Of a stretch of 55,113 nucleotides of DNA, positions 1-55,113 are shown one piece after another (the first letter of the stretch is position 1; each line of letters begins with the position of its first letter). Position numbers and translations under genes: made by a program. The notes beneath the pieces are model-generated. The model did no database searches. It saw only the letters and a list, made by a program, of their open reading frames with translations, and was not told the origin of the DNA. The DNA comes from Anaerolineae bacterium. GTDB lineage: Bacteria > Chloroflexota > Anaerolineae > Anaerolineales > UBA11657. The stretch covers positions 1-55,113 of the forward strand of contig CAUZCX010000002.1 of assembly GCA_963578565.1 (NCBI GenBank), given 5' to 3'.

Positions 1-1
1 G

Positions 2-745
2 GTGGCAAAGCGTTTCCTGTCATCAGCGGGAGCGCGGGCCACATTGATGCACGCGTCATTTGTGGAAATGGCCCGCTGCGCACAGGATTTGGGCTGGAAG
101 CGGGTGGATGGCATTTTACTGGATCTTGGGTTGTCCTCCCGGCAGCTTGAGAACGGCAGGCGGGGATTCTCGTTTATGCGTGAGGGGCCGCTGGATATGC
201 GTTTTGACCCGACCTCAGGCATGAAGGCGGCGGAGATAGTTAACTTGTGGACACAGAATGAGATCGCGCAAGTGCTCTCCGAGTTTGGGGAGGAGCGTCG
301 AAGCAAGAGGATTTCTCAGGCGATGGTGCAGGCACGTCCGATTGACAACACGCTGGATCTGGCGCGGATAGTTGCCGAACAAAAGAGTGGAAAAATAAGA
401 GGTAGGCGGCATGCAGCAACAAAGACATTTCAGGCATTGCGAATGGCGGTCAACGCGGAACTGGATGCACTTAAAGATGCCTTGCCTCTCGCTCTGGGCT
501 TACTTGTGCCTGGCGGGAGACTGGCGGTGATAGCGTTTCACTCGTTGGAAGACAGGATAGTGAAGCAGGTCTTCCGGCGTGAATCTCGGGATTGCCTTTG
601 CCCACCGGAACACATTGTGTGTGCATGTGGGCACCGCGCTAGCATTCGCCAAGTAATGCGCCGGCCGATACAACCAACGACTGAGGAGGTTATTCAAAAC
701 CCGCGCAGCCGGAGCGCGAGATTACGTATAGCCGAGAAACTCTAG
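2..745 (+). CDS. rsmH: 16S rRNA (cytosine1402-N4)-methyltransferase RsmH, 5'-truncated by window edge
   Basis: ORF is open to the window edge. RsmH-like motifs GILLDLGLSSRQLE, RGFSFMREGPLDMR and AFHSLEDRIVK are present. It is the first gene of a dcw cluster. Confidence 0.85.
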   Translation: MAKRFLSSAGARATLMHASFVEMARCAQDLGWKRVDGILLDLGLSSRQLENGRRGFSFMREGPLDMRFDPTSGMKAAEIVNLWTQNEIAQVLSEFGEERRSKRISQAMVQARPIDNTLDLARIVAEQKSGKIRGRRHAATKTFQALRMAVNAELDALKDALPLALGLLVPGGRLAVIAFHSLEDRIVKQVFRRESRDCLCPPEHIVCACGHRASIRQVMRRPIQPTTEEVIQNPRSRSARLRIAEKL

Positions 746-775
746 GAGCCAGTAAGGTTGAGAAAGGTAATCAAA

Positions 776-880
776 ATGGAAAGGTATTTGTTGTCACCCG
801 TATTGCGTACCATGGTGTTCATTGCGATTGATACCATGTTGGTGTTGCTCATTATGCAGCAGCTGCGCCTGGTAGACTGA
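776..880 (+). CDS. Possible 34-aa small membrane peptide (MERYLLSPVLRTMVFIAIDTMLVLLIMQQLRLVD)
   Basis: ATG preceded by GAAAGG. One hydrophobic helix. Lies in an otherwise unexplained 275-bp gap between rsmH and the ftsL-like gene. Too short for the ORF track and there is no homology evidence. Confidence 0.2.
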   Translation: MERYLLSPVLRTMVFIAIDTMLVLLIMQQLRLVD

Positions 881-1020
881 GGGCGAGTATGGCTCCTGCC
901 GGACGCTGAATTAAAGATATACATGGCATAGACCTTGCATTCATCCTTCAGGGTATCCAGGGGGTGTGCAGCCAACCTGTTAGTCAGCTTGGTCCGTTTT
1001 CGAATCTTAGGGAGGTTCTG

Positions 1021-1509
1021 ATGGTTGTACAGGCAAGAGACAGGGTGGAAGGACAGCATCAGGCGTCGTTTGGACGGGCTTTTCGCCAGGCGCCTTGGCG
1101 AAAGCACAGACAGATTCTTGCGCCGCTTGCTATCGCCATGTTCGCGTCCGCGTCATTCGGCGCTGTCTATCTAGCAGAGACCTCGCGTGCAGCAGTGACC
1201 GGAAGGAATGTACAGAGGCTGCGCCTTCAGGTGGAGAAGCTTGGTTTTGAGAATGATTTGCTGCGCGCGCACAACGCCGGCGTTCAGTCGGCGGCAGCGT
1301 TAATTAAGCGAGCGCAGCAGCTTGGTTATAAACCTCTCCAGATCGACCAAATAGAGTTCATGGAAGTGGCCGGTTTCTCCCTCGAAAATATGCCCCGTGT
1401 TCATCCGCAGCAGGATGAACATGGGGAGCAACCCATTGATCCTTATGACGAAACTCTTGCTCACTGGGTGATGCGTCAACTGCCTAAGTGGGGATTCATG
1501 GGCGAATAG
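1021..1509 (+). CDS. FtsL-like cell division protein (single TM plus coiled coil)
   Basis: GGGAGG Shine-Dalgarno (SD) 5 nt before ATG 1021; the ORF track starts earlier, at 964. TM segment ILAPLAIAMFASASFGAVYLA is followed by the heptad-like stretch LRLQVEKLGFENDLL. Canonical position between rsmH and ftsI. Confidence 0.55.
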   Translation: MVVQARDRVEGQHQASFGRAFRQAPWRKHRQILAPLAIAMFASASFGAVYLAETSRAAVTGRNVQRLRLQVEKLGFENDLLRAHNAGVQSAAALIKRAQQLGYKPLQIDQIEFMEVAGFSLENMPRVHPQQDEHGEQPIDPYDETLAHWVMRQLPKWGFMGE

Positions 1510-1510
1510 C

Positions 1511-3487
1511 GTGCGCAAAGCGTCTTTCCATAACCGCCTCGGCATTGTCACTTTCATTCTGTCTCTGGGTACCCTGTTCGTTTTCTACAGGTTAATTAGT
1601 ATCCAGTTTGATGCTAAAGCGGCCATTATCGCCGATGGCCAACCAGGCATCTTTGAAATGGTGCGACCGCCGCGAGGCCGCATTTACGACCGCGATGGTG
1701 ATTTGCTTGCCACCAATACGGTCTATTACGAGCTTGGGATCGATTACAAAAGCCTTGGCTTCGGAGATGAAAACGAGGATGGTCAGACCGACCATATTGA
1801 CCGGCGTATTGCGCTTGAAGAGGTCGCCCTGGAACTCTCGCGGGTGCTGGAAATGCCGTATGAGAGCCTCAGGCCAATCATTCTAGATGATGTCGGTCTG
1901 GATGGTGGGCAGCTGGCGTACAAGAAACTGATTCCTTATATGGAACACAACCTTGCGCCAGATCTGGAACGGCAACTGCACCGGCTGCTGGATGGGAGCT
2001 ACGGCCCCCCAATTAGCGCCGAACTTGCAGAGCAACTCGGTGTGCTCCTAAATCGGGATTCCGATCCGGATATCAATCCTCTCTCTATGGCTGCCCAACT
2101 GCAGTTGCTGATGGAAAGTTACGGGACAGACCTCAGCAGAGAGGTAAGCGAGCACCTGTGGGCTGTGCTTGCAGGGAAATTCGGCGAGCGATTGCGCTGC
2201 ATTACCGCCAGGCCGGTGCTGTTACGCACATACCCTAATGGCTCGTTGGCTGGGCATATTTTGGGCCTGGTTCTTTATAATCAGACTGGCTATTACGGGG
2301 TCGAGGGTTACTACGATGATATTCTCGGCGGGGACACTGTCCGCACTTTTAAGTCGATTATTCCGCTTGATGTAGGCACTGAGCTGAGGCCTGAAACTAA
2401 CGCTGATGTATATCTCACAATTGATCGTGAAGTGCAATTCCTTGCCGAACAGGTCCTTATCGATAGCATCAATGAATACGAAGCCAGAAGCGGAATGCTG
2501 CTGGTGGCCGATCCAGGTACCGGTGAAATCCTTGCCATCGCAGCAACTCCTGGGTTCGATCCCAACGACATCTCAGCAGTGATTTCCGACACTGAGAACG
2601 AGGGACGCAATCCGGCTGTCAGCGAACAGTTCGAGCCCGGCTCTGTCTTCAAAATTATTACTATGGCAGCCGCGCTTGAATCCGACGTATTCTCACGTTA
2701 TAGCACTTATTACGACACTGGCAAGTTTGAATATGGCGGCATCGTCATTCAGAATTGGGATTACAAAGCACACGAATTGCAAGACATGACCGGACTGTTG
2801 GCACACTCACTCAATGTGGGTGCGGCTACTCTGTCTACCACGCTCGGGCCTAAACGGTATTACGACCTGTTGACGGCGTTTGGTATTGGGAGGTTGACGC
2901 ATGTAGATATTGCCGGCGAGGCATCCGGGCTTCTGAAGCGACCTGGCGACCCCGATTGGCATGATGCGGATTTGGCTACGAATGCGTTCGGGCAAGGTGT
3001 TGCCGTGACCGGGCTGCAGTTGCTCACTGCGGTTTCGGCCGTTGCCAACGACGGTGTGATCATGCAACCGCATCTGCTGCGCGAAATCCGTGAAGGTGAC
3101 ATGGTTTACACGGTGCAGCCGCAGGTGTTGGGTCGCCCGATTTCCGCTGATGTTGCACGAACACTCGCCGATATGCTTGCGACCAGCCTACAGTCGGAGT
3201 CCTCCCTGGCTCTGGTTGAGGGTTACCGGTTGGCAGGTAAAACTGGCACAGCCCAGATACCCATGCCGTATGGATATGACCCCGACCACACCATGGCTTC
3301 CTTCATCGGGTGGGGACCGCTGGAGGACCCGCAGTTCATCATTTACGTCAAACTTGATGAGCCTATGATTAGCCCGTGGGGATCAACTACGGCCGCACCC
3401 ACTTTCTCCAAGATGGTGCGGCGATTGGTAATTCACCTGGAAATCCCTCCCGAGGATATACGTAATCGGCTGGCGGCGAATGGGTGA
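1511..3487 (+). CDS. ftsI: Class B penicillin-binding protein / peptidoglycan D,D-transpeptidase FtsI
   Basis: N-terminal TM. Transpeptidase motifs SxxK (GSVFK), SxN (HSLN) and KTG (GKTGT) are all present. dcw position. Confidence 0.9.
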   Translation: MRKASFHNRLGIVTFILSLGTLFVFYRLISIQFDAKAAIIADGQPGIFEMVRPPRGRIYDRDGDLLATNTVYYELGIDYKSLGFGDENEDGQTDHIDRRIALEEVALELSRVLEMPYESLRPIILDDVGLDGGQLAYKKLIPYMEHNLAPDLERQLHRLLDGSYGPPISAELAEQLGVLLNRDSDPDINPLSMAAQLQLLMESYGTDLSREVSEHLWAVLAGKFGERLRCITARPVLLRTYPNGSLAGHILGLVLYNQTGYYGVEGYYDDILGGDTVRTFKSIIPLDVGTELRPETNADVYLTIDREVQFLAEQVLIDSINEYEARSGMLLVADPGTGEILAIAATPGFDPNDISAVISDTENEGRNPAVSEQFEPGSVFKIITMAAALESDVFSRYSTYYDTGKFEYGGIVIQNWDYKAHELQDMTGLLAHSLNVGAATLSTTLGPKRYYDLLTAFGIGRLTHVDIAGEASGLLKRPGDPDWHDADLATNAFGQGVAVTGLQLLTAVSAVANDGVIMQPHLLREIREGDMVYTVQPQVLGRPISADVARTLADMLATSLQSESSLALVEGYRLAGKTGTAQIPMPYGYDPDHTMASFIGWGPLEDPQFIIYVKLDEPMISPWGSTTAAPTFSKMVRRLVIHLEIPPEDIRNRLAANG

Positions 3488-3499
3488 TTACGAGTAATT

Positions 3500-4939
3500 A
3501 TGCTGACTCTGGGTACCGTAGTTGCCGCCCTGACCGATTCGAGACCCGAGAGTGCGCTTTTGGATCAACCAATAGATGACGTTGTAGTCGATTCGCGCCA
3601 ATCTGGTCAGAAAGCGATGTTTGTTGCGCTGCCCGGAGAGAACACCAACGGCCACCAATTCGTACACCAATCATTTTCCGCCGGCGCAGTGGTGGCGCTG
3701 GTGCAGCAGGATGTGGGTAGAGATTTCAGTGTAGTGGATCTGCGCCGATCACCTCCCGCCGATCAAGATTGGCGGCGAGCGCAATTTCCACTCTGCCTGC
3801 GGGTGGAAGACACACTGGAAGCTCTGCAGCGCGTGGCGCAGCGCTGGCGTGCGCAGCTGGATGTCCGTGTGATCGGGGTGACAGGCAGCGTTGGCAAAAC
3901 CACCACTAAGGATCTGACCGCGGCGGTCTTGGCGCGCCGTTTTCGCACCTTAAGAAGCGAAGGCAATCTGAACAATGAAATCGGACTTCCATTAAGTCTG
4001 TTGCAGCTTCGAGAGCGGCATGAGCGCGCTGTGCTGGAAATGGGTTTCTACAAGCGGGGGGAGATTGCTGTGCTTTGTGAGCTTGCACAGCCACATGTCG
4101 GGGTGATTACCAACGTATATCCGGTTCATTTGGAGCGAGCTGGCACCCTTGATAATATCGCCGCTGGCAAAAGTGAACTGGTGGAGTCACTGCCACCTGA
4201 ACCAGAAGGAGTTGCGGTGCTGAACGCAGATGATCCCGAAGTCATGGCCATGGCGGTGAACACACGTGCCCGCGTGTTCACTTATGGCCTCGATTCAGAT
4301 GCCGATCTGTGTGCATCACACGTCGAGGGAATGGGTCTGAGTGGCATTCGCTTTCGTCTGCATCACCGAGGCGATATTTTGCATGTTCGCGTGCCGCTCC
4401 TGGGACGTCATTCGGTGCATACTGCACTGTGCGCCGCAGCTGTCGGGCTAACGGAGGGGTTAACATGGCAGGAGATTTTGGAGGGTCTACAGGCTCAGGA
4501 TGGGCAGGCACAGTTGCGCTTATACGCGGTGCCTGGCCCCGGGGATAGCATTATTCTAGACGACACTTACAACGCCTCGCCCGAATCCACAATCGCAGCC
4601 CTCAATCTTCTGGATGACCTCGAGGCTCCGAGGCGCGTGGCTGTGCTAGGAGACATGCTTGAACTCGGCTTGTTTGAGCAACAGGGGCACAGAGCGGTTG
4701 GAACGCGCGCATGTGATGTGGCCGATGTGCTCATCACGATTGGGGAGCTTGCGGAGACTATCGCCGATGGTGCCTGTGCTGCTGGAATGCAAGAAAGTGA
4801 GATTACGCGCTGCCGGGACGGCGAAGAGGCGTTAAGGGTTCTGAAAAAAGAGATGAAAGCCGGCGATGTGGTCTTGGTGAAGGGTTCGCGCGGAATGCGG
4901 CTTGACAGGCTGGTAAACGAGTTGGAAACAGAGCCATGA
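3500..4939 (+). CDS. murF: UDP-N-acetylmuramoyl-tripeptide--D-alanyl-D-alanine ligase MurF
   Basis: Mur-ligase P-loop GVTGSVGKTTTKD. C-terminal domain ILDDTYNASPES. ATGA overlap with mraY. Confidence 0.9.
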   Translation: MLTLGTVVAALTDSRPESALLDQPIDDVVVDSRQSGQKAMFVALPGENTNGHQFVHQSFSAGAVVALVQQDVGRDFSVVDLRRSPPADQDWRRAQFPLCLRVEDTLEALQRVAQRWRAQLDVRVIGVTGSVGKTTTKDLTAAVLARRFRTLRSEGNLNNEIGLPLSLLQLRERHERAVLEMGFYKRGEIAVLCELAQPHVGVITNVYPVHLERAGTLDNIAAGKSELVESLPPEPEGVAVLNADDPEVMAMAVNTRARVFTYGLDSDADLCASHVEGMGLSGIRFRLHHRGDILHVRVPLLGRHSVHTALCAAAVGLTEGLTWQEILEGLQAQDGQAQLRLYAVPGPGDSIILDDTYNASPESTIAALNLLDDLEAPRRVAVLGDMLELGLFEQQGHRAVGTRACDVADVLITIGELAETIADGACAAGMQESEITRCRDGEEALRVLKKEMKAGDVVLVKGSRGMRLDRLVNELETEP

Positions 4940-5928
4940 ACACTGAGGGCATCTTTTCGCTGAGCCTTGCCAGCATCACCTTTGCGATGACCGTGATTTG
5001 GGGCGGTCCGTTGCTGGAGGTTCTGCGGCGTTTGCGCGTCGGCAAGCGAATCCGCGTAGATGGGCCGCAAACGCACTTCTCCAAGATAGGGACACCCACT
5101 ATGGGGGGACTGCTGGTGATCGTGCCGGTGTTGGTGATTACTGCGGTGCTGAACTTGGTCAGCCTTGTTAAGGTAGTAACCGGCCCTTCGATCCTTTTGC
5201 CGTTGGCAGTATTGGCGGCATTTGGAGTTCTGGGCATGTGGGACGACTGGGCTGGGTTGAAGGCCACTCGACTTGGCGAGGGATTGCGAGCACGCTATAA
5301 GTTCATTGTTCAGGTGCTGATTGCACTTGGCGCGGTCCTTGTATTGTATTTTGCGTTCGATATTCACAGCGTGGCGTTGCCTGGGTTCCCGCGTAAAGTG
5401 GACATAGGCTTGATTTACATTCCGATAGGCGTATTCATCATAGTGGGAGCATCGAACGCGGTCAACATCACTGATGGGCTTGACGGGCTAGCTGGGCTGG
5501 TTCTCGTAACTAATTTCATGGCATTTGGATTTGTGGCGCTGCTGCAGGAACAAGTGTTTCTGGTGCGGTTCTGCTTTACGCTGGTGGGAGCGCTGTTCGC
5601 GTTTTTATGGTTCAACGTGCACCCGGCGCAGCTGTTTATGGGCGACACTGGTTCTCTCTCTCTGGGGGCTTTGCTAGGTGTTGTGGCATTGATGACCGGG
5701 CAATGGCTGCTGCTACCGGTCATCGCAATTATCCCACTGGCTGAGACAATTTCGGTCGCTTTGCAGGTTCTGTATTTCAAATGGAGTGGTGGTCGGCGCT
5801 TGTTTCTGATGGCACCCCTGCATCACCATTTTGAGCTTCGGGGCTGGAGTGAGACCCAAGTGGTTCAACGGTTTTGGTTGGTGTCTATTCTCTCCGGCAT
5901 GGTTGGCGTGGCGTTAGCGTTATTGTAG
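4936..5928 (+). CDS. mraY: Phospho-N-acetylmuramoyl-pentapeptide transferase MraY
   Basis: Polytopic membrane protein with NAVNITDGLDGLA and MGDTGSLSLG motifs and the C-terminal HHHFEL motif. Confidence 0.95.
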   Translation: MNTEGIFSLSLASITFAMTVIWGGPLLEVLRRLRVGKRIRVDGPQTHFSKIGTPTMGGLLVIVPVLVITAVLNLVSLVKVVTGPSILLPLAVLAAFGVLGMWDDWAGLKATRLGEGLRARYKFIVQVLIALGAVLVLYFAFDIHSVALPGFPRKVDIGLIYIPIGVFIIVGASNAVNITDGLDGLAGLVLVTNFMAFGFVALLQEQVFLVRFCFTLVGALFAFLWFNVHPAQLFMGDTGSLSLGALLGVVALMTGQWLLLPVIAIIPLAETISVALQVLYFKWSGGRRLFLMAPLHHHFELRGWSETQVVQRFWLVSILSGMVGVALALL

Positions 5929-5951
5929 GTGCACAACAAAGGAGAATTAAC

Positions 5952-6215
5952 ATGAATATCGGATTACTATGGTTTGACAACGGTTCGCAGCGCTCATTGA
6001 AAGAAAAAATCGGTAATGCTGTAAGTCATTACACACATCGCTTTGGCGACAGACCTACAGTGTGCTACATGCACCCTGACACGCTAGATGCAGATTTTAA
6101 TTCCTTCAAGGGAGTACGGCTTATGACAGCCATCAACGTCTTGCCGCATCATTTTTGGGTGGGTATGGAGACCGATCCGCAGCAGCAAGCCAATAGTAAT
6201 GCGCCGAGTAGGTGA
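5952..6215 (+). CDS. Hypothetical 87-aa soluble protein inserted between mraY and murD
   Basis: Strong SD AAGGAG 7 nt before ATG 5952. Its stop overlaps the murD GTG (GTGA). No family recognised by eye. Confidence 0.5.
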   Translation: MNIGLLWFDNGSQRSLKEKIGNAVSHYTHRFGDRPTVCYMHPDTLDADFNSFKGVRLMTAINVLPHHFWVGMETDPQQQANSNAPSR

Positions 6216-7720
6216 TCATTAGCAGTGTGCGCGGGCAAACGGCGGTTGTTCTTGGGTTGGCCCGCCAGGGCATCGCGCTGGCGGGCTACCTCGCTGAGCA
6301 TAGCTTCAGTGTTCGTGCTAGCGATTTGCGACCAGCTGACGCTCTTGGTCCGGCGTTTAAGGCGTTACGAGAACACCAGCTCGATTTTGTATTGGGAGAG
6401 CACCCACAGTCATTGTTGGATGGTGCGGACATCGTGTTCGTTTCAGGCGGTGTGCCAATGGACATCCCATTATTGCAGCAGGCACGTGAGCGTGGTATTC
6501 CACTCTCGAACGATTCGCAGCTTTTTCTGGAGAAAGCGCCATGCAAAGTGGTTGGGGTGACTGGATCAGGAGGGAAGACGACTACCACGCTTCTGGCTGG
6601 AAGGATGGCGGTTGCCTGCGGGTACTTTCGGAACGTCTGGGTGGGGGGAAATTTGGGCAGCCCGCTGCTGGCGGATGTTGATCGGATGACGAGCGAGGAT
6701 GTGGCCATAATGGAGCTGTCCAGTTTTCAACTTGAAATCATGAAGACCAGCCCGACGGTGGCTGCGATATTGAACATTACTCCCAACCATCTGGATCGCC
6801 ATGGGACCATGAATGCATATATGGAGGCCAAGGCGCGTATTCTGAATGGACAGCGTGCTCGTGACGTGGCCGTGCTGGGTTGGGACGATGAGACGGCGCG
6901 TAGGTTGCGTGGGCGTGTTCGGGGCCATTGTTGGGGTTTTGGGTTAGGCGCTGACGAGCGTTTATTGGACGGTTGCTATCTTGATGGTGAAAGAATCATA
7001 CTGAGAAGGGGTGGGGTTTCGGTCCCATTCGCAGAGCGGAAGGACATCCAGCTTCGAGGTGTTCATAACACATTGAATGTGCTCGCCGCCGCCACAGTGG
7101 CTGTGGCTGTCGGGGTCGCGCCGACGGTTATGCCCGCGGTCATACGCGGATTTGAGAGTGAGCCACACCGTCTGGAACTGGTGCGCGAGGTAAACCATGT
7201 ACGTTGGGTGAACGATACCATGGCGACTACCCCGGAGCGTACCATGACAGCACTACAATCCCTCACGGCGCCGGTAATTCTGTTGCTTGGCGGTAGAGAC
7301 AAAAAACTCCCTTGGGACGCCCTGGCCGAACGGGTGAAAATGGGGGTGAAAGCCATTATTCTCTTCGGTGAGGCGGCGGTGATGATTGAGCGTGAATTCG
7401 GGCGGGTGTGGGCGGTCTCTCCGGCGCATATGAACGTGGCGCAGGGTAGGGGAGCACGCATTGCGGATAAAGGATCATGGGTTGAGCGCGAAATTAATGG
7501 CTCAATTGCTGGGACAGCAGCAGATCCTGGCTCTATTCTTACCTTCCCCGCTCTGGTTCGTGTGGAAGAAGGACTGGAGAAGGCTGTGCAGCACGCAGCC
7601 GCCTTAGTAGATGCCGGCGACGTGGTCTTGCTCTCTCCCGGATGTACCAGTTTCGATGAATTCAGCGATGCCTCGGCGCGCGGTGAAATGTTCCGGGAAT
7701 TGGTGCTAGGATTGTCATGA
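6212..7720 (+). CDS. murD: UDP-N-acetylmuramoylalanine--D-glutamate ligase MurD
   Basis: P-loop GVTGSGGKTTT. C-terminal LLSPGCTSFDEF...RGEMF. dcw position. Carries an extra segment of about 50 aa near the C-terminus. Confidence 0.9.
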   Translation: MIISSVRGQTAVVLGLARQGIALAGYLAEHSFSVRASDLRPADALGPAFKALREHQLDFVLGEHPQSLLDGADIVFVSGGVPMDIPLLQQARERGIPLSNDSQLFLEKAPCKVVGVTGSGGKTTTTLLAGRMAVACGYFRNVWVGGNLGSPLLADVDRMTSEDVAIMELSSFQLEIMKTSPTVAAILNITPNHLDRHGTMNAYMEAKARILNGQRARDVAVLGWDDETARRLRGRVRGHCWGFGLGADERLLDGCYLDGERIILRRGGVSVPFAERKDIQLRGVHNTLNVLAAATVAVAVGVAPTVMPAVIRGFESEPHRLELVREVNHVRWVNDTMATTPERTMTALQSLTAPVILLLGGRDKKLPWDALAERVKMGVKAIILFGEAAVMIEREFGRVWAVSPAHMNVAQGRGARIADKGSWVEREINGSIAGTAADPGSILTFPALVRVEEGLEKAVQHAAALVDAGDVVLLSPGCTSFDEFSDASARGEMFRELVLGLS

Positions 7721-8928
7721 GCGTTGGTAAGCATGAGGGGAAGAGTGCCGCAAAAGCTAGGATGAAGGCAAGCCCTGCACATGTGGACTGGCCCTTACTG
7801 CTGGTGACGAGCGCGCTGCTGATTTTTGGGATGATGATGGTATATTCCACAACCTTCGATCTATCATATTATTGGTACGACAACCGCTCCACCATGTTCG
7901 TAAAACATATGTGGCATATGGTGATCGGAGTGGCTGCATTGACTTTCTGCGCGCGGTTGGATTACGAGAAACTGAGGATATCCGCGGTGGCAGTAGGTAT
8001 GTTGCTCCTAACTCTGATCGTGCTAGTTTTGGTGCTAATCTTCGGCATCGATCGTGGCTTGCACTCGGGCTCATACCAACCCTCGGAATTGGCTAAGCTG
8101 GTGATCATCATTTATTTGGCAGTGTGGTTAGCCTCCAAAAAGGAGACGTTGAGAGACTTCTGGCATGGTATGGCCCCGTTCGCCATGGTAGTTGGGCTCG
8201 TGGCGGGCTTGATTGTAATGCAGCCAGACATAAGCGCAGCATCCACCATTCTTGTTATCGGGGCGCTGATGTTCTTCCTTGCAGGTGCGGATATGCTGCA
8301 GCTCGGCGGGGCGTTGGCAATAGCCGCCCTCGCTGGGCATGTAGTGATTCAGTCTTACGCTACCGGGCAGCAGCGCATCGCTGAATATATAGCTGGTCTA
8401 CGTGACATAACCGAGGGCTCCTGGCATGTCTTGCAGGCGACAGTGGCTTTTGTGGATGGCGGCATCTTCGGAGTCGGCCTTGGTGCCGGAAACGGGAAAT
8501 TTGCTTATTTACCGGTGCCGCATACTGATAGCGTGTTCGCCGTGGTAGGCGAGGAACTAGGGCTTGCGGGCAGCCTGCTGCTGGTGGGGCTTTTCGTAGG
8601 GTTGTGCTGGCGAGGGGTGTGTATCGCAGCGCGCACGCAAGATACATTCGGGCAGCTGTTGGCAGGTGGTCTTACTGGTTGGATTGCACTGGAGGTCTTA
8701 GTCAATGTTGGCGTGATTCTGGGCGTATTGCCTTTTGCCGGCAATGCATTGCCGCTTATTAGCTATGGCGGGTCATCGCTCGTGGTGACGCTCGCGGCGA
8801 TAGGGATAATGCTCAGCGTTTCCCGACACGACCCGGATGCCAGGCCCGATAGGGAGAAGAGTGCGAATATTGATTTGCGCCGGTGGAACAGGCGGGCACG
8901 TCTATCCGGCGCTCGCGGCCGTCGATAG
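7717..8928 (+). CDS. ftsW: SEDS-family peptidoglycan glycosyltransferase FtsW
   Basis: About 10 TM segments. SEDS-like motifs (QPSELAKL, PHTDSVFAVVGEELG, LPLISYGGSS). ATGA overlap with murD. Confidence 0.9.
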   Translation: MSVGKHEGKSAAKARMKASPAHVDWPLLLVTSALLIFGMMMVYSTTFDLSYYWYDNRSTMFVKHMWHMVIGVAALTFCARLDYEKLRISAVAVGMLLLTLIVLVLVLIFGIDRGLHSGSYQPSELAKLVIIIYLAVWLASKKETLRDFWHGMAPFAMVVGLVAGLIVMQPDISAASTILVIGALMFFLAGADMLQLGGALAIAALAGHVVIQSYATGQQRIAEYIAGLRDITEGSWHVLQATVAFVDGGIFGVGLGAGNGKFAYLPVPHTDSVFAVVGEELGLAGSLLLVGLFVGLCWRGVCIAARTQDTFGQLLAGGLTGWIALEVLVNVGVILGVLPFAGNALPLISYGGSSLVVTLAAIGIMLSVSRHDPDARPDREKSANIDLRRWNRRARLSGARGRR

Positions 8929-9982
8929 CCTACGGAGAGCCCGGGCTGCGTCCGGAGATCTAGATCTGCTCTGGGTTGGGTCGGTCGGTGGTATGGAAAC
9001 GGAAATGGTGAGAGAGGCTGGCATCGAACTGGAAACCATCTGGGCGGGCGGTGTGGTGGGTAAAGGCGTGAGCGGCGGTTTGCTTGGGATGATGAAGATC
9101 GCCGCGGGCGTCGGACAAGCGCTGACAATAATGGCTCGCTTCCGTCCCGAGGCGATTTTTGTAACTGGTGGCTACACGGCTGTGCCGGTCACTCTAGCGG
9201 GGTGGTTGCGACGAGTGCCGATGGCTGTGTATCTTCCGGATGTGCAGCCGGGCCTGGCAGTGCGTTGGGCGGCTAGGCTTTCGCGTCGGGTACTGGTTAC
9301 CATGGCCCAATCTAGAGAGTATTTCAGTGATAAGCATGTGACTGTCACTGGTTATCCACTACGCGAGGCAATCGTGCGAGCGACGCGCGAAAATCGGTGG
9401 GCAGCCCGGGAAAGATTTAATCTGGGCGCTGAGCGCTTTACTGTGCTGGTGTTCGGGGGAAGCCGCGGTGCGCACAGCATCAACCGCGCCGCGCTAGCGG
9501 CTGGCCCGTCTTGGATTGAAGCCGGAGCACAGGTCCTGCACGTTAGTGGGCAGTTTGATTGGAGCGAAGTGAAAGAGCTACAGGCACAGTTTGCGTTGGA
9601 GCACAGAGAACACTACCATATATTCCCATATCTGAACGAAGACATGGGGAGCGCCCTGCGGGCAGCGGATCTGGCGGTGGCGCGTGCCGGTGCCTCCTGT
9701 CTCGGCGAGTTCCCTGCCTTTGGGCTTCCGGCGCTGCTGGTTCCATACCCACATGCTTGGCGCTATCAGCGCTCAAACGCGGAGATATTGAGCGATTGTG
9801 GTGCGGCAGTGTGGATTGAAGACCGGGAATTGCAACATGTGCTCGGACCGACCGTGGGCGGGCTGATGCGTGACCGGGAACGACTGACCGCGATGAGTAG
9901 ACAGGCAACATCGCTGGCTGTGCCGGAGGCAGCTGACCGAGTAGCGGCGGAGTTGATCGCTATGGTAACAGGAGCGGCCTGA
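8837..9982 (+). CDS. murG: Undecaprenyldiphospho-muramoylpentapeptide beta-N-acetylglucosaminyltransferase MurG
   Basis: N-terminal ICAGGTGGHVYPALA loop. GT28 architecture. An alternative GTG start at 8861 (GGGAGA SD) is plausible. Either start overlaps the ftsW tail. Confidence 0.9.
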   Translation: MPGPIGRRVRILICAGGTGGHVYPALAAVDSLRRARAASGDLDLLWVGSVGGMETEMVREAGIELETIWAGGVVGKGVSGGLLGMMKIAAGVGQALTIMARFRPEAIFVTGGYTAVPVTLAGWLRRVPMAVYLPDVQPGLAVRWAARLSRRVLVTMAQSREYFSDKHVTVTGYPLREAIVRATRENRWAARERFNLGAERFTVLVFGGSRGAHSINRAALAAGPSWIEAGAQVLHVSGQFDWSEVKELQAQFALEHREHYHIFPYLNEDMGSALRAADLAVARAGASCLGEFPAFGLPALLVPYPHAWRYQRSNAEILSDCGAAVWIEDRELQHVLGPTVGGLMRDRERLTAMSRQATSLAVPEAADRVAAELIAMVTGAA

Positions 9983-10503
9983 TGATGTCACTCGCGGTTA
10001 TTTTCTGGATGTACCTGTTGCTTTTTGGCATAATTGGTGGGTTACGTGGTTGGGCCAAAGAGATTCTGGTGCTTTTCAGCATGGTGCTGGCGCTCTTTCT
10101 AGATGTAGTGATTATGCAGTATGTTCCCGGAGTAAAACCGGCTCTGGCTGCCCAGACCCCGCTGACGCAATTCTCGGTCCGTGCTACGTTCTTCCTATTG
10201 CTGGCTTTTTTCGGTTATGAGACCCCGTCAGTGGCCAAACTTTTTGCTGAGAAGGCGCGTCGGGAGCGGTTGGAGGACATGTTACTGGGACTGTTCCTCG
10301 GTGCAATCAATGGTTATTTGCTGGTGGGTACGCTCTGGCATTATCTACACGCCACAGGGTATCCGATTGCAGGCATACTTCCGCCGGAAGTGGATAGTGT
10401 GAAAGCAATGCTGAACTACATGCCGCCCGAATTGGTGGGTCCGCCTTACATTTATTTTGGGGTGGGTCTGGCATTTATGTTCGTGATCGTGGTGTTCATT
10501 TAG
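9982..10503 (+). CDS. CvpA-family small integral membrane protein
   Basis: 4-5 TM segments. N-terminal GGLRGWAKEILVLFSMVLALFL resembles the CvpA (colicin V production) family pattern. 1-nt overlap with the murG stop. Confidence 0.5.
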   Translation: MMSLAVIFWMYLLLFGIIGGLRGWAKEILVLFSMVLALFLDVVIMQYVPGVKPALAAQTPLTQFSVRATFFLLLAFFGYETPSVAKLFAEKARRERLEDMLLGLFLGAINGYLLVGTLWHYLHATGYPIAGILPPEVDSVKAMLNYMPPELVGPPYIYFGVGLAFMFVIVVFI

Positions 10504-10516
10504 AGGTGTAATAGAG

Positions 10517-12820
10517 GTGGAAACGAAGCAGCAGATTCACCTGATTGGGATTGGCGGTGCGGGTATGTCGGCTATAGCCACTGTGCTGCTGGAGAGTGGC
10601 CACAAGGTTAGTGGCTCTGACGAGCAGTCTACAGGGCTCACCGACAGGCTGCAGCAATCGGGGGCACGGGTGCACATCGGTCATCGGGAAGACAACATCG
10701 CGGGGGCTGATGTTGTGCTGGTGTCCTCGGCTATTCCGGATAGCAATCCGGAGATGCAGGCTGCCCGTGCGCAAGGCCTTACGGTTTTGAAACGACAGGA
10801 TCTGCTCGGAACACTGATGGCTGGCCGTGCCGGCTGCGCAGTGGCGGGCACGCATGGCAAAACCACCACCACTGCGCTGCTGGCGATGTGTCTGATGCGA
10901 GTCGGCTTAGATCCTACCTTCATCATCGGCGGTGTCATCAGGGAAATTGGCATCAGTGCGCACCACGGTGGCGGAGAGCCATTCGTGGTTGAGGCCGATG
11001 AATATGAGCGCATGTTTCTTGGGTTGCGCCCGAAGGTGGCCATCATCACGAACGTGGATTATGATCACCCCGATTGTTATTCAAATTTTGCCGAGATGAA
11101 AGCTGCCTTCAGGGAGTTTGCGATGCTTGTCCCGCTTGAGGGTCGCCTGATTGTCAATCAGGACGACGCGGGTGCGCGCGAGCTAGGAGCAGGGGCAAAA
11201 GAAGCCGGGGTCCCGGTGGTGACTTACGCGCTGCATCGAGAGGCTGACTGGCGGGCGGAAGAAGTACAGGCTGGGATGGATGGCGGATATTTCTTCACGC
11301 TGTGGAGGCCTGGCAGCCAGACGGCGCTGCAGGCGCAATTGGGGCTGTCGGGAGAGCACAATGTATCCAATGCGTTGGCTGTATTGGCCGCCGCCGACTT
11401 TTTCGGTGTAAGCGCAGTCGCCCTGCTACCGACGCTGCAAGAATTCACCGGAGTGAAACGCCGTTTCGAGCTGAAGGGTGAGTTTCGCGGCGTTACAGTG
11501 ATGGACGATTATGCCCATCACCCAACAGAGATTAGAGCCACTCTCAGCGTGGCACGGACGCGTTTCCAGCACCGGCGCTTGTGGGCTCTGTTTCAACCGC
11601 ACACGTTCAGTCGTACACGGGCGCTGCTGGCAGAGTTCGCTGCCAGCTTCGGAGACGCAGACCATGTGGTTCTAATGAATATATACCCCTCCCGCGAGGA
11701 CGATGACGGCACGGTTTCATCTGCGGACATTCTTGCATTGATGGAGCATGAACATTCTTATCTCGTGGGCACTCACGAGGAAGCGGCGCACTTTTTGAAT
11801 GCGCGCTTGCAGCCGGGTGATGTGCTCATAACTTTGGGGGCTGGCGATGGATACATAGTTGGTGAGCAGGTGCTTGAGATGTTCCGTGATGCAGGTTCTG
11901 TTGTAGAAGGTGATCCCGAGTCGCTGTTCGCGCATTTCGGAGGGCGGATGCGCAGGCAGGAACAGATTGCGCGCTACACCTCGGCGCGTATCGGTGGTCC
12001 AGCGGATTATTTCTTTCAGGCCGAGTCGGCTGATGAGCTCGCGGCGGTTGTGCAGGAGGGATGGCGTGCGGGTATGCCGGTGGTGGTGTTCGGGGCCGGG
12101 TCGAACGTGCTGGTGTCTGATCAGGGCATTCGTGGTTTGGTGGTGCACAACCAGGCGCGGAAAGTGGAATTTGTGGAAAATGGCACTGGTTTGCGCGTGC
12201 GTGTTGAATCGGGAACTACACTAGCTGCGCTTGCTCGCAAGTGTGTAGCGCGCGGCGCTGCTGGTCTGGAGTGGGCTATTTCTGTGCCGGGAACAGTGGG
12301 TGGGGCCGTGGTTGGCAATGCGGGTGCACATGGCGGCGATGTGTCCGGATCTATCTGTTTGGCTGACATCTTGCAACGCGGAAAGGGCATACAGGTCTGG
12401 GCGGTCGATGCGTTAAAACTGGATTATCGTACCAGCCGGATGAAAGCCGCATCTGGCGAGTTTGCAGTGCTGAACGCCGAGTTTGCTCTCACGCGCGCCA
12501 ATCCTGAGTTTCTTAAGCGAAAAGCAGCTCAGTTTAGCCAGAGACGACGGGAAACGCAGCCGCCCGGTGCCAGCACCGGTTCGATCTTTAAGAACCCGCC
12601 GGGAGACTACGCAGGTCGGTTATTGGAGGCGGCCGGATTGAAAGGGGTCCGCATCGGGCAGGCGGAGATCTCTCGCGTGCATGCGAATTTTTTCGTCAAT
12701 CTGGGTGGCGCTACGGCGGAGCAAGTGCGTGAGTTGATTGAGAGCGCGCGAGAGGCCGTGCGCGGGAAATTTGATGTGTCATTAGAACTAGAAATCCAGT
12801 TTTTGGGGGAGTGGATCTGA
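10517..12820 (+). CDS. murC/murB: Bifunctional MurC (UDP-MurNAc--L-Ala ligase) / MurB (UDP-N-acetylenolpyruvoylglucosamine reductase) fusion protein
   Basis: One uninterrupted 767-codon ORF. The N-terminal half has IGIGGAGMS and GTHGKTTTT. The C-terminal half (from about residue 470) is the MurB FAD-binding fold ([33 protein letters not shown]). Confidence 0.9.
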
Positions 12821-12832
12821 ACAGGCGATTTC

Positions 12833-13975
12833 ATGGCGATTTCAATGAAAAAGATCCGCATAGGCATTCTGTTCGGCGGTCGTTCTGGGGAACACGAGGT
12901 TTCCCTCTTGTCAGCACGGTCGGTGTTGAAGGCAATTGACCGTGAAAAATATGAGGTTGCTATGATTGGCATCACCAAGCAGGGCCGTTGGATATGCGGC
13001 GATGACCCACTTCTGGCGCTGGAAAGCGGCGCGGAAGCTGCCCGAATGGCGCCTGCAGCTGTATTGCTCGTGGATCCGGTAAATCCTGTGGTCTCGATAA
13101 TGCGCGAGGACGAGGGCAAGCGAGAGGTGAGGCTATCCGAAGTCGGAAAATTGGATGTCATTTTTCCGGTGTTACACGGCACGTTTGGTGAAGACGGTAC
13201 CGTGCAGGGTCTTCTTGAGCTTGCCGGTATAGCCTACGTGGGAGCAGGGGTGGTGGGCTCCGCCGTCGGTATGGACAAAGGCATCTTCAAGGCGGTCATG
13301 CGCGCGGCGGGTCTGCCCGTGTTGCCGGCAGTGGTCTTCAACCGTAGCGAATATGAGCGTGATCCCGATGCGATCATCCGGCGCTCACTGCGGAAATTGC
13401 ACTTTCCATTGTTCGTTAAGCCGGTTAATCTTGGCTCCTCCGTGGGAGTTACAAAAGCAATTGATGCCGCCGGGCTGCGTTCTGGTCTCGATGAGGCGGC
13501 GCTCTGGGACCGGCGTTTGCTGGTGGAACAGGGCGTAGATGCTCGCGAGATTGAAGTCGGCGTACTGGGTAATGATGAACCACGTGCGTCGGTAGTCGGC
13601 GAGATTGTGCCTCAGCGCGGGTTTTATGATTATGAAGCCAAATACATCAGCGACGATTCCAAGCTGCTCATCCCCGCACCCATTACCGATTCGCAGCTGG
13701 AACAGGTTCAGGCGCTAGCGGTAGATGTGTTCAAAGCGGTAGATTGTGCTGGAATGGCCCGTGTTGATTTCCTTCTCGACAAATCCAGTGACGAGTTGTG
13801 GCTGAATGAACTCAACACCATTCCGGGTTTTACAAAGATCAGTATGTATCCAAAACTTTGGCAGGCGTCCGGGCTGGAATACCCTGAACTTATAGACAAG
13901 TTGATTGAGCTTGCGCTGGAACGTAAAGCGCAACGGGACAAGATGGAGCGTTCGTTCGAGGTGGTGGTACATTGA
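12833..13975 (+). CDS. ddl: D-alanine--D-alanine ligase
   Basis: ATP-grasp protein with FGGRSGEHEVSLLSA, HGTFGEDGTVQGLLE and LNELNTIPGFT. Confidence 0.92.
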   Translation: MAISMKKIRIGILFGGRSGEHEVSLLSARSVLKAIDREKYEVAMIGITKQGRWICGDDPLLALESGAEAARMAPAAVLLVDPVNPVVSIMREDEGKREVRLSEVGKLDVIFPVLHGTFGEDGTVQGLLELAGIAYVGAGVVGSAVGMDKGIFKAVMRAAGLPVLPAVVFNRSEYERDPDAIIRRSLRKLHFPLFVKPVNLGSSVGVTKAIDAAGLRSGLDEAALWDRRLLVEQGVDAREIEVGVLGNDEPRASVVGEIVPQRGFYDYEAKYISDDSKLLIPAPITDSQLEQVQALAVDVFKAVDCAGMARVDFLLDKSSDELWLNELNTIPGFTKISMYPKLWQASGLEYPELIDKLIELALERKAQRDKMERSFEVVVH

Positions 13976-14895
13976 ATGTTCTGTGGCGTCTATTGCAGCC
14001 TTTCTCGCAGCGCGTGGTGGGCGCACGGGCTCGGACAGTTGCTATGCCGGTTTCTCGCACACCGCGTGACCTGGATGTGGCCCGTACGCGCCGCAAGACT
14101 CTGGGTCGCCGCCGGGCGGCGCGCGTGCTCACCCGTAGGCGGAGCAGCGAGAGTAGGTCGTGGGGTTTGATGCAGAACCGGGAGTGGCCACAAATTTTTT
14201 CTTCCAGCGTGCGCGTTGGCTGGCGTCTGGGCAGTATGGGAGTGGTGTTGCTTTTTGGAGCGCTGCTGGGTTACGCCGTGACGGAGCCGAGTTTCTTCGT
14301 CCATTCAATCGAGCTGGTAGAGACCGATTTCATACCCGGAGATGAGATTTATCGAGCGGCAGAGGTGCATGGATTGAATATCTTCTGGGTGAACCCGGCC
14401 GAGGTGGCCGCGAATATACAGGCCGTGCCGGGTGTGCGTAAGGCGGCTGTCGAGGTTGACTGGCCTGCCACTGTTTATGTGGAGGTTGAAGAGAAGGAAC
14501 CGGTGCTGCTATGGCAGCAGGGCGGGGAACAGGTCTGGGTGGATGAGACCGGAAACACTTTCCCGGCGCGCGAGCCACTGGAATGGCTTCTGCCAGTTAC
14601 TGTAGATGATGCGGAAGTTTCGCTTCAGACGGGTGCGCGCATCCCCATGGATGTGATCACGGGTGCACGACAATTGAAGCAGCTGCGCCCGAACATCGAG
14701 TTGCTTCATTATGATATTGGCCACGGGCTCTCATATCATGATGGGCGGGACTGGCGCGGGTTTTTTGGAACGGGAAATAATATGGCAATGAAGTTGCTGG
14801 TGTACGAGACACTGGTAGAGGAACTGATGGCGCGCGGCATCTGGCCAAAGACTATCAGTGTGGTGGATCCAGGCACGCCGTTTCACCGGGAATAA
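13972..14895 (+). CDS. ftsQ: Cell division protein FtsQ (POTRA domain)
   Basis: Arg-rich N-terminal tail, one TM (MGVVLLFGALLGYAV), then a POTRA-like region IELVETDFIPGDEI...VRKAAVEVDWPATVYVEVEEKEP. Start is uncertain: TTG 13972 or ATG 14044. Confidence 0.75.
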   Translation: MNVLWRLLQPFSQRVVGARARTVAMPVSRTPRDLDVARTRRKTLGRRRAARVLTRRRSSESRSWGLMQNREWPQIFSSSVRVGWRLGSMGVVLLFGALLGYAVTEPSFFVHSIELVETDFIPGDEIYRAAEVHGLNIFWVNPAEVAANIQAVPGVRKAAVEVDWPATVYVEVEEKEPVLLWQQGGEQVWVDETGNTFPAREPLEWLLPVTVDDAEVSLQTGARIPMDVITGARQLKQLRPNIELLHYDIGHGLSYHDGRDWRGFFGTGNNMAMKLLVYETLVEELMARGIWPKTISVVDPGTPFHRE

Positions 14896-14941
14896 AAAGG
14901 ATGAGATCAGCAATTCTGTATAACGACAGAAAGGGTGCTCT

Positions 14942-16207
14942 ATGACTACTCCATTACTAACAAGCATTGATGTGGGAACTACCAAGGTGTGTGTCTTGAT
15001 CGCGGACATGGTGGACGACACGCACTATGAAGTTCTCGGAGTGGGCACTACCCCAGCACGGGGGATGCGCAAAGGGGTGGTGGTGAACGTTGAGGAGGCG
15101 AAAGCGACCATCCGCGAGGCAGTAGCGGCGGCTGAGCGGTCTGCAGGTTACGAAATAGGCACCGCTTTTGTGAGTATGGCCGGGGCGCATCTGTCCTCGG
15201 TCAATAGCCATGGCGTGGTCGGCGTTTCGGGAAACCACGCTATTGCTCAGGATGACATTGATCGGGCACTGGATGCCGCGCGCGCGATAGCCATTCCCCA
15301 CAACCGGGAAGTGTTGCATATTATCCCGCGCAATTTCGTGGTGGATGGGCAAGAAGGCATCCGCATGCCTCTGGGCATGCACGGTTTCCGGCTGGAGGTG
15401 GAGGCGCACCTTATCACCGCCGCCAGTACTACCGTGAAGAATCTGACCAAGTGCATCGAGGCTGCCGGTGTGATGGTGGAGCAGTTCGTGGTCAACCCAT
15501 TGGCTGCCTCCGAAGCCGTGCTCACCGATACCGAGCGCGATCTCGGTGTTGTTGCCTGCGATGTCGGTGGGGGCACCACAGATGTGGCCATATTCATTGA
15601 GGGCAATGTGTGGCACACAGCGGTGCTGCCGGTCGGTGGAAATCAATTCACCGCGGATGTTGCCCACGGTATGCGCTTACCCGTCGCAGCGGCCGAGGAA
15701 GTGAAAATAGAGCACGGGCACGCGTGTACCAAGGAAGTGGACGAGAGTGAGGTTTTCCGCGTCTGCCCATTCGGGCACGAGAACGCTATTGACGTCAGTC
15801 GGGTGGAACTGGCGAATATCATCGAGGCGCGGGCGGAGGAGATATTTGATTTGTTGCTGCAGGAAATAAAGCGTTCGGGTTATGACGGTCTGTTGCCAGC
15901 TGGTGTCGTACTAACGGGCGGTACTGCGCAGCTGGCCGGATTCAGGCAGCTAGCTACCGGATCGTTAGGATTGCCAGTGCGTGTATCTGAGCCGCGAGAT
16001 TTGCGCGGTCTGGTCGATCAGGTTAGAGGACCAGCCTTTTCGACCGTCGTGGGTTTGTTGAACTGGGCGGTGAGGGAGACTATGTTGGCCACCCGGGCGC
16101 CCCTTAACGGAGGGCATAGCGGAAATGGCCGCCACAGTTCCAATGGGTACTCGGGGACAGGCCTATGGGCAGTTATCGGTGATTGGGCAAAGCGCCTAGC
16201 GCCGTAA
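14942..16207 (+). CDS. ftsA: Cell division protein FtsA
   Basis: Actin-fold phosphate loops DVGTTKV and DVGGGTTD. C-terminal amphipathic tail [12 protein letters not shown]. Confidence 0.92.
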
Positions 16208-16286
16208 TGCAGTAAAATCCGCCCCTGCAGGGTTTCTAAAGGCAGTTGTCAGCGTTGCTGACGAAAGGAAAAAAGGTGAAAGCGAA

Positions 16287-17618
16287 ATGGAAATGGAAGA
16301 TGCAACAAACGGGATGTCAGGGCAGGCAGCAGACAACATGACTAGTTTTGAAGCGCCAACAACTTCAGAACGTAAGCATGGCAGTGCCGCGAGTGATGGC
16401 TCGCATGGATCGGCGCAAACACAATCTAAATACCCGCAGGTCAGGAGGCCGTACAGTATGAAACCAACACCGCAGGTAGAAAGTTTCGCGAGTATCAAAG
16501 TTGTCGGAGTAGGCGGTTGCGGTACTAACGCCGTCAATCGCATGATTGGCGATGGTTTACATGGTGTTGAATTCATTGCCATCAACACCGATGCACAGGC
16601 GCTACTGCAATCTGAAGCGACATGCCGCGTGCGCATTGGCGACAAACTCACGCGCGGACTGGGAGCAGGAGGTGACCCTGAGAAAGGCGCGAAAGCTGCA
16701 GAGGAGTCGGCGGATGAACTCTATGATGTACTCAAAGGTGCGGACATGGTGTTCATCACCGCTGGAATGGGCGGTGGCACAGGAACTGGCGCAGCGCCGA
16801 TCATCTCGCAGATCGCTAGAGATGTGCGCGCACTGACTATCGGCGTTGTCACGCGTCCTTTCACGTTTGAGGGTGCGCGCCGTTCGCACCTCGCCGAGGA
16901 AGGAATTCACGAGCTCAAGGAAAAAACAGACACGCTTATTGTGATTCCGAATGACCGTCTACTTCAACTAGTGGACAAGGAAGCCGGGCTGCAGGATTCA
17001 TTTAAAGAGGCTGATGGCGTACTACATCAGGGGGTGCAAGGCATCTCAGAGTTGATCACGGTGCCTGGACTGATAAACTTAGACTTCGCCGATGTGAGAA
17101 CCATCATGGCAGAGGGAGGGGCGGCATTAATGGCCGTAGGCAGTGCGTCGGGAGAGGATCGTGCCCGTCTGGCAGCCGAGGAAGCCATCAATAGCCAGAT
17201 GCTTGATATCAGCATAGATGGTGCCCGCGGCATCCTCTTTAATATTACTGGCGGAAACGACTTAACCCTGTACGAGGTCAACCAGGCGGCGGCAATTGTG
17301 AAGGAGACAGCACATCCGGACGTTAACCTTATCTTCGGGGCCGTGATAGACCCGAATCTGGAAGATGAAATTCGCATGACGGTTATCGCGACTGGGTTCG
17401 AGCGCCGCACCGGCATGCGCCGACGGGCCATTGATTATCACGAGAAAATGTCGTTCCAGGCTGAGCAAAAAAATACTGAATCTACGCTTGAATACACTGC
17501 TGATGATATTGCGGAGAAGGCGGTCTCTGTGGAGGCATCCACAACTGAGGTCGATTTTATGGCGCGTTCGTTTGATCCTGGAGCCTTGGATATCCCGGCT
17601 TTTCTGCGCAGACGCTGA
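16287..17618 (+). CDS. ftsZ: Cell division GTPase FtsZ
   Basis: [10 protein letters not shown], tubulin signature [11 protein letters not shown]-terminal peptide [10 protein letters not shown]. An alternative start ATG 16458 behind a perfect AGGAGG would remove a 57-aa low-complexity N-terminus. Confidence 0.93.
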
Positions 17619-17926
17619 TGCATGCGTGCGCTGAGATGGTGGGAAAAATCGCTCCCAATCGATTGAAGCATGCGTGTCTCTGCCCGGGACTTGCGCATAG
17701 TGGTTGGTATTTAATGATACTAAGTGTCAACCAGTTTGTAGTCTCAGTAAGTTTGAAATTTTAATGTTAAAACCTTGTGTGGCAGCCTTGTGAGAATTGA
17801 TATCTGCATGATACACTGCGTGTTCTCTACACCCAATATAGCGGCTAGTTTGACGTTGAATTCGCACATGTGGCGGATGTGGCAATGTTCCAGGGGTTGA
17901 TGAGGGGTTCTCTGTAGGAGGAGAGG

Positions 17927-18373
17927 ATGCACTGCCCGTTTTGTCAGTCAGAGCGTTCGCGCGTAATTGACACAGACCGTGATACACGGGGAGGGGTGCG
18001 GCGGCGGCGGGAGTGCGGTGAGTGCAACGAGCGTTACAGTACCTATGAACGTGCGATAAGGGCAACTCCGTTCTTGATAAAACAAGACGGGAGACGAGAG
18101 GAATTCGATCGGGAAAAACTTGAGCAAGGCATTCGCGTTGCGTGCGCCAAGCGACCGGTTGCCAGCGCGGACATCTCCCGGCTGGCGGGTGAAGTAGAAA
18201 GCAGGCTTCAGGATATCAGCAAGCTGGAGACATCTAGCCGCGTGGTGGGTGATATTGTGATAGATGGGCTGAAATCACTTGACCAGATAGCATATATTAG
18301 GTATGCGATTGTCTATCTTGGTCTGAGTGATTTGCATGCGGTCCGGGATGAAATCGACCGGTTACTGGCGTAA
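17927..18373 (+). CDS. nrdR: Transcriptional repressor NrdR
   Basis: N-terminal zinc ribbon (CPFC...CGEC) plus ATP-cone. AGGAGG SD. Confidence 0.92.
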   Translation: MHCPFCQSERSRVIDTDRDTRGGVRRRRECGECNERYSTYERAIRATPFLIKQDGRREEFDREKLEQGIRVACAKRPVASADISRLAGEVESRLQDISKLETSSRVVGDIVIDGLKSLDQIAYIRYAIVYLGLSDLHAVRDEIDRLLA

Positions 18374-18396
18374 CAAAATAAGGGAGCGTCGTGTAA

Positions 18397-20874
18397 ATGG
18401 AAACAAAAAAGCACATCTCTGAAACGGATATTCAGGAGCGCGACATGCGTACCGAGCCCGAGATAGAGAATGACGCTCACCTGCGATCAGTAACGAAACT
18501 GACAGGGAATGCACGGGTGGTGCTTGAGAAGCGCTACCTGCGCCGCGGCGATGACGGCCAACCAGTTGAGACCGTGGAGGAAATGTTCTGGCGCGTGGCG
18601 TACAACGTGGCTCTAGCGGAAAGGGATTTTGATGGCGACCCGGGTTCGGTCGCGGAGGAATTCTATGAAGTATTGACCGACCTGCGGTTCCTGCCGAACT
18701 CGCCGACATTTACCGGTGCGGGCACCCCTCTGGGACAACTGGCTGCCTGTTTTGTGCTCCCCATCTCAGATGATATGGGGAGAGACTCGGCCGGTATTTT
18801 CCAGACGTTACGGGATGCAGCCCTCATTCAGCAGACGGGCGGCGGCAACGGGTTCTCCTTCTCCGATCTGCGGGCAAAGGGCTCCATGGTTAAAACGTCT
18901 GCAGGCGAGGCTACCGGGCCGGTCGGTTTTTTGCGTGTGTATGACCGCGCTTTCGGAGAAATAGCTCAGGGGGGCACGCGCCGAGGCGCAAACATGGCGG
19001 TGTTGCGTGTTGACCATCCTGATATTCGCGATTTTATCACCTGTAAGATTGATGAGAACCAGATAACCAATTTCAACATCTCCGTGGGTGTTACGGACGA
19101 ATTCATGCGGGCAGTGCAAGATGATACTCTCTTCGATCTGCACTGTCCGCAGACCGGCGAGACAACGGAAACCCTGCCGGCGCGCGAGCTGTTTAGCATG
19201 ATTGTGCAGTACGCTCATCACAACGGGGAGCCAGGCATGCTTTTTCTGGATGCCGCCAACCGGCAAAACCCGCTGCCGCATTTGTACCAGCTAGAGGCCA
19301 CCAATCCGTGTGGGGAACAGTATCTGGGCCCGTACGAAAACTGCTGTCTCGGATCAATTAATCTGGCGCAACATTACGGTGTGGACGGCGCAGTGGATTG
19401 GGAAAAACTAGAATCCACCGTACAGTCATCCACACGTTTTCTCGACAACGTGGTGACGGCGAACGCTTATGTTCCTCATGTGCCGCAATTGCATGAAGCC
19501 GCGGTGCGCGCGCGTCGCATAGGTCTAGGTATCATGGGGTTGGGGGATCTGATGTACCACGGCGGCATCCGTTACGGCTCTACGCATGCCCAGGAGTTCG
19601 CGGGACAGGTGATGGAATTCGTGCGCTATCACTGTATGCGCTCCAGCATTGATCTGGCCACGCATCGCGGGTCCTTCGAGGCCATCCGGGGAAGCATCTA
19701 CGACCCGGAGAACCTTATCTGGAGACCACCGCAGCCACTTAAGCCGTACGAAATGGACTTTGGTCGTCCTCAGTTGGATTGGAGCACAATCACAACCGGA
19801 ATCCGCGAAAATGGTCTGCGTAATGCCGCTCAGACCACTATCGCCCCCACCGGCACAATCGCCACAGTGGCTGGGTGCGAGGCCTACGGGTGCGAGCCGG
19901 CTTTCGCGCTGGCGTATGTGCGTCATGTCAACGACAATGGCCGCGACCTGCAGCTGGAATACACGAGCCCGCTCTTTGAAAATGCACTGATTTCATACGG
20001 CGTTGACAAACAACAGCGCACCGAAATCATCAAGGAGGTTATGCAGTCCGGTTCGTGTCAGCAGGTCGATGCGGTGCCGGAACAAGTTCGGGACACTTTC
20101 GTTGTCTCTCAGGACATCACCGCAGAACAACACGTGCGCATGCAGGCAAGTCTGCAGGCGTTCGTGGACAACAGTCTTTCGAAAACGTGTAATTTCCCCG
20201 CGGACGCCACTGAAACCGACGTGGCGGATGCTTACAATTTGGGCTGGTCGCTGGGCTGTAAAGGTCTGACGGTGTACGTAACTGGAAGCCGGAAGAAAGT
20301 GGTGCTAGAGACAAAGGCTACGGCTGGTGGCACGGAGGGCGCCACACCGGAACTAAAGCAACTTTTCCATGAAACTAAAAAACCGCGGCCAACGAGGTTG
20401 CGTGGCTCTACCTATCTGGTGGACACGCCGATGGGCAAGTCGTATGTCACCGTTAACGAAAACGGAGGTCGAGATCCCTTCGAGGTTTTCATCAGCACTG
20501 CTAAGGCCGGTAGCGAAACATCGGCAATATCGGAGGCGATTGGGCGGCTGATATCCTACGTGTTGCGCATTTCCTCCCCGATTGTGCCACGTGAGCGGTT
20601 ACAAGAAGCGGTGCGCCAATTGGAGGGAATAGGTGGCGGGCGCTCTCTGGGTTTCGGACCCAACAGAGTGCGGTCATTACCAGACGGGGTGGCGCGGGCA
20701 CTACGCGGTTATCTGAATGATAATGTGGAAAACGATCCTATGGAGGCACTGTACTCTGATGAGGGACAACTCTCTTTTCGCTTTGGGTCCCTCTGCCCTG
20801 ATTGCGGTGAAGCGGCTGTCGTGAATGAGGAAGGCTGCCGCAAATGTTACGCTTGCGGTTTCAGTGAATGCTGA
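18397..20874 (+). CDS. nrdJ: Class II (adenosylcobalamin-dependent) ribonucleoside reductase
   Basis: 825 aa. Active-site stretch [23 protein letters not shown]-terminal CPDCG...CRKCYACG redox/zinc-ribbon tail. Directly downstream of nrdR. Confidence 0.88.
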
Positions 20875-20990
20875 CAACCCCGTAGCGCGACTCGCACAAT
20901 AACACGCCAAAAACTCTGTTGGGGGATGGTGTGCCTTTAGTCACGTAGGCTCATCCCGTTTGTGTTCGTGTGCGAGCTCACATCTATCTA

Positions 20991-21818
20991 TTAGTTGTCC
21001 CGCAGAGCTACGAATTCGAAAGTGATGTCGACGTCGTTTTCGGCATCAATCAGACCGGCCACTGTCGGTGGCTCGAAACCGAAATCCGTCATTTGTACGC
21101 GAGCGACCGCTTCTCCAGTCAGACGTTCTCCTTCCCAGCTGACGCTAACCGTGAAAACCGTCGCGAGGCTGATATCTCGCACCAGCAAATCGCCGGACAT
21201 TTCAAAGTCTATTACTTCTCCGGGTGTGTAACTCTGCGGTAGGCCGCGCAGTTCGGTGGGCGAGAAAACCGCCAGGGGGAATTTGGTGCTCTGCAGCCAG
21301 CGATCGCGGATGGCCTTATCACGGCGAGATTTGTCGCTTTGGAAGGCGCTGATATCAATCGTGATTTCTCCGACGGTACTTGCGGCTGGATTATTAGAAT
21401 CCAACATGATTTCGCCTGACACGACGCTTGTCCTCCCCACGGCGTAATTGTAGCGATTGCCCTCGCTGAGAAAGGTTTCTCCCACACCGTAGGATATGTT
21501 GGACTGATCTGGGTCGATCACGAAGCGAGTGGGCACGGAATCGGCAGTGGGCGCAGCGGTCGGCGGATGCGGGGATGGGTTGGCTGACACGGAAGTTGGG
21601 TCTGGCGCAGTTGGACTTGGGGGAACCGGAGAGTAGGTTGGCTGTGGCGGTGCTGTGGAGGTTTCCGCGATAGTCGCTGTCGCCGTGTCTGCTATCTCAG
21701 CCGGTATTGCGCCTGATGGCTCTGGCACTGCCGCTGGAGTGCAGGCGGACACAGTGACGGCCAGTAAACATGCCACTCGGATCCTGATGCACGATTTACG
21801 GTCTACTATTAACCACAT
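20991..21818 (-). CDS. YceI-like (polyisoprenoid-binding family) lipoprotein with a Pro/Thr/Ser-rich linker
   Basis: I place the start at ATG 21818 (MWLIVDRKSC...LLAVTVSAC lipobox), not 22199. The longer ORF would overlap the divergent + strand gene and its promoter. The C-terminal 170 aa look YceI-like (FVIDPDQSNISYGV, GEITIDISAFQSDKSRRD). Confidence 0.65.
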   Translation of the reverse strand: MWLIVDRKSCIRIRVACLLAVTVSACTPAAVPEPSGAIPAEIADTATATIAETSTAPPQPTYSPVPPSPTAPDPTSVSANPSPHPPTAAPTADSVPTRFVIDPDQSNISYGVGETFLSEGNRYNYAVGRTSVVSGEIMLDSNNPAASTVGEITIDISAFQSDKSRRDKAIRDRWLQSTKFPLAVFSPTELRGLPQSYTPGEVIDFEMSGDLLVRDISLATVFTVSVSWEGERLTGEAVARVQMTDFGFEPPTVAGLIDAENDVDITFEFVALRDN

Positions 21819-21824
21819 GAAATA

Positions 21825-21830
21825 ATTATA
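21825..21830 (-). promoter_or_regulatory. Candidate -10 box (TATAAT) 6 nt upstream of the YceI-like ATG, giving a leaderless-type arrangement
   Basis: Perfect TATAAT on the - strand. No SD lies between it and ATG 21818. Confidence 0.3.
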
Positions 21831-21880
21831 CACATTCTCATTGGACAATGGTTGTTCGTAACGTCCCTGCACTGGCGCGG

Positions 21881-21889
21881 TGATATAAT
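21881..21889 (+). promoter_or_regulatory. Candidate extended -10 box (TGaTATAAT) 11 nt upstream of ATG 21901
   Basis: TGnTATAAT match. No SD in the 11 nt before the start codon, which implies a near-leaderless transcript. Confidence 0.3.
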
Positions 21890-21900
21890 CGCCGCGGCCT

Positions 21901-23535
21901 ATGGATCCTTTCACTCCAATTTTCCTCTTACTTCTGGGCGCTTTGGCCATTTTCGTGGGTGGTTCGCGCTCGTTCAGGGTTAACGGGATGGCTGCGCTAG
22001 CGACCGCGTTTTTCGCTGTAATTGTTACGGTGCTGCTCGGGTTCCGCCTTCCGGTTGTGGTCGTGCTATCGCGCTGGCAGTCTGAACCAACTTTTGGGGA
22101 TTCGTTACGGTTAGTGGCAGACGGTGCGTCATGGTTGGTTGCGCTGGCGTTGCTAATCGCTCTGTTGGCCGCCTGTCTGGTCGGCCTTTCTGGTCGCACT
22201 GAACAGACCGGTCTACATCATGCCAGCAGTTTGCTGGTGATTGCCTGCGCGCTGGTGGCGGTTTTCGCTGATAATTTGATGACACTGGCAATGGCTTGGG
22301 TCGCCCTTGATTTGGTGATCTATTGCTCGCTTGTGTTGGTGCGAGGCGAGAGCCGGGCAGTCGCCGAATTCAGTGTGAGAATTTTGGCGATCGTGCTCGT
22401 GATAGCGGCGGCGCTGGTGGGCGTGGAATCCGGGGAGATGCCTGTACTAAGTGGCGGCCAGCTGTCAACCCAGAGTGTTATATTACTCATGGTGGCCGTC
22501 ATGCTGCGTCTAGGTCTTTATCCTGTGCACGTAGGTGCAAGACGTGTCGTCGAGTCGCACCAGGTGGTGGTGGAGATTGAGAGCGTAACATGGTTGGCCG
22601 CTTGGGCGGTGTCTGTGGACCTGCTTAGTGTGCTGGCGTCACAGCCTCAGGTGTTGCCACTGCGCATATGGTTGACCGTGGCGGCGCTAGCATCTGGGCT
22701 GCTGGGCAGTTGGAGATGGTACTCGGCAAGCCGACCGCGAGAGCAACTGAAGCACATGTTTATGGCTCAGGCTGGTGTGATTGTGCTCACGTTTCTATGG
22801 GGCGGCGAGTGGGCGGTAGCTGGGGTAATTGCACGGGGACTGTCGGTTCTGCTCGCCGGGTCGGTGCTATTGCTCTGCAGGGGAAACGTGGCCTCCGCGC
22901 GCGGTTCGGCGCTAAATCCGTTACTGGCAGTGCCCGTGCTGGGTAGTTTGCCATTGACGGTGGGATTTGTGGGTGCGCTGGTGCTTTATTCCGGGCTGCT
23001 GCGAGCCGGGATGTGGCTACTAGTACTGCCAGTAGTGGTTGTTATAGAGGCGATGCTGATAGCAGGGGCTTTTCGGTTAGCTCTTTTTGCGGGGCGGGGC
23101 CCGCCGACGCAAGCACCATTTGCCAGGGCAGGCTATCAGCTGGGTTTGACAATCCCGGCTGCAGCGGCCGTTCTGGCCGGTCTCGCCCCAGATCAACTGG
23201 GCGCAATTGCGGGAGTGGCGGATATGCCGGGCTGGTTCGGAATGCTCACACCGGGCGGGTTCAGCGCCCTCGGCAGCACGCTGCTAGCAGGTGGCATCGG
23301 CGCCGGCATTTGGTCTTTCAGGGAGCAACTGCAAACGCGCACGGCCGGGGCCTCAATCCCTCGTTTGGGGCTGCTTTCAATGTTTGAGCTGCGATGGATG
23401 CATACTGCAACATGGACTCTGTACCGATGGGTTGCTCGCGTAATGCGCGCGGCCGCCTTGGTTCTGGAAGGGCATGGCGGCGTCCTGTGGGCGCTAGTGC
23501 TGGTAACTATCGTGTGGCTGGCTCTGGGGGGCTGA
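21901..23535 (+). CDS. Polytopic membrane protein, distant NuoL/M/N-MrpA/D (proton-conducting antiporter-like) family
   Basis: 544 aa with about 14 hydrophobic segments. Weak family landmarks: SLRLVADGASWLVAL, NLMTLAMAWVALDLVIY, LGLYPVH. Confidence 0.55.
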   Translation: MDPFTPIFLLLLGALAIFVGGSRSFRVNGMAALATAFFAVIVTVLLGFRLPVVVVLSRWQSEPTFGDSLRLVADGASWLVALALLIALLAACLVGLSGRTEQTGLHHASSLLVIACALVAVFADNLMTLAMAWVALDLVIYCSLVLVRGESRAVAEFSVRILAIVLVIAAALVGVESGEMPVLSGGQLSTQSVILLMVAVMLRLGLYPVHVGARRVVESHQVVVEIESVTWLAAWAVSVDLLSVLASQPQVLPLRIWLTVAALASGLLGSWRWYSASRPREQLKHMFMAQAGVIVLTFLWGGEWAVAGVIARGLSVLLAGSVLLLCRGNVASARGSALNPLLAVPVLGSLPLTVGFVGALVLYSGLLRAGMWLLVLPVVVVIEAMLIAGAFRLALFAGRGPPTQAPFARAGYQLGLTIPAAAAVLAGLAPDQLGAIAGVADMPGWFGMLTPGGFSALGSTLLAGGIGAGIWSFREQLQTRTAGASIPRLGLLSMFELRWMHTATWTLYRWVARVMRAAALVLEGHGGVLWALVLVTIVWLALGG

Positions 23536-23536
23536 C

Positions 23537-24196
23537 ATGCTGGCCACAACAGATATGATCCCTCTACTGGCTTACTGGGCTGGAACGCCTGCAGTCGCTG
23601 CGGTCTTCGTCACAGCGGCTATTCTGGTGATCGCAGAAGATCTGCGCGTGCTGGTGTTTGCACTGGCGGCGCAATATCTATTCGTCGGGCTGCTTTATAC
23701 TCACGTGCTTGCCCCGCAGGTTGCGGGTATCAAGATAACGTCTGGGCTTATTGTCTGGCTAATTGTTTTCTTTTCTGCACATCAACATGGATGGAGGCCG
23801 GCTTCGGCGATATCAGGGGCGCCCGCCAGATGGGTCTTACCCGTGCGCGCTCGTTTTCGAGTGTGTGCTGTGATTCTTGCCACACTAATAGGCTGGAAAC
23901 TTGCGACTCCGGGCGTGCTGCCTTTTCCTGTGGCATCCGAACATGTCACCCTCGGCGCGTTGCAGCTGATATGTCAGGGTTTGCTGCTGCTGGGTCTGAC
24001 TTCTCGGCCGCTAAAAACCGGTCTTGGGATACTGACATTTTTAAGCGGATTTGGTCTGCTCTACTCTGGCGTTGAACCGGCCCTCATGGTGGTCGGTGTG
24101 CTGGCGGCGGTGGACGTTGCCGTTGCGCTCGCCATCAGCTATCTTGCTGCGGTGCATGTGTCCTCCGGCAGTGTCGCGGAATCGGCCAGGCGATGA
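23537..24196 (+). CDS. Six-to-seven-TM membrane protein (HyfE/NuoK-like by size and position only)
   Basis: 219 aa and entirely hydrophobic. Starts 1 nt after the previous stop and overlaps the next gene by ATGA. Confidence 0.45.
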   Translation: MLATTDMIPLLAYWAGTPAVAAVFVTAAILVIAEDLRVLVFALAAQYLFVGLLYTHVLAPQVAGIKITSGLIVWLIVFFSAHQHGWRPASAISGAPARWVLPVRARFRVCAVILATLIGWKLATPGVLPFPVASEHVTLGALQLICQGLLLLGLTSRPLKTGLGILTFLSGFGLLYSGVEPALMVVGVLAAVDVAVALAISYLAAVHVSSGSVAESARR

Positions 24197-25605
24197 GTTT
24201 GCCGCTGCTACTTATGGCTTTGCCGATGGTGACGGCGGTGTTGACATACAACCTGCGCCGCTGGCTCTGGTTTCAGGTGCTCCTTGCGGTAGGCACAGCG
24301 ATGGCTCTTATCGTGCTGGTGCAGGTATCGCCGGTGGACCAGATGGTGGTTGTTGCGGGGCGTGATGTACTCCTGCGATCTTCATGGGAAGTACTCGGGC
24401 GCTCATTCACCTTTGTGTCCTCTGATCGTCCGCTGCTCACATTCCTTTTTTCGGCAGCGCTGCTCTTTTTTCTCGCGGCTGGCGCGGCGCGAGCGCCTGC
24501 ACTGTTTTTACCGGTTGGTCTGGGCCTACTGCTGCTCATGGAGGCCACAGTGTTCGTGCAGCCTTTCGTGTATGCGGCGCTTTTCCTCGAATTGATAGCA
24601 GCCGTGGCTGCGTTTATGCTTGCGGATCGCGTGTACGCGCGTACTGATGGCGCGCTTCGCTATCTGGTGTTTGTCAGTCTAGGGGTGCCGTTCATTCTGC
24701 TCGCGGGTTGGCAGCTGGAGGTGCATCAAGTCAGCCCTGATGATGCGCTGCCTCTGGCGCGGGCCACGTGGATGCTAGCGGTCGGATTCATGATAATTCT
24801 TGCGGTGGCACCTTTCCATTCGTGGGTGGCGATGGTGGCACGCCATTCACCACCACTAGCGGCGGGGTTCGTGCTGACGGTCGTGCAGGCCGTGGTGGCC
24901 TTTTTCCTGATGGATACGCTAGCGCAATTTGACTGGCTGCGCGCGAACGCAAATTTTTTTCTGGCACTGCGTTTGGGCGGGATGGCCATGGCTGCGTTTG
25001 GTGCTGTATTCGCGTTTGGGCAGCGCAGCCTCGGTGGGTTGATGGGTTATTCGGTGCTGATCGACTGGGGGGCCACTTTATTGGCGATTGGGTTGGGTAC
25101 GCCCGAAAGCATTGCGGTGGCTGCGATGCTGATAGTGGTGCGTGTCCTAGCGCTAGTAGTGTGGGGTGTTGGCGCAGGTGTGCTGGTGGGACCGTTTGGT
25201 GATGATTACGAGAATATGCGTGGGCGTGCCCGGAATCACCCGTTCGCTATGGTGGCCGTTTTCGCTGGTGGCCTTTCGCTGTCTGCGATGCCGCTCATGG
25301 CTGGTTTTCCAGGTAGATGGGCGCTTTTCAGCATGCTATCTGGCGCACACACTGGTTATGCAATCGGCCTGCTAATCGCTGGGACTAGCTCGTGGTTGGG
25401 TTACGCCCGGGCACTGTGCATTATTTTGCGTCGGTCAGAATCGCAAGACGAGCAGAGTTATTACGCTGGTGCGGAGGAAGATCCGTTGACCATTGTCTTC
25501 GCCGTGCCCGGGGTGTTGCTGCTGCTCTGGGTAGGACTTGCGCCACAGTTGCTCTCGCGGATGGCGCAGCGCATAGTCGAGAACCTGGCGCAGCTGCTTG
25601 CATGA
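24193..25605 (+). CDS. NuoN/MrpD-like antiporter-type membrane subunit
   Basis: 470 aa. Landmarks LFLELIAAVAAFML, AVAPFHSWVAMVARHSPPLAAGF, GYSVLIDWG and LSLSAMPLMAGFPGRWALF match the PF00361-type pattern as I remember it. Confidence 0.65.
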   Translation: MSLPLLLMALPMVTAVLTYNLRRWLWFQVLLAVGTAMALIVLVQVSPVDQMVVVAGRDVLLRSSWEVLGRSFTFVSSDRPLLTFLFSAALLFFLAAGAARAPALFLPVGLGLLLLMEATVFVQPFVYAALFLELIAAVAAFMLADRVYARTDGALRYLVFVSLGVPFILLAGWQLEVHQVSPDDALPLARATWMLAVGFMIILAVAPFHSWVAMVARHSPPLAAGFVLTVVQAVVAFFLMDTLAQFDWLRANANFFLALRLGGMAMAAFGAVFAFGQRSLGGLMGYSVLIDWGATLLAIGLGTPESIAVAAMLIVVRVLALVVWGVGAGVLVGPFGDDYENMRGRARNHPFAMVAVFAGGLSLSAMPLMAGFPGRWALFSMLSGAHTGYAIGLLIAGTSSWLGYARALCIILRRSESQDEQSYYAGAEEDPLTIVFAVPGVLLLLWVGLAPQLLSRMAQRIVENLAQLLA

Positions 25606-25611
25606 AACTGG

Positions 25612-26829
25612 TCAGCCGCGCGCGCGCCGATACACTTTCTGCAGGCGGGGCACAATTGCGGACCACTGGTACCTGGATTCCACAAAACTGCGGCCGGCCT
25701 CGCCGAGGCGAGCGCGGGCCTGTGCGTCATCTAAAAGAGAGCAGATAGCGCTGACTTGCTCGCTGGGAGAGTCGGCGAGCAACAACTCGCTCCCATCGGT
25801 GACGGGAAACCCCTCTGCTCCGATTGTTGTGCTGACTATAGGCCGCCGGAGTGCCATTGCCTCCAGTATTTTAAAACGAGTACCGCCGCCCATGCGCAGT
25901 GGGGCTAGGAATACTGTCGCGGCGGCAATCATCGGACGCACGTCTGGCATTGATCTGGTCACTATTATGGCTGGATCATGCGCCAGCCGATTTATGGCGG
26001 GTACGGGCGCTTTTCCCACTATAACGAACGTGGCCTCTGCGTGAAATTTCCGCACGCGAGGCAGAATCTCTCGCGCGAACCAGAGCACCGCATCGACGTT
26101 TGGACGGTAATCCATCTTTCCGCTGAAAACCAGCGCCGGTGCTGGCAGCACGGCGGGTTGCACGTCCACGGGATATTGACTGAGAAATATCCCGTTGGGC
26201 AGCAGGACCGGCTGTAGCGCGGGCAGCGGTCGGCTAAGCGCGGCACAATCCTCTTCTGAAACGCAAAGCACCACATCGGCCTGCGCGCATGTTTGGCGCT
26301 CTAGGAGAGCCAGTCGTGGAACCTGCAGGCGAGAATATAACGCGGCTAACCATCGGCGGGGCTGTAGGCGGTCGGTCTGGTATGCGCGGTGCTGAATTAC
26401 TGTCTCCGCGTTGTGTGCGTCGTAGATTAGTAGTGAGGTTGATGCATCCCTGCGCTGCGCGACAATCTGCTGCAGGTACGGACCCATCTCGAGGCCTTCT
26501 ACGTGGATGGCATCAAAAGTTTCAGATTTGAGTAAATTCTGGAGTCGGACAGAAAATTCTGGGCTAGCGAGACGGTCTGCCATGTCTGCTCGGGATGATC
26601 CTAGTACGGTTGCCATTCGCTGCGCGCTCGTACGTACAGGAGGGCTGGTAATGCTGACTGTGGCGCAGCAATCAAGCAATTCTGACGGTATCTGATCCAT
26701 CCGTTTAGCGAAAGTGAGGAGCGAGATACGGTGTTGTTTTGCAAGGCTGGAAACCAATCCCCAATTGCGTATAGCCGCACCATGGTCGGGTGGGAAAGGG
26801 GGTGTGGGTGTAAGAAAAAGAAGCTTCAT
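25612..26829 (-). CDS. Glycosyltransferase, GT-B fold (GT4-like)
   Basis: N-terminal MKLLFLTPTPPFPPDHGAAIRN. C-terminal GGTRFKILEAMALRRPIVSTTIGAEG (E-x7-E region). Confidence 0.8.
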   Translation of the reverse strand: MKLLFLTPTPPFPPDHGAAIRNWGLVSSLAKQHRISLLTFAKRMDQIPSELLDCCATVSITSPPVRTSAQRMATVLGSSRADMADRLASPEFSVRLQNLLKSETFDAIHVEGLEMGPYLQQIVAQRRDASTSLLIYDAHNAETVIQHRAYQTDRLQPRRWLAALYSRLQVPRLALLERQTCAQADVVLCVSEEDCAALSRPLPALQPVLLPNGIFLSQYPVDVQPAVLPAPALVFSGKMDYRPNVDAVLWFAREILPRVRKFHAEATFVIVGKAPVPAINRLAHDPAIIVTRSMPDVRPMIAAATVFLAPLRMGGGTRFKILEAMALRRPIVSTTIGAEGFPVTDGSELLLADSPSEQVSAICSLLDDAQARARLGEAGRSFVESRYQWSAIVPRLQKVYRRARG

Positions 26830-27947
26830 GTCGACTTAGGCTGGTCGAGTACGCGGCGATAAATTTCTAGCGTTTGAGCGCAAGACGTTTCCCAGGAAAA
26901 CTCGCGTGCGCGCTGTAATCCCTTCTGCTCGAGCGAAACGCGCATCTCGTCGTCAAAAAGGATACGTGACATGGCGTCGGTGATGGATTCGGGATGGTCG
27001 GGCTCGCACGTGAGAGCGGCGCCCCCGGCTATTTCGGGCAGCGAGGCACGGTCGGATATGATTGTTGCCGTTCCACAGGACATTGCCTCGAGCACTGGGA
27101 ACCCGAAGCCTTCGTAGTGCGATGGGAGGATTAGCGCTATTGCACCGGAATATAGCGCGGGCATGTCTGCGGGCGGGAAGCTGCTTCGAAAAGTAACATC
27201 GCTGCGTAATCTCAGTTCGTCGAGTAATGTGTTGGTGTTTTCGAACAGCCATCCGGGGTTTCCCACCAGCAACAACGGGGGTGTATCTGCGTGGCTGGCA
27301 CGCAGCTCTGCGTAGGCATGCAGAAGGGTGGGTATGTTCTTACGTGGCTCGAACGTGCCCACAAAAAGGAGATAATGTCGCGGAAGTTCCAACCGAGCAC
27401 ATGTGGACGCAACGACTTCTTCGGGCTGTGGGTAAAAGCGCTCATCCACGGCGAGGTGCACGGTGGTGACCTTATCAGGATGCACTCGTAGCAATTCAAG
27501 TACGTCACTGCGCGTTGCGTTCGAGTCCACCAGAATCGCATCGGCGCGCCTCACGGCAGCCTTAATCTGACGGTTATAGTAGTGGTGACTCTCAGGGGTG
27601 AGAAAGTTCGGGAAGCGCAAAAAAGTAAGGTCGTGGATGGTGATGACCGAATGCCACGCTCCACCGTGCGGGGCTATGAAATCAGGGGAGTGCAGCATAT
27701 GCACCCTCCTCGGCAGCAGTTCGATAGTGAGTGTGCCGCGTTCGAGGGGATGATGCGCTGGCGTAAAGCACTTAACCACGCGTGCGTTAGCAGGAACCGG
27801 CAACGGTTTGGCAGCTTTGCGGGCGTGCAGTATTAAGTAATCGTTCTGTCTGTCCAGTGCAGGCAAACGCCCGGCCAGCTGGCGAATGTATTCGGTGATG
27901 CCGCCGCTGCTATAGTGGGTGAGGCGTGCGTCGAGCGCGATTCGCAT
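26826..27947 (-). CDS. Glycosyltransferase, GT-B fold (GT4-like)
   Basis: Start placed at ATG 27947 (MRIALDARLTHYSSGGI...). C-terminal PSHYEGFGFPVLEAMSCGTATIISD. The longer ORF to 28109 would cover the divergent promoter. Confidence 0.8.
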   Translation of the reverse strand: MRIALDARLTHYSSGGITEYIRQLAGRLPALDRQNDYLILHARKAAKPLPVPANARVVKCFTPAHHPLERGTLTIELLPRRVHMLHSPDFIAPHGGAWHSVITIHDLTFLRFPNFLTPESHHYYNRQIKAAVRRADAILVDSNATRSDVLELLRVHPDKVTTVHLAVDERFYPQPEEVVASTCARLELPRHYLLFVGTFEPRKNIPTLLHAYAELRASHADTPPLLLVGNPGWLFENTNTLLDELRLRSDVTFRSSFPPADMPALYSGAIALILPSHYEGFGFPVLEAMSCGTATIISDRASLPEIAGGAALTCEPDHPESITDAMSRILFDDEMRVSLEQKGLQRAREFSWETSCAQTLEIYRRVLDQPKST

Positions 27948-27996
27948 GTCGGGATGATAATAGCCGCTTGCGAGGGTGTCAAATGCCGCTCGTGGT

Positions 27997-28025
27997 TTGC
28001 TCGCGGAAGTGCATTGGCTTATAAT
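27997..28025 (+). promoter_or_regulatory. Sigma70-type promoter candidate (TTGCTC - 17 bp - TATAAT) for the coiled-coil gene
   Basis: The hexamers and the 17-bp spacer were read directly. The -10 box lies 25 nt before ATG 28051. Confidence 0.4.
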
Positions 28026-28050
28026 CTTTGGTGCCAGCGGGGAAGTCTGA

Positions 28051-29232
28051 ATGGATAACTCAAGACAAATCAGCAATAAAATTGACTGGCTAGATGAGCA
28101 GCGTCGCAAGGACCGGAAGCTGATGGCGGAGTTGAAGGAAGAGTTTCGCGCTGCCTTGGACAGGAATCAAGGATTGAAAGTGGGCGTCACTGCGCTAGAA
28201 GGCGATGTGGCGGAAGTGCGCGAGTTTCTCGATCGGGTCGAGAAGGTGGATGACATGGTCGAGCAACAGCGAGAAGAGTTTAGTGACCGGATGGAGGCTG
28301 CTGAGGCCATACGCACCAAATTTGAGCGAGAGAGCGAACGCGTACGGCATCTGGAGCGTGAGGCAATTAACAGGTCGCTGACTGAATTGGGTGAGGGCAT
28401 GCAGGGATTGGGGCAGTTGCAGGAGGATGTTGCGTCGCGCAAGGAGGAGGAATATCGCGCAAGGGCAGACATTAATGAGATAAGTCGATCAGTTGAGAGA
28501 GTTGCTAGAAGTGTGGATGAAAATGAGCACTTAATATCCAACATGCATGAAAGACGCCGCTCGGACAGCAAGCGAACCGCAGAATTTAGCAGCGCAACCG
28601 AAGCGGTGCGGAAGCGGCTGGATGATCTGAAACCGAAAATTGAATTGCTCCAAGATGTCAGCATCCGTAACGAGAATCGAATCAGCGAACTGACCGGGTT
28701 GGAGACTGAGCGCAAGCTGTCCCAAAACGCATGGATTGAACAGCAGGCGGTTACCCACGCCGAGCGAGAACGATGGTGGGCGGAGCTGCAACGAAAATCC
28801 GCTGAAATTGAGGCACTCATCGAGGGGTCTGCGCGCAAATTGGGGGCATTCGGCGATACGCATCGCAAGATGGAACAGGCGCTCTCTGCACTGGATGATA
28901 ACATTGCCGGCATTGAGCGCCGCCTGGGAGAGTCAGCCGAGGTGCAACGCGTGAACCACGAGCGCCTGCACGATGAGTGGGGTTTCTTCGTCGCGGAAGG
29001 GCAGAAAAACCGGGCTACCGATATCATGAATCGTGATGAACTATGGCGGGAGCATGATCGAAAAGACAAGCAATACAGTGCTCGTCTTGAAATGCTGGAA
29101 GATGCGGAGAAAACCACCGGTAAAATACTTAAGCATTTACGTTCGATGGATCAGGAGCGGCTCAAGAGTGTGTTCAGCGTATTACGTAAATTCATGTCTG
29201 AGTACGACGAGGAAATGACAAAAGTCCCCTGA
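28051..29232 (+). CDS. 393-aa acidic, all-helical coiled-coil protein of unknown function
   Basis: Long ORF rich in E/R/K/L/Q heptad-like stretches. No TM, no signal peptide, no enzymatic motif recognised. Confidence 0.7.
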   Translation: MDNSRQISNKIDWLDEQRRKDRKLMAELKEEFRAALDRNQGLKVGVTALEGDVAEVREFLDRVEKVDDMVEQQREEFSDRMEAAEAIRTKFERESERVRHLEREAINRSLTELGEGMQGLGQLQEDVASRKEEEYRARADINEISRSVERVARSVDENEHLISNMHERRRSDSKRTAEFSSATEAVRKRLDDLKPKIELLQDVSIRNENRISELTGLETERKLSQNAWIEQQAVTHAERERWWAELQRKSAEIEALIEGSARKLGAFGDTHRKMEQALSALDDNIAGIERRLGESAEVQRVNHERLHDEWGFFVAEGQKNRATDIMNRDELWREHDRKDKQYSARLEMLEDAEKTTGKILKHLRSMDQERLKSVFSVLRKFMSEYDEEMTKVP

Positions 29233-29285
29233 GTATGATCTGCGCTCCACCCGCTTGTACAACGGGATCGGTGACTCAATAGAAA

Positions 29286-31190
29286 ATGCACGTTATCTGC
29301 ACTGCGGGCCATGTGGACCACGGCAAATCCGCCCTCGTGGAGGCGCTCACTGGTATGCACCCCGACCGGCTAGCAGAGGAACGTGAACGCCAGATGACCA
29401 TAGATCTCGGCTTCGCCTGGGTGGCGCTGCCCGAGATTGGCGAGATCGGAATCGTGGATGTTCCTGGTCACCGCGATTTCATCGGTAACATGTTGGCAGG
29501 TGTGGGCAGTGTGGATGCTGCGTTGTTGGTAGTGGCAGCAGACGAAGGCGTCATGCCGCAGACCGAGGAACATCTTGCCATTCTGGACCTGCTGCGGATT
29601 GAAAATGGCGTGGTCGCCCTCTCCAAAACCGACCTTGCGGAGAGTCATGAATGGGTTGAAATGGTTGGCGACGACGTGGCGCGGCGTCTGGACAGCACAT
29701 CTCTGGCGGGCACTTGCGTGGCCCCGGTCTCCGCTATCACGGGAGAGGGGATGGCGGAATTAAAGCGGGCGTTGGTGAATTGCCTGCGGGCGCAACCAGC
29801 ACGTCAAGATTGGGGTAAACCCCGCCTAGCTGTTGACCGCGTCTTCACGGTCGCGGGTTTCGGCACTGTGGTCACCGGAACGCTTTTGCAAGGCAGACTG
29901 TCGGTGGGCGAGGAAGTAGAGATTGTTCCAGGCGGGCATCGCGCCCGTATCCGCGGATTACAGACTCACCGTACTGTTCTGGAAGAGGCTGTCCCCGGCA
30001 CGCGTGTGGCAATCAATTTGACCGGGGTGGGGAAAGACGAGCTGCATCGTGGTGCGGTGGTGGTGCGGCCCGGCGCGTTGCTGCCCACTCGCAGAGTAGA
30101 TGTTTCTTTTCGCATGCTTTCCGGAGAGCACAATACGATTCCATTGCGGCATAATGAGCTGGTTAAACTGTTCGTGGGCAGCACTGAGGTGATGGCGCGT
30201 GTTCGTGGCCTCAGTGCTCGTGAACTTCTGGCCGGAGAAAATGGCTGGCTGCAACTAGAGCTTTCGCAACCTGTCGCAGTGGTTAAAGGTGATCGCTTTA
30301 TCTTGCGACGCCCATCGCCAGGGGCGACGATTGGCGGCGGCAAGATAGTAGACGCGCGACCACGCCGACGGCATCGGTTGCAGGATCATGCAGTGCTGGA
30401 GCGGCTGCAGACCTTATCTCGGGGTAGCCCCGATGAAATTCTGCTCCAGGTGCTGGATGCAGGCGGTGTACGGACGCTGCAGGAGGCGGTATTCGACTCC
30501 GGTCTGAATGTGCATCAGGCGACTGAGGCGTTGAACCAATTGATGGGTGTTGGAGAGATAGTGGCGTTGGGGGAAGCAGTGCCTGATCTGACGCCGCGGA
30601 GCACCTCGCTGGTTATCAGTCGTGGGCGCCGGGAACTACTGGCGAAAGAAATATACGGCTTTCTTTCTAAATATCACAATGCACATCCGTTGCGTTTGGG
30701 TATGCGCCGCGAGGAGCTAAAGAGCCGTCTTGGCCTGCCGGCACGCTTTTTCAATGCGCTGATAAAACATAGTACCATTACCGGTGAAATTGCGGAGAAC
30801 GGCGTGTTGCTCCACCTGCCAGCGCACCGAGCGACGTTTGATGACCCTCAGCAGCAACGCGTAAATGCGCTACTGGCGCGCTTTCGCAATAACGTGTACA
30901 ACACCCCTTCACGCAAAGAAGTCGTTACCGCTGTCGGGGAGGAGGTTCTTGCCGCACTGCTGGAGCAGGGACAGCTGCTCACTGTATCTGCGGAGGTACT
31001 GTTTCTGGTGGAGACATACGGGGAGATGGAAGTGCGGATAAAAGAACAAATCGGCATGGCTGGGTCTGTGACGATTGCCGGGGTTCGTGACCTCTTCGGC
31101 ACCAGCCGCAAATACGCGCTCGCGCTGCTGGAATATATGGACCGGGAGGGAATAACAATGCGCAAGGGCGATGAACGGGTGTTGCGGTGA
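29286..31190 (+). CDS. selB: Selenocysteine-specific translation elongation factor SelB
   Basis: GTPase motifs [17 protein letters not shown] and SKTDL. 634-aa length with a long winged-helix-type C-terminal extension. Confidence 0.88.
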
Positions 31191-32183
31191 CGCACTTCAA
31201 CGCGCTGACCGATGTACTTGGGTTTCAGGTGGGACACTGGAGTAACCGTAAAGCCGCCACAGGTTGTACGGTGATACTGTGCTCCTAGGGTGCAATGGCG
31301 GGTGTGGATGTGCGCGGATCAGCACCAGGCACCCGCGAAACTGATCTGCTATATCCTATCAGTTCAGTGCAGAAGGTGCACGCCATCCTTCTAGCTGCTG
31401 GCAGTGCCTTTGGTCTGGCATCGGCTGACGGGGTGATGCGCTGGCTAGAAGAGCGCGGTCACGGCATTCCACTTCGGTCGCTGCGGTTCCGATTGTGCCC
31501 GCGGCCATCCTTTACGACCTTGCCATTGGCCGCGGCGATGTACGCCCGGATGCGGCAGCTGGTTATGCCGCCTGCGAGGTCGCCAGCAATGGGCCGGTAG
31601 AAGAGGGAAGTGTGGGTGCCGGAATGGGCGCCACGGTCGGCAAGATGCTGGGTTTTGAGCATGCCACTAAGGCGGGTCTGGGAAGTGCGAGTAAGTTGTG
31701 CGGAGATGGAACGGTGGTTGCCGCGCTAGCGGTGGTGAATGCTATGGGAGATGTCTTTTGTCCGCAGGCTCAGTAGGTTCTCGCGGGAGCTCGAAACGCG
31801 AAATCTGATGGGTTCGCGGATTCGACATTGTTGACGGAACAGACTCTGAGCCGAGGCGAGGACGTCCGATTTACGAACGAGAACACTACCCTCGCGGTTG
31901 TTGCCACGAATGCGACGCTAACCCCATCCGCGACGAAAGTGGCTCATATGGCACACGATGGCCTAGCCCGAGTGATACGACCGGTGCATTTGCCCCACGA
32001 TGGCGATACCGTGTTTGCGCTCTCCAATGGCGACCTGGCCGGGAGATTATGGTATGGTGGGCGCGGTCCGCGGTCGGAGTCGTGGAGGATGCAGTCATTG
32101 CGGGGGTCTCCGAGGCCACCTCTATCGCCGGAGTGCCGGCAGCCTGTTACCTTGGTTTCTCAGATGTATGCGGGTGGTCTTAG
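31187..32183 (+). pseudogene. Decayed P1/S58 (DmpA-type) aminopeptidase-family gene
   Basis: Family-like segments appear in three frames: VGHWSNRKAATGCTVILCS*GAMAGVDVRGSAPGTRETDLL, VPIVPAAILYDL...VGAGMGATVGK, ENTTLAVVATNATL, HDGDTVFALSNGD, VVEDAVIAGVSEATSIAGVPA. There are in-frame TAG codons at 31286 and 31777, a 1-nt deletion near 31470, and two more frameshifts at about 32045-32065. Confidence 0.7.
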
Positions 32184-32187
32184 AGCT

Positions 32188-33798
32188 TCAGTCTAACTCC
32201 GTTGAGCGGTGTTTCCATTCGCCACCAACCATGGTTCCGACCACGCAGGTAGCGAGAATATCCATCGGGTCACAGCGGAAAATGTCGCGGTCAAGCACAA
32301 TTAGGTCGGCCATCTTTCCGGGCCGAAGTGTACCGATGTCTTCTTCCATATGCGCCGCGTAGGCCGACCCGAGAGTGTATGCGCGCACTGCCTCGCCCAC
32401 GCTCAAGCGCTGTTGCGGGAACCATCCGTCTGGTCCGGGCGTGCCGTCCGCTCGCCGGCGTGTCACGGCGGCGTGTATCCCTTTTAGTGGGTTAATGCTT
32501 TCCACTGGCGCATCACTGCCGAATGCTAGAGTAGCACCAGCGTTAAGCTGGGTGCGCCAGGCATAAGCGCCGGCTGCGCGCCCACCCCAATGACGTTGGG
32601 CCATAAGCATGTCGGCGGTGGCGTGGATGGGTTGCATGGATGCGATTACCTTCAGTTTTCCCAGACGTTGGTAATCATCCGGGTGCAGCAGCTGCACATG
32701 CTCGATGCGATGCCTGCGCGCAGCGGGCGCTTGCCCTCGGGCAGCCTCATCTGTGCGCAGTTGTGCGAACACATCCAGCACGTCGTGATTGGCGCGGTCA
32801 CCAATGGCGTGCACCGTCATTTCCAGACCGTGCGTGCTTGCACGGCTTGCGTATTCCAGCAGCTGCTCCTTGTCAGTCATCACCATGCCGTAGTTTTTAC
32901 TTTCGTTTTCGTAAGGAGCAATCATGCTTGCGGTGCGCGGGCCTAGCGCGCCATCCATGAACACTTTGACTCCACCGATGCGTAGCCAGTCATCCCCGAA
33001 CCCGCTTCGTATACCTAAGGCTAGCGTTTCATCTAGTAGCTCGACTGGAATGTTCTTTACCACCCGCAAACCGAGCTTACGTTCAGAGCGAAGTTTCTGC
33101 AGAGCCAAGAATGCGCTGCGGCGGTCGTAGTCGTGCAGGCCGGTCAGGCCGACGTCCCACATCTCTCGCTGTGCCGCGTCCATCATCCCTGCCAGTTCCG
33201 TGACCGTAGGCTTGGGTATGATATCCGAAACCAGATCGATGGCAGCTTCGAAAAGACAGCCGTCAGGCTTGCCGTCGGCACCGCGGCCGATGAGGCCGCC
33301 GGGTGGGTCACTCCTGTATTTATCAATGTTGGCTTGGTGTAGTGCCAGGTTGCTCGCCCAGGCCATGTGCAGGGAGCTGGCAGTGAGGAAAACTGGGTGC
33401 TCCGGAGCTACGGTATCCAAATCGGCTGCCGCTGGTAATTCGTCGTCCCAAGGAGTTTGGTTCCATCCGTGTCCGGTTATCCAATCGCCTGGCGGGGTCT
33501 CCGCTGCGCATTCAGCAACCATTTCCAGCACGCGCTGTTTGCTTGTGTGGCCTACGTCGAGCTGGCCGCGCGAGCGCGCGAATTGCTCGAAGTGGCAGTG
33601 TGCGTCTATGAAGCCGGGTAGCACCAGCTGGTCACGCAGGTCAATCACCTCGGTGCGCTTTTCGACCGAGTCCATAATATAGTCATTCGTGCCTACGGCG
33701 CTTATTTTTTTGCGCCGGATGGCTATCCCCTGCACCACTCCAAATCCCGCTACCAGAGTATGGATGCGTCCGTTAACTAGTGCTAGATCTTGAGACAC
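32188..33798 (-). CDS. Metal-dependent amidohydrolase (amidohydrolase-3 / YtcJ-like family)
   Basis: 536 aa. LPGFIDAHCHF metal-binding motif, HAIGDRANH, and GSDAPVE near the C-terminus. Confidence 0.82.
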   Translation of the reverse strand: MSQDLALVNGRIHTLVAGFGVVQGIAIRRKKISAVGTNDYIMDSVEKRTEVIDLRDQLVLPGFIDAHCHFEQFARSRGQLDVGHTSKQRVLEMVAECAAETPPGDWITGHGWNQTPWDDELPAAADLDTVAPEHPVFLTASSLHMAWASNLALHQANIDKYRSDPPGGLIGRGADGKPDGCLFEAAIDLVSDIIPKPTVTELAGMMDAAQREMWDVGLTGLHDYDRRSAFLALQKLRSERKLGLRVVKNIPVELLDETLALGIRSGFGDDWLRIGGVKVFMDGALGPRTASMIAPYENESKNYGMVMTDKEQLLEYASRASTHGLEMTVHAIGDRANHDVLDVFAQLRTDEAARGQAPAARRHRIEHVQLLHPDDYQRLGKLKVIASMQPIHATADMLMAQRHWGGRAAGAYAWRTQLNAGATLAFGSDAPVESINPLKGIHAAVTRRRADGTPGPDGWFPQQRLSVGEAVRAYTLGSAYAAHMEEDIGTLRPGKMADLIVLDRDIFRCDPMDILATCVVGTMVGGEWKHRSTELD

Positions 33799-33830
33799 TA
33801 GTCTGTATTAGATTGGGCTGTGGCAGCTTA

Positions 33831-34685
33831 TCAAGTCTGCAACAACCGCTCAGTGAGTGCGTCCAGCTCCTCGTCGGAGTAGAAATGAATAACTATCCTC
33901 CCGGCGCCTTTGCGATTGCGCTGAAGGTTGACCTTGGTTACTAGGGCCGCACGCAACTGGTCCTCGAGGTCTATTTCGGCTCTGGGTCGTTCTTCACCCG
34001 GAAGTTTTAAGGCAGGTGACTCGAGCATCTTTCGCACTAGCGTTTCGGTCTGGCGAACGTTTAAACCCTTAGAGGTTATAGTTCCCAGCACGGACTGCTG
34101 TATTTTTGCGTTTGGAAGGCCGATCAGAGTACGGGCGTGACCTTCGCTGATTCTTCCGCTGGTGAGCGCGGCCTGCACGGGCGGTGGTAGGCGCAGCAAG
34201 CGCATGGTGTTGCTCACCGTCGCGCGCTGTTTGCCCACACGTTGGGCAATTTCGTCATGCGCCATACCGAAATCGTCAGCCAGTGCTTGATAGGCTGTGG
34301 CGGTTTCTATAGGATTAAGGTTGGTGCGCTGCAGGTTTTCAATCAGTGCTAATTCCAACATTTCCGCATCACTGGGTATATCTCTTACCACAGCAGGCAC
34401 GGTGTACAGCTGGGCTATGGATGCGGCTTTCAGCCGGCGCTGGCCGGCTATCAGTGTGAATTCTGCGCTGTTCTCGGTGCGTGCTACCAGCAGAGGCTGC
34501 AGGATTCCATATGTGCGAATGGATTCGGCTAGTTCGGCAAGTTCGTCTGGGTCAAAACTAGCGCGCGGTTGGCGTGGATTTGGGCGAATGGCGGTTAGTG
34601 CTATCTGCGTGGCGCCTTCACCGTAGGAATCTGACGTAGGGATGAGCGCATCCAGCCCGCGCCCCAAGCCTCGTTTTATTGCCAT
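33831..34685 (-). CDS. parB: Chromosome partitioning protein ParB/Spo0J
   Basis: GLGRGLDALI, the LIENLQRTNLNP box, and an HTH region. Confidence 0.92.
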   Translation of the reverse strand: MAIKRGLGRGLDALIPTSDSYGEGATQIALTAIRPNPRQPRASFDPDELAELAESIRTYGILQPLLVARTENSAEFTLIAGQRRLKAASIAQLYTVPAVVRDIPSDAEMLELALIENLQRTNLNPIETATAYQALADDFGMAHDEIAQRVGKQRATVSNTMRLLRLPPPVQAALTSGRISEGHARTLIGLPNAKIQQSVLGTITSKGLNVRQTETLVRKMLESPALKLPGEERPRAEIDLEDQLRAALVTKVNLQRNRKGAGRIVIHFYSDEELDALTERLLQT

Positions 34686-34761
34686 ATGTCACCTGTATCT
34701 ATTCTGGGTTCGGATTCATCCAACATGGAAACGTGAACTCGCGGCCCTTTTTTCTGCGTAC

Positions 34762-35547
34762 TCATGTCGGGGCATTTTCTGGCGCTGTGTCGCTGCTGAG
34801 GACCTCGTTAGCTAGGTCGGCGTACGCTTCGGCTCCTGTGGAGTGAGGCGCATACGTGATGATGGGCTGGCCATGCGAGGGTGCTTCGGCAAGGCGTACG
34901 TTGCGTGGAATAATGGCGCGGAAAACCTTGTCCTGGAAGTGACGCCGGACTTCTTCCACCACTTGTTGCGAGAGATTGACGCGCGAATCGTACATGGTCA
35001 TCAGTAGTCCACGGATATGTAATTTTACGTTGAAAGTGGTTTGTACGCGTGATATTGTTTCCAGCAATTGGCCAAGCCCCTCCAGCGCAAGATATTCGCA
35101 CTGCACCGGAATCACCACCGCCTGGGCTGCCACCAGGCCGTTCAGCGTGAGTAGGCCGAGCGAGGGTGGGCAATCGATGAGTACATAATCGTATCTGTTA
35201 GCTTGGGAAAGAGCACGCAGCAGCCGCTGCTCCCTATTAGGCTCGCTGACTAGCTCTACCTCCACTCCGGCCAGCGCCGGCGATGAGGGTACGAGCGACA
35301 TTCCTAGCGCTGCGCTGCGCATTGTGTTCGCATGTAGGCGAGCCTGAGGGCGGATGAGAAGGTTATAGGTTCCGGCGTTGATGTCCTGTTTTTCCACTCC
35401 GAGGGAAGAGGTTGCATTGCCCTGCGCATCAAGATCCACCAGCAATACCTGCTGATTGAGGGTGGCAAGATAAGCGCCCAGATTTATAGCTGTGGTGGTC
35501 TTTCCTACCCCGCCTTTCTGGTTGACAAAAGCATAGATTCTCGTCAT
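34762..35547 (-). CDS. parA: Chromosome partitioning ATPase ParA/Soj
   Basis: Deviant Walker A NQKGGVGKTTTAINL. IDCPPSLG. Confidence 0.92.
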   Translation of the reverse strand: MTRIYAFVNQKGGVGKTTTAINLGAYLATLNQQVLLVDLDAQGNATSSLGVEKQDINAGTYNLLIRPQARLHANTMRSAALGMSLVPSSPALAGVEVELVSEPNREQRLLRALSQANRYDYVLIDCPPSLGLLTLNGLVAAQAVVIPVQCEYLALEGLGQLLETISRVQTTFNVKLHIRGLLMTMYDSRVNLSQQVVEEVRRHFQDKVFRAIIPRNVRLAEAPSHGQPIITYAPHSTGAEAYADLANEVLSSDTAPENAPT

Positions 35548-35622
35548 CTACGTGGGCGTTGGCGACGCCGAGTATTGCTCCATAAGATTGTACCAGAGCA
35601 GCCCCAGCTGCAGACCGGGCGT

Positions 35623-36300
35623 TTAGCGAAGCAGCTCGGGTTGAATGGTGACGCGGCGGTCGCTGCCCTCTCCGCTGCTCTCGGTGGTAACTCCGACGTG
35701 ATCCTGCAATGTAATGTGGATTATGCGCCTTTCGTTGGCGGGCATCGGCTCGAGGGAAATTGGTCTGCCAAATTGGTGTACCTGTTGCGCCATACGTTGA
35801 GCGAGCCGGTGCAGCTGCTGTTCGCGGTGTTTTTTATAGCCGCCCACGTCCACATTGAGGTTCACCCAGTGGCTCAGTTTTTTGGCCATTATCAGGCGGG
35901 CGATGTGCTGGAGCGCGGCCAACGTTTCTCCCCGTCTTCCGATGATCATGCCCAGGTCTTCTCCGTCTACATCGACTTGCAGGACAGGGTCTTCCTGTGT
36001 GGAGGTGGCCTTCTGATAGCCGACTTGCACCTCGGCGTCTATTTCCATGTGGCGGAGCAGGGTGGAGACTACCTGACGCGCGGCCTCCGTGACGTCGTCC
36101 TCTGGCTGAGGTTCGCTCGCCGGCAATAGTACGCGGATACGGGCATCGAGGTCGGCCTCCGAATCGCCCGCGTCAAGCACTTCAACCTCTAGGTCATTCG
36201 CAGCTACGCCTAAATCTGTCTGCGCTAGTTGGATTGCTCTCTCTACGTTCGGAGCGATAAATTCTAAGCTGGTGCGTTTGGGTTCCATGATGTCACTCAA
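35623..36300 (-). CDS. jag: Jag/KhpB-type RNA-binding protein (KH plus R3H domains)
   Basis: C-terminal R3H region LEPMPANERRIIHITL. Located downstream of yidC. Confidence 0.82.
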   Translation of the reverse strand: MSDIMEPKRTSLEFIAPNVERAIQLAQTDLGVAANDLEVEVLDAGDSEADLDARIRVLLPASEPQPEDDVTEAARQVVSTLLRHMEIDAEVQVGYQKATSTQEDPVLQVDVDGEDLGMIIGRRGETLAALQHIARLIMAKKLSHWVNLNVDVGGYKKHREQQLHRLAQRMAQQVHQFGRPISLEPMPANERRIIHITLQDHVGVTTESSGEGSDRRVTIQPELLR

Positions 36301-36312
36301 ATCAAATCGTGC

Positions 36313-37254
36313 TTACCGCCTGCGCGAGCCCCCCTTGGCTTTTCTGGCTTGCAGGCGTTTCTCCTTGCGTCGGCTGATTTTGTTCTTGGCTTCAGGCGTA
36401 GGGTTGGCCGGTGTTCGCGCCGCGGATAGTTTGGGTGAGACTTTGCTGGGCAGGGGAGCCGCAGCCACGGAGGGGATTTTTAGCTGTATTCCGCCGGGTA
36501 TCTTCATGTTGATCCACTCCAGCCTTTCGCGGTTCAGATACATGTATTGCCCAATAGTGGCAATGTTCGCGGTAATGAAATAGATCGACAGCCCTGATGA
36601 GAATTGTAGCGCGAAAAAGGCGAACATGAGTGGCATCATTGTCATCATCGACCGCTGCATCTGCGCCGACTGGTCTGTCGGATCCGCTGTGGGTGGGGCC
36701 ATCATTTTCTGCTGCAGCACGGTTGTCAGATATACCAGTACCGGCAGGATGGGGATACCGATATCTGGGTAGAAAGGCAGGTAGAGCCGGTCCGGATGAC
36801 TGAGATCCATCCAGAGAAAATGGCGGTTGACCGGTATCAAGTTTGGGAAGTCTGGGAACCATGAAGTATATGCAGCCTGATACAAATCAACCATCTGCAG
36901 TGGCGCATGTGGTATAGCGCGCTCAATGGAGCGGTACATGCCAATTAGGATAGGAAACTGGACTAACATCGGCAGGCATCCGCCCAGCATCGATGCCGGG
37001 CTATAACCGATCTTTTTCAGCTCCTTCTGTATGCGTTCCGGCTCGCCTTTGTACTTTTCTTGAACGCGTTTGATTTCGGGCTGCATCGCCTGCATCTTTG
37101 CCTGCGACTTTTGCTGCTTCGCAGTAAGTGGAAGGAGCAACATCCGGATCAAAATGGTCAGCACTACCAATGACAGCACGAAGCTGTTTCCCAGCCACCC
37201 GTAGAGCAGCAGGAGAGTGTTGGTGAAGGGGAAGATGATCAGCTGATTCCACAT
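36313..37254 (-). CDS. yidC: Membrane protein insertase YidC (short, Oxa1-like form)
   Basis: 5-TM core. PLTAKQQKSQAKMQAMQPEIKRVQEKYK coiled loop. Basic C-terminal tail. Confidence 0.9.
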   Translation of the reverse strand: MWNQLIIFPFTNTLLLLYGWLGNSFVLSLVVLTILIRMLLLPLTAKQQKSQAKMQAMQPEIKRVQEKYKGEPERIQKELKKIGYSPASMLGGCLPMLVQFPILIGMYRSIERAIPHAPLQMVDLYQAAYTSWFPDFPNLIPVNRHFLWMDLSHPDRLYLPFYPDIGIPILPVLVYLTTVLQQKMMAPPTADPTDQSAQMQRSMMTMMPLMFAFFALQFSSGLSIYFITANIATIGQYMYLNRERLEWINMKIPGGIQLKIPSVAAAPLPSKVSPKLSAARTPANPTPEAKNKISRRKEKRLQARKAKGGSRRR

Positions 37255-37269
37255 GGTGGCTATGACTGC

Positions 37270-38358
37270 CTAACCCTCGGGCTTGAACTGCCAGGCCAGC
37301 TGCCCAGAATCCTGGTGATAGGCCATAATTAGGTATTCTCCGTTCATCGCGGTGACGTATACTAGGCCGTCACGGGCGATGGGATCGGCAAGCAATCGGT
37401 CTGCATTATTGCTGTCCACCTGAAGTCCCCAGCGTTGGTTTCCGTTGATTGCGTCCAGTGCATACAGAAAGCCGCCGTCAGTGGCGACGAAGACAGTATC
37501 ATTGTCGAAAGCCGGGCTGCCGCGCACGGCGCTTTCTAGCGGCAAGCTCTGCCAGTGGACGCGACCGGTTTCCGCCTCCACCGCATAAACATTCCCATCC
37601 AGGTCTGCGAAGTACGCCCTGTTGCCAGAGACGGTCGGGCTGCCCCAAACCCAACCGGCTGCATCAAAGCGCCATTTCATACTACCGCTGACAGCATCTA
37701 TAGCGTAGGCATGTTTGGCTAGCGATCCGAGGTAGAGCACGCCGTTGGAAAGGTTGGGCGTATCTGCCAGCGCGCCGTCAAGCTCACGTTGCCAAAGCTG
37801 GGCTCCGCTATTAATGTCCAGAGCGATCAGGCGGTGGTCCATACCTGGCAGGTACACTCGCTTGTCATCAGCCGCCGGCGCGGCCCAGAGTTCTTCCTCT
37901 GACTGGAATGTCCACGCGGGTATTCCGGTGGAGGGCCGCAGTGCGTGCAGCGTGTTGTCGGCGGTGAAGAAGAGCAGCTGCGCGCTGGCGCTAACAGAGG
38001 TGGGCGCGGTGCCGGCGCGATTGCCAGTGGCGTCAAAGTGCCACAATTCTTGCCCGTTTTCGATCTTAACTGCAAATGCGTGTTTGCTGTCGGATCCGAG
38101 CAGCACCAAGTCTTGAAGATGTGCGGGGGCGGCATAAAGTTTACTGGCGCTGCTGTCGCCGTCGAGTGGGAACTGCCAGCGCAAACTCCCGTTTTTCGGA
38201 GACAGTGCGTAGACGGCGGTGTTGTGGGATACCATTAATGTGTCGGCGCCAAGCGTGGCGTTTGGCCATGACATCACCGGTTGCGCACCTCCGCATGCGC
38301 ACAAAAGCAGTACTACAGGAAGCGCGAACCCGTAGCAAGGTTTTATGAACCGTATCAC
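37270..38358 (-). CDS. PQQ-like eight-bladed beta-propeller lipoprotein (BamB-like fold)
   Basis: Lipobox LLLCACGG. Eight repeats of the Y-A-[LIV]-D-x-x-[TSN]-G-x-x-x-W type (for example YAVEAETGRVHWQ, YALDAINGNQRWG). The GTG start overlaps the yidD stop (GTGA). Confidence 0.8.
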   Translation of the reverse strand: MIRFIKPCYGFALPVVLLLCACGGAQPVMSWPNATLGADTLMVSHNTAVYALSPKNGSLRWQFPLDGDSSASKLYAAPAHLQDLVLLGSDSKHAFAVKIENGQELWHFDATGNRAGTAPTSVSASAQLLFFTADNTLHALRPSTGIPAWTFQSEEELWAAPAADDKRVYLPGMDHRLIALDINSGAQLWQRELDGALADTPNLSNGVLYLGSLAKHAYAIDAVSGSMKWRFDAAGWVWGSPTVSGNRAYFADLDGNVYAVEAETGRVHWQSLPLESAVRGSPAFDNDTVFVATDGGFLYALDAINGNQRWGLQVDSNNADRLLADPIARDGLVYVTAMNGEYLIMAYHQDSGQLAWQFKPEG

Positions 38359-38612
38359 GAGACGACCTCTTGGCCGGCGGCTACACCTGAATCCGCGCGT
38401 GATTCGGGAACCGGATCGTAGCCACCAGTATTAAATGGGTGACATCTCAGCACGCGTCTTACGGCGAGGGCATAACCAATTCGTGCACCGTACCTCTCGA
38501 TGGCTGTGTAGGCATAATATGAGCAGCTCGGTTGGAAGCGGCAGCTGCGCGGCAGAACCGGTGAAAGAAACCGCTGATAAAACCTAATTATGCTGAGCAC
38601 CAATTCACTCAT
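38355..38612 (-). CDS. yidD: Membrane protein insertion efficiency factor YidD
   Basis: FYQRFLSPVLPRSCRFQPSCSYYA signature. Confidence 0.9.
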   Translation of the reverse strand: MSELVLSIIRFYQRFLSPVLPRSCRFQPSCSYYAYTAIERYGARIGYALAVRRVLRCHPFNTGGYDPVPESRADSGVAAGQEVVS

Positions 38613-38615
38613 CTA

Positions 38616-38948
38616 TTATTCGCTGCGCAACAAATTGGCTCTTGACAGCAGCTCAGTTATTGCTTTGCTAAGAGCTGACATGCTGCAATCCAGGATGGGC
38701 TTTCGGGCTATAAACACCAGATCCCATCCCGGGGCAAGAATGGTGCTCTTGGGTCGCAATTGCGCGCGCAGCCGGCGCTTGGCGCGGTTGCGTTGCACAG
38801 CCCCGCCCACGTTTTTGCTGGCTACGAAGCCGAGGCGGGTGTGAGCCAATTGATTGCCGCTTGCCAGCAATACAGTTAGCGGGTGTGCCCACGATTTTCC
38901 TGTGCGCCGCACGTGCTGGAAATCGCTGCGAGCACGCAGCCGGATCAT
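38616..38948 (-). CDS. rnpA: Ribonuclease P protein component
   Basis: 110 aa, basic. VGGAVQRNRAKRRLR (RNR motif). Downstream of rpmH. Confidence 0.88.
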   Translation of the reverse strand: MIRLRARSDFQHVRRTGKSWAHPLTVLLASGNQLAHTRLGFVASKNVGGAVQRNRAKRRLRAQLRPKSTILAPGWDLVFIARKPILDCSMSALSKAITELLSRANLLRSE

Positions 38949-38969
38949 GATCGTGTTTCTCTCGCAGCA

Positions 38970-39185
38970 TTATCTCCGCTTTTTCTTGCGGGAGGAGCTG
39001 CCACTTTTTGTGCCGTTCCAGTTCACACGCGGTTTCACGTGCACGCGCTGGGGCGCAAGCACGCTGCGGCCCTTGCGACGTCGGGATTGCAGCACGTTGC
39101 GTCCTCCTGCCGTGCTCATCCGTTTGCGGAATCCATGCACGCGTGCGCGGCGGCGAATCTTCGGCTGATAGGTTCTTTTCGGCAT
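38970..39185 (-). CDS. rpmH: 50S ribosomal protein L34, with an unusual basic C-terminal extension of about 25 aa
   Basis: [40 protein letters not shown] is a canonical L34. The ORF then continues ...[31 protein letters not shown]. Confidence 0.88.
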
Positions 39186-39287
39186 CAGATGTCCTCACAC
39201 AAAAGTGCGGCTCGACGCACCATCCTCCTGACGGCGTCGGCCGCGGGAAATTATCACAGGCTGCTGGTTACATCTGCAGCGTGCTAG

Positions 39288-39316
39288 ATTATACCTGAGA
39301 CCAGTTGGTCGGTCAA
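39288..39316 (-). promoter_or_regulatory. Near-consensus sigma70 promoter (TTGACC - 17 bp - TATAAT) for the rpmH operon
   Basis: Hexamers and spacer read directly on the - strand. The -10 box lies about 100 nt upstream of the rpmH ATG. Confidence 0.5.
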
Positions 39317-39335
39317 ACTTAGGCAGGCGCAACCA

Positions 39336-40532
39336 TTAGTCGCTGTCATCAGGTCGGGTGGGAGTGGGGTCAAGATGGGCAGTGGGTGCTGGCTCGAGGG
39401 TTTCTCGGACGATGCGTATTTCGCGCTGTGGGAAAGGTATCAGGATGTCGGCCGCACGTAGCGCTTTGTACACAGCTGTGTTTACCCGGTCGAACATCCG
39501 GCGCGTTTCAGCGAAAGTCTCAATCCACCAGCGCAACCGGAAGATTAGTGCTGAGTCTCCAAAATTAAGGAAAAGTGCATCTACCGGTCGATCGGGAATC
39601 ACGCCCTGCACTCCTCGAATTGCCCTCACTAGCGTCTCCCGCGCAATATCCAGGTCGGTTCCATAGGCAACGCCCACTTCCATTTCAATGCGGTAGAAGG
39701 TGTCTGGGAAAGAATGATTGACGACAAGACTCTTCTCAATTACCGAGTTCGGCACGATGACTGTGCGGTTGTCCTGAGTGTGAATACGCGTGCTGCGCAG
39801 GCCGATGTCCACCACATCTCCCCATGTGTTCAGGTCCCGGATTTCGATGCGGTCCCCGATGCGGAACGGGCGGTCAATCATGATGAGAATCCCACTGATG
39901 GTGTCCGACAGGGCCGCCTGGGCAGCCAGCGCAATCGCTAGTGTGGCGATGCCGAGGGAGGCCACCAGCGCGCTCACATCGATGTTGAAGCGCTCAAACA
40001 GGATTATCAGCGCGATGCCTCCTAGTATCGCGAGAACCAGCCTCCGGAGCAACGGAAATGCCTGCGTTGCAAGTTTTTTGTCGGCTCGGTCAGCGCGGTT
40101 TTCGGAATACCAGCTGAAGACGACGGTGACCAACCTCCAGACGATAACCACTGCCAGCGATAGATATGCCACAAAAAAGTACTGACCAAGAACAGGAAGC
40201 ATCGCCGGCGGCATGAAAGTGAGCCGGATGAGCGCCCAGTGAGCGGCGGCTACAACCATAAGCACATACAACGGTCTGCTCGCCGCAGGCAGCAGGACGT
40301 CATCCAGTGTGGTCTCCGTGCGCCCGATGATGCCATGCACGATGCGGCCCAGCCCTGCACTCATCAGTTTGCGCCCGACAGTCGGCACCAGCAATAGCAC
40401 CAGAACCGAAAGCCCGATGTTCAGCCACTGGCTGGCGTCAAGTCTCAATAAATCCATGAAATACCTGTTGTACGTACGCTTCCACAGTGCCGTTATTATA
40501 ACGGAAAAGACCGCCAGACCAAAGCGTGTCAT
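39336..40532 (-). CDS. Mechanosensitive ion channel, MscS family
   Basis: N-terminal TMs, then the MscS beta-domain motif IDRPFRIGDRIEIRDLNTWGDVVDIGLRSTRI. The start could instead be the internal ATG (MDLLRLD...). Confidence 0.8.
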   Translation of the reverse strand: MTRFGLAVFSVIITALWKRTYNRYFMDLLRLDASQWLNIGLSVLVLLLVPTVGRKLMSAGLGRIVHGIIGRTETTLDDVLLPAASRPLYVLMVVAAAHWALIRLTFMPPAMLPVLGQYFFVAYLSLAVVIVWRLVTVVFSWYSENRADRADKKLATQAFPLLRRLVLAILGGIALIILFERFNIDVSALVASLGIATLAIALAAQAALSDTISGILIMIDRPFRIGDRIEIRDLNTWGDVVDIGLRSTRIHTQDNRTVIVPNSVIEKSLVVNHSFPDTFYRIEMEVGVAYGTDLDIARETLVRAIRGVQGVIPDRPVDALFLNFGDSALIFRLRWWIETFAETRRMFDRVNTAVYKALRAADILIPFPQREIRIVRETLEPAPTAHLDPTPTRPDDSD

Positions 40533-40565
40533 CTATCCGATTTATTGGTTATGGTTTGTGCGCGC

Positions 40566-40580
40566 GACTGTGACGCAGTC
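40566..40580. promoter_or_regulatory. Palindrome GACTG-N5-CAGTC just upstream of arsR-family gene, a candidate operator
   Basis: 5-bp arms read directly. Lies in the mscS/arsR divergent intergenic region next to a TAGTAT -10-like hexamer. Short, so it could be chance. Confidence 0.2.
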
Positions 40581-40594
40581 ATAGTATTATAGGG

Positions 40595-40963
40595 TTGATG
40601 GTTTCGACGAAATCCAGCTACCGCTGTGCAGTCACGGCGATTGATGCTCAAAAAGTGCTCCGAGCGCAAGAAGATCTGCTCGACGGCCTAACAGCAACTC
40701 GACTGTCAGCGATGTTCAAGGCACTATCTGACCCCAACCGGTTGCGTATAGTATCCCTGCTGGCGCATCACGAGTTGTGCGTCTGTGATGTGGCTGCCGC
40801 TCTGGGTATGACCCAGAGCGCGGTCTCGCACCAGTTGCGCCAGATGCGCGAAATCCGACTGGTGCGCAAGCGCCGTGAAGGCCGCATGATGTACTATTCG
40901 CTCGATGATGAGCATGTTCACGACCTCTATGACCGTGGCGTGCTGCATGTCGAACATGAATAA
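40595..40963 (+). CDS. ArsR/SmtB-family metal-sensing transcriptional repressor
   Basis: LSDPNRLRIVSLLAHHELCVCDVAAALGMTQSAVSHQLRQM (CVC metal site plus wHTH). Confidence 0.88.
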   Translation: MMVSTKSSYRCAVTAIDAQKVLRAQEDLLDGLTATRLSAMFKALSDPNRLRIVSLLAHHELCVCDVAAALGMTQSAVSHQLRQMREIRLVRKRREGRMMYYSLDDEHVHDLYDRGVLHVEHE

Positions 40964-40993
40964 GTTTGCTATAGCTACAACCGGAGAAATTCA

Positions 40994-42370
40994 ATGACTG
41001 AAATCCAGGCTACTATGGATTACATCCGTGCCCATCAGGCACAGGCGGTCCAGAGCGTAATCGAGCTATGCTCCATTCCAAGCATTTCAACTCTTTCGGC
41101 CCACAAACCTGATATGGAGAGAGCTGCGGCATGGGTCGCTGACAGAATGGGCTCTGCCGGGATGGATAAGGTGCGTGTGCTGCCCACCGGCGGACACCCG
41201 GTCGTATACGGCGAGAAACTTGGCGCGCATGGGCAGCCAACCGTTCTACTTTACGGTCATTATGATGTGCAACCCGCTGACCCGATTGACGAGTGGGATT
41301 CACCTGCCTTCGACCCTTCCGGACGCGGAGAGAATCTATACGCGCGTGGAGCATCAGACATGAAGGGTCAGATTGCGGCTGTCTTTGCAGCGATGCAGGC
41401 CTGGACTCAGGCCGGCGATGGGCTGCCAGTGAACATCAAGATGATGATTGAGGGTGAGGAAGAAGTGGGTTCGCCCAACCTGGCCGCTTTTGTCAAAGAG
41501 CACAGCGAAATGCTGGCGGCTGACTTTTGCATGAATGCGGACTCTGGTATCGGAATGGCCGACAACCCGTCGATTGTGTACGGTTTACGGGGGCTGGCGT
41601 ATTTCGAGCTGTGGGTGCATGGTCCCAAATCTGATTTGCATTCAGGTATGTTCGGGGGTGCAGTACACAATCCTGCTAACGTGCTCTGTGAATTGATAGC
41701 GGGTATGCATGGGGTCGATGGGCGCATAACCTTGCCTTTGTGCTATGACAAAGTGCAACCGCTTAGTGATGGTGAAAGGGCCTCTTTGGCTAAGTTGTCT
41801 TATGATGAAGATGCGGTGCGTACAAGCGCGGCCAACCCACCGGCTCTTTTTGGGGAGAAGGGTTTCTCAACTATCGAGCGTATTGGAGCGCGCCCTGCTC
41901 TGGACGTTAACGGGTTGTATTCGGGTTTCATAGGGGAGGGAAGTAAGACTGTGCTTCCGGCTAAAGCTATGGCCAAACTATCTATGCGCTTGGTACCCGA
42001 TCAGGATCCGTCAGAAATAGCGCGGGGATTACGTACTTATCTGCAGGAACACGCGCCTGAGTCGGTGAGCTGGGAATTGCATGAGCTAGCACATGCCAAG
42101 CCGATGGTGGTTAATTTGGATTTCGTCGGTGTGCGTGCTGCCGAAATGGCGCTGGAAACCGTGTTCGGTGTGCCGCCGACATTCATGCGTCACGGCGGCA
42201 CCGTTCCGGCAGTGAGTATATTCAGTGATTTACTTGGCGTGGATACCGTGAATCTCGGTTTTGCCCTCGATGACGATGGAATCCACGGGCCGAATGAGAA
42301 GCTTCATCTACCAACTTTTCATCGCGGTGTGGAAACCTACGCACATTTTTTTGGGAACTTGATAACCTGA
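40994..42370 (+). CDS. M20-family dipeptidase / metallopeptidase
   Basis: 458 aa. LLYGHYDVQPADP, ARGASDMKG, MIEGEEEVGS. Confidence 0.82.
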   Translation: MTEIQATMDYIRAHQAQAVQSVIELCSIPSISTLSAHKPDMERAAAWVADRMGSAGMDKVRVLPTGGHPVVYGEKLGAHGQPTVLLYGHYDVQPADPIDEWDSPAFDPSGRGENLYARGASDMKGQIAAVFAAMQAWTQAGDGLPVNIKMMIEGEEEVGSPNLAAFVKEHSEMLAADFCMNADSGIGMADNPSIVYGLRGLAYFELWVHGPKSDLHSGMFGGAVHNPANVLCELIAGMHGVDGRITLPLCYDKVQPLSDGERASLAKLSYDEDAVRTSAANPPALFGEKGFSTIERIGARPALDVNGLYSGFIGEGSKTVLPAKAMAKLSMRLVPDQDPSEIARGLRTYLQEHAPESVSWELHELAHAKPMVVNLDFVGVRAAEMALETVFGVPPTFMRHGGTVPAVSIFSDLLGVDTVNLGFALDDDGIHGPNEKLHLPTFHRGVETYAHFFGNLIT

Positions 42371-42473
42371 TTGACACGTATTGCGCGCAGCCGCTGTCCG
42401 TAGGCATAGCGCTGGTATCCCGGCAGAGCGGTGCTGGGCCCGGATGCTATAATCACTTCTGGTAGGACATATT

Positions 42474-43376
42474 TTGAAGTTGTCAATCCCATTTTTTCGG
42501 TCGCGTACGGAGGGTGACAGGCAGCAAGCTGCTGAGCGCTGGGTGCAGGTTGGTAGGGCAGCCGATCACTCTCCTACCATAGGCATACCCCCTTTTTTGG
42601 TGGGGCACGCGCAGAGCGTTGGTCTGGTGCGTACTCAGAATGAGGACGCGCTTTTTGCTCTCACCGGCACTCTAGTGGCTGCTAGTAATGCGACTGATTT
42701 TGGTGTTTTTCTCGTGGCGGATGGTATGGGCGGTCACTGGAATGGGGACCGCGCCAGCGCAATAGCGGCTCAGTCGGTGGCTCGGGTAATTGGAGGACAC
42801 GTGTTTTCTGGTTTCATGGAGGAAACGTTGGATGCCACGGATACGGGGGGGTTTGAGCTGTTGATGCAGACCGCGCTCAGAACATGTAACTCAAACGTGG
42901 CGGCCGCTGTGCCAGCTGGAGGCACCACTCTGACCGCTGCACTGTTGGTGGGTGGGCGTGCGGTTGTTGGACATGTCGGCGACAGCCGGGCTTATCTGAT
43001 AGAAGCGGATGACATGTCTCAGATTACTGCTGATCATTCTCTAGTGCAGCGGATGCAGGATTTGGGTGAAATCACTGCTGCACAGGCGGAGATACACCCG
43101 CAGCGCAATGTGTTGCTACGAGCGGTTGGGCAGGGAGATGGGCTGCAGGCGGATGTCACCACGCATTCCGTGCATACGGGTGCGGGGTTGCTGCTCTGTT
43201 CCGACGGCCTGTGGGGGTCGCTTGATGATGCACACATGCTCGAGATAATCTCAAAGAGCGAGGATGTGCAACTTGCGTGCGAGTGTCTGGTTCAAGCGGC
43301 AAATCGGGCCGGAGGGCGTGACAATATCACCGCGATACTTGTTCAATACAACCATAGTGTCAATGACCAACCCTGA
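42474..43376 (+). CDS. PP2C-family Ser/Thr protein phosphatase
   Basis: [45 protein letters not shown] start, so the exact start is uncertain. Confidence 0.85.
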
Positions 43377-44106
43377 ACTGTCTCGCCCGGCGCGCCGCAT
43401 CCTTGTGGTGGATGACGAGCAACGCATGATCCGGTTCATCCGTATGAACCTGGATCTGGAAGGCTTCTCGGTGCACGAGGCGTTTGACGGTAAAGACGCG
43501 CTCAACCAGGTTCGTAAAGTGATGCCGGACCTGGTTATATTAGACGTGATGATGCCAAAGATGGATGGCTTCGAGACACTTGCGTTGCTGCGCGAAACAT
43601 CGAATGTGCCGGTAATCATGCTGACGGTGCGCGGGGATGAAGATGACCGCGTGCGTGGACTGGAGCTAGGCGCTGATGATTATGTTGCCAAGCCGTTCAG
43701 CCCACGTGAACTAGTCAGTCGGGTGCGCGCAGTGCTGCGGCGGGTGGAGCCACCGGAGGGCGCAGGCGGAGAACCAATAGAAGTAGATGAGCGCCTGCGC
43801 ATTGATTTCGACCGCCGCGAGGTGTCTGTGGATGGCGAACTGGTAAAATTACGGCCGACGGAATATCGTCTGCTCTATCATCTGGTTCAGAACGCTGGCT
43901 GGGTGGTGCCGCACGATCAGCTGCTGGCAAAAGTGTGGGGTTACGAGTACCAGACCGAAACACACTATCTGCGCCTGTATGTCAATTACCTGAGAGAAAA
44001 ATTGGAGAAGGACCGGCGCGATCCACAATACATACTCACTGAGCGTGGGGTGGGCTATCGCTTCGTGGATTATAAGCGCCTGCGTGATGCCGCTTCCGAT
44101 GAATGA
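43363..44106 (+). CDS. OmpR/PhoB-family response regulator
   Basis: Start placed at ATG 43363 (MTNPELS...). Receiver domain has [19 protein letters not shown] and AKPF. Winged-helix C-terminus has TERGVGYRF. Overlaps the PP2C gene by 14 nt. Confidence 0.9.
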
Positions 44107-44141
44107 GTGTGGGGCAAACTCGGCGGGCACTTCTGCCGCGG

Positions 44142-45200
44142 CTATGCTCCATCCCTACTGAGACGATCCAGAATCGTGCGCAGCACTACAATACTGCGCT
44201 GAAACTCCACCAACGAAATATGTTCCTCCGGCGTGTGATCGAGGCTAGAATCGCCCGGGCCATATGCAATAGTTGGGCAACTCCAAGCCGGCGCGACCAT
44301 ATTCATATCGGAAGTTCCGGTTTTTACCACGAAATGCGGCTTACCACCCTCGGCACGGATTGCGGAAAGCGCAGCGCGCACTAGCGCGGTGTTTTTTGGG
44401 GCGCGATAAGCCGGCACGGCTGCGGGCAGTGCCTCGACCTTAATTCTAGGGCCAATCAGCTGTCGCACCTTTGAGTGTATCTCTGGTACTGCCAATCCCT
44501 CCGGTAATCGGAGGGTCACTCGTAACTGAGCACGCTCGTGGAGACCGTCGCTCTCGGATTGCATTGTGCGAAGTGTGGGTGTTACCTGGTCGAACACTCG
44601 CGAGCGACCCGCATTATAATCTCGTGTCCACCCCACGAGCGCATCCCAAACGGAGATTGCGATCTCGCATGCGTTGGCCTTGTCGCTTGCTGGGTGAGCC
44701 GTGTCAGTCTCCGCCGTGAGTGTATATGTAACCCAGCCTTTGTAGCCAAGCGTTACTCGGTCCCATCCACTAGGCTCGCCGATGATGAGGGCATCAGGCA
44801 CTGGGAAATGGTCTCGAAGGTGGGTCGCACCTGCGGAATCACCTTCCTCGTGAACCGCGCCGATAACAGTGACCTGGAGATGTGGTAGTGCCCCCAGCGC
44901 TGCCACAGCGACGAACGCTGCGAGCGGGCCTTTGGCATCAACTGCGCCTCGTCCAAAAAGCAAGTTTCCCTGCTTGCGCACAGGGATTTCTCCCGGTGCG
45001 GTGTCTATGTGTCCCAGCAGAAGCACGTGCAGCTCTCCAGAGCCTATGCGCCCGATTGCGCTGCCGACCGGGTCAATCTCGACTTCAAGGCCGGCTGCGC
45101 CCATCTGCTCAGCCAGATAGCGCACAGCTTCGCCTTCGGAGTTGGTGGGGCTGTATATTTTCAGCAGGCCGGTGAGCAGTGATTCTTCGTTAATGATAAT
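44142..45200 (-). CDS. lysK: [LysW]-lysine hydrolase LysK (M20 family, ArgE-like)
   Basis: LLLGHIDTAPGE, GRGAVDAKG, HEEGDS. Last gene of the lys operon. The conserved-looking N-terminus (INEESLLTGLLKIYSPTNSEGEAV) lies upstream of the only canonical start (GTG 45125), so I extend the gene to ATT 45200 (ATC 45197 and ATT 45194 are alternatives). Confidence 0.75.
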   Translation of the reverse strand: MIINEESLLTGLLKIYSPTNSEGEAVRYLAEQMGAAGLEVEIDPVGSAIGRIGSGELHVLLLGHIDTAPGEIPVRKQGNLLFGRGAVDAKGPLAAFVAVAALGALPHLQVTVIGAVHEEGDSAGATHLRDHFPVPDALIIGEPSGWDRVTLGYKGWVTYTLTAETDTAHPASDKANACEIAISVWDALVGWTRDYNAGRSRVFDQVTPTLRTMQSESDGLHERAQLRVTLRLPEGLAVPEIHSKVRQLIGPRIKVEALPAAVPAYRAPKNTALVRAALSAIRAEGGKPHFVVKTGTSDMNMVAPAWSCPTIAYGPGDSSLDHTPEEHISLVEFQRSIVVLRTILDRLSRDGA

Positions 45201-46213
45201 CTCTCTTTCAGTGCTGCGAGCACATCTGCAGTCGTTGCCGTGCCGCCCAGATCCGGGGTGCAGATTCCGGATGCCAGTGTGGCGGTTAATGCTTCGCGCA
45301 TCTGGTTGGCCTCCACGGTATGGCCCAGGTAGGAAAGGGCCATACCCAAACTGAGAATAGCGGCGGTTGGGTTTGCGATGCCTTTTCCGACTATATCAGG
45401 TGCGGAACCATGCACCGGTTCGAACACCGCGTGATTTTCCCCAATGTTTGCCGAGGGCGCAACCCCCATCCCGCCCACCAGAGCGCTGGCGAGGTCGGAG
45501 AGGATGTCACCGTACAAATTGGGCGCGACGATTACGTCGAAGCGTTCGGGCATGCGCACCAGATCATGGGCGAGCGTATCGACCAACCTCTCTTCTATTT
45601 GTACTCTCGGTGCGTGATCTTCCGTGGTCTCGCGTACCACTTTTCGAAACAGATCATCAGAAAGGGTGAGCACGTTGGCTTTGTGGGCAATGGTGAGCAT
45701 CCCGCGGCGCTTCAGTGCGTGCTCAGCGGCCACCCGTGCGATGCGCTCGCAGGCGAGCCGTGTGATGCTGCGCTCTGCGATTGCTGTGTCGGCGTCCTGC
45801 CAGCGTTCACGGCGGATGTAAAGGCCTTCGGTGTTTTCGCGCACTATCAGGATATCAATGTTAGCGCGCGAAGCTCTCACTGGCAGCGAGTACGCCGGTC
45901 GGAGGTTGGCGTACAGGTTCAGTTCCTGTCGTAAATCAAGTATCGGGCTGCGATATCCGGGTGCCCCCCCGCTGGGCGAGCTGGTCGCTCCAAAGAGCGC
46001 CACGGTGCATCGTTTGATTGCAGTCAGTGTGTTTTGTGGCAGCGCGCTGCCAGTTTCTTGGAAGCATCCCCATCCGGCCAGATGGGTTTCCGTAGTTATG
46101 CCAAGGTCGAGCGCGTCAAGGATTTCAGCGGCAGCGGGGATAACTTCGGCGCCGATGCCGTCGCCGGGGAGCAGGCAGATGGTGGTCATATGTTTTTGGA
46201 CATGTGAGATCAC
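45161..46213 (-). CDS. Homoisocitrate dehydrogenase (isocitrate/isopropylmalate dehydrogenase family)
   Basis: LLPGDGIGAEV, NLYGDILSDLAS. The homoisocitrate assignment rests on operon context. Confidence 0.78.
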   Translation of the reverse strand: MISHVQKHMTTICLLPGDGIGAEVIPAAAEILDALDLGITTETHLAGWGCFQETGSALPQNTLTAIKRCTVALFGATSSPSGGAPGYRSPILDLRQELNLYANLRPAYSLPVRASRANIDILIVRENTEGLYIRRERWQDADTAIAERSITRLACERIARVAAEHALKRRGMLTIAHKANVLTLSDDLFRKVVRETTEDHAPRVQIEERLVDTLAHDLVRMPERFDVIVAPNLYGDILSDLASALVGGMGVAPSANIGENHAVFEPVHGSAPDIVGKGIANPTAAILSLGMALSYLGHTVEANQMREALTATLASGICTPDLGGTATTADVLAALKERLSLTKNHCSPAC

Positions 46214-46216
46214 GTT

Positions 46217-46726
46217 TTACGTTTCCGACTTTGTTCTGTCATGTAGCTTGTTCTGCACAAAAGCTACCAATCCCCCCGCCGCCAGAATCGCCTGCGCGGT
46301 TTCTGAGAAGGGCGCGAAAGGGAAAACGTGTCCCTTCAGGGTGATGGTGTACTTTTGCATGTCCAGTATGACGGGTGCACCATGCTGGGCGGCGGCGATT
46401 GCCTGAGGGCAGATTATTGCAGGCAAGCCGTTGTTGATGGCGTTGCGGTACCATATGCGCGCGAAGCTGACTGCAATGACCGCGCCTACACCGGTTGCCA
46501 CTAGACAGGTGACGGCCTGCTCACGCGAGCTGCCGTTGCCGAAGTTCTTTCCGGCTACGATTATGTCACCCGGTTGTACATTGGCGGCGAAATGAGCGTC
46601 CAGATCTTCAAGTGCGTGGGTTGCCATCTCCGTCTGATCGCGGAGCGTGTAGGTATATTTGCCGGGGAATATTACGTCGGTGTTGATGTCATCTCCATAT
46701 TTCCACACCCGTGGCCGTGTACTCAT
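46217..46726 (-). CDS. hacB: Homoaconitase small subunit (LeuD-like)
   Basis: 169 aa. [28 protein letters not shown]. Assigned from context. Confidence 0.8.
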
Positions 46727-48009
46727 AGCGGCTCCAATTCGCGAGGGTCGGCGATGACGCCGGCAATCGCAGTAGCGGCCGCAACCGCCGGGCTAGCGAG
46801 ATAGATCTCGGCTTCCGGTTGTCCCATGCGCCCGCGGAAATTGCGGTTAGCGGTGGAGAGGCAGACTTCTCCCGGCGCGAGTACGCCCATATGATTCCCC
46901 ATGCAGGGGCCGCATCCGGGCGTTCCAATGGTTGCGCCCGATTCGAGTAGCGTGGCAATGTATCCTTCTTCGATGGCTTCCTGTAATACCTGACTGGATG
47001 CCGGGATGACCAACATACGAGTGCCCTTTGCTACCTGTCGCCCCTGCAGCAGCTTTGTTGCCATGGCTATATCTTCCAGACGCCCATTGGTGCAGGTTCC
47101 CAGAAAAACTTGATCTACTGGCCGCCCAGCGACCGATGGGAGCGCTTGTACATTGTCGACGCGGTGCGGGCACGCTATCTGCGGTTCCAGGGCACTGAGA
47201 TCAATCTCCACTGCTCTTGAGTATTTTGCTCCGGGGTCGGGATAGAGCGCAAGCTTGCTGATGTCTGATGGCTGACGGCTGACGGGCGAACTAGCTGCGA
47301 GCCAGTTGAAGACCAGTTCATCCGGCGGAAGATAGGCGTTTTTCGCGCCGATTTCAGCCATCATGTTTGGGATGACCATGCGGCTTTCAATGCTCAGGGT
47401 GGAAATGCCGGATCCGTCAAATTCTATCGAGGCGTATAACCCGCCATCTGCGCCAAGCTGTCCGATGAGGTGCAGGCACAGATCTTTGCTGGTTACACCC
47501 TGCGGTATCCTGCCGGTGAGTGTGACTCGGATACTTTCCGGGACGCGCAGCCATAATTCACCGGTGGCCCATAGTGTGGCTACTTCGCTGCGTCCCACCC
47601 CCGCGCCAAATGCGCCAAGCCATCCAAAGTGCGTGGTATGGCTGTCCGCGCCAAGAATCAGCTGCCCTGGCAGAATCAATGCTTCTTCGCTGAGTACTTG
47701 ATGACAGATGCCGCGTCCGACTTCGAAAAAATTGCGGATACCCTGCCGCGCAACGAAATCGCGGATTTCAGCATGATTGCGGGCGTGCAGCGGGGTAGGG
47801 GGTGGCGCGGCGTGGTCAAGTGTTATCGCCAGTTTTTCAGGGTCCTGCACGTGCTCCAACTCAAACTGCGTGAAGATTGTGGCGATGGCAGCCGTGTTGT
47901 CGTGCGATAGGATGCGATCCGGGCGCGCGTCTACTGTCGCGCCGATGGTGACCTGTGGCAGTCCGGAAGCACGAGCGCAGGCTTTCTGAGCGAAGGTTTG
48001 TGGGGGCAT
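46723..48009 (-). CDS. hacA: Homoaconitase large subunit (short LeuC-like)
   Basis: 428 aa. Aconitase-family cluster ligand motifs [25 protein letters not shown]. Confidence 0.83.
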
Positions 48010-49202
48010 CAGCTAACCTGGACTTCCTCAGCGGCTGTCGAAGGCCGCTCGTCACTGCTGTTGTTTGCTTCCGCCCACTGGTGGAGCAACTCGTCCACGT
48101 CGCTTAGAGTGAGGCGCTTATGGTCCGCCATTGCTTTTATGTGGCGCGTTACGGCCTGTAGGTTTGTGCGGTCGAGTTTAAGCCCTAGCTGTTCGGCACG
48201 ATCCTGCATGGCGTTCCATCCGGTCAATTTGTGCGCTATGGAAATATACCGAGTTAGGCCGAAATCGGCGGGGTCAAGTATCTCATAAGTCTCAGGGTTG
48301 TTCAGAATAGCCTTGGCATGTATGCCGGCTTTGTGTGTGAAAGCGGTGAGGCCCGTGATATAGTGGTTGAACGGTATTTCAATCTCTGCCTTGTCGGCCA
48401 CAAGTTGGTTTAGGTCATGTAGGTGGTGCAGGCGATATTTTGTGCGTACCGTGTCAGGATCGGTTGCGTATAGTCGTGCAATCAGGCCCTCGAGTGGGGT
48501 GATTCCGTTGCGCTCGCCTATGCCGAGTACAGTGGTATCGATATGTGTGGCGCCGGCTTCGAGTGCGGAAAAGCTGTTGGCGATTGCGCAACCGGTGTCG
48601 TTGTGGCCGTGGAATTCGATGTCGGAATCGGTTAGTTGGCGTAGCGTGGTTACAAGGTTGAATACTCCGTTCGGCGTGGCCACACCAACTGTGTCCGCTA
48701 CTCCGAAGCGGTCAACGACTCCTAGGTTTCTTACAGCTTGATACACGCGCAGCAAGTCCTCCTGTGCACTGCGAAAGGAGTCCTCGGTGGAGAAGCGTAG
48801 TTCAATATCAGGTGCTTGGGAGTGGATGAAAGATAGCACATCGGTGGCTAATTCTATTACCTGGTCAATGCTTTTTCCGTGGCTGAAGTCACGCAGGTAT
48901 GAGGAAGTGCCGATGACGACGTCGATTCCGTCCGCGCCGGTATCGAGCGCGATGCGAGCGTCCTCCATATGGCATCGGATATGCGTGAGTACTTTAGTTG
49001 TCAGCCCTAGGGACGAAATGTGGGCACAGTCCGTAAGCGAACTTGGCGACGCGCAAGGCGAGGTTAACTCGATATATTCGACTCCGAAATCGGCAAGTGC
49101 GTGCGCGATTTCCACCTTGTCCTCCGACGTGAAGTCCGCGCCGACGAATTGCTCGCCTTCGCGTAGGGTGCTCTCGATGATGGAAAAGTCATGTAAAGGC
49201 AT
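48009..49202 (-). CDS. Homocitrate synthase
   Basis: [24 protein letters not shown]. The 397-aa length lacks the LeuA C-terminal regulatory domain. Assigned from context. Confidence 0.83.
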
Positions 49203-49244
49203 GTTTGTCTCGTGTGGGATAATCCCTCTTTTCTCAGCTTCCGG

Positions 49245-50420
49245 TCAACTCGCAGTAGTGGTGCCGCGCAGCATGTTTGCTACGGTTGTGCTGACCTGCT
49301 CCCATTCCTCAGTACTGATTACCAAAGGTGGCAGCAGGCGTAGTACGGTTTTTCCAGCAGGGAGAGCAAGCACGCCCTGCTCTTGCAGTGCTCGCAACAG
49401 CGGAGTAACTTTCTGTGTCAGCTCAATACCAATCATTAACCCGAGGCCGCGCACTTCGCTCACACATGGCAGGTCGGCTGCACGCAGGTGGCCAAGAAAA
49501 TGTTCCCCCAGTTGGGCAGCTCGCTCGGGTAGCTTTTCAGCTTCGAGCGCTTCCAGCACTGCTAACGCGACAGCGCAAGCCAGCGGGTTACCACCGAAAG
49601 TCGATCCATGCGCGCCAGAAGGCAATGCGACTACACGAGGTCCTAGCAGTGTAGCGCCCATTGGCAGCCCGCCTGCCAGAGACTTCGCTAGACAAAGAAT
49701 GTCCGGTTCCAAGTCGTAATGCTCGCAGGCGAACATCTTTCCGGTGCGTCCCAGCCCGGTCTGCACCTCGTCCAGAATCAACAGCGCGCCGTGATCGCGG
49801 CAGAGGCGTTGAGCAGCGTGCAGGTAGTCAGGCTCGGCGGGTCGTACACCACCCTCTCCCTGCACCACCTCCAAAATCATGGCTGCCGTACGCTCGCTGA
49901 CTGCTCCACTAAGCGCTTCAATATTGTTATATGGAATGTGCGACACATCTGGCACCAAAGGCTCGAATGGCACACGGTGTTTTTTCTGACCGGTGAGCGT
50001 GAGTGCACCCATGGTACGACCGTGGAAGCTGCGCAGTGTACTTATTACTTCAGTGCGTCCGGTGCTGATGCGCGCGAATTTCAATGCGGCTTCCACTGCC
50101 TCAGCGCCAGAGTTGCACAGGAAGGCGCGCTGCATTTCTCCCGGTGCTATTGAGGTCAGGTGAGCGAGCAAGCGTGCGCGCTGGTCGTTGTGGAAAACTT
50201 CCGGGCAGGTGATTAGGTGTCGCGCCTGTTTTTCTATTGCCTCAACTACTGCCGGATGACAGTGCCCCAGATTGGCAACGCCGTGACCGGCGACGCAGTC
50301 AATGTATTCGCGCCCGTTCGCATCCCACACGCGGGCGCCCATGCCGCGCACGATTGTCAGATCCCGTTTGGGATATACGCCACTGGTGTGTAGAGCTTCG
50401 ATGGCCTGAAAGTCATCCAT
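49245..50420 (-). CDS. lysJ: [LysW]-aminoadipate semialdehyde / acetylornithine aminotransferase LysJ
   Basis: Class III PLP aminotransferase: CNSGAEAVEAALK, LILDEVQTGLGRTGKMFA. Confidence 0.85.
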   Translation of the reverse strand: MDDFQAIEALHTSGVYPKRDLTIVRGMGARVWDANGREYIDCVAGHGVANLGHCHPAVVEAIEKQARHLITCPEVFHNDQRARLLAHLTSIAPGEMQRAFLCNSGAEAVEAALKFARISTGRTEVISTLRSFHGRTMGALTLTGQKKHRVPFEPLVPDVSHIPYNNIEALSGAVSERTAAMILEVVQGEGGVRPAEPDYLHAAQRLCRDHGALLILDEVQTGLGRTGKMFACEHYDLEPDILCLAKSLAGGLPMGATLLGPRVVALPSGAHGSTFGGNPLACAVALAVLEALEAEKLPERAAQLGEHFLGHLRAADLPCVSEVRGLGLMIGIELTQKVTPLLRALQEQGVLALPAGKTVLRLLPPLVISTEEWEQVSTTVANMLRGTTTAS

Positions 50421-51219
50421 TGATAAGCGTTCCTTGCCCGTGCAGTGCTCTCTGGATCGGTTGTGCTACCCGCCCATCGGCAAGAATTACCTGTGAGACG
50501 CCGCCTTGCAGCGCTTCAAGCGCACTGATAAGTTTGCGTTTCATACGCCCTTGCGCTATGGTCTTTATGGCGTTTTCCAGTTGGGCCTCTGGCAAGCGTG
50601 GGATACGGCTGCTTTCATCGGCGACATCGCGCAGCAGCCCCGGCACGTTGCTAAGGATCAGCAGTCGATCAGCTCCTAGGGCGACAGCAATTTGTGCGGC
50701 GGCGCGGTCGCCGTCGACGTTTAACGGCTCCCCTGCTGCCGAGATAGCCACTGGCGCAATTACCGGCGTTAACCCGGAATCCAGAAGTGCGCGCAGTGGG
50801 GTGGGATTTACCTGCTGAATGCGGCCTGTGTAATCATCGCGTAAAATCTTGCGCTTGCCGTTTTCCAAAATGCGCAGCGTGTCTTTGCGCTCCGCCAGCA
50901 GCAATTGACCATCGAGCCCGCTGAGTCCGGCGGCGTTTACACCCAGTGTTTGTAGCTGCGCTACCAGTTGCCTATTGAGAAGCGCAGTTGCCATCAGGAA
51001 AATATCCAGGGTGCGTCGGTCAGTGTATCGGCTGGTGTGCCCGCTGACCGAAGTGACGAAGCGCGGCGGGTAACCGAGCTGTTTACCCAGCTCAGTCGCT
51101 AGCCCCGAACCGCCGTGTACGATGACCAATTGGGTGCCCGCCTGGGCTTGCGCGGCGGTATCTGCCGTGATGTCGTTAGTATCTACGCCGTCCGCGCCGC
51201 CAATTTTAATAACTAGCAT
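50413..51219 (-). CDS. lysZ: [LysW]-aminoadipate kinase LysZ (ArgB family)
   Basis: Start placed at ATG 51219 (MLVIKIGG...), 11 nt after the lysY stop. LVIVHGGSG. Amino-acid kinase fold. Confidence 0.85.
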   Translation of the reverse strand: MLVIKIGGADGVDTNDITADTAAQAQAGTQLVIVHGGSGLATELGKQLGYPPRFVTSVSGHTSRYTDRRTLDIFLMATALLNRQLVAQLQTLGVNAAGLSGLDGQLLLAERKDTLRILENGKRKILRDDYTGRIQQVNPTPLRALLDSGLTPVIAPVAISAAGEPLNVDGDRAAAQIAVALGADRLLILSNVPGLLRDVADESSRIPRLPEAQLENAIKTIAQGRMKRKLISALEALQGGVSQVILADGRVAQPIQRALHGQGTLING

Positions 51220-51229
51220 GTTACGTTTC

Positions 51230-52267
51230 TTAGACTGGATGCAACCCGGTGAATTCGAGTGCAGTTGTCTCTTCAAAACCGCACATCAGATTCAAGCATT
51301 GCACTGCCGTTCCAGCAGCCCCTTTCATCAAATTGTCAATTGCGCATACCGCCACCACGCGCCCGGTTTCGGCGTCTAGGTCAAAACTCACATCGGCGAA
51401 ATTGCTTCCAGCTAGAATTTTCGGCTCCGGTCGGCGGTAATTGCCTTGCTTCTCGCGCACAATGCGCACGAAGGGTTCTTGTTTATAGGTAGCGCGATAC
51501 GCGCGCCAAAGGTCCTTCTCGGTTGTGCCGGGTTGCGTAAAGGCATGCGAGGTTGCAAGTGCCCCACGCACCATCTCGATGGCGGTCAAACTCATGTGTA
51601 TATCCGAAACACCTAATGCCTGTTGCACCTCGGCTGTGTGGCGGTGACCGACTGGCGCATAGCTACGCACGGCGCCTTTGCGCACTGGGTGATGGGTGCT
51701 CGGATTTGCCTGTGCTCCGCCCTCAGATGATCCGGTTTTGACCTCGGCGATGATTGGACGTTCTGGTACTAGTAGATGATGCTGGACGAGCGGCAGCAGT
51801 GCCAGGATGGTAGCAGTGGCGTTGCATCCCACACCGCTGACATGGTGTGTCTCGCGGATGGCTTCCCGGTGGATTTCGGGCAGCCCGTATACAAAACGTG
51901 GCAGCCAGTTCAAGGCGGCGTGCGCCTTGCCGTACCAGTGTTCATAATCTTCCCAGGAGCGCAGCCGGAAATCAGCGGAAAGATCGATGATGCGCGGTGC
52001 GAGCTGTGAATATCGCTCGATTTCGCGCTGGGCTACTCCGTGCGGCTGCGTCAGCACAAGCAAATCAGCATTGGTCAATGTTTCTGGCTCCACAAAGCTT
52101 GGCAGGTCGCTTTCTCGCAGATGGGGGTGTACGCGGCGGATAGGCTGTCCTGCATAGGTGCGTGAAATCGCCTGCCCGATTTCCACCTCGGGGTGGTTGA
52201 CCAGCAAGCGTAGTATTTCGCCACCAGTGTATCCGGAGGCGCCAACGATGGAGACGCGCATGTTCAC
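51230..52267 (-). CDS. lysY: [LysW]-L-2-aminoadipate 6-phosphate reductase LysY (ArgC family)
   Basis: IVGASGYTGGE. Active-site SGVGCNATA. Confidence 0.88.
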   Translation of the reverse strand: MNMRVSIVGASGYTGGEILRLLVNHPEVEIGQAISRTYAGQPIRRVHPHLRESDLPSFVEPETLTNADLLVLTQPHGVAQREIERYSQLAPRIIDLSADFRLRSWEDYEHWYGKAHAALNWLPRFVYGLPEIHREAIRETHHVSGVGCNATATILALLPLVQHHLLVPERPIIAEVKTGSSEGGAQANPSTHHPVRKGAVRSYAPVGHRHTAEVQQALGVSDIHMSLTAIEMVRGALATSHAFTQPGTTEKDLWRAYRATYKQEPFVRIVREKQGNYRRPEPKILAGSNFADVSFDLDAETGRVVAVCAIDNLMKGAAGTAVQCLNLMCGFEETTALEFTGLHPV

Positions 52268-53109
52268 TTGGCCACCTGAAGCGTTTGGTCTATTATCATG
52301 CCGGGCAAGTCAACACCGGTAAGCGGAAAGGTGGAGTGGAATTCCATCGTGTGGTTGATTTCGTTTATCAAAAGCCCGCGATCAGGGTCCTCCAGTAGGT
52401 CAATTGCTAGTACTCCGCCGCCCACGGCCTGTGCGGCGCGTTGGCAGAGATCGTGGAGTTCCGCAGTGACGGCACACTCACTTGCGGTGGCGCCACGGGC
52501 GGTGTTGGTCAGAAAGTGATCGGAGTGGCGGTAAATCGCGACCGGCGTCTCTGTGTCAATCACAAAAGCACGGATGTCACGGCCGGGCTTTTCAATCAAC
52601 TCCTGTATGTAATATAAGTGGTGCTGGAAGCTGCCCAAAACCTCGCGATGCTCGAAGACCGCTTCTGCAGCATCGCGGTCGTTGATGCGGTTAACCAGAC
52701 GTCCCCACGACCCAACTACCGGCTTGACGACGTAGGGGTAGCCAAGTTCCTCCCCGGCGGCAATAGCCGCGTTCGCGGTGAAAGCGAGGTGGGTGCGCGG
52801 CTGCGGAAGCCCGGCTTGGGCAAGGGTGATGGTTGTAGCCACTTTGTCGGTGCAAACCGCTGCCACTGCGTGCGAGTTGATTGTGGGCACGTCAACGCTG
52901 TTGAGCGCCTGCGCGGCGTACAGTCCGCGACTGGTGCTCAAGCTGCGAATGATAACAGCGTTATAACGCTGCCAGTCATCCGCTGTGGTCAGGTCGAAAG
53001 TGACTTCGCGGTCTTGGAGCCGGTCGTAGGCTACGTTGCGCTCCTCGAGGGCCGCGAACAGCCATTTTTCCTCGACGCGGAGGCGAGAGTAGAGAACGCC
53101 GATGCGCAT
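52264..53109 (-). CDS. lysX: Alpha-aminoadipate--LysW ligase LysX (RimK-type ATP-grasp)
   Basis: 281-aa ATP-grasp protein. Immediately downstream of lysW. ATGA-type overlap with lysY. Confidence 0.88.
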   Translation of the reverse strand: MRIGVLYSRLRVEEKWLFAALEERNVAYDRLQDREVTFDLTTADDWQRYNAVIIRSLSTSRGLYAAQALNSVDVPTINSHAVAAVCTDKVATTITLAQAGLPQPRTHLAFTANAAIAAGEELGYPYVVKPVVGSWGRLVNRINDRDAAEAVFEHREVLGSFQHHLYYIQELIEKPGRDIRAFVIDTETPVAIYRHSDHFLTNTARGATASECAVTAELHDLCQRAAQAVGGGVLAIDLLEDPDRGLLINEINHTMEFHSTFPLTGVDLPGMIIDQTLQVAK

Positions 53110-53121
53110 GATGGTTATCTG

Positions 53122-53180
53122 AAGCGCAAAGCGTAAAACGTGACGTGCAAAGGATTTGTCATCTTTTACGCTTTGCGCTT
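53122..53180 (-). repeat. Perfect 17-bp inverted repeat (AAGCGCAAAGCGTAAAA / TTTTACGCTTTGCGCTT) with a 25-nt loop between lysW and lysX
   Basis: Arms at 53122-53138 and 53164-53180, read directly. The promoter-proximal arm overlaps the lysW stop codon. The distal arm ends 12 nt before the lysX ATG. No U-tract follows. Confidence 0.6.
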
Positions 53181-53364
53181 ATTCTCCCCAGTCCTCGGCT
53201 TCTTCCGGGGCCAGCATGATGGTAAGCGGCTGCAGTGAACGTACTTCCAGCTCGGCGCCGCAATCATCGCAGGCCAGTATCTCACCCAGCTCGACCTGAT
53301 TAAGGTCGAGAGCCCCCACGCATTCTGGGCACTCTGCGGTGGTGGTGATGGTGTTGGGTGTCAT
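53179..53364 (-). CDS. lysW: Amino-group carrier protein LysW
   Basis: 61 aa. Zinc-ribbon CPEC...CDDC. Acidic C-terminus ending EDWGE. AGGAGG SD 10 nt upstream. Confidence 0.9.
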   Translation of the reverse strand: MTPNTITTTAECPECVGALDLNQVELGEILACDDCGAELEVRSLQPLTIMLAPEEAEDWGE

Positions 53365-53390
53365 CGTATTATATCCTCCTGTGACATAGA

Positions 53391-53420
53391 ATCAAAAAAC
53401 CCCGTGCTTGGCGGGGTTGT
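53391..53420 (-). terminator. Intrinsic terminator in the lysW 5' leader (AACCCCG-CCAAGCA-CGGGGUU followed by UUUU)
   Basis: 7-bp GC-rich stem (+ coordinates 53412-53418 / 53398-53404), 7-nt loop, run of six U on the - strand. Lies between the leader ORF and the lysW SD. Confidence 0.6.
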
Positions 53421-53455
53421 TATCTGCATATGGTGCCGGTGAGGAGCTTCTGCTG

Positions 53456-53557
53456 TTACACCGCTGCGCCCAAACACAAATTAACCAACCCCGCACGGGT
53501 GGGCTTGGTCTTCTTATCCTTGTTCGTTTTGGCGGTAAACAGCACTTTCATCGGCAT
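53456..53557 (-). CDS. Candidate lysine-rich leader peptide, 33 aa (MPMKVLFTAKTNKDKKTKPTRAGLVNLCLGAAV)
   Basis: ATG 53557 with GGAGA 5 nt upstream; TAA stop at 53456-53458. Six Lys codons, five of them within codons 10-18. The ORF overlaps RNA segments complementary to the terminator arm. Confidence 0.5.
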   Translation of the reverse strand: MPMKVLFTAKTNKDKKTKPTRAGLVNLCLGAAV

Positions 53558-53578
53558 GACTATCTCCAATTGCTGTAT

Positions 53579-53607
53579 AGTTTACCACATGATTAATATT
53601 CGTGCAA
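53579..53607 (-). promoter_or_regulatory. Promoter candidate for the lys leader/operon (TTGCAC - 17 bp - TGgTAAACT)
   Basis: Hexamers, 17-bp spacer and extended -10 TG read directly on the - strand. The -10 box lies about 20 nt upstream of the leader ATG. Confidence 0.35.
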
Positions 53608-53640
53608 ACTCTGCTTGCACCTGGCAGCCTGCTCAGTGAA

Positions 53641-53669
53641 TTGACGGTTAGTACCGCTTTTGGTAATAT
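53641..53669 (+). promoter_or_regulatory. Promoter candidate (TTGACG - 17 bp - TGgTAATAT) for the + strand MarR-like/Ddn-like genes
   Basis: Read directly. The -10 box lies 27 nt upstream of GTG 53697. Divergent from the lys promoter. Confidence 0.4.
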
Positions 53670-53696
53670 TAAGTTAGCTTAACTAATCGGTCTGAA

Positions 53697-53968
53697 GTGA
53701 TGACTTCCAACGTGGAATTCTCCCAGGTGTTGCGCGATTGGGGGCGTGAAATGATGTATCACTCTCGGCGTGATTTTATGCGAATCATGCGGGAAAGCGG
53801 ACTGAGCATGACGCAGGTGCAGCGAGTAGCGTACTTGCGGCAGCAATGGTTGGAAGAGCTAATTCCACACTCTCCGAAGCACAGCGTGTACAAATCAGGG
53901 ATGCACTCGTCCTGCTAACCGAAGCGGCAAGCGAACTGGAAGCATTTCATCCTGGGGATGGAAAATGA
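53697..53968 (+). pseudogene. MarR-family regulator remnant (internal deletion of the wHTH plus a frameshift)
   Basis: N-terminal ...DFMRIMRESGLSMTQVQ jumps straight to ...QQWLEELIP. After a frame change near 53866-53870 the reading continues TLSEAQRVQIRDALVLLTEAASELE and ends at a TGA overlapping the next ATG. The total of about 90 codons is too short for MarR. Confidence 0.45.
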
Positions 53969-54411
53969 ATTCGCCTAGAACTGGTGGCAGCACCGCAGGG
54001 TTAAGTAGGGTGCTGATTCGTGCGTTCATGCGGATGCATACGTGGGTCTACCGGCGTACCGGTGGACGGCAGATGGGATGGGTACAGGGAACGCGCGTGC
54101 TGCTTCTCAGCACCACTGGACGCAAGAGTGGGCGCTTGCACACTGTGCCGCTAGGCTCCGTCAATTATGATGATAACCACGTGGTGGTGGCCTCTAACGG
54201 TGGAAAGCACTGGCACCCTGCCTGGTGGCTTAACTTGCAGAGCAACCCGGAGGCGCTCATAGAGGTAGGAAGCCGACAAATTCCTGTGGTTGCGGAGCGG
54301 GCGCAGGGCGAGGAGTGCGCTCAGCTTGAACCGCGTTTCCCCTGGCTCCAGCGTTATCAGGAGCGCACGCAGCGCGAAATCCCGATTGTGATTCTCCATA
54401 AGGTGGCATAA
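53965..54411 (+). CDS. Deazaflavin (F420)-dependent nitroreductase-family protein (DUF385/Ddn-like)
   Basis: LLLSTTGRKSGRLHTVPL, VVVASNGGKHWHPAWWLNLQSNPEALIEVG, REIPIVIL. Confidence 0.72.
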   Translation: MNSPRTGGSTAGLSRVLIRAFMRMHTWVYRRTGGRQMGWVQGTRVLLLSTTGRKSGRLHTVPLGSVNYDDNHVVVASNGGKHWHPAWWLNLQSNPEALIEVGSRQIPVVAERAQGEECAQLEPRFPWLQRYQERTQREIPIVILHKVA

Positions 54412-54429
54412 AGAGAAACAAACACGCCT

Positions 54430-54860
54430 GCAATTGAAGTCGACAAACTGGTGCGTAAATTCGGCGACCTAACCGCTGTGGATGGTGTGATATTTCAGGT
54501 GGATCCTGGCGAGGTTTTCGGGTTTCTGGGGCCGAATGGTGCCGGTAAAACTACCACAATCGGTAAGGCTCTGCACGCTGTTGCGACTGACATCTGGCTG
54601 GGCGCTGGTCAATGGTTTTGATGTGCGTACTCGGCAGGCGCAGGTGCGCCAGTCCATCGGACTGATTTCTCGAGATCCAAGCTTGGACGACAAACTTACA
54701 GTGCGAGAGAACCTGAAGTTCCACGCCATGTTGTACGATGTGCCCACTGACGTGCTAGTGAAAAGATCTGAGCAGTTGCTGGAAATGGTAGACCTTAGCG
54801 AACGTGCGGATGAGGTCACGCTGCATTATTCTGGCGGCAGTGTGGCTCTTCGGCCGGCAG
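54430..54860 (+). pseudogene. ABC transporter ATP-binding protein remnant (no start codon, +1 frameshift, 3'-truncated)
   Basis: [44 protein letters not shown] in one frame, then after an extra nucleotide near 54562 [20 protein letters not shown]...LTVRENL...YSGG in the next. No ATG/GTG/TTG lies between the upstream stop and the conserved N-terminus. Similarity is lost after the signature-motif SGG. Confidence 0.65.
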
Positions 54861-55113
54861 GATTGATATACACTTATGATGAACCACTCGTTGTCTGCAC
54901 TTTCTTGCTGGGTATTATCTTTAGTTTCTTCTATCCTCAGATACTGGATTGCATTAGTCAATCCTTCTGCAAACTCATGAGTATCCGTTACTATTAGATT
55001 AGTAAGTCTCACTGTAATTTTATCTTTTGGCTTACCCATTATGTGCCCCATACTGTAAGGCAGGTAAAGCCAGTTGTAACCGTGGCTTCTCTTTCCATGT
55101 AACATATAATGTG
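54861..55113. other. Low-GC segment of probable foreign origin, running off the window edge; contains the 5' part of a - strand ORF (54755..55105, frame open to the edge)
   Basis: Abrupt change to AT-rich sequence starting at about 54861 (attgatatacacttatgatg...). The - strand ORF product (…HGYNWLYLPYSMGHIMGKPKDKITVRLTNLIVTD…) matches no family I recognise. Confidence 0.35.

Follow-up and report, generated by a model that had tools for sequence, protein, structure and literature searches.

A probable lysine-sensing leader-peptide attenuator upstream of the lysW operon in a marine Anaerolineales bacterium

In a marine Anaerolineales bacterium (Chloroflexota), ten genes in the order lysW-X-Y-Z-J-hcs-hacA-hacB-hicdh-lysK form an operon that, from ORF lists and Pfam, spans the entire alpha-aminoadipate pathway of lysine synthesis. 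For lysine genes elsewhere, the known modes of control are the L-box riboswitch and protein regulators. The leader considered here lies at the 5′ end of the operon, in a stretch of 55,113 nucleotides that we refer to as the window. Downstream of lysW, Pfam matches are to RimK/LysX, Semialdhyde_dh, AA_kinase, Aminotran_3, HMGL-like and HCS_D2, Aconitase, Aconitase_C, Iso_dh and Peptidase_M20, and the tight same-strand spacing suggests that the ten genes are co-transcribed. An initial annotation had read the leader as a translation-coupled attenuator of this operon with the 1:2 / 2:3 / 3:4 layout of alternative hairpins. The anatomy of the leader, its conservation, its specificity for Lys and its folding support this reading, and we consider it highly probable that the leader controls transcription as a ribosome-mediated (leader-peptide) attenuator responsive to lysine, or more precisely to charged tRNA-Lys.

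Anatomy of the leader

The features of the leader are collected in Table 1. The promoter candidate TTGCAC-17-TGgTAAACT of the initial annotation is present on the - strand where it had been placed, and TTGCAC-N17-TG.TA.ACT is kept in close relatives. A promoter consensus scan omits the site because its -35 hexamer agrees with the E. coli consensus TTGACA at only 3/6 positions, which is weak by that measure. Transcription would start near 53573-53571, about 15 nt ahead of the leader ORF. Distant family members have no GGAG/GAGG, and their ATG lies 7-10 nt past a -10-like hexamer. No conserved promoter-like site belonging to lysW itself was found among the relatives.

Every element of the previously unannotated 33-codon ORF could be located as described, including its GGAGA ribosome-binding site and its six Lys codons (codons 4, 10, 13, 15, 16 and 18), five of which fall within codons 10-18. 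Lys makes up 2.5% of the residues in the long ORFs of the window, and the probability of at least five Lys in nine codons is about 1e-6, uncorrected for scanning. On each of five independent contigs, gene callers predict the leader ORF as a gene of 33 aa. The 5′ leader of this biosynthetic operon holds a short ORF with a start codon and a ribosome-binding site, predicted to be translated, and its regulatory-codon cluster is cognate to the end product of the pathway; both are features by which attenuators are recognised.

Two pairings had been proposed within the leader, and both are present. Segment 1 CCAAGCCC (53508-53501) pairs with segment 2 GGGGTTGG (53492-53485) with one G.G mismatch, and the extended segment 2 GCGGGGTTG (53494-53486) is complementary to CAACCCCGC (53419-53411) at every position. 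The positions of these segments stand, but both segment 1 and the antiterminator extend further than first drawn. The Lys codons themselves pair with a U-rich extension of segment 2, and the antiterminator, which is mutually exclusive with the terminator, comprises nine exact and eight further pairs between 53494-53476 and 53427-53411. This duplex has an energy of -22.6 kcal/mol, compared with -11.3 +/- 2.5 in dinucleotide shuffles, none of which (0/500) reaches it. The fold of the whole leader has a z-score of -3.1, and nested long-range stems akin to the lower protector stem are seen in the free folds of several relatives.

The terminator itself (53418-53394) consists of AACCCCG, a 7-nt loop and CGGGGTT followed by T6, giving a G+C-rich stem of 7 bp that is also found by a terminator scan. 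It lies, as had been noted, shortly before the lysW AGGAGG (53380-53375), at a distance of 13 nt, and an intrinsic terminator thus separates the leader ORF from the first structural gene.

Table 1 Positions of leader and operon features within the window
Feature	Position	Strand	Basis
Promoter-like site: TTGCAC (53607-53602), 17-nt spacer, extended -10 TGgTAAACT (53587-53579)	53579..53607	-	read from sequence
GGAGA ribosome-binding site, 5 nt ahead of leader ATG	53563..53567	-	read from sequence; GGAG/GAGG retained in window clade
Leader ORF, 33 codons + stop, MPMKVLFTAKTNKDKKTKPTRAGLVNLCLGAAV (ATG at 53557, TAA 53458-53456)	53456..53557	-	sequence; gene callers; homologous ORFs
Lower protector stem, 5′ strand; ORF codons 1-9 pair with 53464-53434	53532..53556	-	minimum-energy fold
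Regulatory Lys codons 10, 13, 15, 16, 18 (AAA, AAG, AAG, AAG, AAG)	53504..53530	-	codon reading and enrichment
Segment 1, 5′ strand of protector (anti-antiterminator) helix; holds Lys codons 13-18 and CCAAGCCC	53501..53526	-	minimum-energy fold pairs 53526-53501 with 53492-53467
Segment 2, shared strand; partner is segment 1 (via 53492-53467) or segment 3 (via 53494-53476, GCGGGGUUGGUUAAUUUGU)	53467..53494	-	folding and pairing counts
Lower protector stem, 3′ strand; covers ORF end and stop codon	53434..53464	-	minimum-energy fold
Segment 3, antiterminator 3′ strand GCAGAUAACAACCCCGC; contains terminator 5′ arm AACCCCG (53418-53412)	53411..53427	-	17/17 pairs with segment 2 form in window
Segment 4: terminator 3′ arm CGGGGUU (53404-53398) and U6 run (53399-53394)	53394..53404	-	terminator scan
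lysW and AGGAGG ribosome-binding site (53380-53375)	53179..53380	-	first structural gene; Pfam Zn_ribbon_LysW; homologues named LysW in source records
lysX, lysY, lysZ, lysJ, homocitrate synthase, homoaconitase large and small subunits, homoisocitrate dehydrogenase, lysK-like M20 peptidase	44142..53109	-	ORF lists and Pfam

Conservation of the leader among related loci

Relatives were gathered through LysW homologues and their contigs. The element upstream of lysW is conserved in more than 20 distinct relatives, drawn from Anaerolineales genomes and metagenome contigs, and the small ORF and its Lys run, whose conservation the initial annotation had proposed as a check, recur as a Lys-cluster ATG-ORF in all family members. 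The leader ORFs range from 22 to 36 codons, and lysW lies 13-60 nt past the terminator throughout the family. What the relatives have in common is confined to the terminator, the RNA pairings and a Lys cluster in frame; other residues of the peptide drift, and AAA and AAG replace one another inside the cluster. Three relatives (L003, L004 and L010) carry a 1-nt insertion that changes the reading frame, so that their ORF stops inside segment 2 (GGG GTT GGT TAA), while the nucleotides GGGGTTGGTTAATTTG are identical to those of the window despite the frame shift. These patterns indicate that selection maintains the RNA and the Lys codons rather than a protein. A covariance model of the family matches only directly upstream of lysW, with a single match in the 55-kb window. 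A pattern scan of metagenomes gave 27 matches; the 18 that the family model did not recover at E <= 0.001 were set aside as unrelated.

Enrichment was assessed at 78 related loci. Short ATG-ORFs upstream of lysW or lysX with at least three Lys in six codons occur at 30 of them, compared with one on the reverse strand and 1.5 in shuffles; the 30 include several false positives where the 3′ end of a conserved gene lying upstream was picked up (L067, L068 and L071 among them), and about 19 are clear leaders. When the threshold is raised to at least four Lys in six codons, 13 loci are retained (reverse strand, 0; shuffles, 0.1). No amino acid other than Lys is enriched in the short ORFs upstream of lysW or lysX at these 78 loci.

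Compensatory changes in the stems were also sought, and both the terminator and the 2:3 pairing persist through two-sided changes. Counts were taken from an alignment of 18 sequences (A2); a second alignment to which metagenome sequences had been added (A3) was left out of the counts, the terminator 3′ arm of L094, L095 and L098 being one column off. Covariation is limited, being clear for the terminator and weaker for the antiterminator. In the terminator helix 95.8% of cells are paired and three pairs change on both sides, and the covariation score for the terminator together with 1:2 is 0.201, compared with 0.156 in shuffles (reached by 0/500). In the antiterminator 80.7% of cells are paired, whereas sliding lowers the figure to 37-52%, and two-sided changes, including G-C to A-U at 32/118 and U-A to C-G at 38/112 and 42/109, affect four pairs. 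Its core GGGGUU/AACCCC is invariant across the family, and scored alone its covariation is modest (0.195 vs 0.175, reached by 60/500 shuffles) among sequences that are related. In L005 and L093, segments 2, 3 and 4 change together to GGGGCU / GGCCCC / GGGGCU. The protector helix, formed by segment 1 with segment 2, is paired in 77% of cells, a share that falls to 29-59% once its partner strand is displaced by 1-3 columns; no covariation beyond that of shuffles was found for it in A2.

Predicted switching and alternative explanations

Constrained folding in the window, comparing the 1:2 + 3:4 state with the 2:3 state, reproduced the proposed switch. The free leader has a minimum energy of -61.6 kcal/mol with both protector and terminator formed, and this fold pairs Lys codons 13-18 with segment 2, placing an anti-antiterminator over the regulatory codons in silico. 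For a transcript ending before segment 4, segment 3 has a pairing probability of 0.08 in the free RNA and 0.99 with a ribosome on Lys16. The predicted advantage of the antiterminator in the window is 0 kcal/mol in the free RNA and -6.9 to -12.3 with a stall on Lys13-18; it is 0 with a ribosome on codon 25 and -1.1 at the stop codon. With a stall, the full-length leader reaches -54.6 kcal/mol with the antiterminator, compared with -45.2 when the terminator is enforced. A ribosome waiting at the stop codon leaves segment 2 uncovered in the window, so termination at plentiful lysine would rely on the protector re-forming. Among the relatives, the full-length equilibrium fold mostly retains the terminator despite the stall, and a clear switch is seen only in the window and L085; the switch in the relatives must therefore be kinetic. 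Since full-length equilibrium rarely loses the terminator, the comparison across relatives used folds of the transcript before the terminator. Several relatives (L001, L002 and L087) are predicted to form the antiterminator even when no ribosome is stalled.

By default, the leader would form a long protector hairpin whose 5′ strand is segment 1 with Lys codons 13-18 and whose 3′ strand is segment 2, GCGGGGUUGG and then a U-rich tail. When lysine is plentiful the ribosome would run to the stop codon, with segment 2 either covered by the ribosome or back on segment 1, and the free segment 3 would pair with segment 4; the resulting AACCCCG/CGGGGUU hairpin and U6 would end transcription 13 nt before the lysW ribosome-binding site, leaving a terminated RNA of about 180 nt. 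The same outcome would be expected if the leader were not translated at all. When lysine is scarce, a ribosome stalled on the Lys codons would keep segment 1 open and segment 2 would then take segment 3, including the terminator 5′ arm, allowing RNA polymerase to read through and transcribe the ten genes from lysW to lysK. This scheme supposes that the ORF is translated, that ribosomes stall within it, that polymerase and ribosome are suitably timed and that the outcome responds to lysine.

A structured leader ahead of lysine genes could instead be a metabolite-binding riboswitch, with the terminator under the control of lysine or an intermediate of the pathway and the ORF present by coincidence, and the low z-score of the leader and the control of lysine genes by the L-box in many bacteria would both suit such an element. 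The initial annotation had named a riboswitch fold as an alternative that could overturn its reading; this was looked for, and neither a riboswitch nor any other Rfam family fits. A search of 52900-54100 at E <= 10 gave no hit to the lysine riboswitch (RF00168), and when the entire window and 20 related loci were scanned at the gathering threshold, neither this nor any other Rfam family was recovered; no Rfam match to a T-box leader was found in the window or the related loci. No conserved multi-helix junction is seen, and a ligand pocket would not explain the universal in-frame Lys-cluster ATG-ORF, the interchange of AAA and AAG or the enrichment of Lys only. We regard a riboswitch as extremely improbable. 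Weak matches to Trp_leader (16 bits, E = 3, where the family threshold is 41 bits) and to miRNA families in Rfam were put down to chance or to a general likeness among hairpins. It is likewise exceedingly unlikely that the ORF encodes a functional basic peptide of 33 aa and that the hairpin and U-run are merely the terminator of this small gene. The ORF is predicted as a gene on several contigs and has a ribosome-binding site and a promoter-like site, but the peptide is not conserved beyond its Lys cluster, is of variable length and is frame-shifted in L003, L004 and L010 over unchanged nucleotides. Moreover, the closely spaced lysW has no conserved promoter-like site of its own, and the ORF contains a 9-17 bp complement of the terminator arm that is matched in 0/500 shuffles.

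Lysine might also be sensed by a protein, either an RNA-binding regulator or a promoter repressor, with the hairpins as its target or secondary. The promoter region is conserved in close relatives and an extra layer of control may exist; however, the leader shows no repeats of the kind that proteins bind (such as TRAP or PyrR sites), the operon, whose upstream neighbours differ between L081 and L085, is not accompanied by a regulator gene, and the Lys-codon ORF accounts for the conservation without a protein. We give almost no weight to a protein as the actual sensor. A different concern is that attenuation depends on translation without being specific to lysine, responding to general translation capacity, to polybasic nascent-chain stalling or to sliding on A-rich codons. 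Whatever slowed the ribosome on segment 1, the RNA switch would be identical; AAG/AAA runs and polybasic peptides can slow ribosomes, and L006 and L100 carry AAAAGCAAAAAAG. Yet the codons are cognate to the product of the operon, as in every characterised amino-acid attenuator, most members have interrupted AAG codons rather than long A-runs, and a terminator would be pointless under constitutive stalling, which makes a non-specific response very unlikely. The leader is thus best read as an attenuator that senses lysine through charged tRNA-Lys.

Comparison with known leaders and wider implications

To our knowledge, experimental proof of lysine control by a leader peptide exists for Thermus only, and a literature search found no paper tying LysW or Anaerolineae to leader peptides. 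A leader-peptide attenuator of the Thermus thermophilus lysine (alpha-aminoadipate) cluster was reportedly described by Tsubouchi et al. in J Biol Chem in 2005. A leader of this type is present on the Oceanithermus contig L107 upstream of hcs, where the ORF MKYQEAKKLCAGGAG (15 codons with three Lys) is followed by the GCCGGAGG.../CGCCTCCGGC pairing and then by a terminator, GGCCTGCAAACGTTTGCAGGCC and a T-run, just before hcs. The Thermus-type leader and that of the window each begin an alpha-aminoadipate operon with a short Lys-codon ORF, alternative hairpins and an intrinsic terminator, and they follow the same logic, in which a stall on Lys codons leads to the antiterminator. They differ in phylum (Deinococcota vs Chloroflexota) and in the first gene, which is hcs in the former and, in the window, the lysW that heads a rearranged ten-gene operon. 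The Lys codons of the window also sit inside a long protector helix, and its peptide is, as had been suggested, longer and more Lys-dense (33 codons and six Lys) than that of L107. Neither of the Oceanithermus contigs L107 and L108, which carry 15-codon KK leaders upstream of hcs, is matched by the family covariance model. Because of this, and because the window leader precedes lysW rather than hcs, the two are analogous and homology is not demonstrable.

The enterobacterial attenuators (trpL, hisL, leuL, thrL, pheL, ilvL) have the same 1:2 / 2:3 / 3:4 layout with regulatory codons in segment 1, an intrinsic terminator and termination as the default when translation is absent. The L003 group resembles trpL in having its stop codon on segment 2. 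In contrast to the enterobacterial leaders, the regulatory amino acid of the window is lysine and its stop codon lies about 30 nt past segment 2, so that re-forming of the protector would replace masking by the ribosome. The lysine riboswitch (L-box, RF00168) similarly places a terminator in the 5′ leader of lysine biosynthesis genes, but its sensor is a ligand-binding RNA, whereas that of the window would be a translating ribosome. The mechanism is a classical one and reveals no new principle.

Candidate leaders with Lys codons are common among Anaerolineae and come in at least two architectures. The second architecture is found directly before lysX and encodes KKAKKNR.P peptides. A third group, upstream of lysW, mixes Lys and Arg codons (e.g. 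MFTVALPKREFRLPKRP... and ...KRAPRRPKP...), and such mixed leaders are weakly enriched (5 loci vs 0.8 in shuffles). We consider it rather unlikely, if conceivable, that leader peptides in place of riboswitches are the general means of control of the LysW pathway in Anaerolineae, with leader codons that may track the pathway product.

The work defines a conserved family of RNA and small ORF in uncultured marine and freshwater Anaerolineales. For annotation, it adds a cis-regulatory element and a small ORF, which at present are either unannotated or labelled as a hypothetical gene, and it predicts that a terminated RNA of about 180 nt should appear in metatranscriptomes. The leader could also serve as a compact lysine-responsive part for synthetic biology. 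For the organism, it would place a single translation-coupled switch over the entire ten-gene alpha-aminoadipate pathway. The LysW/LysX system serves both lysine and arginine synthesis in some archaea; if the mixed Lys/Arg leaders are genuine, they would fit LysW/LysX serving both syntheses here, with one attenuator sensing both amino acids.

Leader anatomy and operon context

The window derives from a marine Anaerolineales organism, and its LysX finds its closest matches, at 85% identity, in MAGs from ALOHA and Tara. Behind the leader, ten genes run on one strand from 53364 to 44142, in the order lysW, lysX, lysY, lysZ, lysJ, homocitrate synthase, homoaconitase large and small subunits, homoisocitrate dehydrogenase and a lysK-like M20 peptidase; this run is a complete alpha-aminoadipate pathway. 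Every element of the candidate Lys-codon attenuator that the initial annotation had read upstream of lysW, at 53391-53607 on the minus strand, was found in place. The leader RNA contains four segments, which can pair as a protector (1:2), an antiterminator (2:3) and a terminator (3:4). The promoter-like site was not listed in a promoter scan of the window, because TTGCAC agrees with TTGACA at only three positions.

Positions of the leader elements and peptides of related leaders
Feature	Position	Strand	Remarks
Promoter-like site	TTGCAC 53607-53602, 17 nt, TGgTAAACT 53587-53579	-	read in sequence
Ribosome-binding site GGAGA	53567-53563	-	
Leader ORF MPMKVLFTAKTNKDKKTKPTRAGLVNLCLGAAV	ATG 53557 to TAA 53458-53456	-	Lys codons 4, 10, 13, 15, 16, 18
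Segment 1 CCAAGCCC	53508-53501	-	opposite GGGGUUGG 53492-53485; one G.G mismatch
Segment 2 extended GCGGGGUUG	53494-53486	-	exact complement of CAACCCCGC 53419-53411
Terminator AACCCCG/CGGGGUU	53418-53394	-	hairpin, 7-nt loop, six U; also in terminator scan
lysW	53364-53179	-	AGGAGG 53380-53375, 13 nt past terminator end
Peptide, L002			MMTFYAPFSVKAKKVKKNKPTRAGLADLRLGAAVQ
Peptide, L001			MTTFSLPLSIEAKKSKKEKLTRAGL...
Peptide, L088			MMTFSLPFISAEAKKCKKNKLTLSRL...
Peptide, L004			MNTSVIAVYKAKKSKPTLDGVG
Peptide, L005, L093, L121			M..KQSKKTNSIMMGLVCFRLAKHTV
Peptide, L094			MAPCLDCIKQKDSKKARPIFAGL...
Peptide, L098			MSKFPNNVKPKESKKTNPIFQGL...
Peptide, L006			MVYTRYTRKSKKATTLWGWSFCA
Peptide, L119			MKQMKLLFSAKTMKAKKTKLTRVGL...
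lysX-type leader, L012	1594-1695		
lysX-type leader, L017	3-110		
lysX-type leader, L039	2798-2905		
Thermus-type leader, Oceanithermus L107	6530-6670		upstream of hcs

Lys makes up 2.5% of residues in the long ORFs of the window; at that frequency nine codons would contain five Lys with a probability of about 1e-6, uncorrected for scanning. Of the duplexes that the ORF region can form with a 20-nt stretch finishing in the terminator 5' arm, the strongest has -22.6 kcal/mol (-11.3 +/- 2.5 kcal/mol in dinucleotide shuffles, 0/500 reaching the observed value), and whole-leader folding gave z = -3.1. A riboswitch fold had been named as the alternative; no Rfam family reached threshold in the window or 20 related loci, and the lysine riboswitch and T-box were absent even at E <= 10, the sole match being Trp_leader at 16 bits.

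Two neighbouring features were observed. A divergent promoter-like site, TTGACG-17-TAATAT at 53641-53669 (+), is oriented opposite to the lys operon and faces a 73-aa ORF without Pfam match (53697-53918, +); next comes an F420H2-dependent quinone reductase family gene (53965-54411). The related locus L002 also retains the GTCAAT of the site's -35 hexamer. Between the stop of lysW and the start of lysX (53118-53182, -) lies a long, nearly perfect hairpin of about 15 bp without a U-run (GCGCAAAGCGTAAAA ... TTTTACGCTTTGCGC), which gave rise to spurious miRNA-like matches in Rfam. Its role might be to stabilise the lysW portion of the mRNA, or to form a partial barrier; at this position the relatives show either no hairpin or an unrelated one.

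Conservation, pairing and predicted folding of the leader family

The comparison covered the lysW upstream regions of the closest species-level genomes and of contigs retrieved through LysW homologues and a metagenome pattern scan. In line with the conservation check that the initial annotation had proposed, each of these closest genomes, and likewise the contigs from both searches, has a short ATG-ORF that carries a Lys cluster and precedes the same RNA elements. The peptides diverge beyond the Lys cluster, with AAA and AAG exchanged inside it, and in L003, L004 and L010 one inserted base shifts the frame so that the ORF stops at a TAA within segment 2, while the nucleotides GGGGTTGGTTAATTTG are identical to those of the window leader. 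It is therefore the Lys codons and the RNA that selection maintains, not a protein. A covariance model built from the leader family scored these relatives at 85-125 bits, always just upstream of lysW, with a single match across the 55-kb window and none in the more distant Anaerolineae or Thermaceae searched. Leaders of the window clade have GGAG in a predicted 5' UTR of about 15 nt. The more distant family members L005, L093, L094, L098, L006 and L100 lack a Shine-Dalgarno sequence before the leader ATG, which lies only 7-10 nt past a -10-like hexamer (TATTCT, TAATAT, GATAAT, TAAAAT); this suggests leaderless or nearly leaderless leader mRNAs.

In an alignment of 18 family leaders, the terminator helix is paired in 95.8% of cells, with both-side changes at three pairs, and the covariation score of the terminator and 1:2 helices (0.201 versus 0.156 in shuffles) was reached by 0/500. 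The antiterminator (17 pairs, columns 32-50 with 102-118) is paired in 80.7% of cells, falling to 37-52% when the partner is slid, and its both-side changes include G-C to A-U, and U-A to C-G at two positions. Its covariation support is moderate, because 60/500 shuffles reach the score (0.195 versus 0.175). L005 and L093 carry a concerted change in segments 2, 3 and 4 (GGGGCU, GGCCCC, GGGGCU). In an extended protector, the Lys AAG codons pair with the UUU of the segment 2 tail; 77% of cells are paired (29-59% when slid), with covariation not above shuffles in this alignment.

The fold comparison that had been proposed predicts that a stall on the Lys codons shifts the window leader to the antiterminator. 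The free full-length leader has a minimum energy of -61.6 kcal/mol with protector and terminator present. In a transcript ending before segment 4, the pairing probability of segment 3 is 0.08 when free and 0.99 with a ribosome footprint on Lys16. The antiterminator advantage is 0 kcal/mol in the free leader, -6.9, -8.6, -12.3 and -11.4 kcal/mol for stalls on Lys13, 15, 16 and 18, 0 kcal/mol with the ribosome on codon 25 (on segment 2) and -1.1 kcal/mol at the stop codon. In the stalled full-length leader, the antiterminator fold has -54.6 versus -45.2 kcal/mol with the terminator enforced; with the ribosome at the stop codon the minimum-energy fold includes the terminator. L085, L094, L098, L100 and L003 switch as the window leader does in the pre-terminator test, and L001, L002 and L087 are predicted to form the antiterminator in every state tested. 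Most relatives retain the terminator in the full-length equilibrium fold. For them, as for classical attenuators, the choice must be made kinetically.

Lysine specificity and other leaders

For 78 usable loci the region before lysW was taken, or before lysX if lysW is missing. ATG-ORFs of 8-60 codons with at least three Lys in six codons occur in 30 of them (reverse strand 1, shuffles 1.5), and with at least four in 13 (reverse strand 0, shuffles 0.1). The other 19 amino acids show no enrichment in these upstream ORFs. The 30 include false positives that are ends of the upstream gene; about 19 are clear leaders and fall into two architectures, the window type and another immediately before lysX, seen in other Anaerolineae. 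The latter have KKAKKNR.P peptides (L012, L015, L016, L017, L029, L031, L033, L035, L037, L039, L057) and match the window-family model weakly (19-23 bits). Their ORFs resemble MNTLPNTLNAKKAKKNRSPQAGLRSFAVGRCRR and adjoin lysX with no lysW between, with TTGACA...TAAAAT promoters before and GCCCTCCGG-type terminators after.

Mixed Lys/Arg short ORFs lie upstream of lysW in L014 (at about -170), L020, L034, L041, L019, L058, L036 and L056, for example MFTVALPKREFRLPKRPNCGSRLVWLG, MNTINAFVTKRAPRRPKPYG... and MNWIAGLKRARRFPKP...; most have a terminator after the ORF, at about 20-35 nt from lysW (in L019 about 110 nt), and none was detected in L020. Such leaders could sense Lys and Arg jointly, with weak statistical support (5 loci versus 0.8 in shuffles).

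A leader is not present at every lysW: L105 has no ORF or terminator in the 70 nt between an isocitrate/homoisocitrate dehydrogenase gene and lysW, and L106 has a Y1 transposase gene upstream. In many of the more distant Anaerolineae (L052, L054, L064, L066, L067, L068, L071 and L080) the 3' end of a conserved gene (...RNAIGGTSLQSVKNQIKKIKGE) precedes lysW, with no Lys leader or Rfam element upstream of lysW.

Known systems and the attenuation model

The closest known system is the Lys leader reported for Thermus thermophilus ahead of hcs. The Thermus-type leader of the Oceanithermus contig L107 has a promoter, TTGACA-17-TAATAT, then MKYQEAKKLCAGGAG with an AAA AAA tandem, the alternative pairing GCCGGAGG/CCTCCGGC, and a terminator (GGCCTGCAAACGTTTGCAGGCC with a T-run) just before hcs-hacA-hacB-...-lysW-lysX; a 45-aa called ORF (6069-6206) lies in its long intergenic region. 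It shares its logic with the window element and differs in gene order, and the window-family model detected no sequence or structure similarity in Thermaceae contigs. The window peptide does exceed MKYQEAKKLCAGGAG in length and Lys, as had been claimed. No description of a Lys leader in Chloroflexota was found within the limits of the library searched.

The Lys leader in the window is real, and its interpretation as an attenuator is supported in silico by anatomy, conservation, Lys specificity, pairing and folding. The best explanation is a classical leader-peptide attenuator that would sense charged tRNA-Lys. By stalling on the Lys codons, a ribosome would keep segment 1 open, the freed segment 2 would capture the terminator 5' arm, and polymerase would read into the lys operon; without a stall, the protector would re-form and the terminator act. 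Set against trpL, the window leader differs in having its stop codon beyond segment 2, and the L003 group has it on segment 2. Since the window leader's stop codon lies about 30 nt past segment 2, lysine-replete termination would require the protector to re-form behind the ribosome instead of segment 2 being masked by it.
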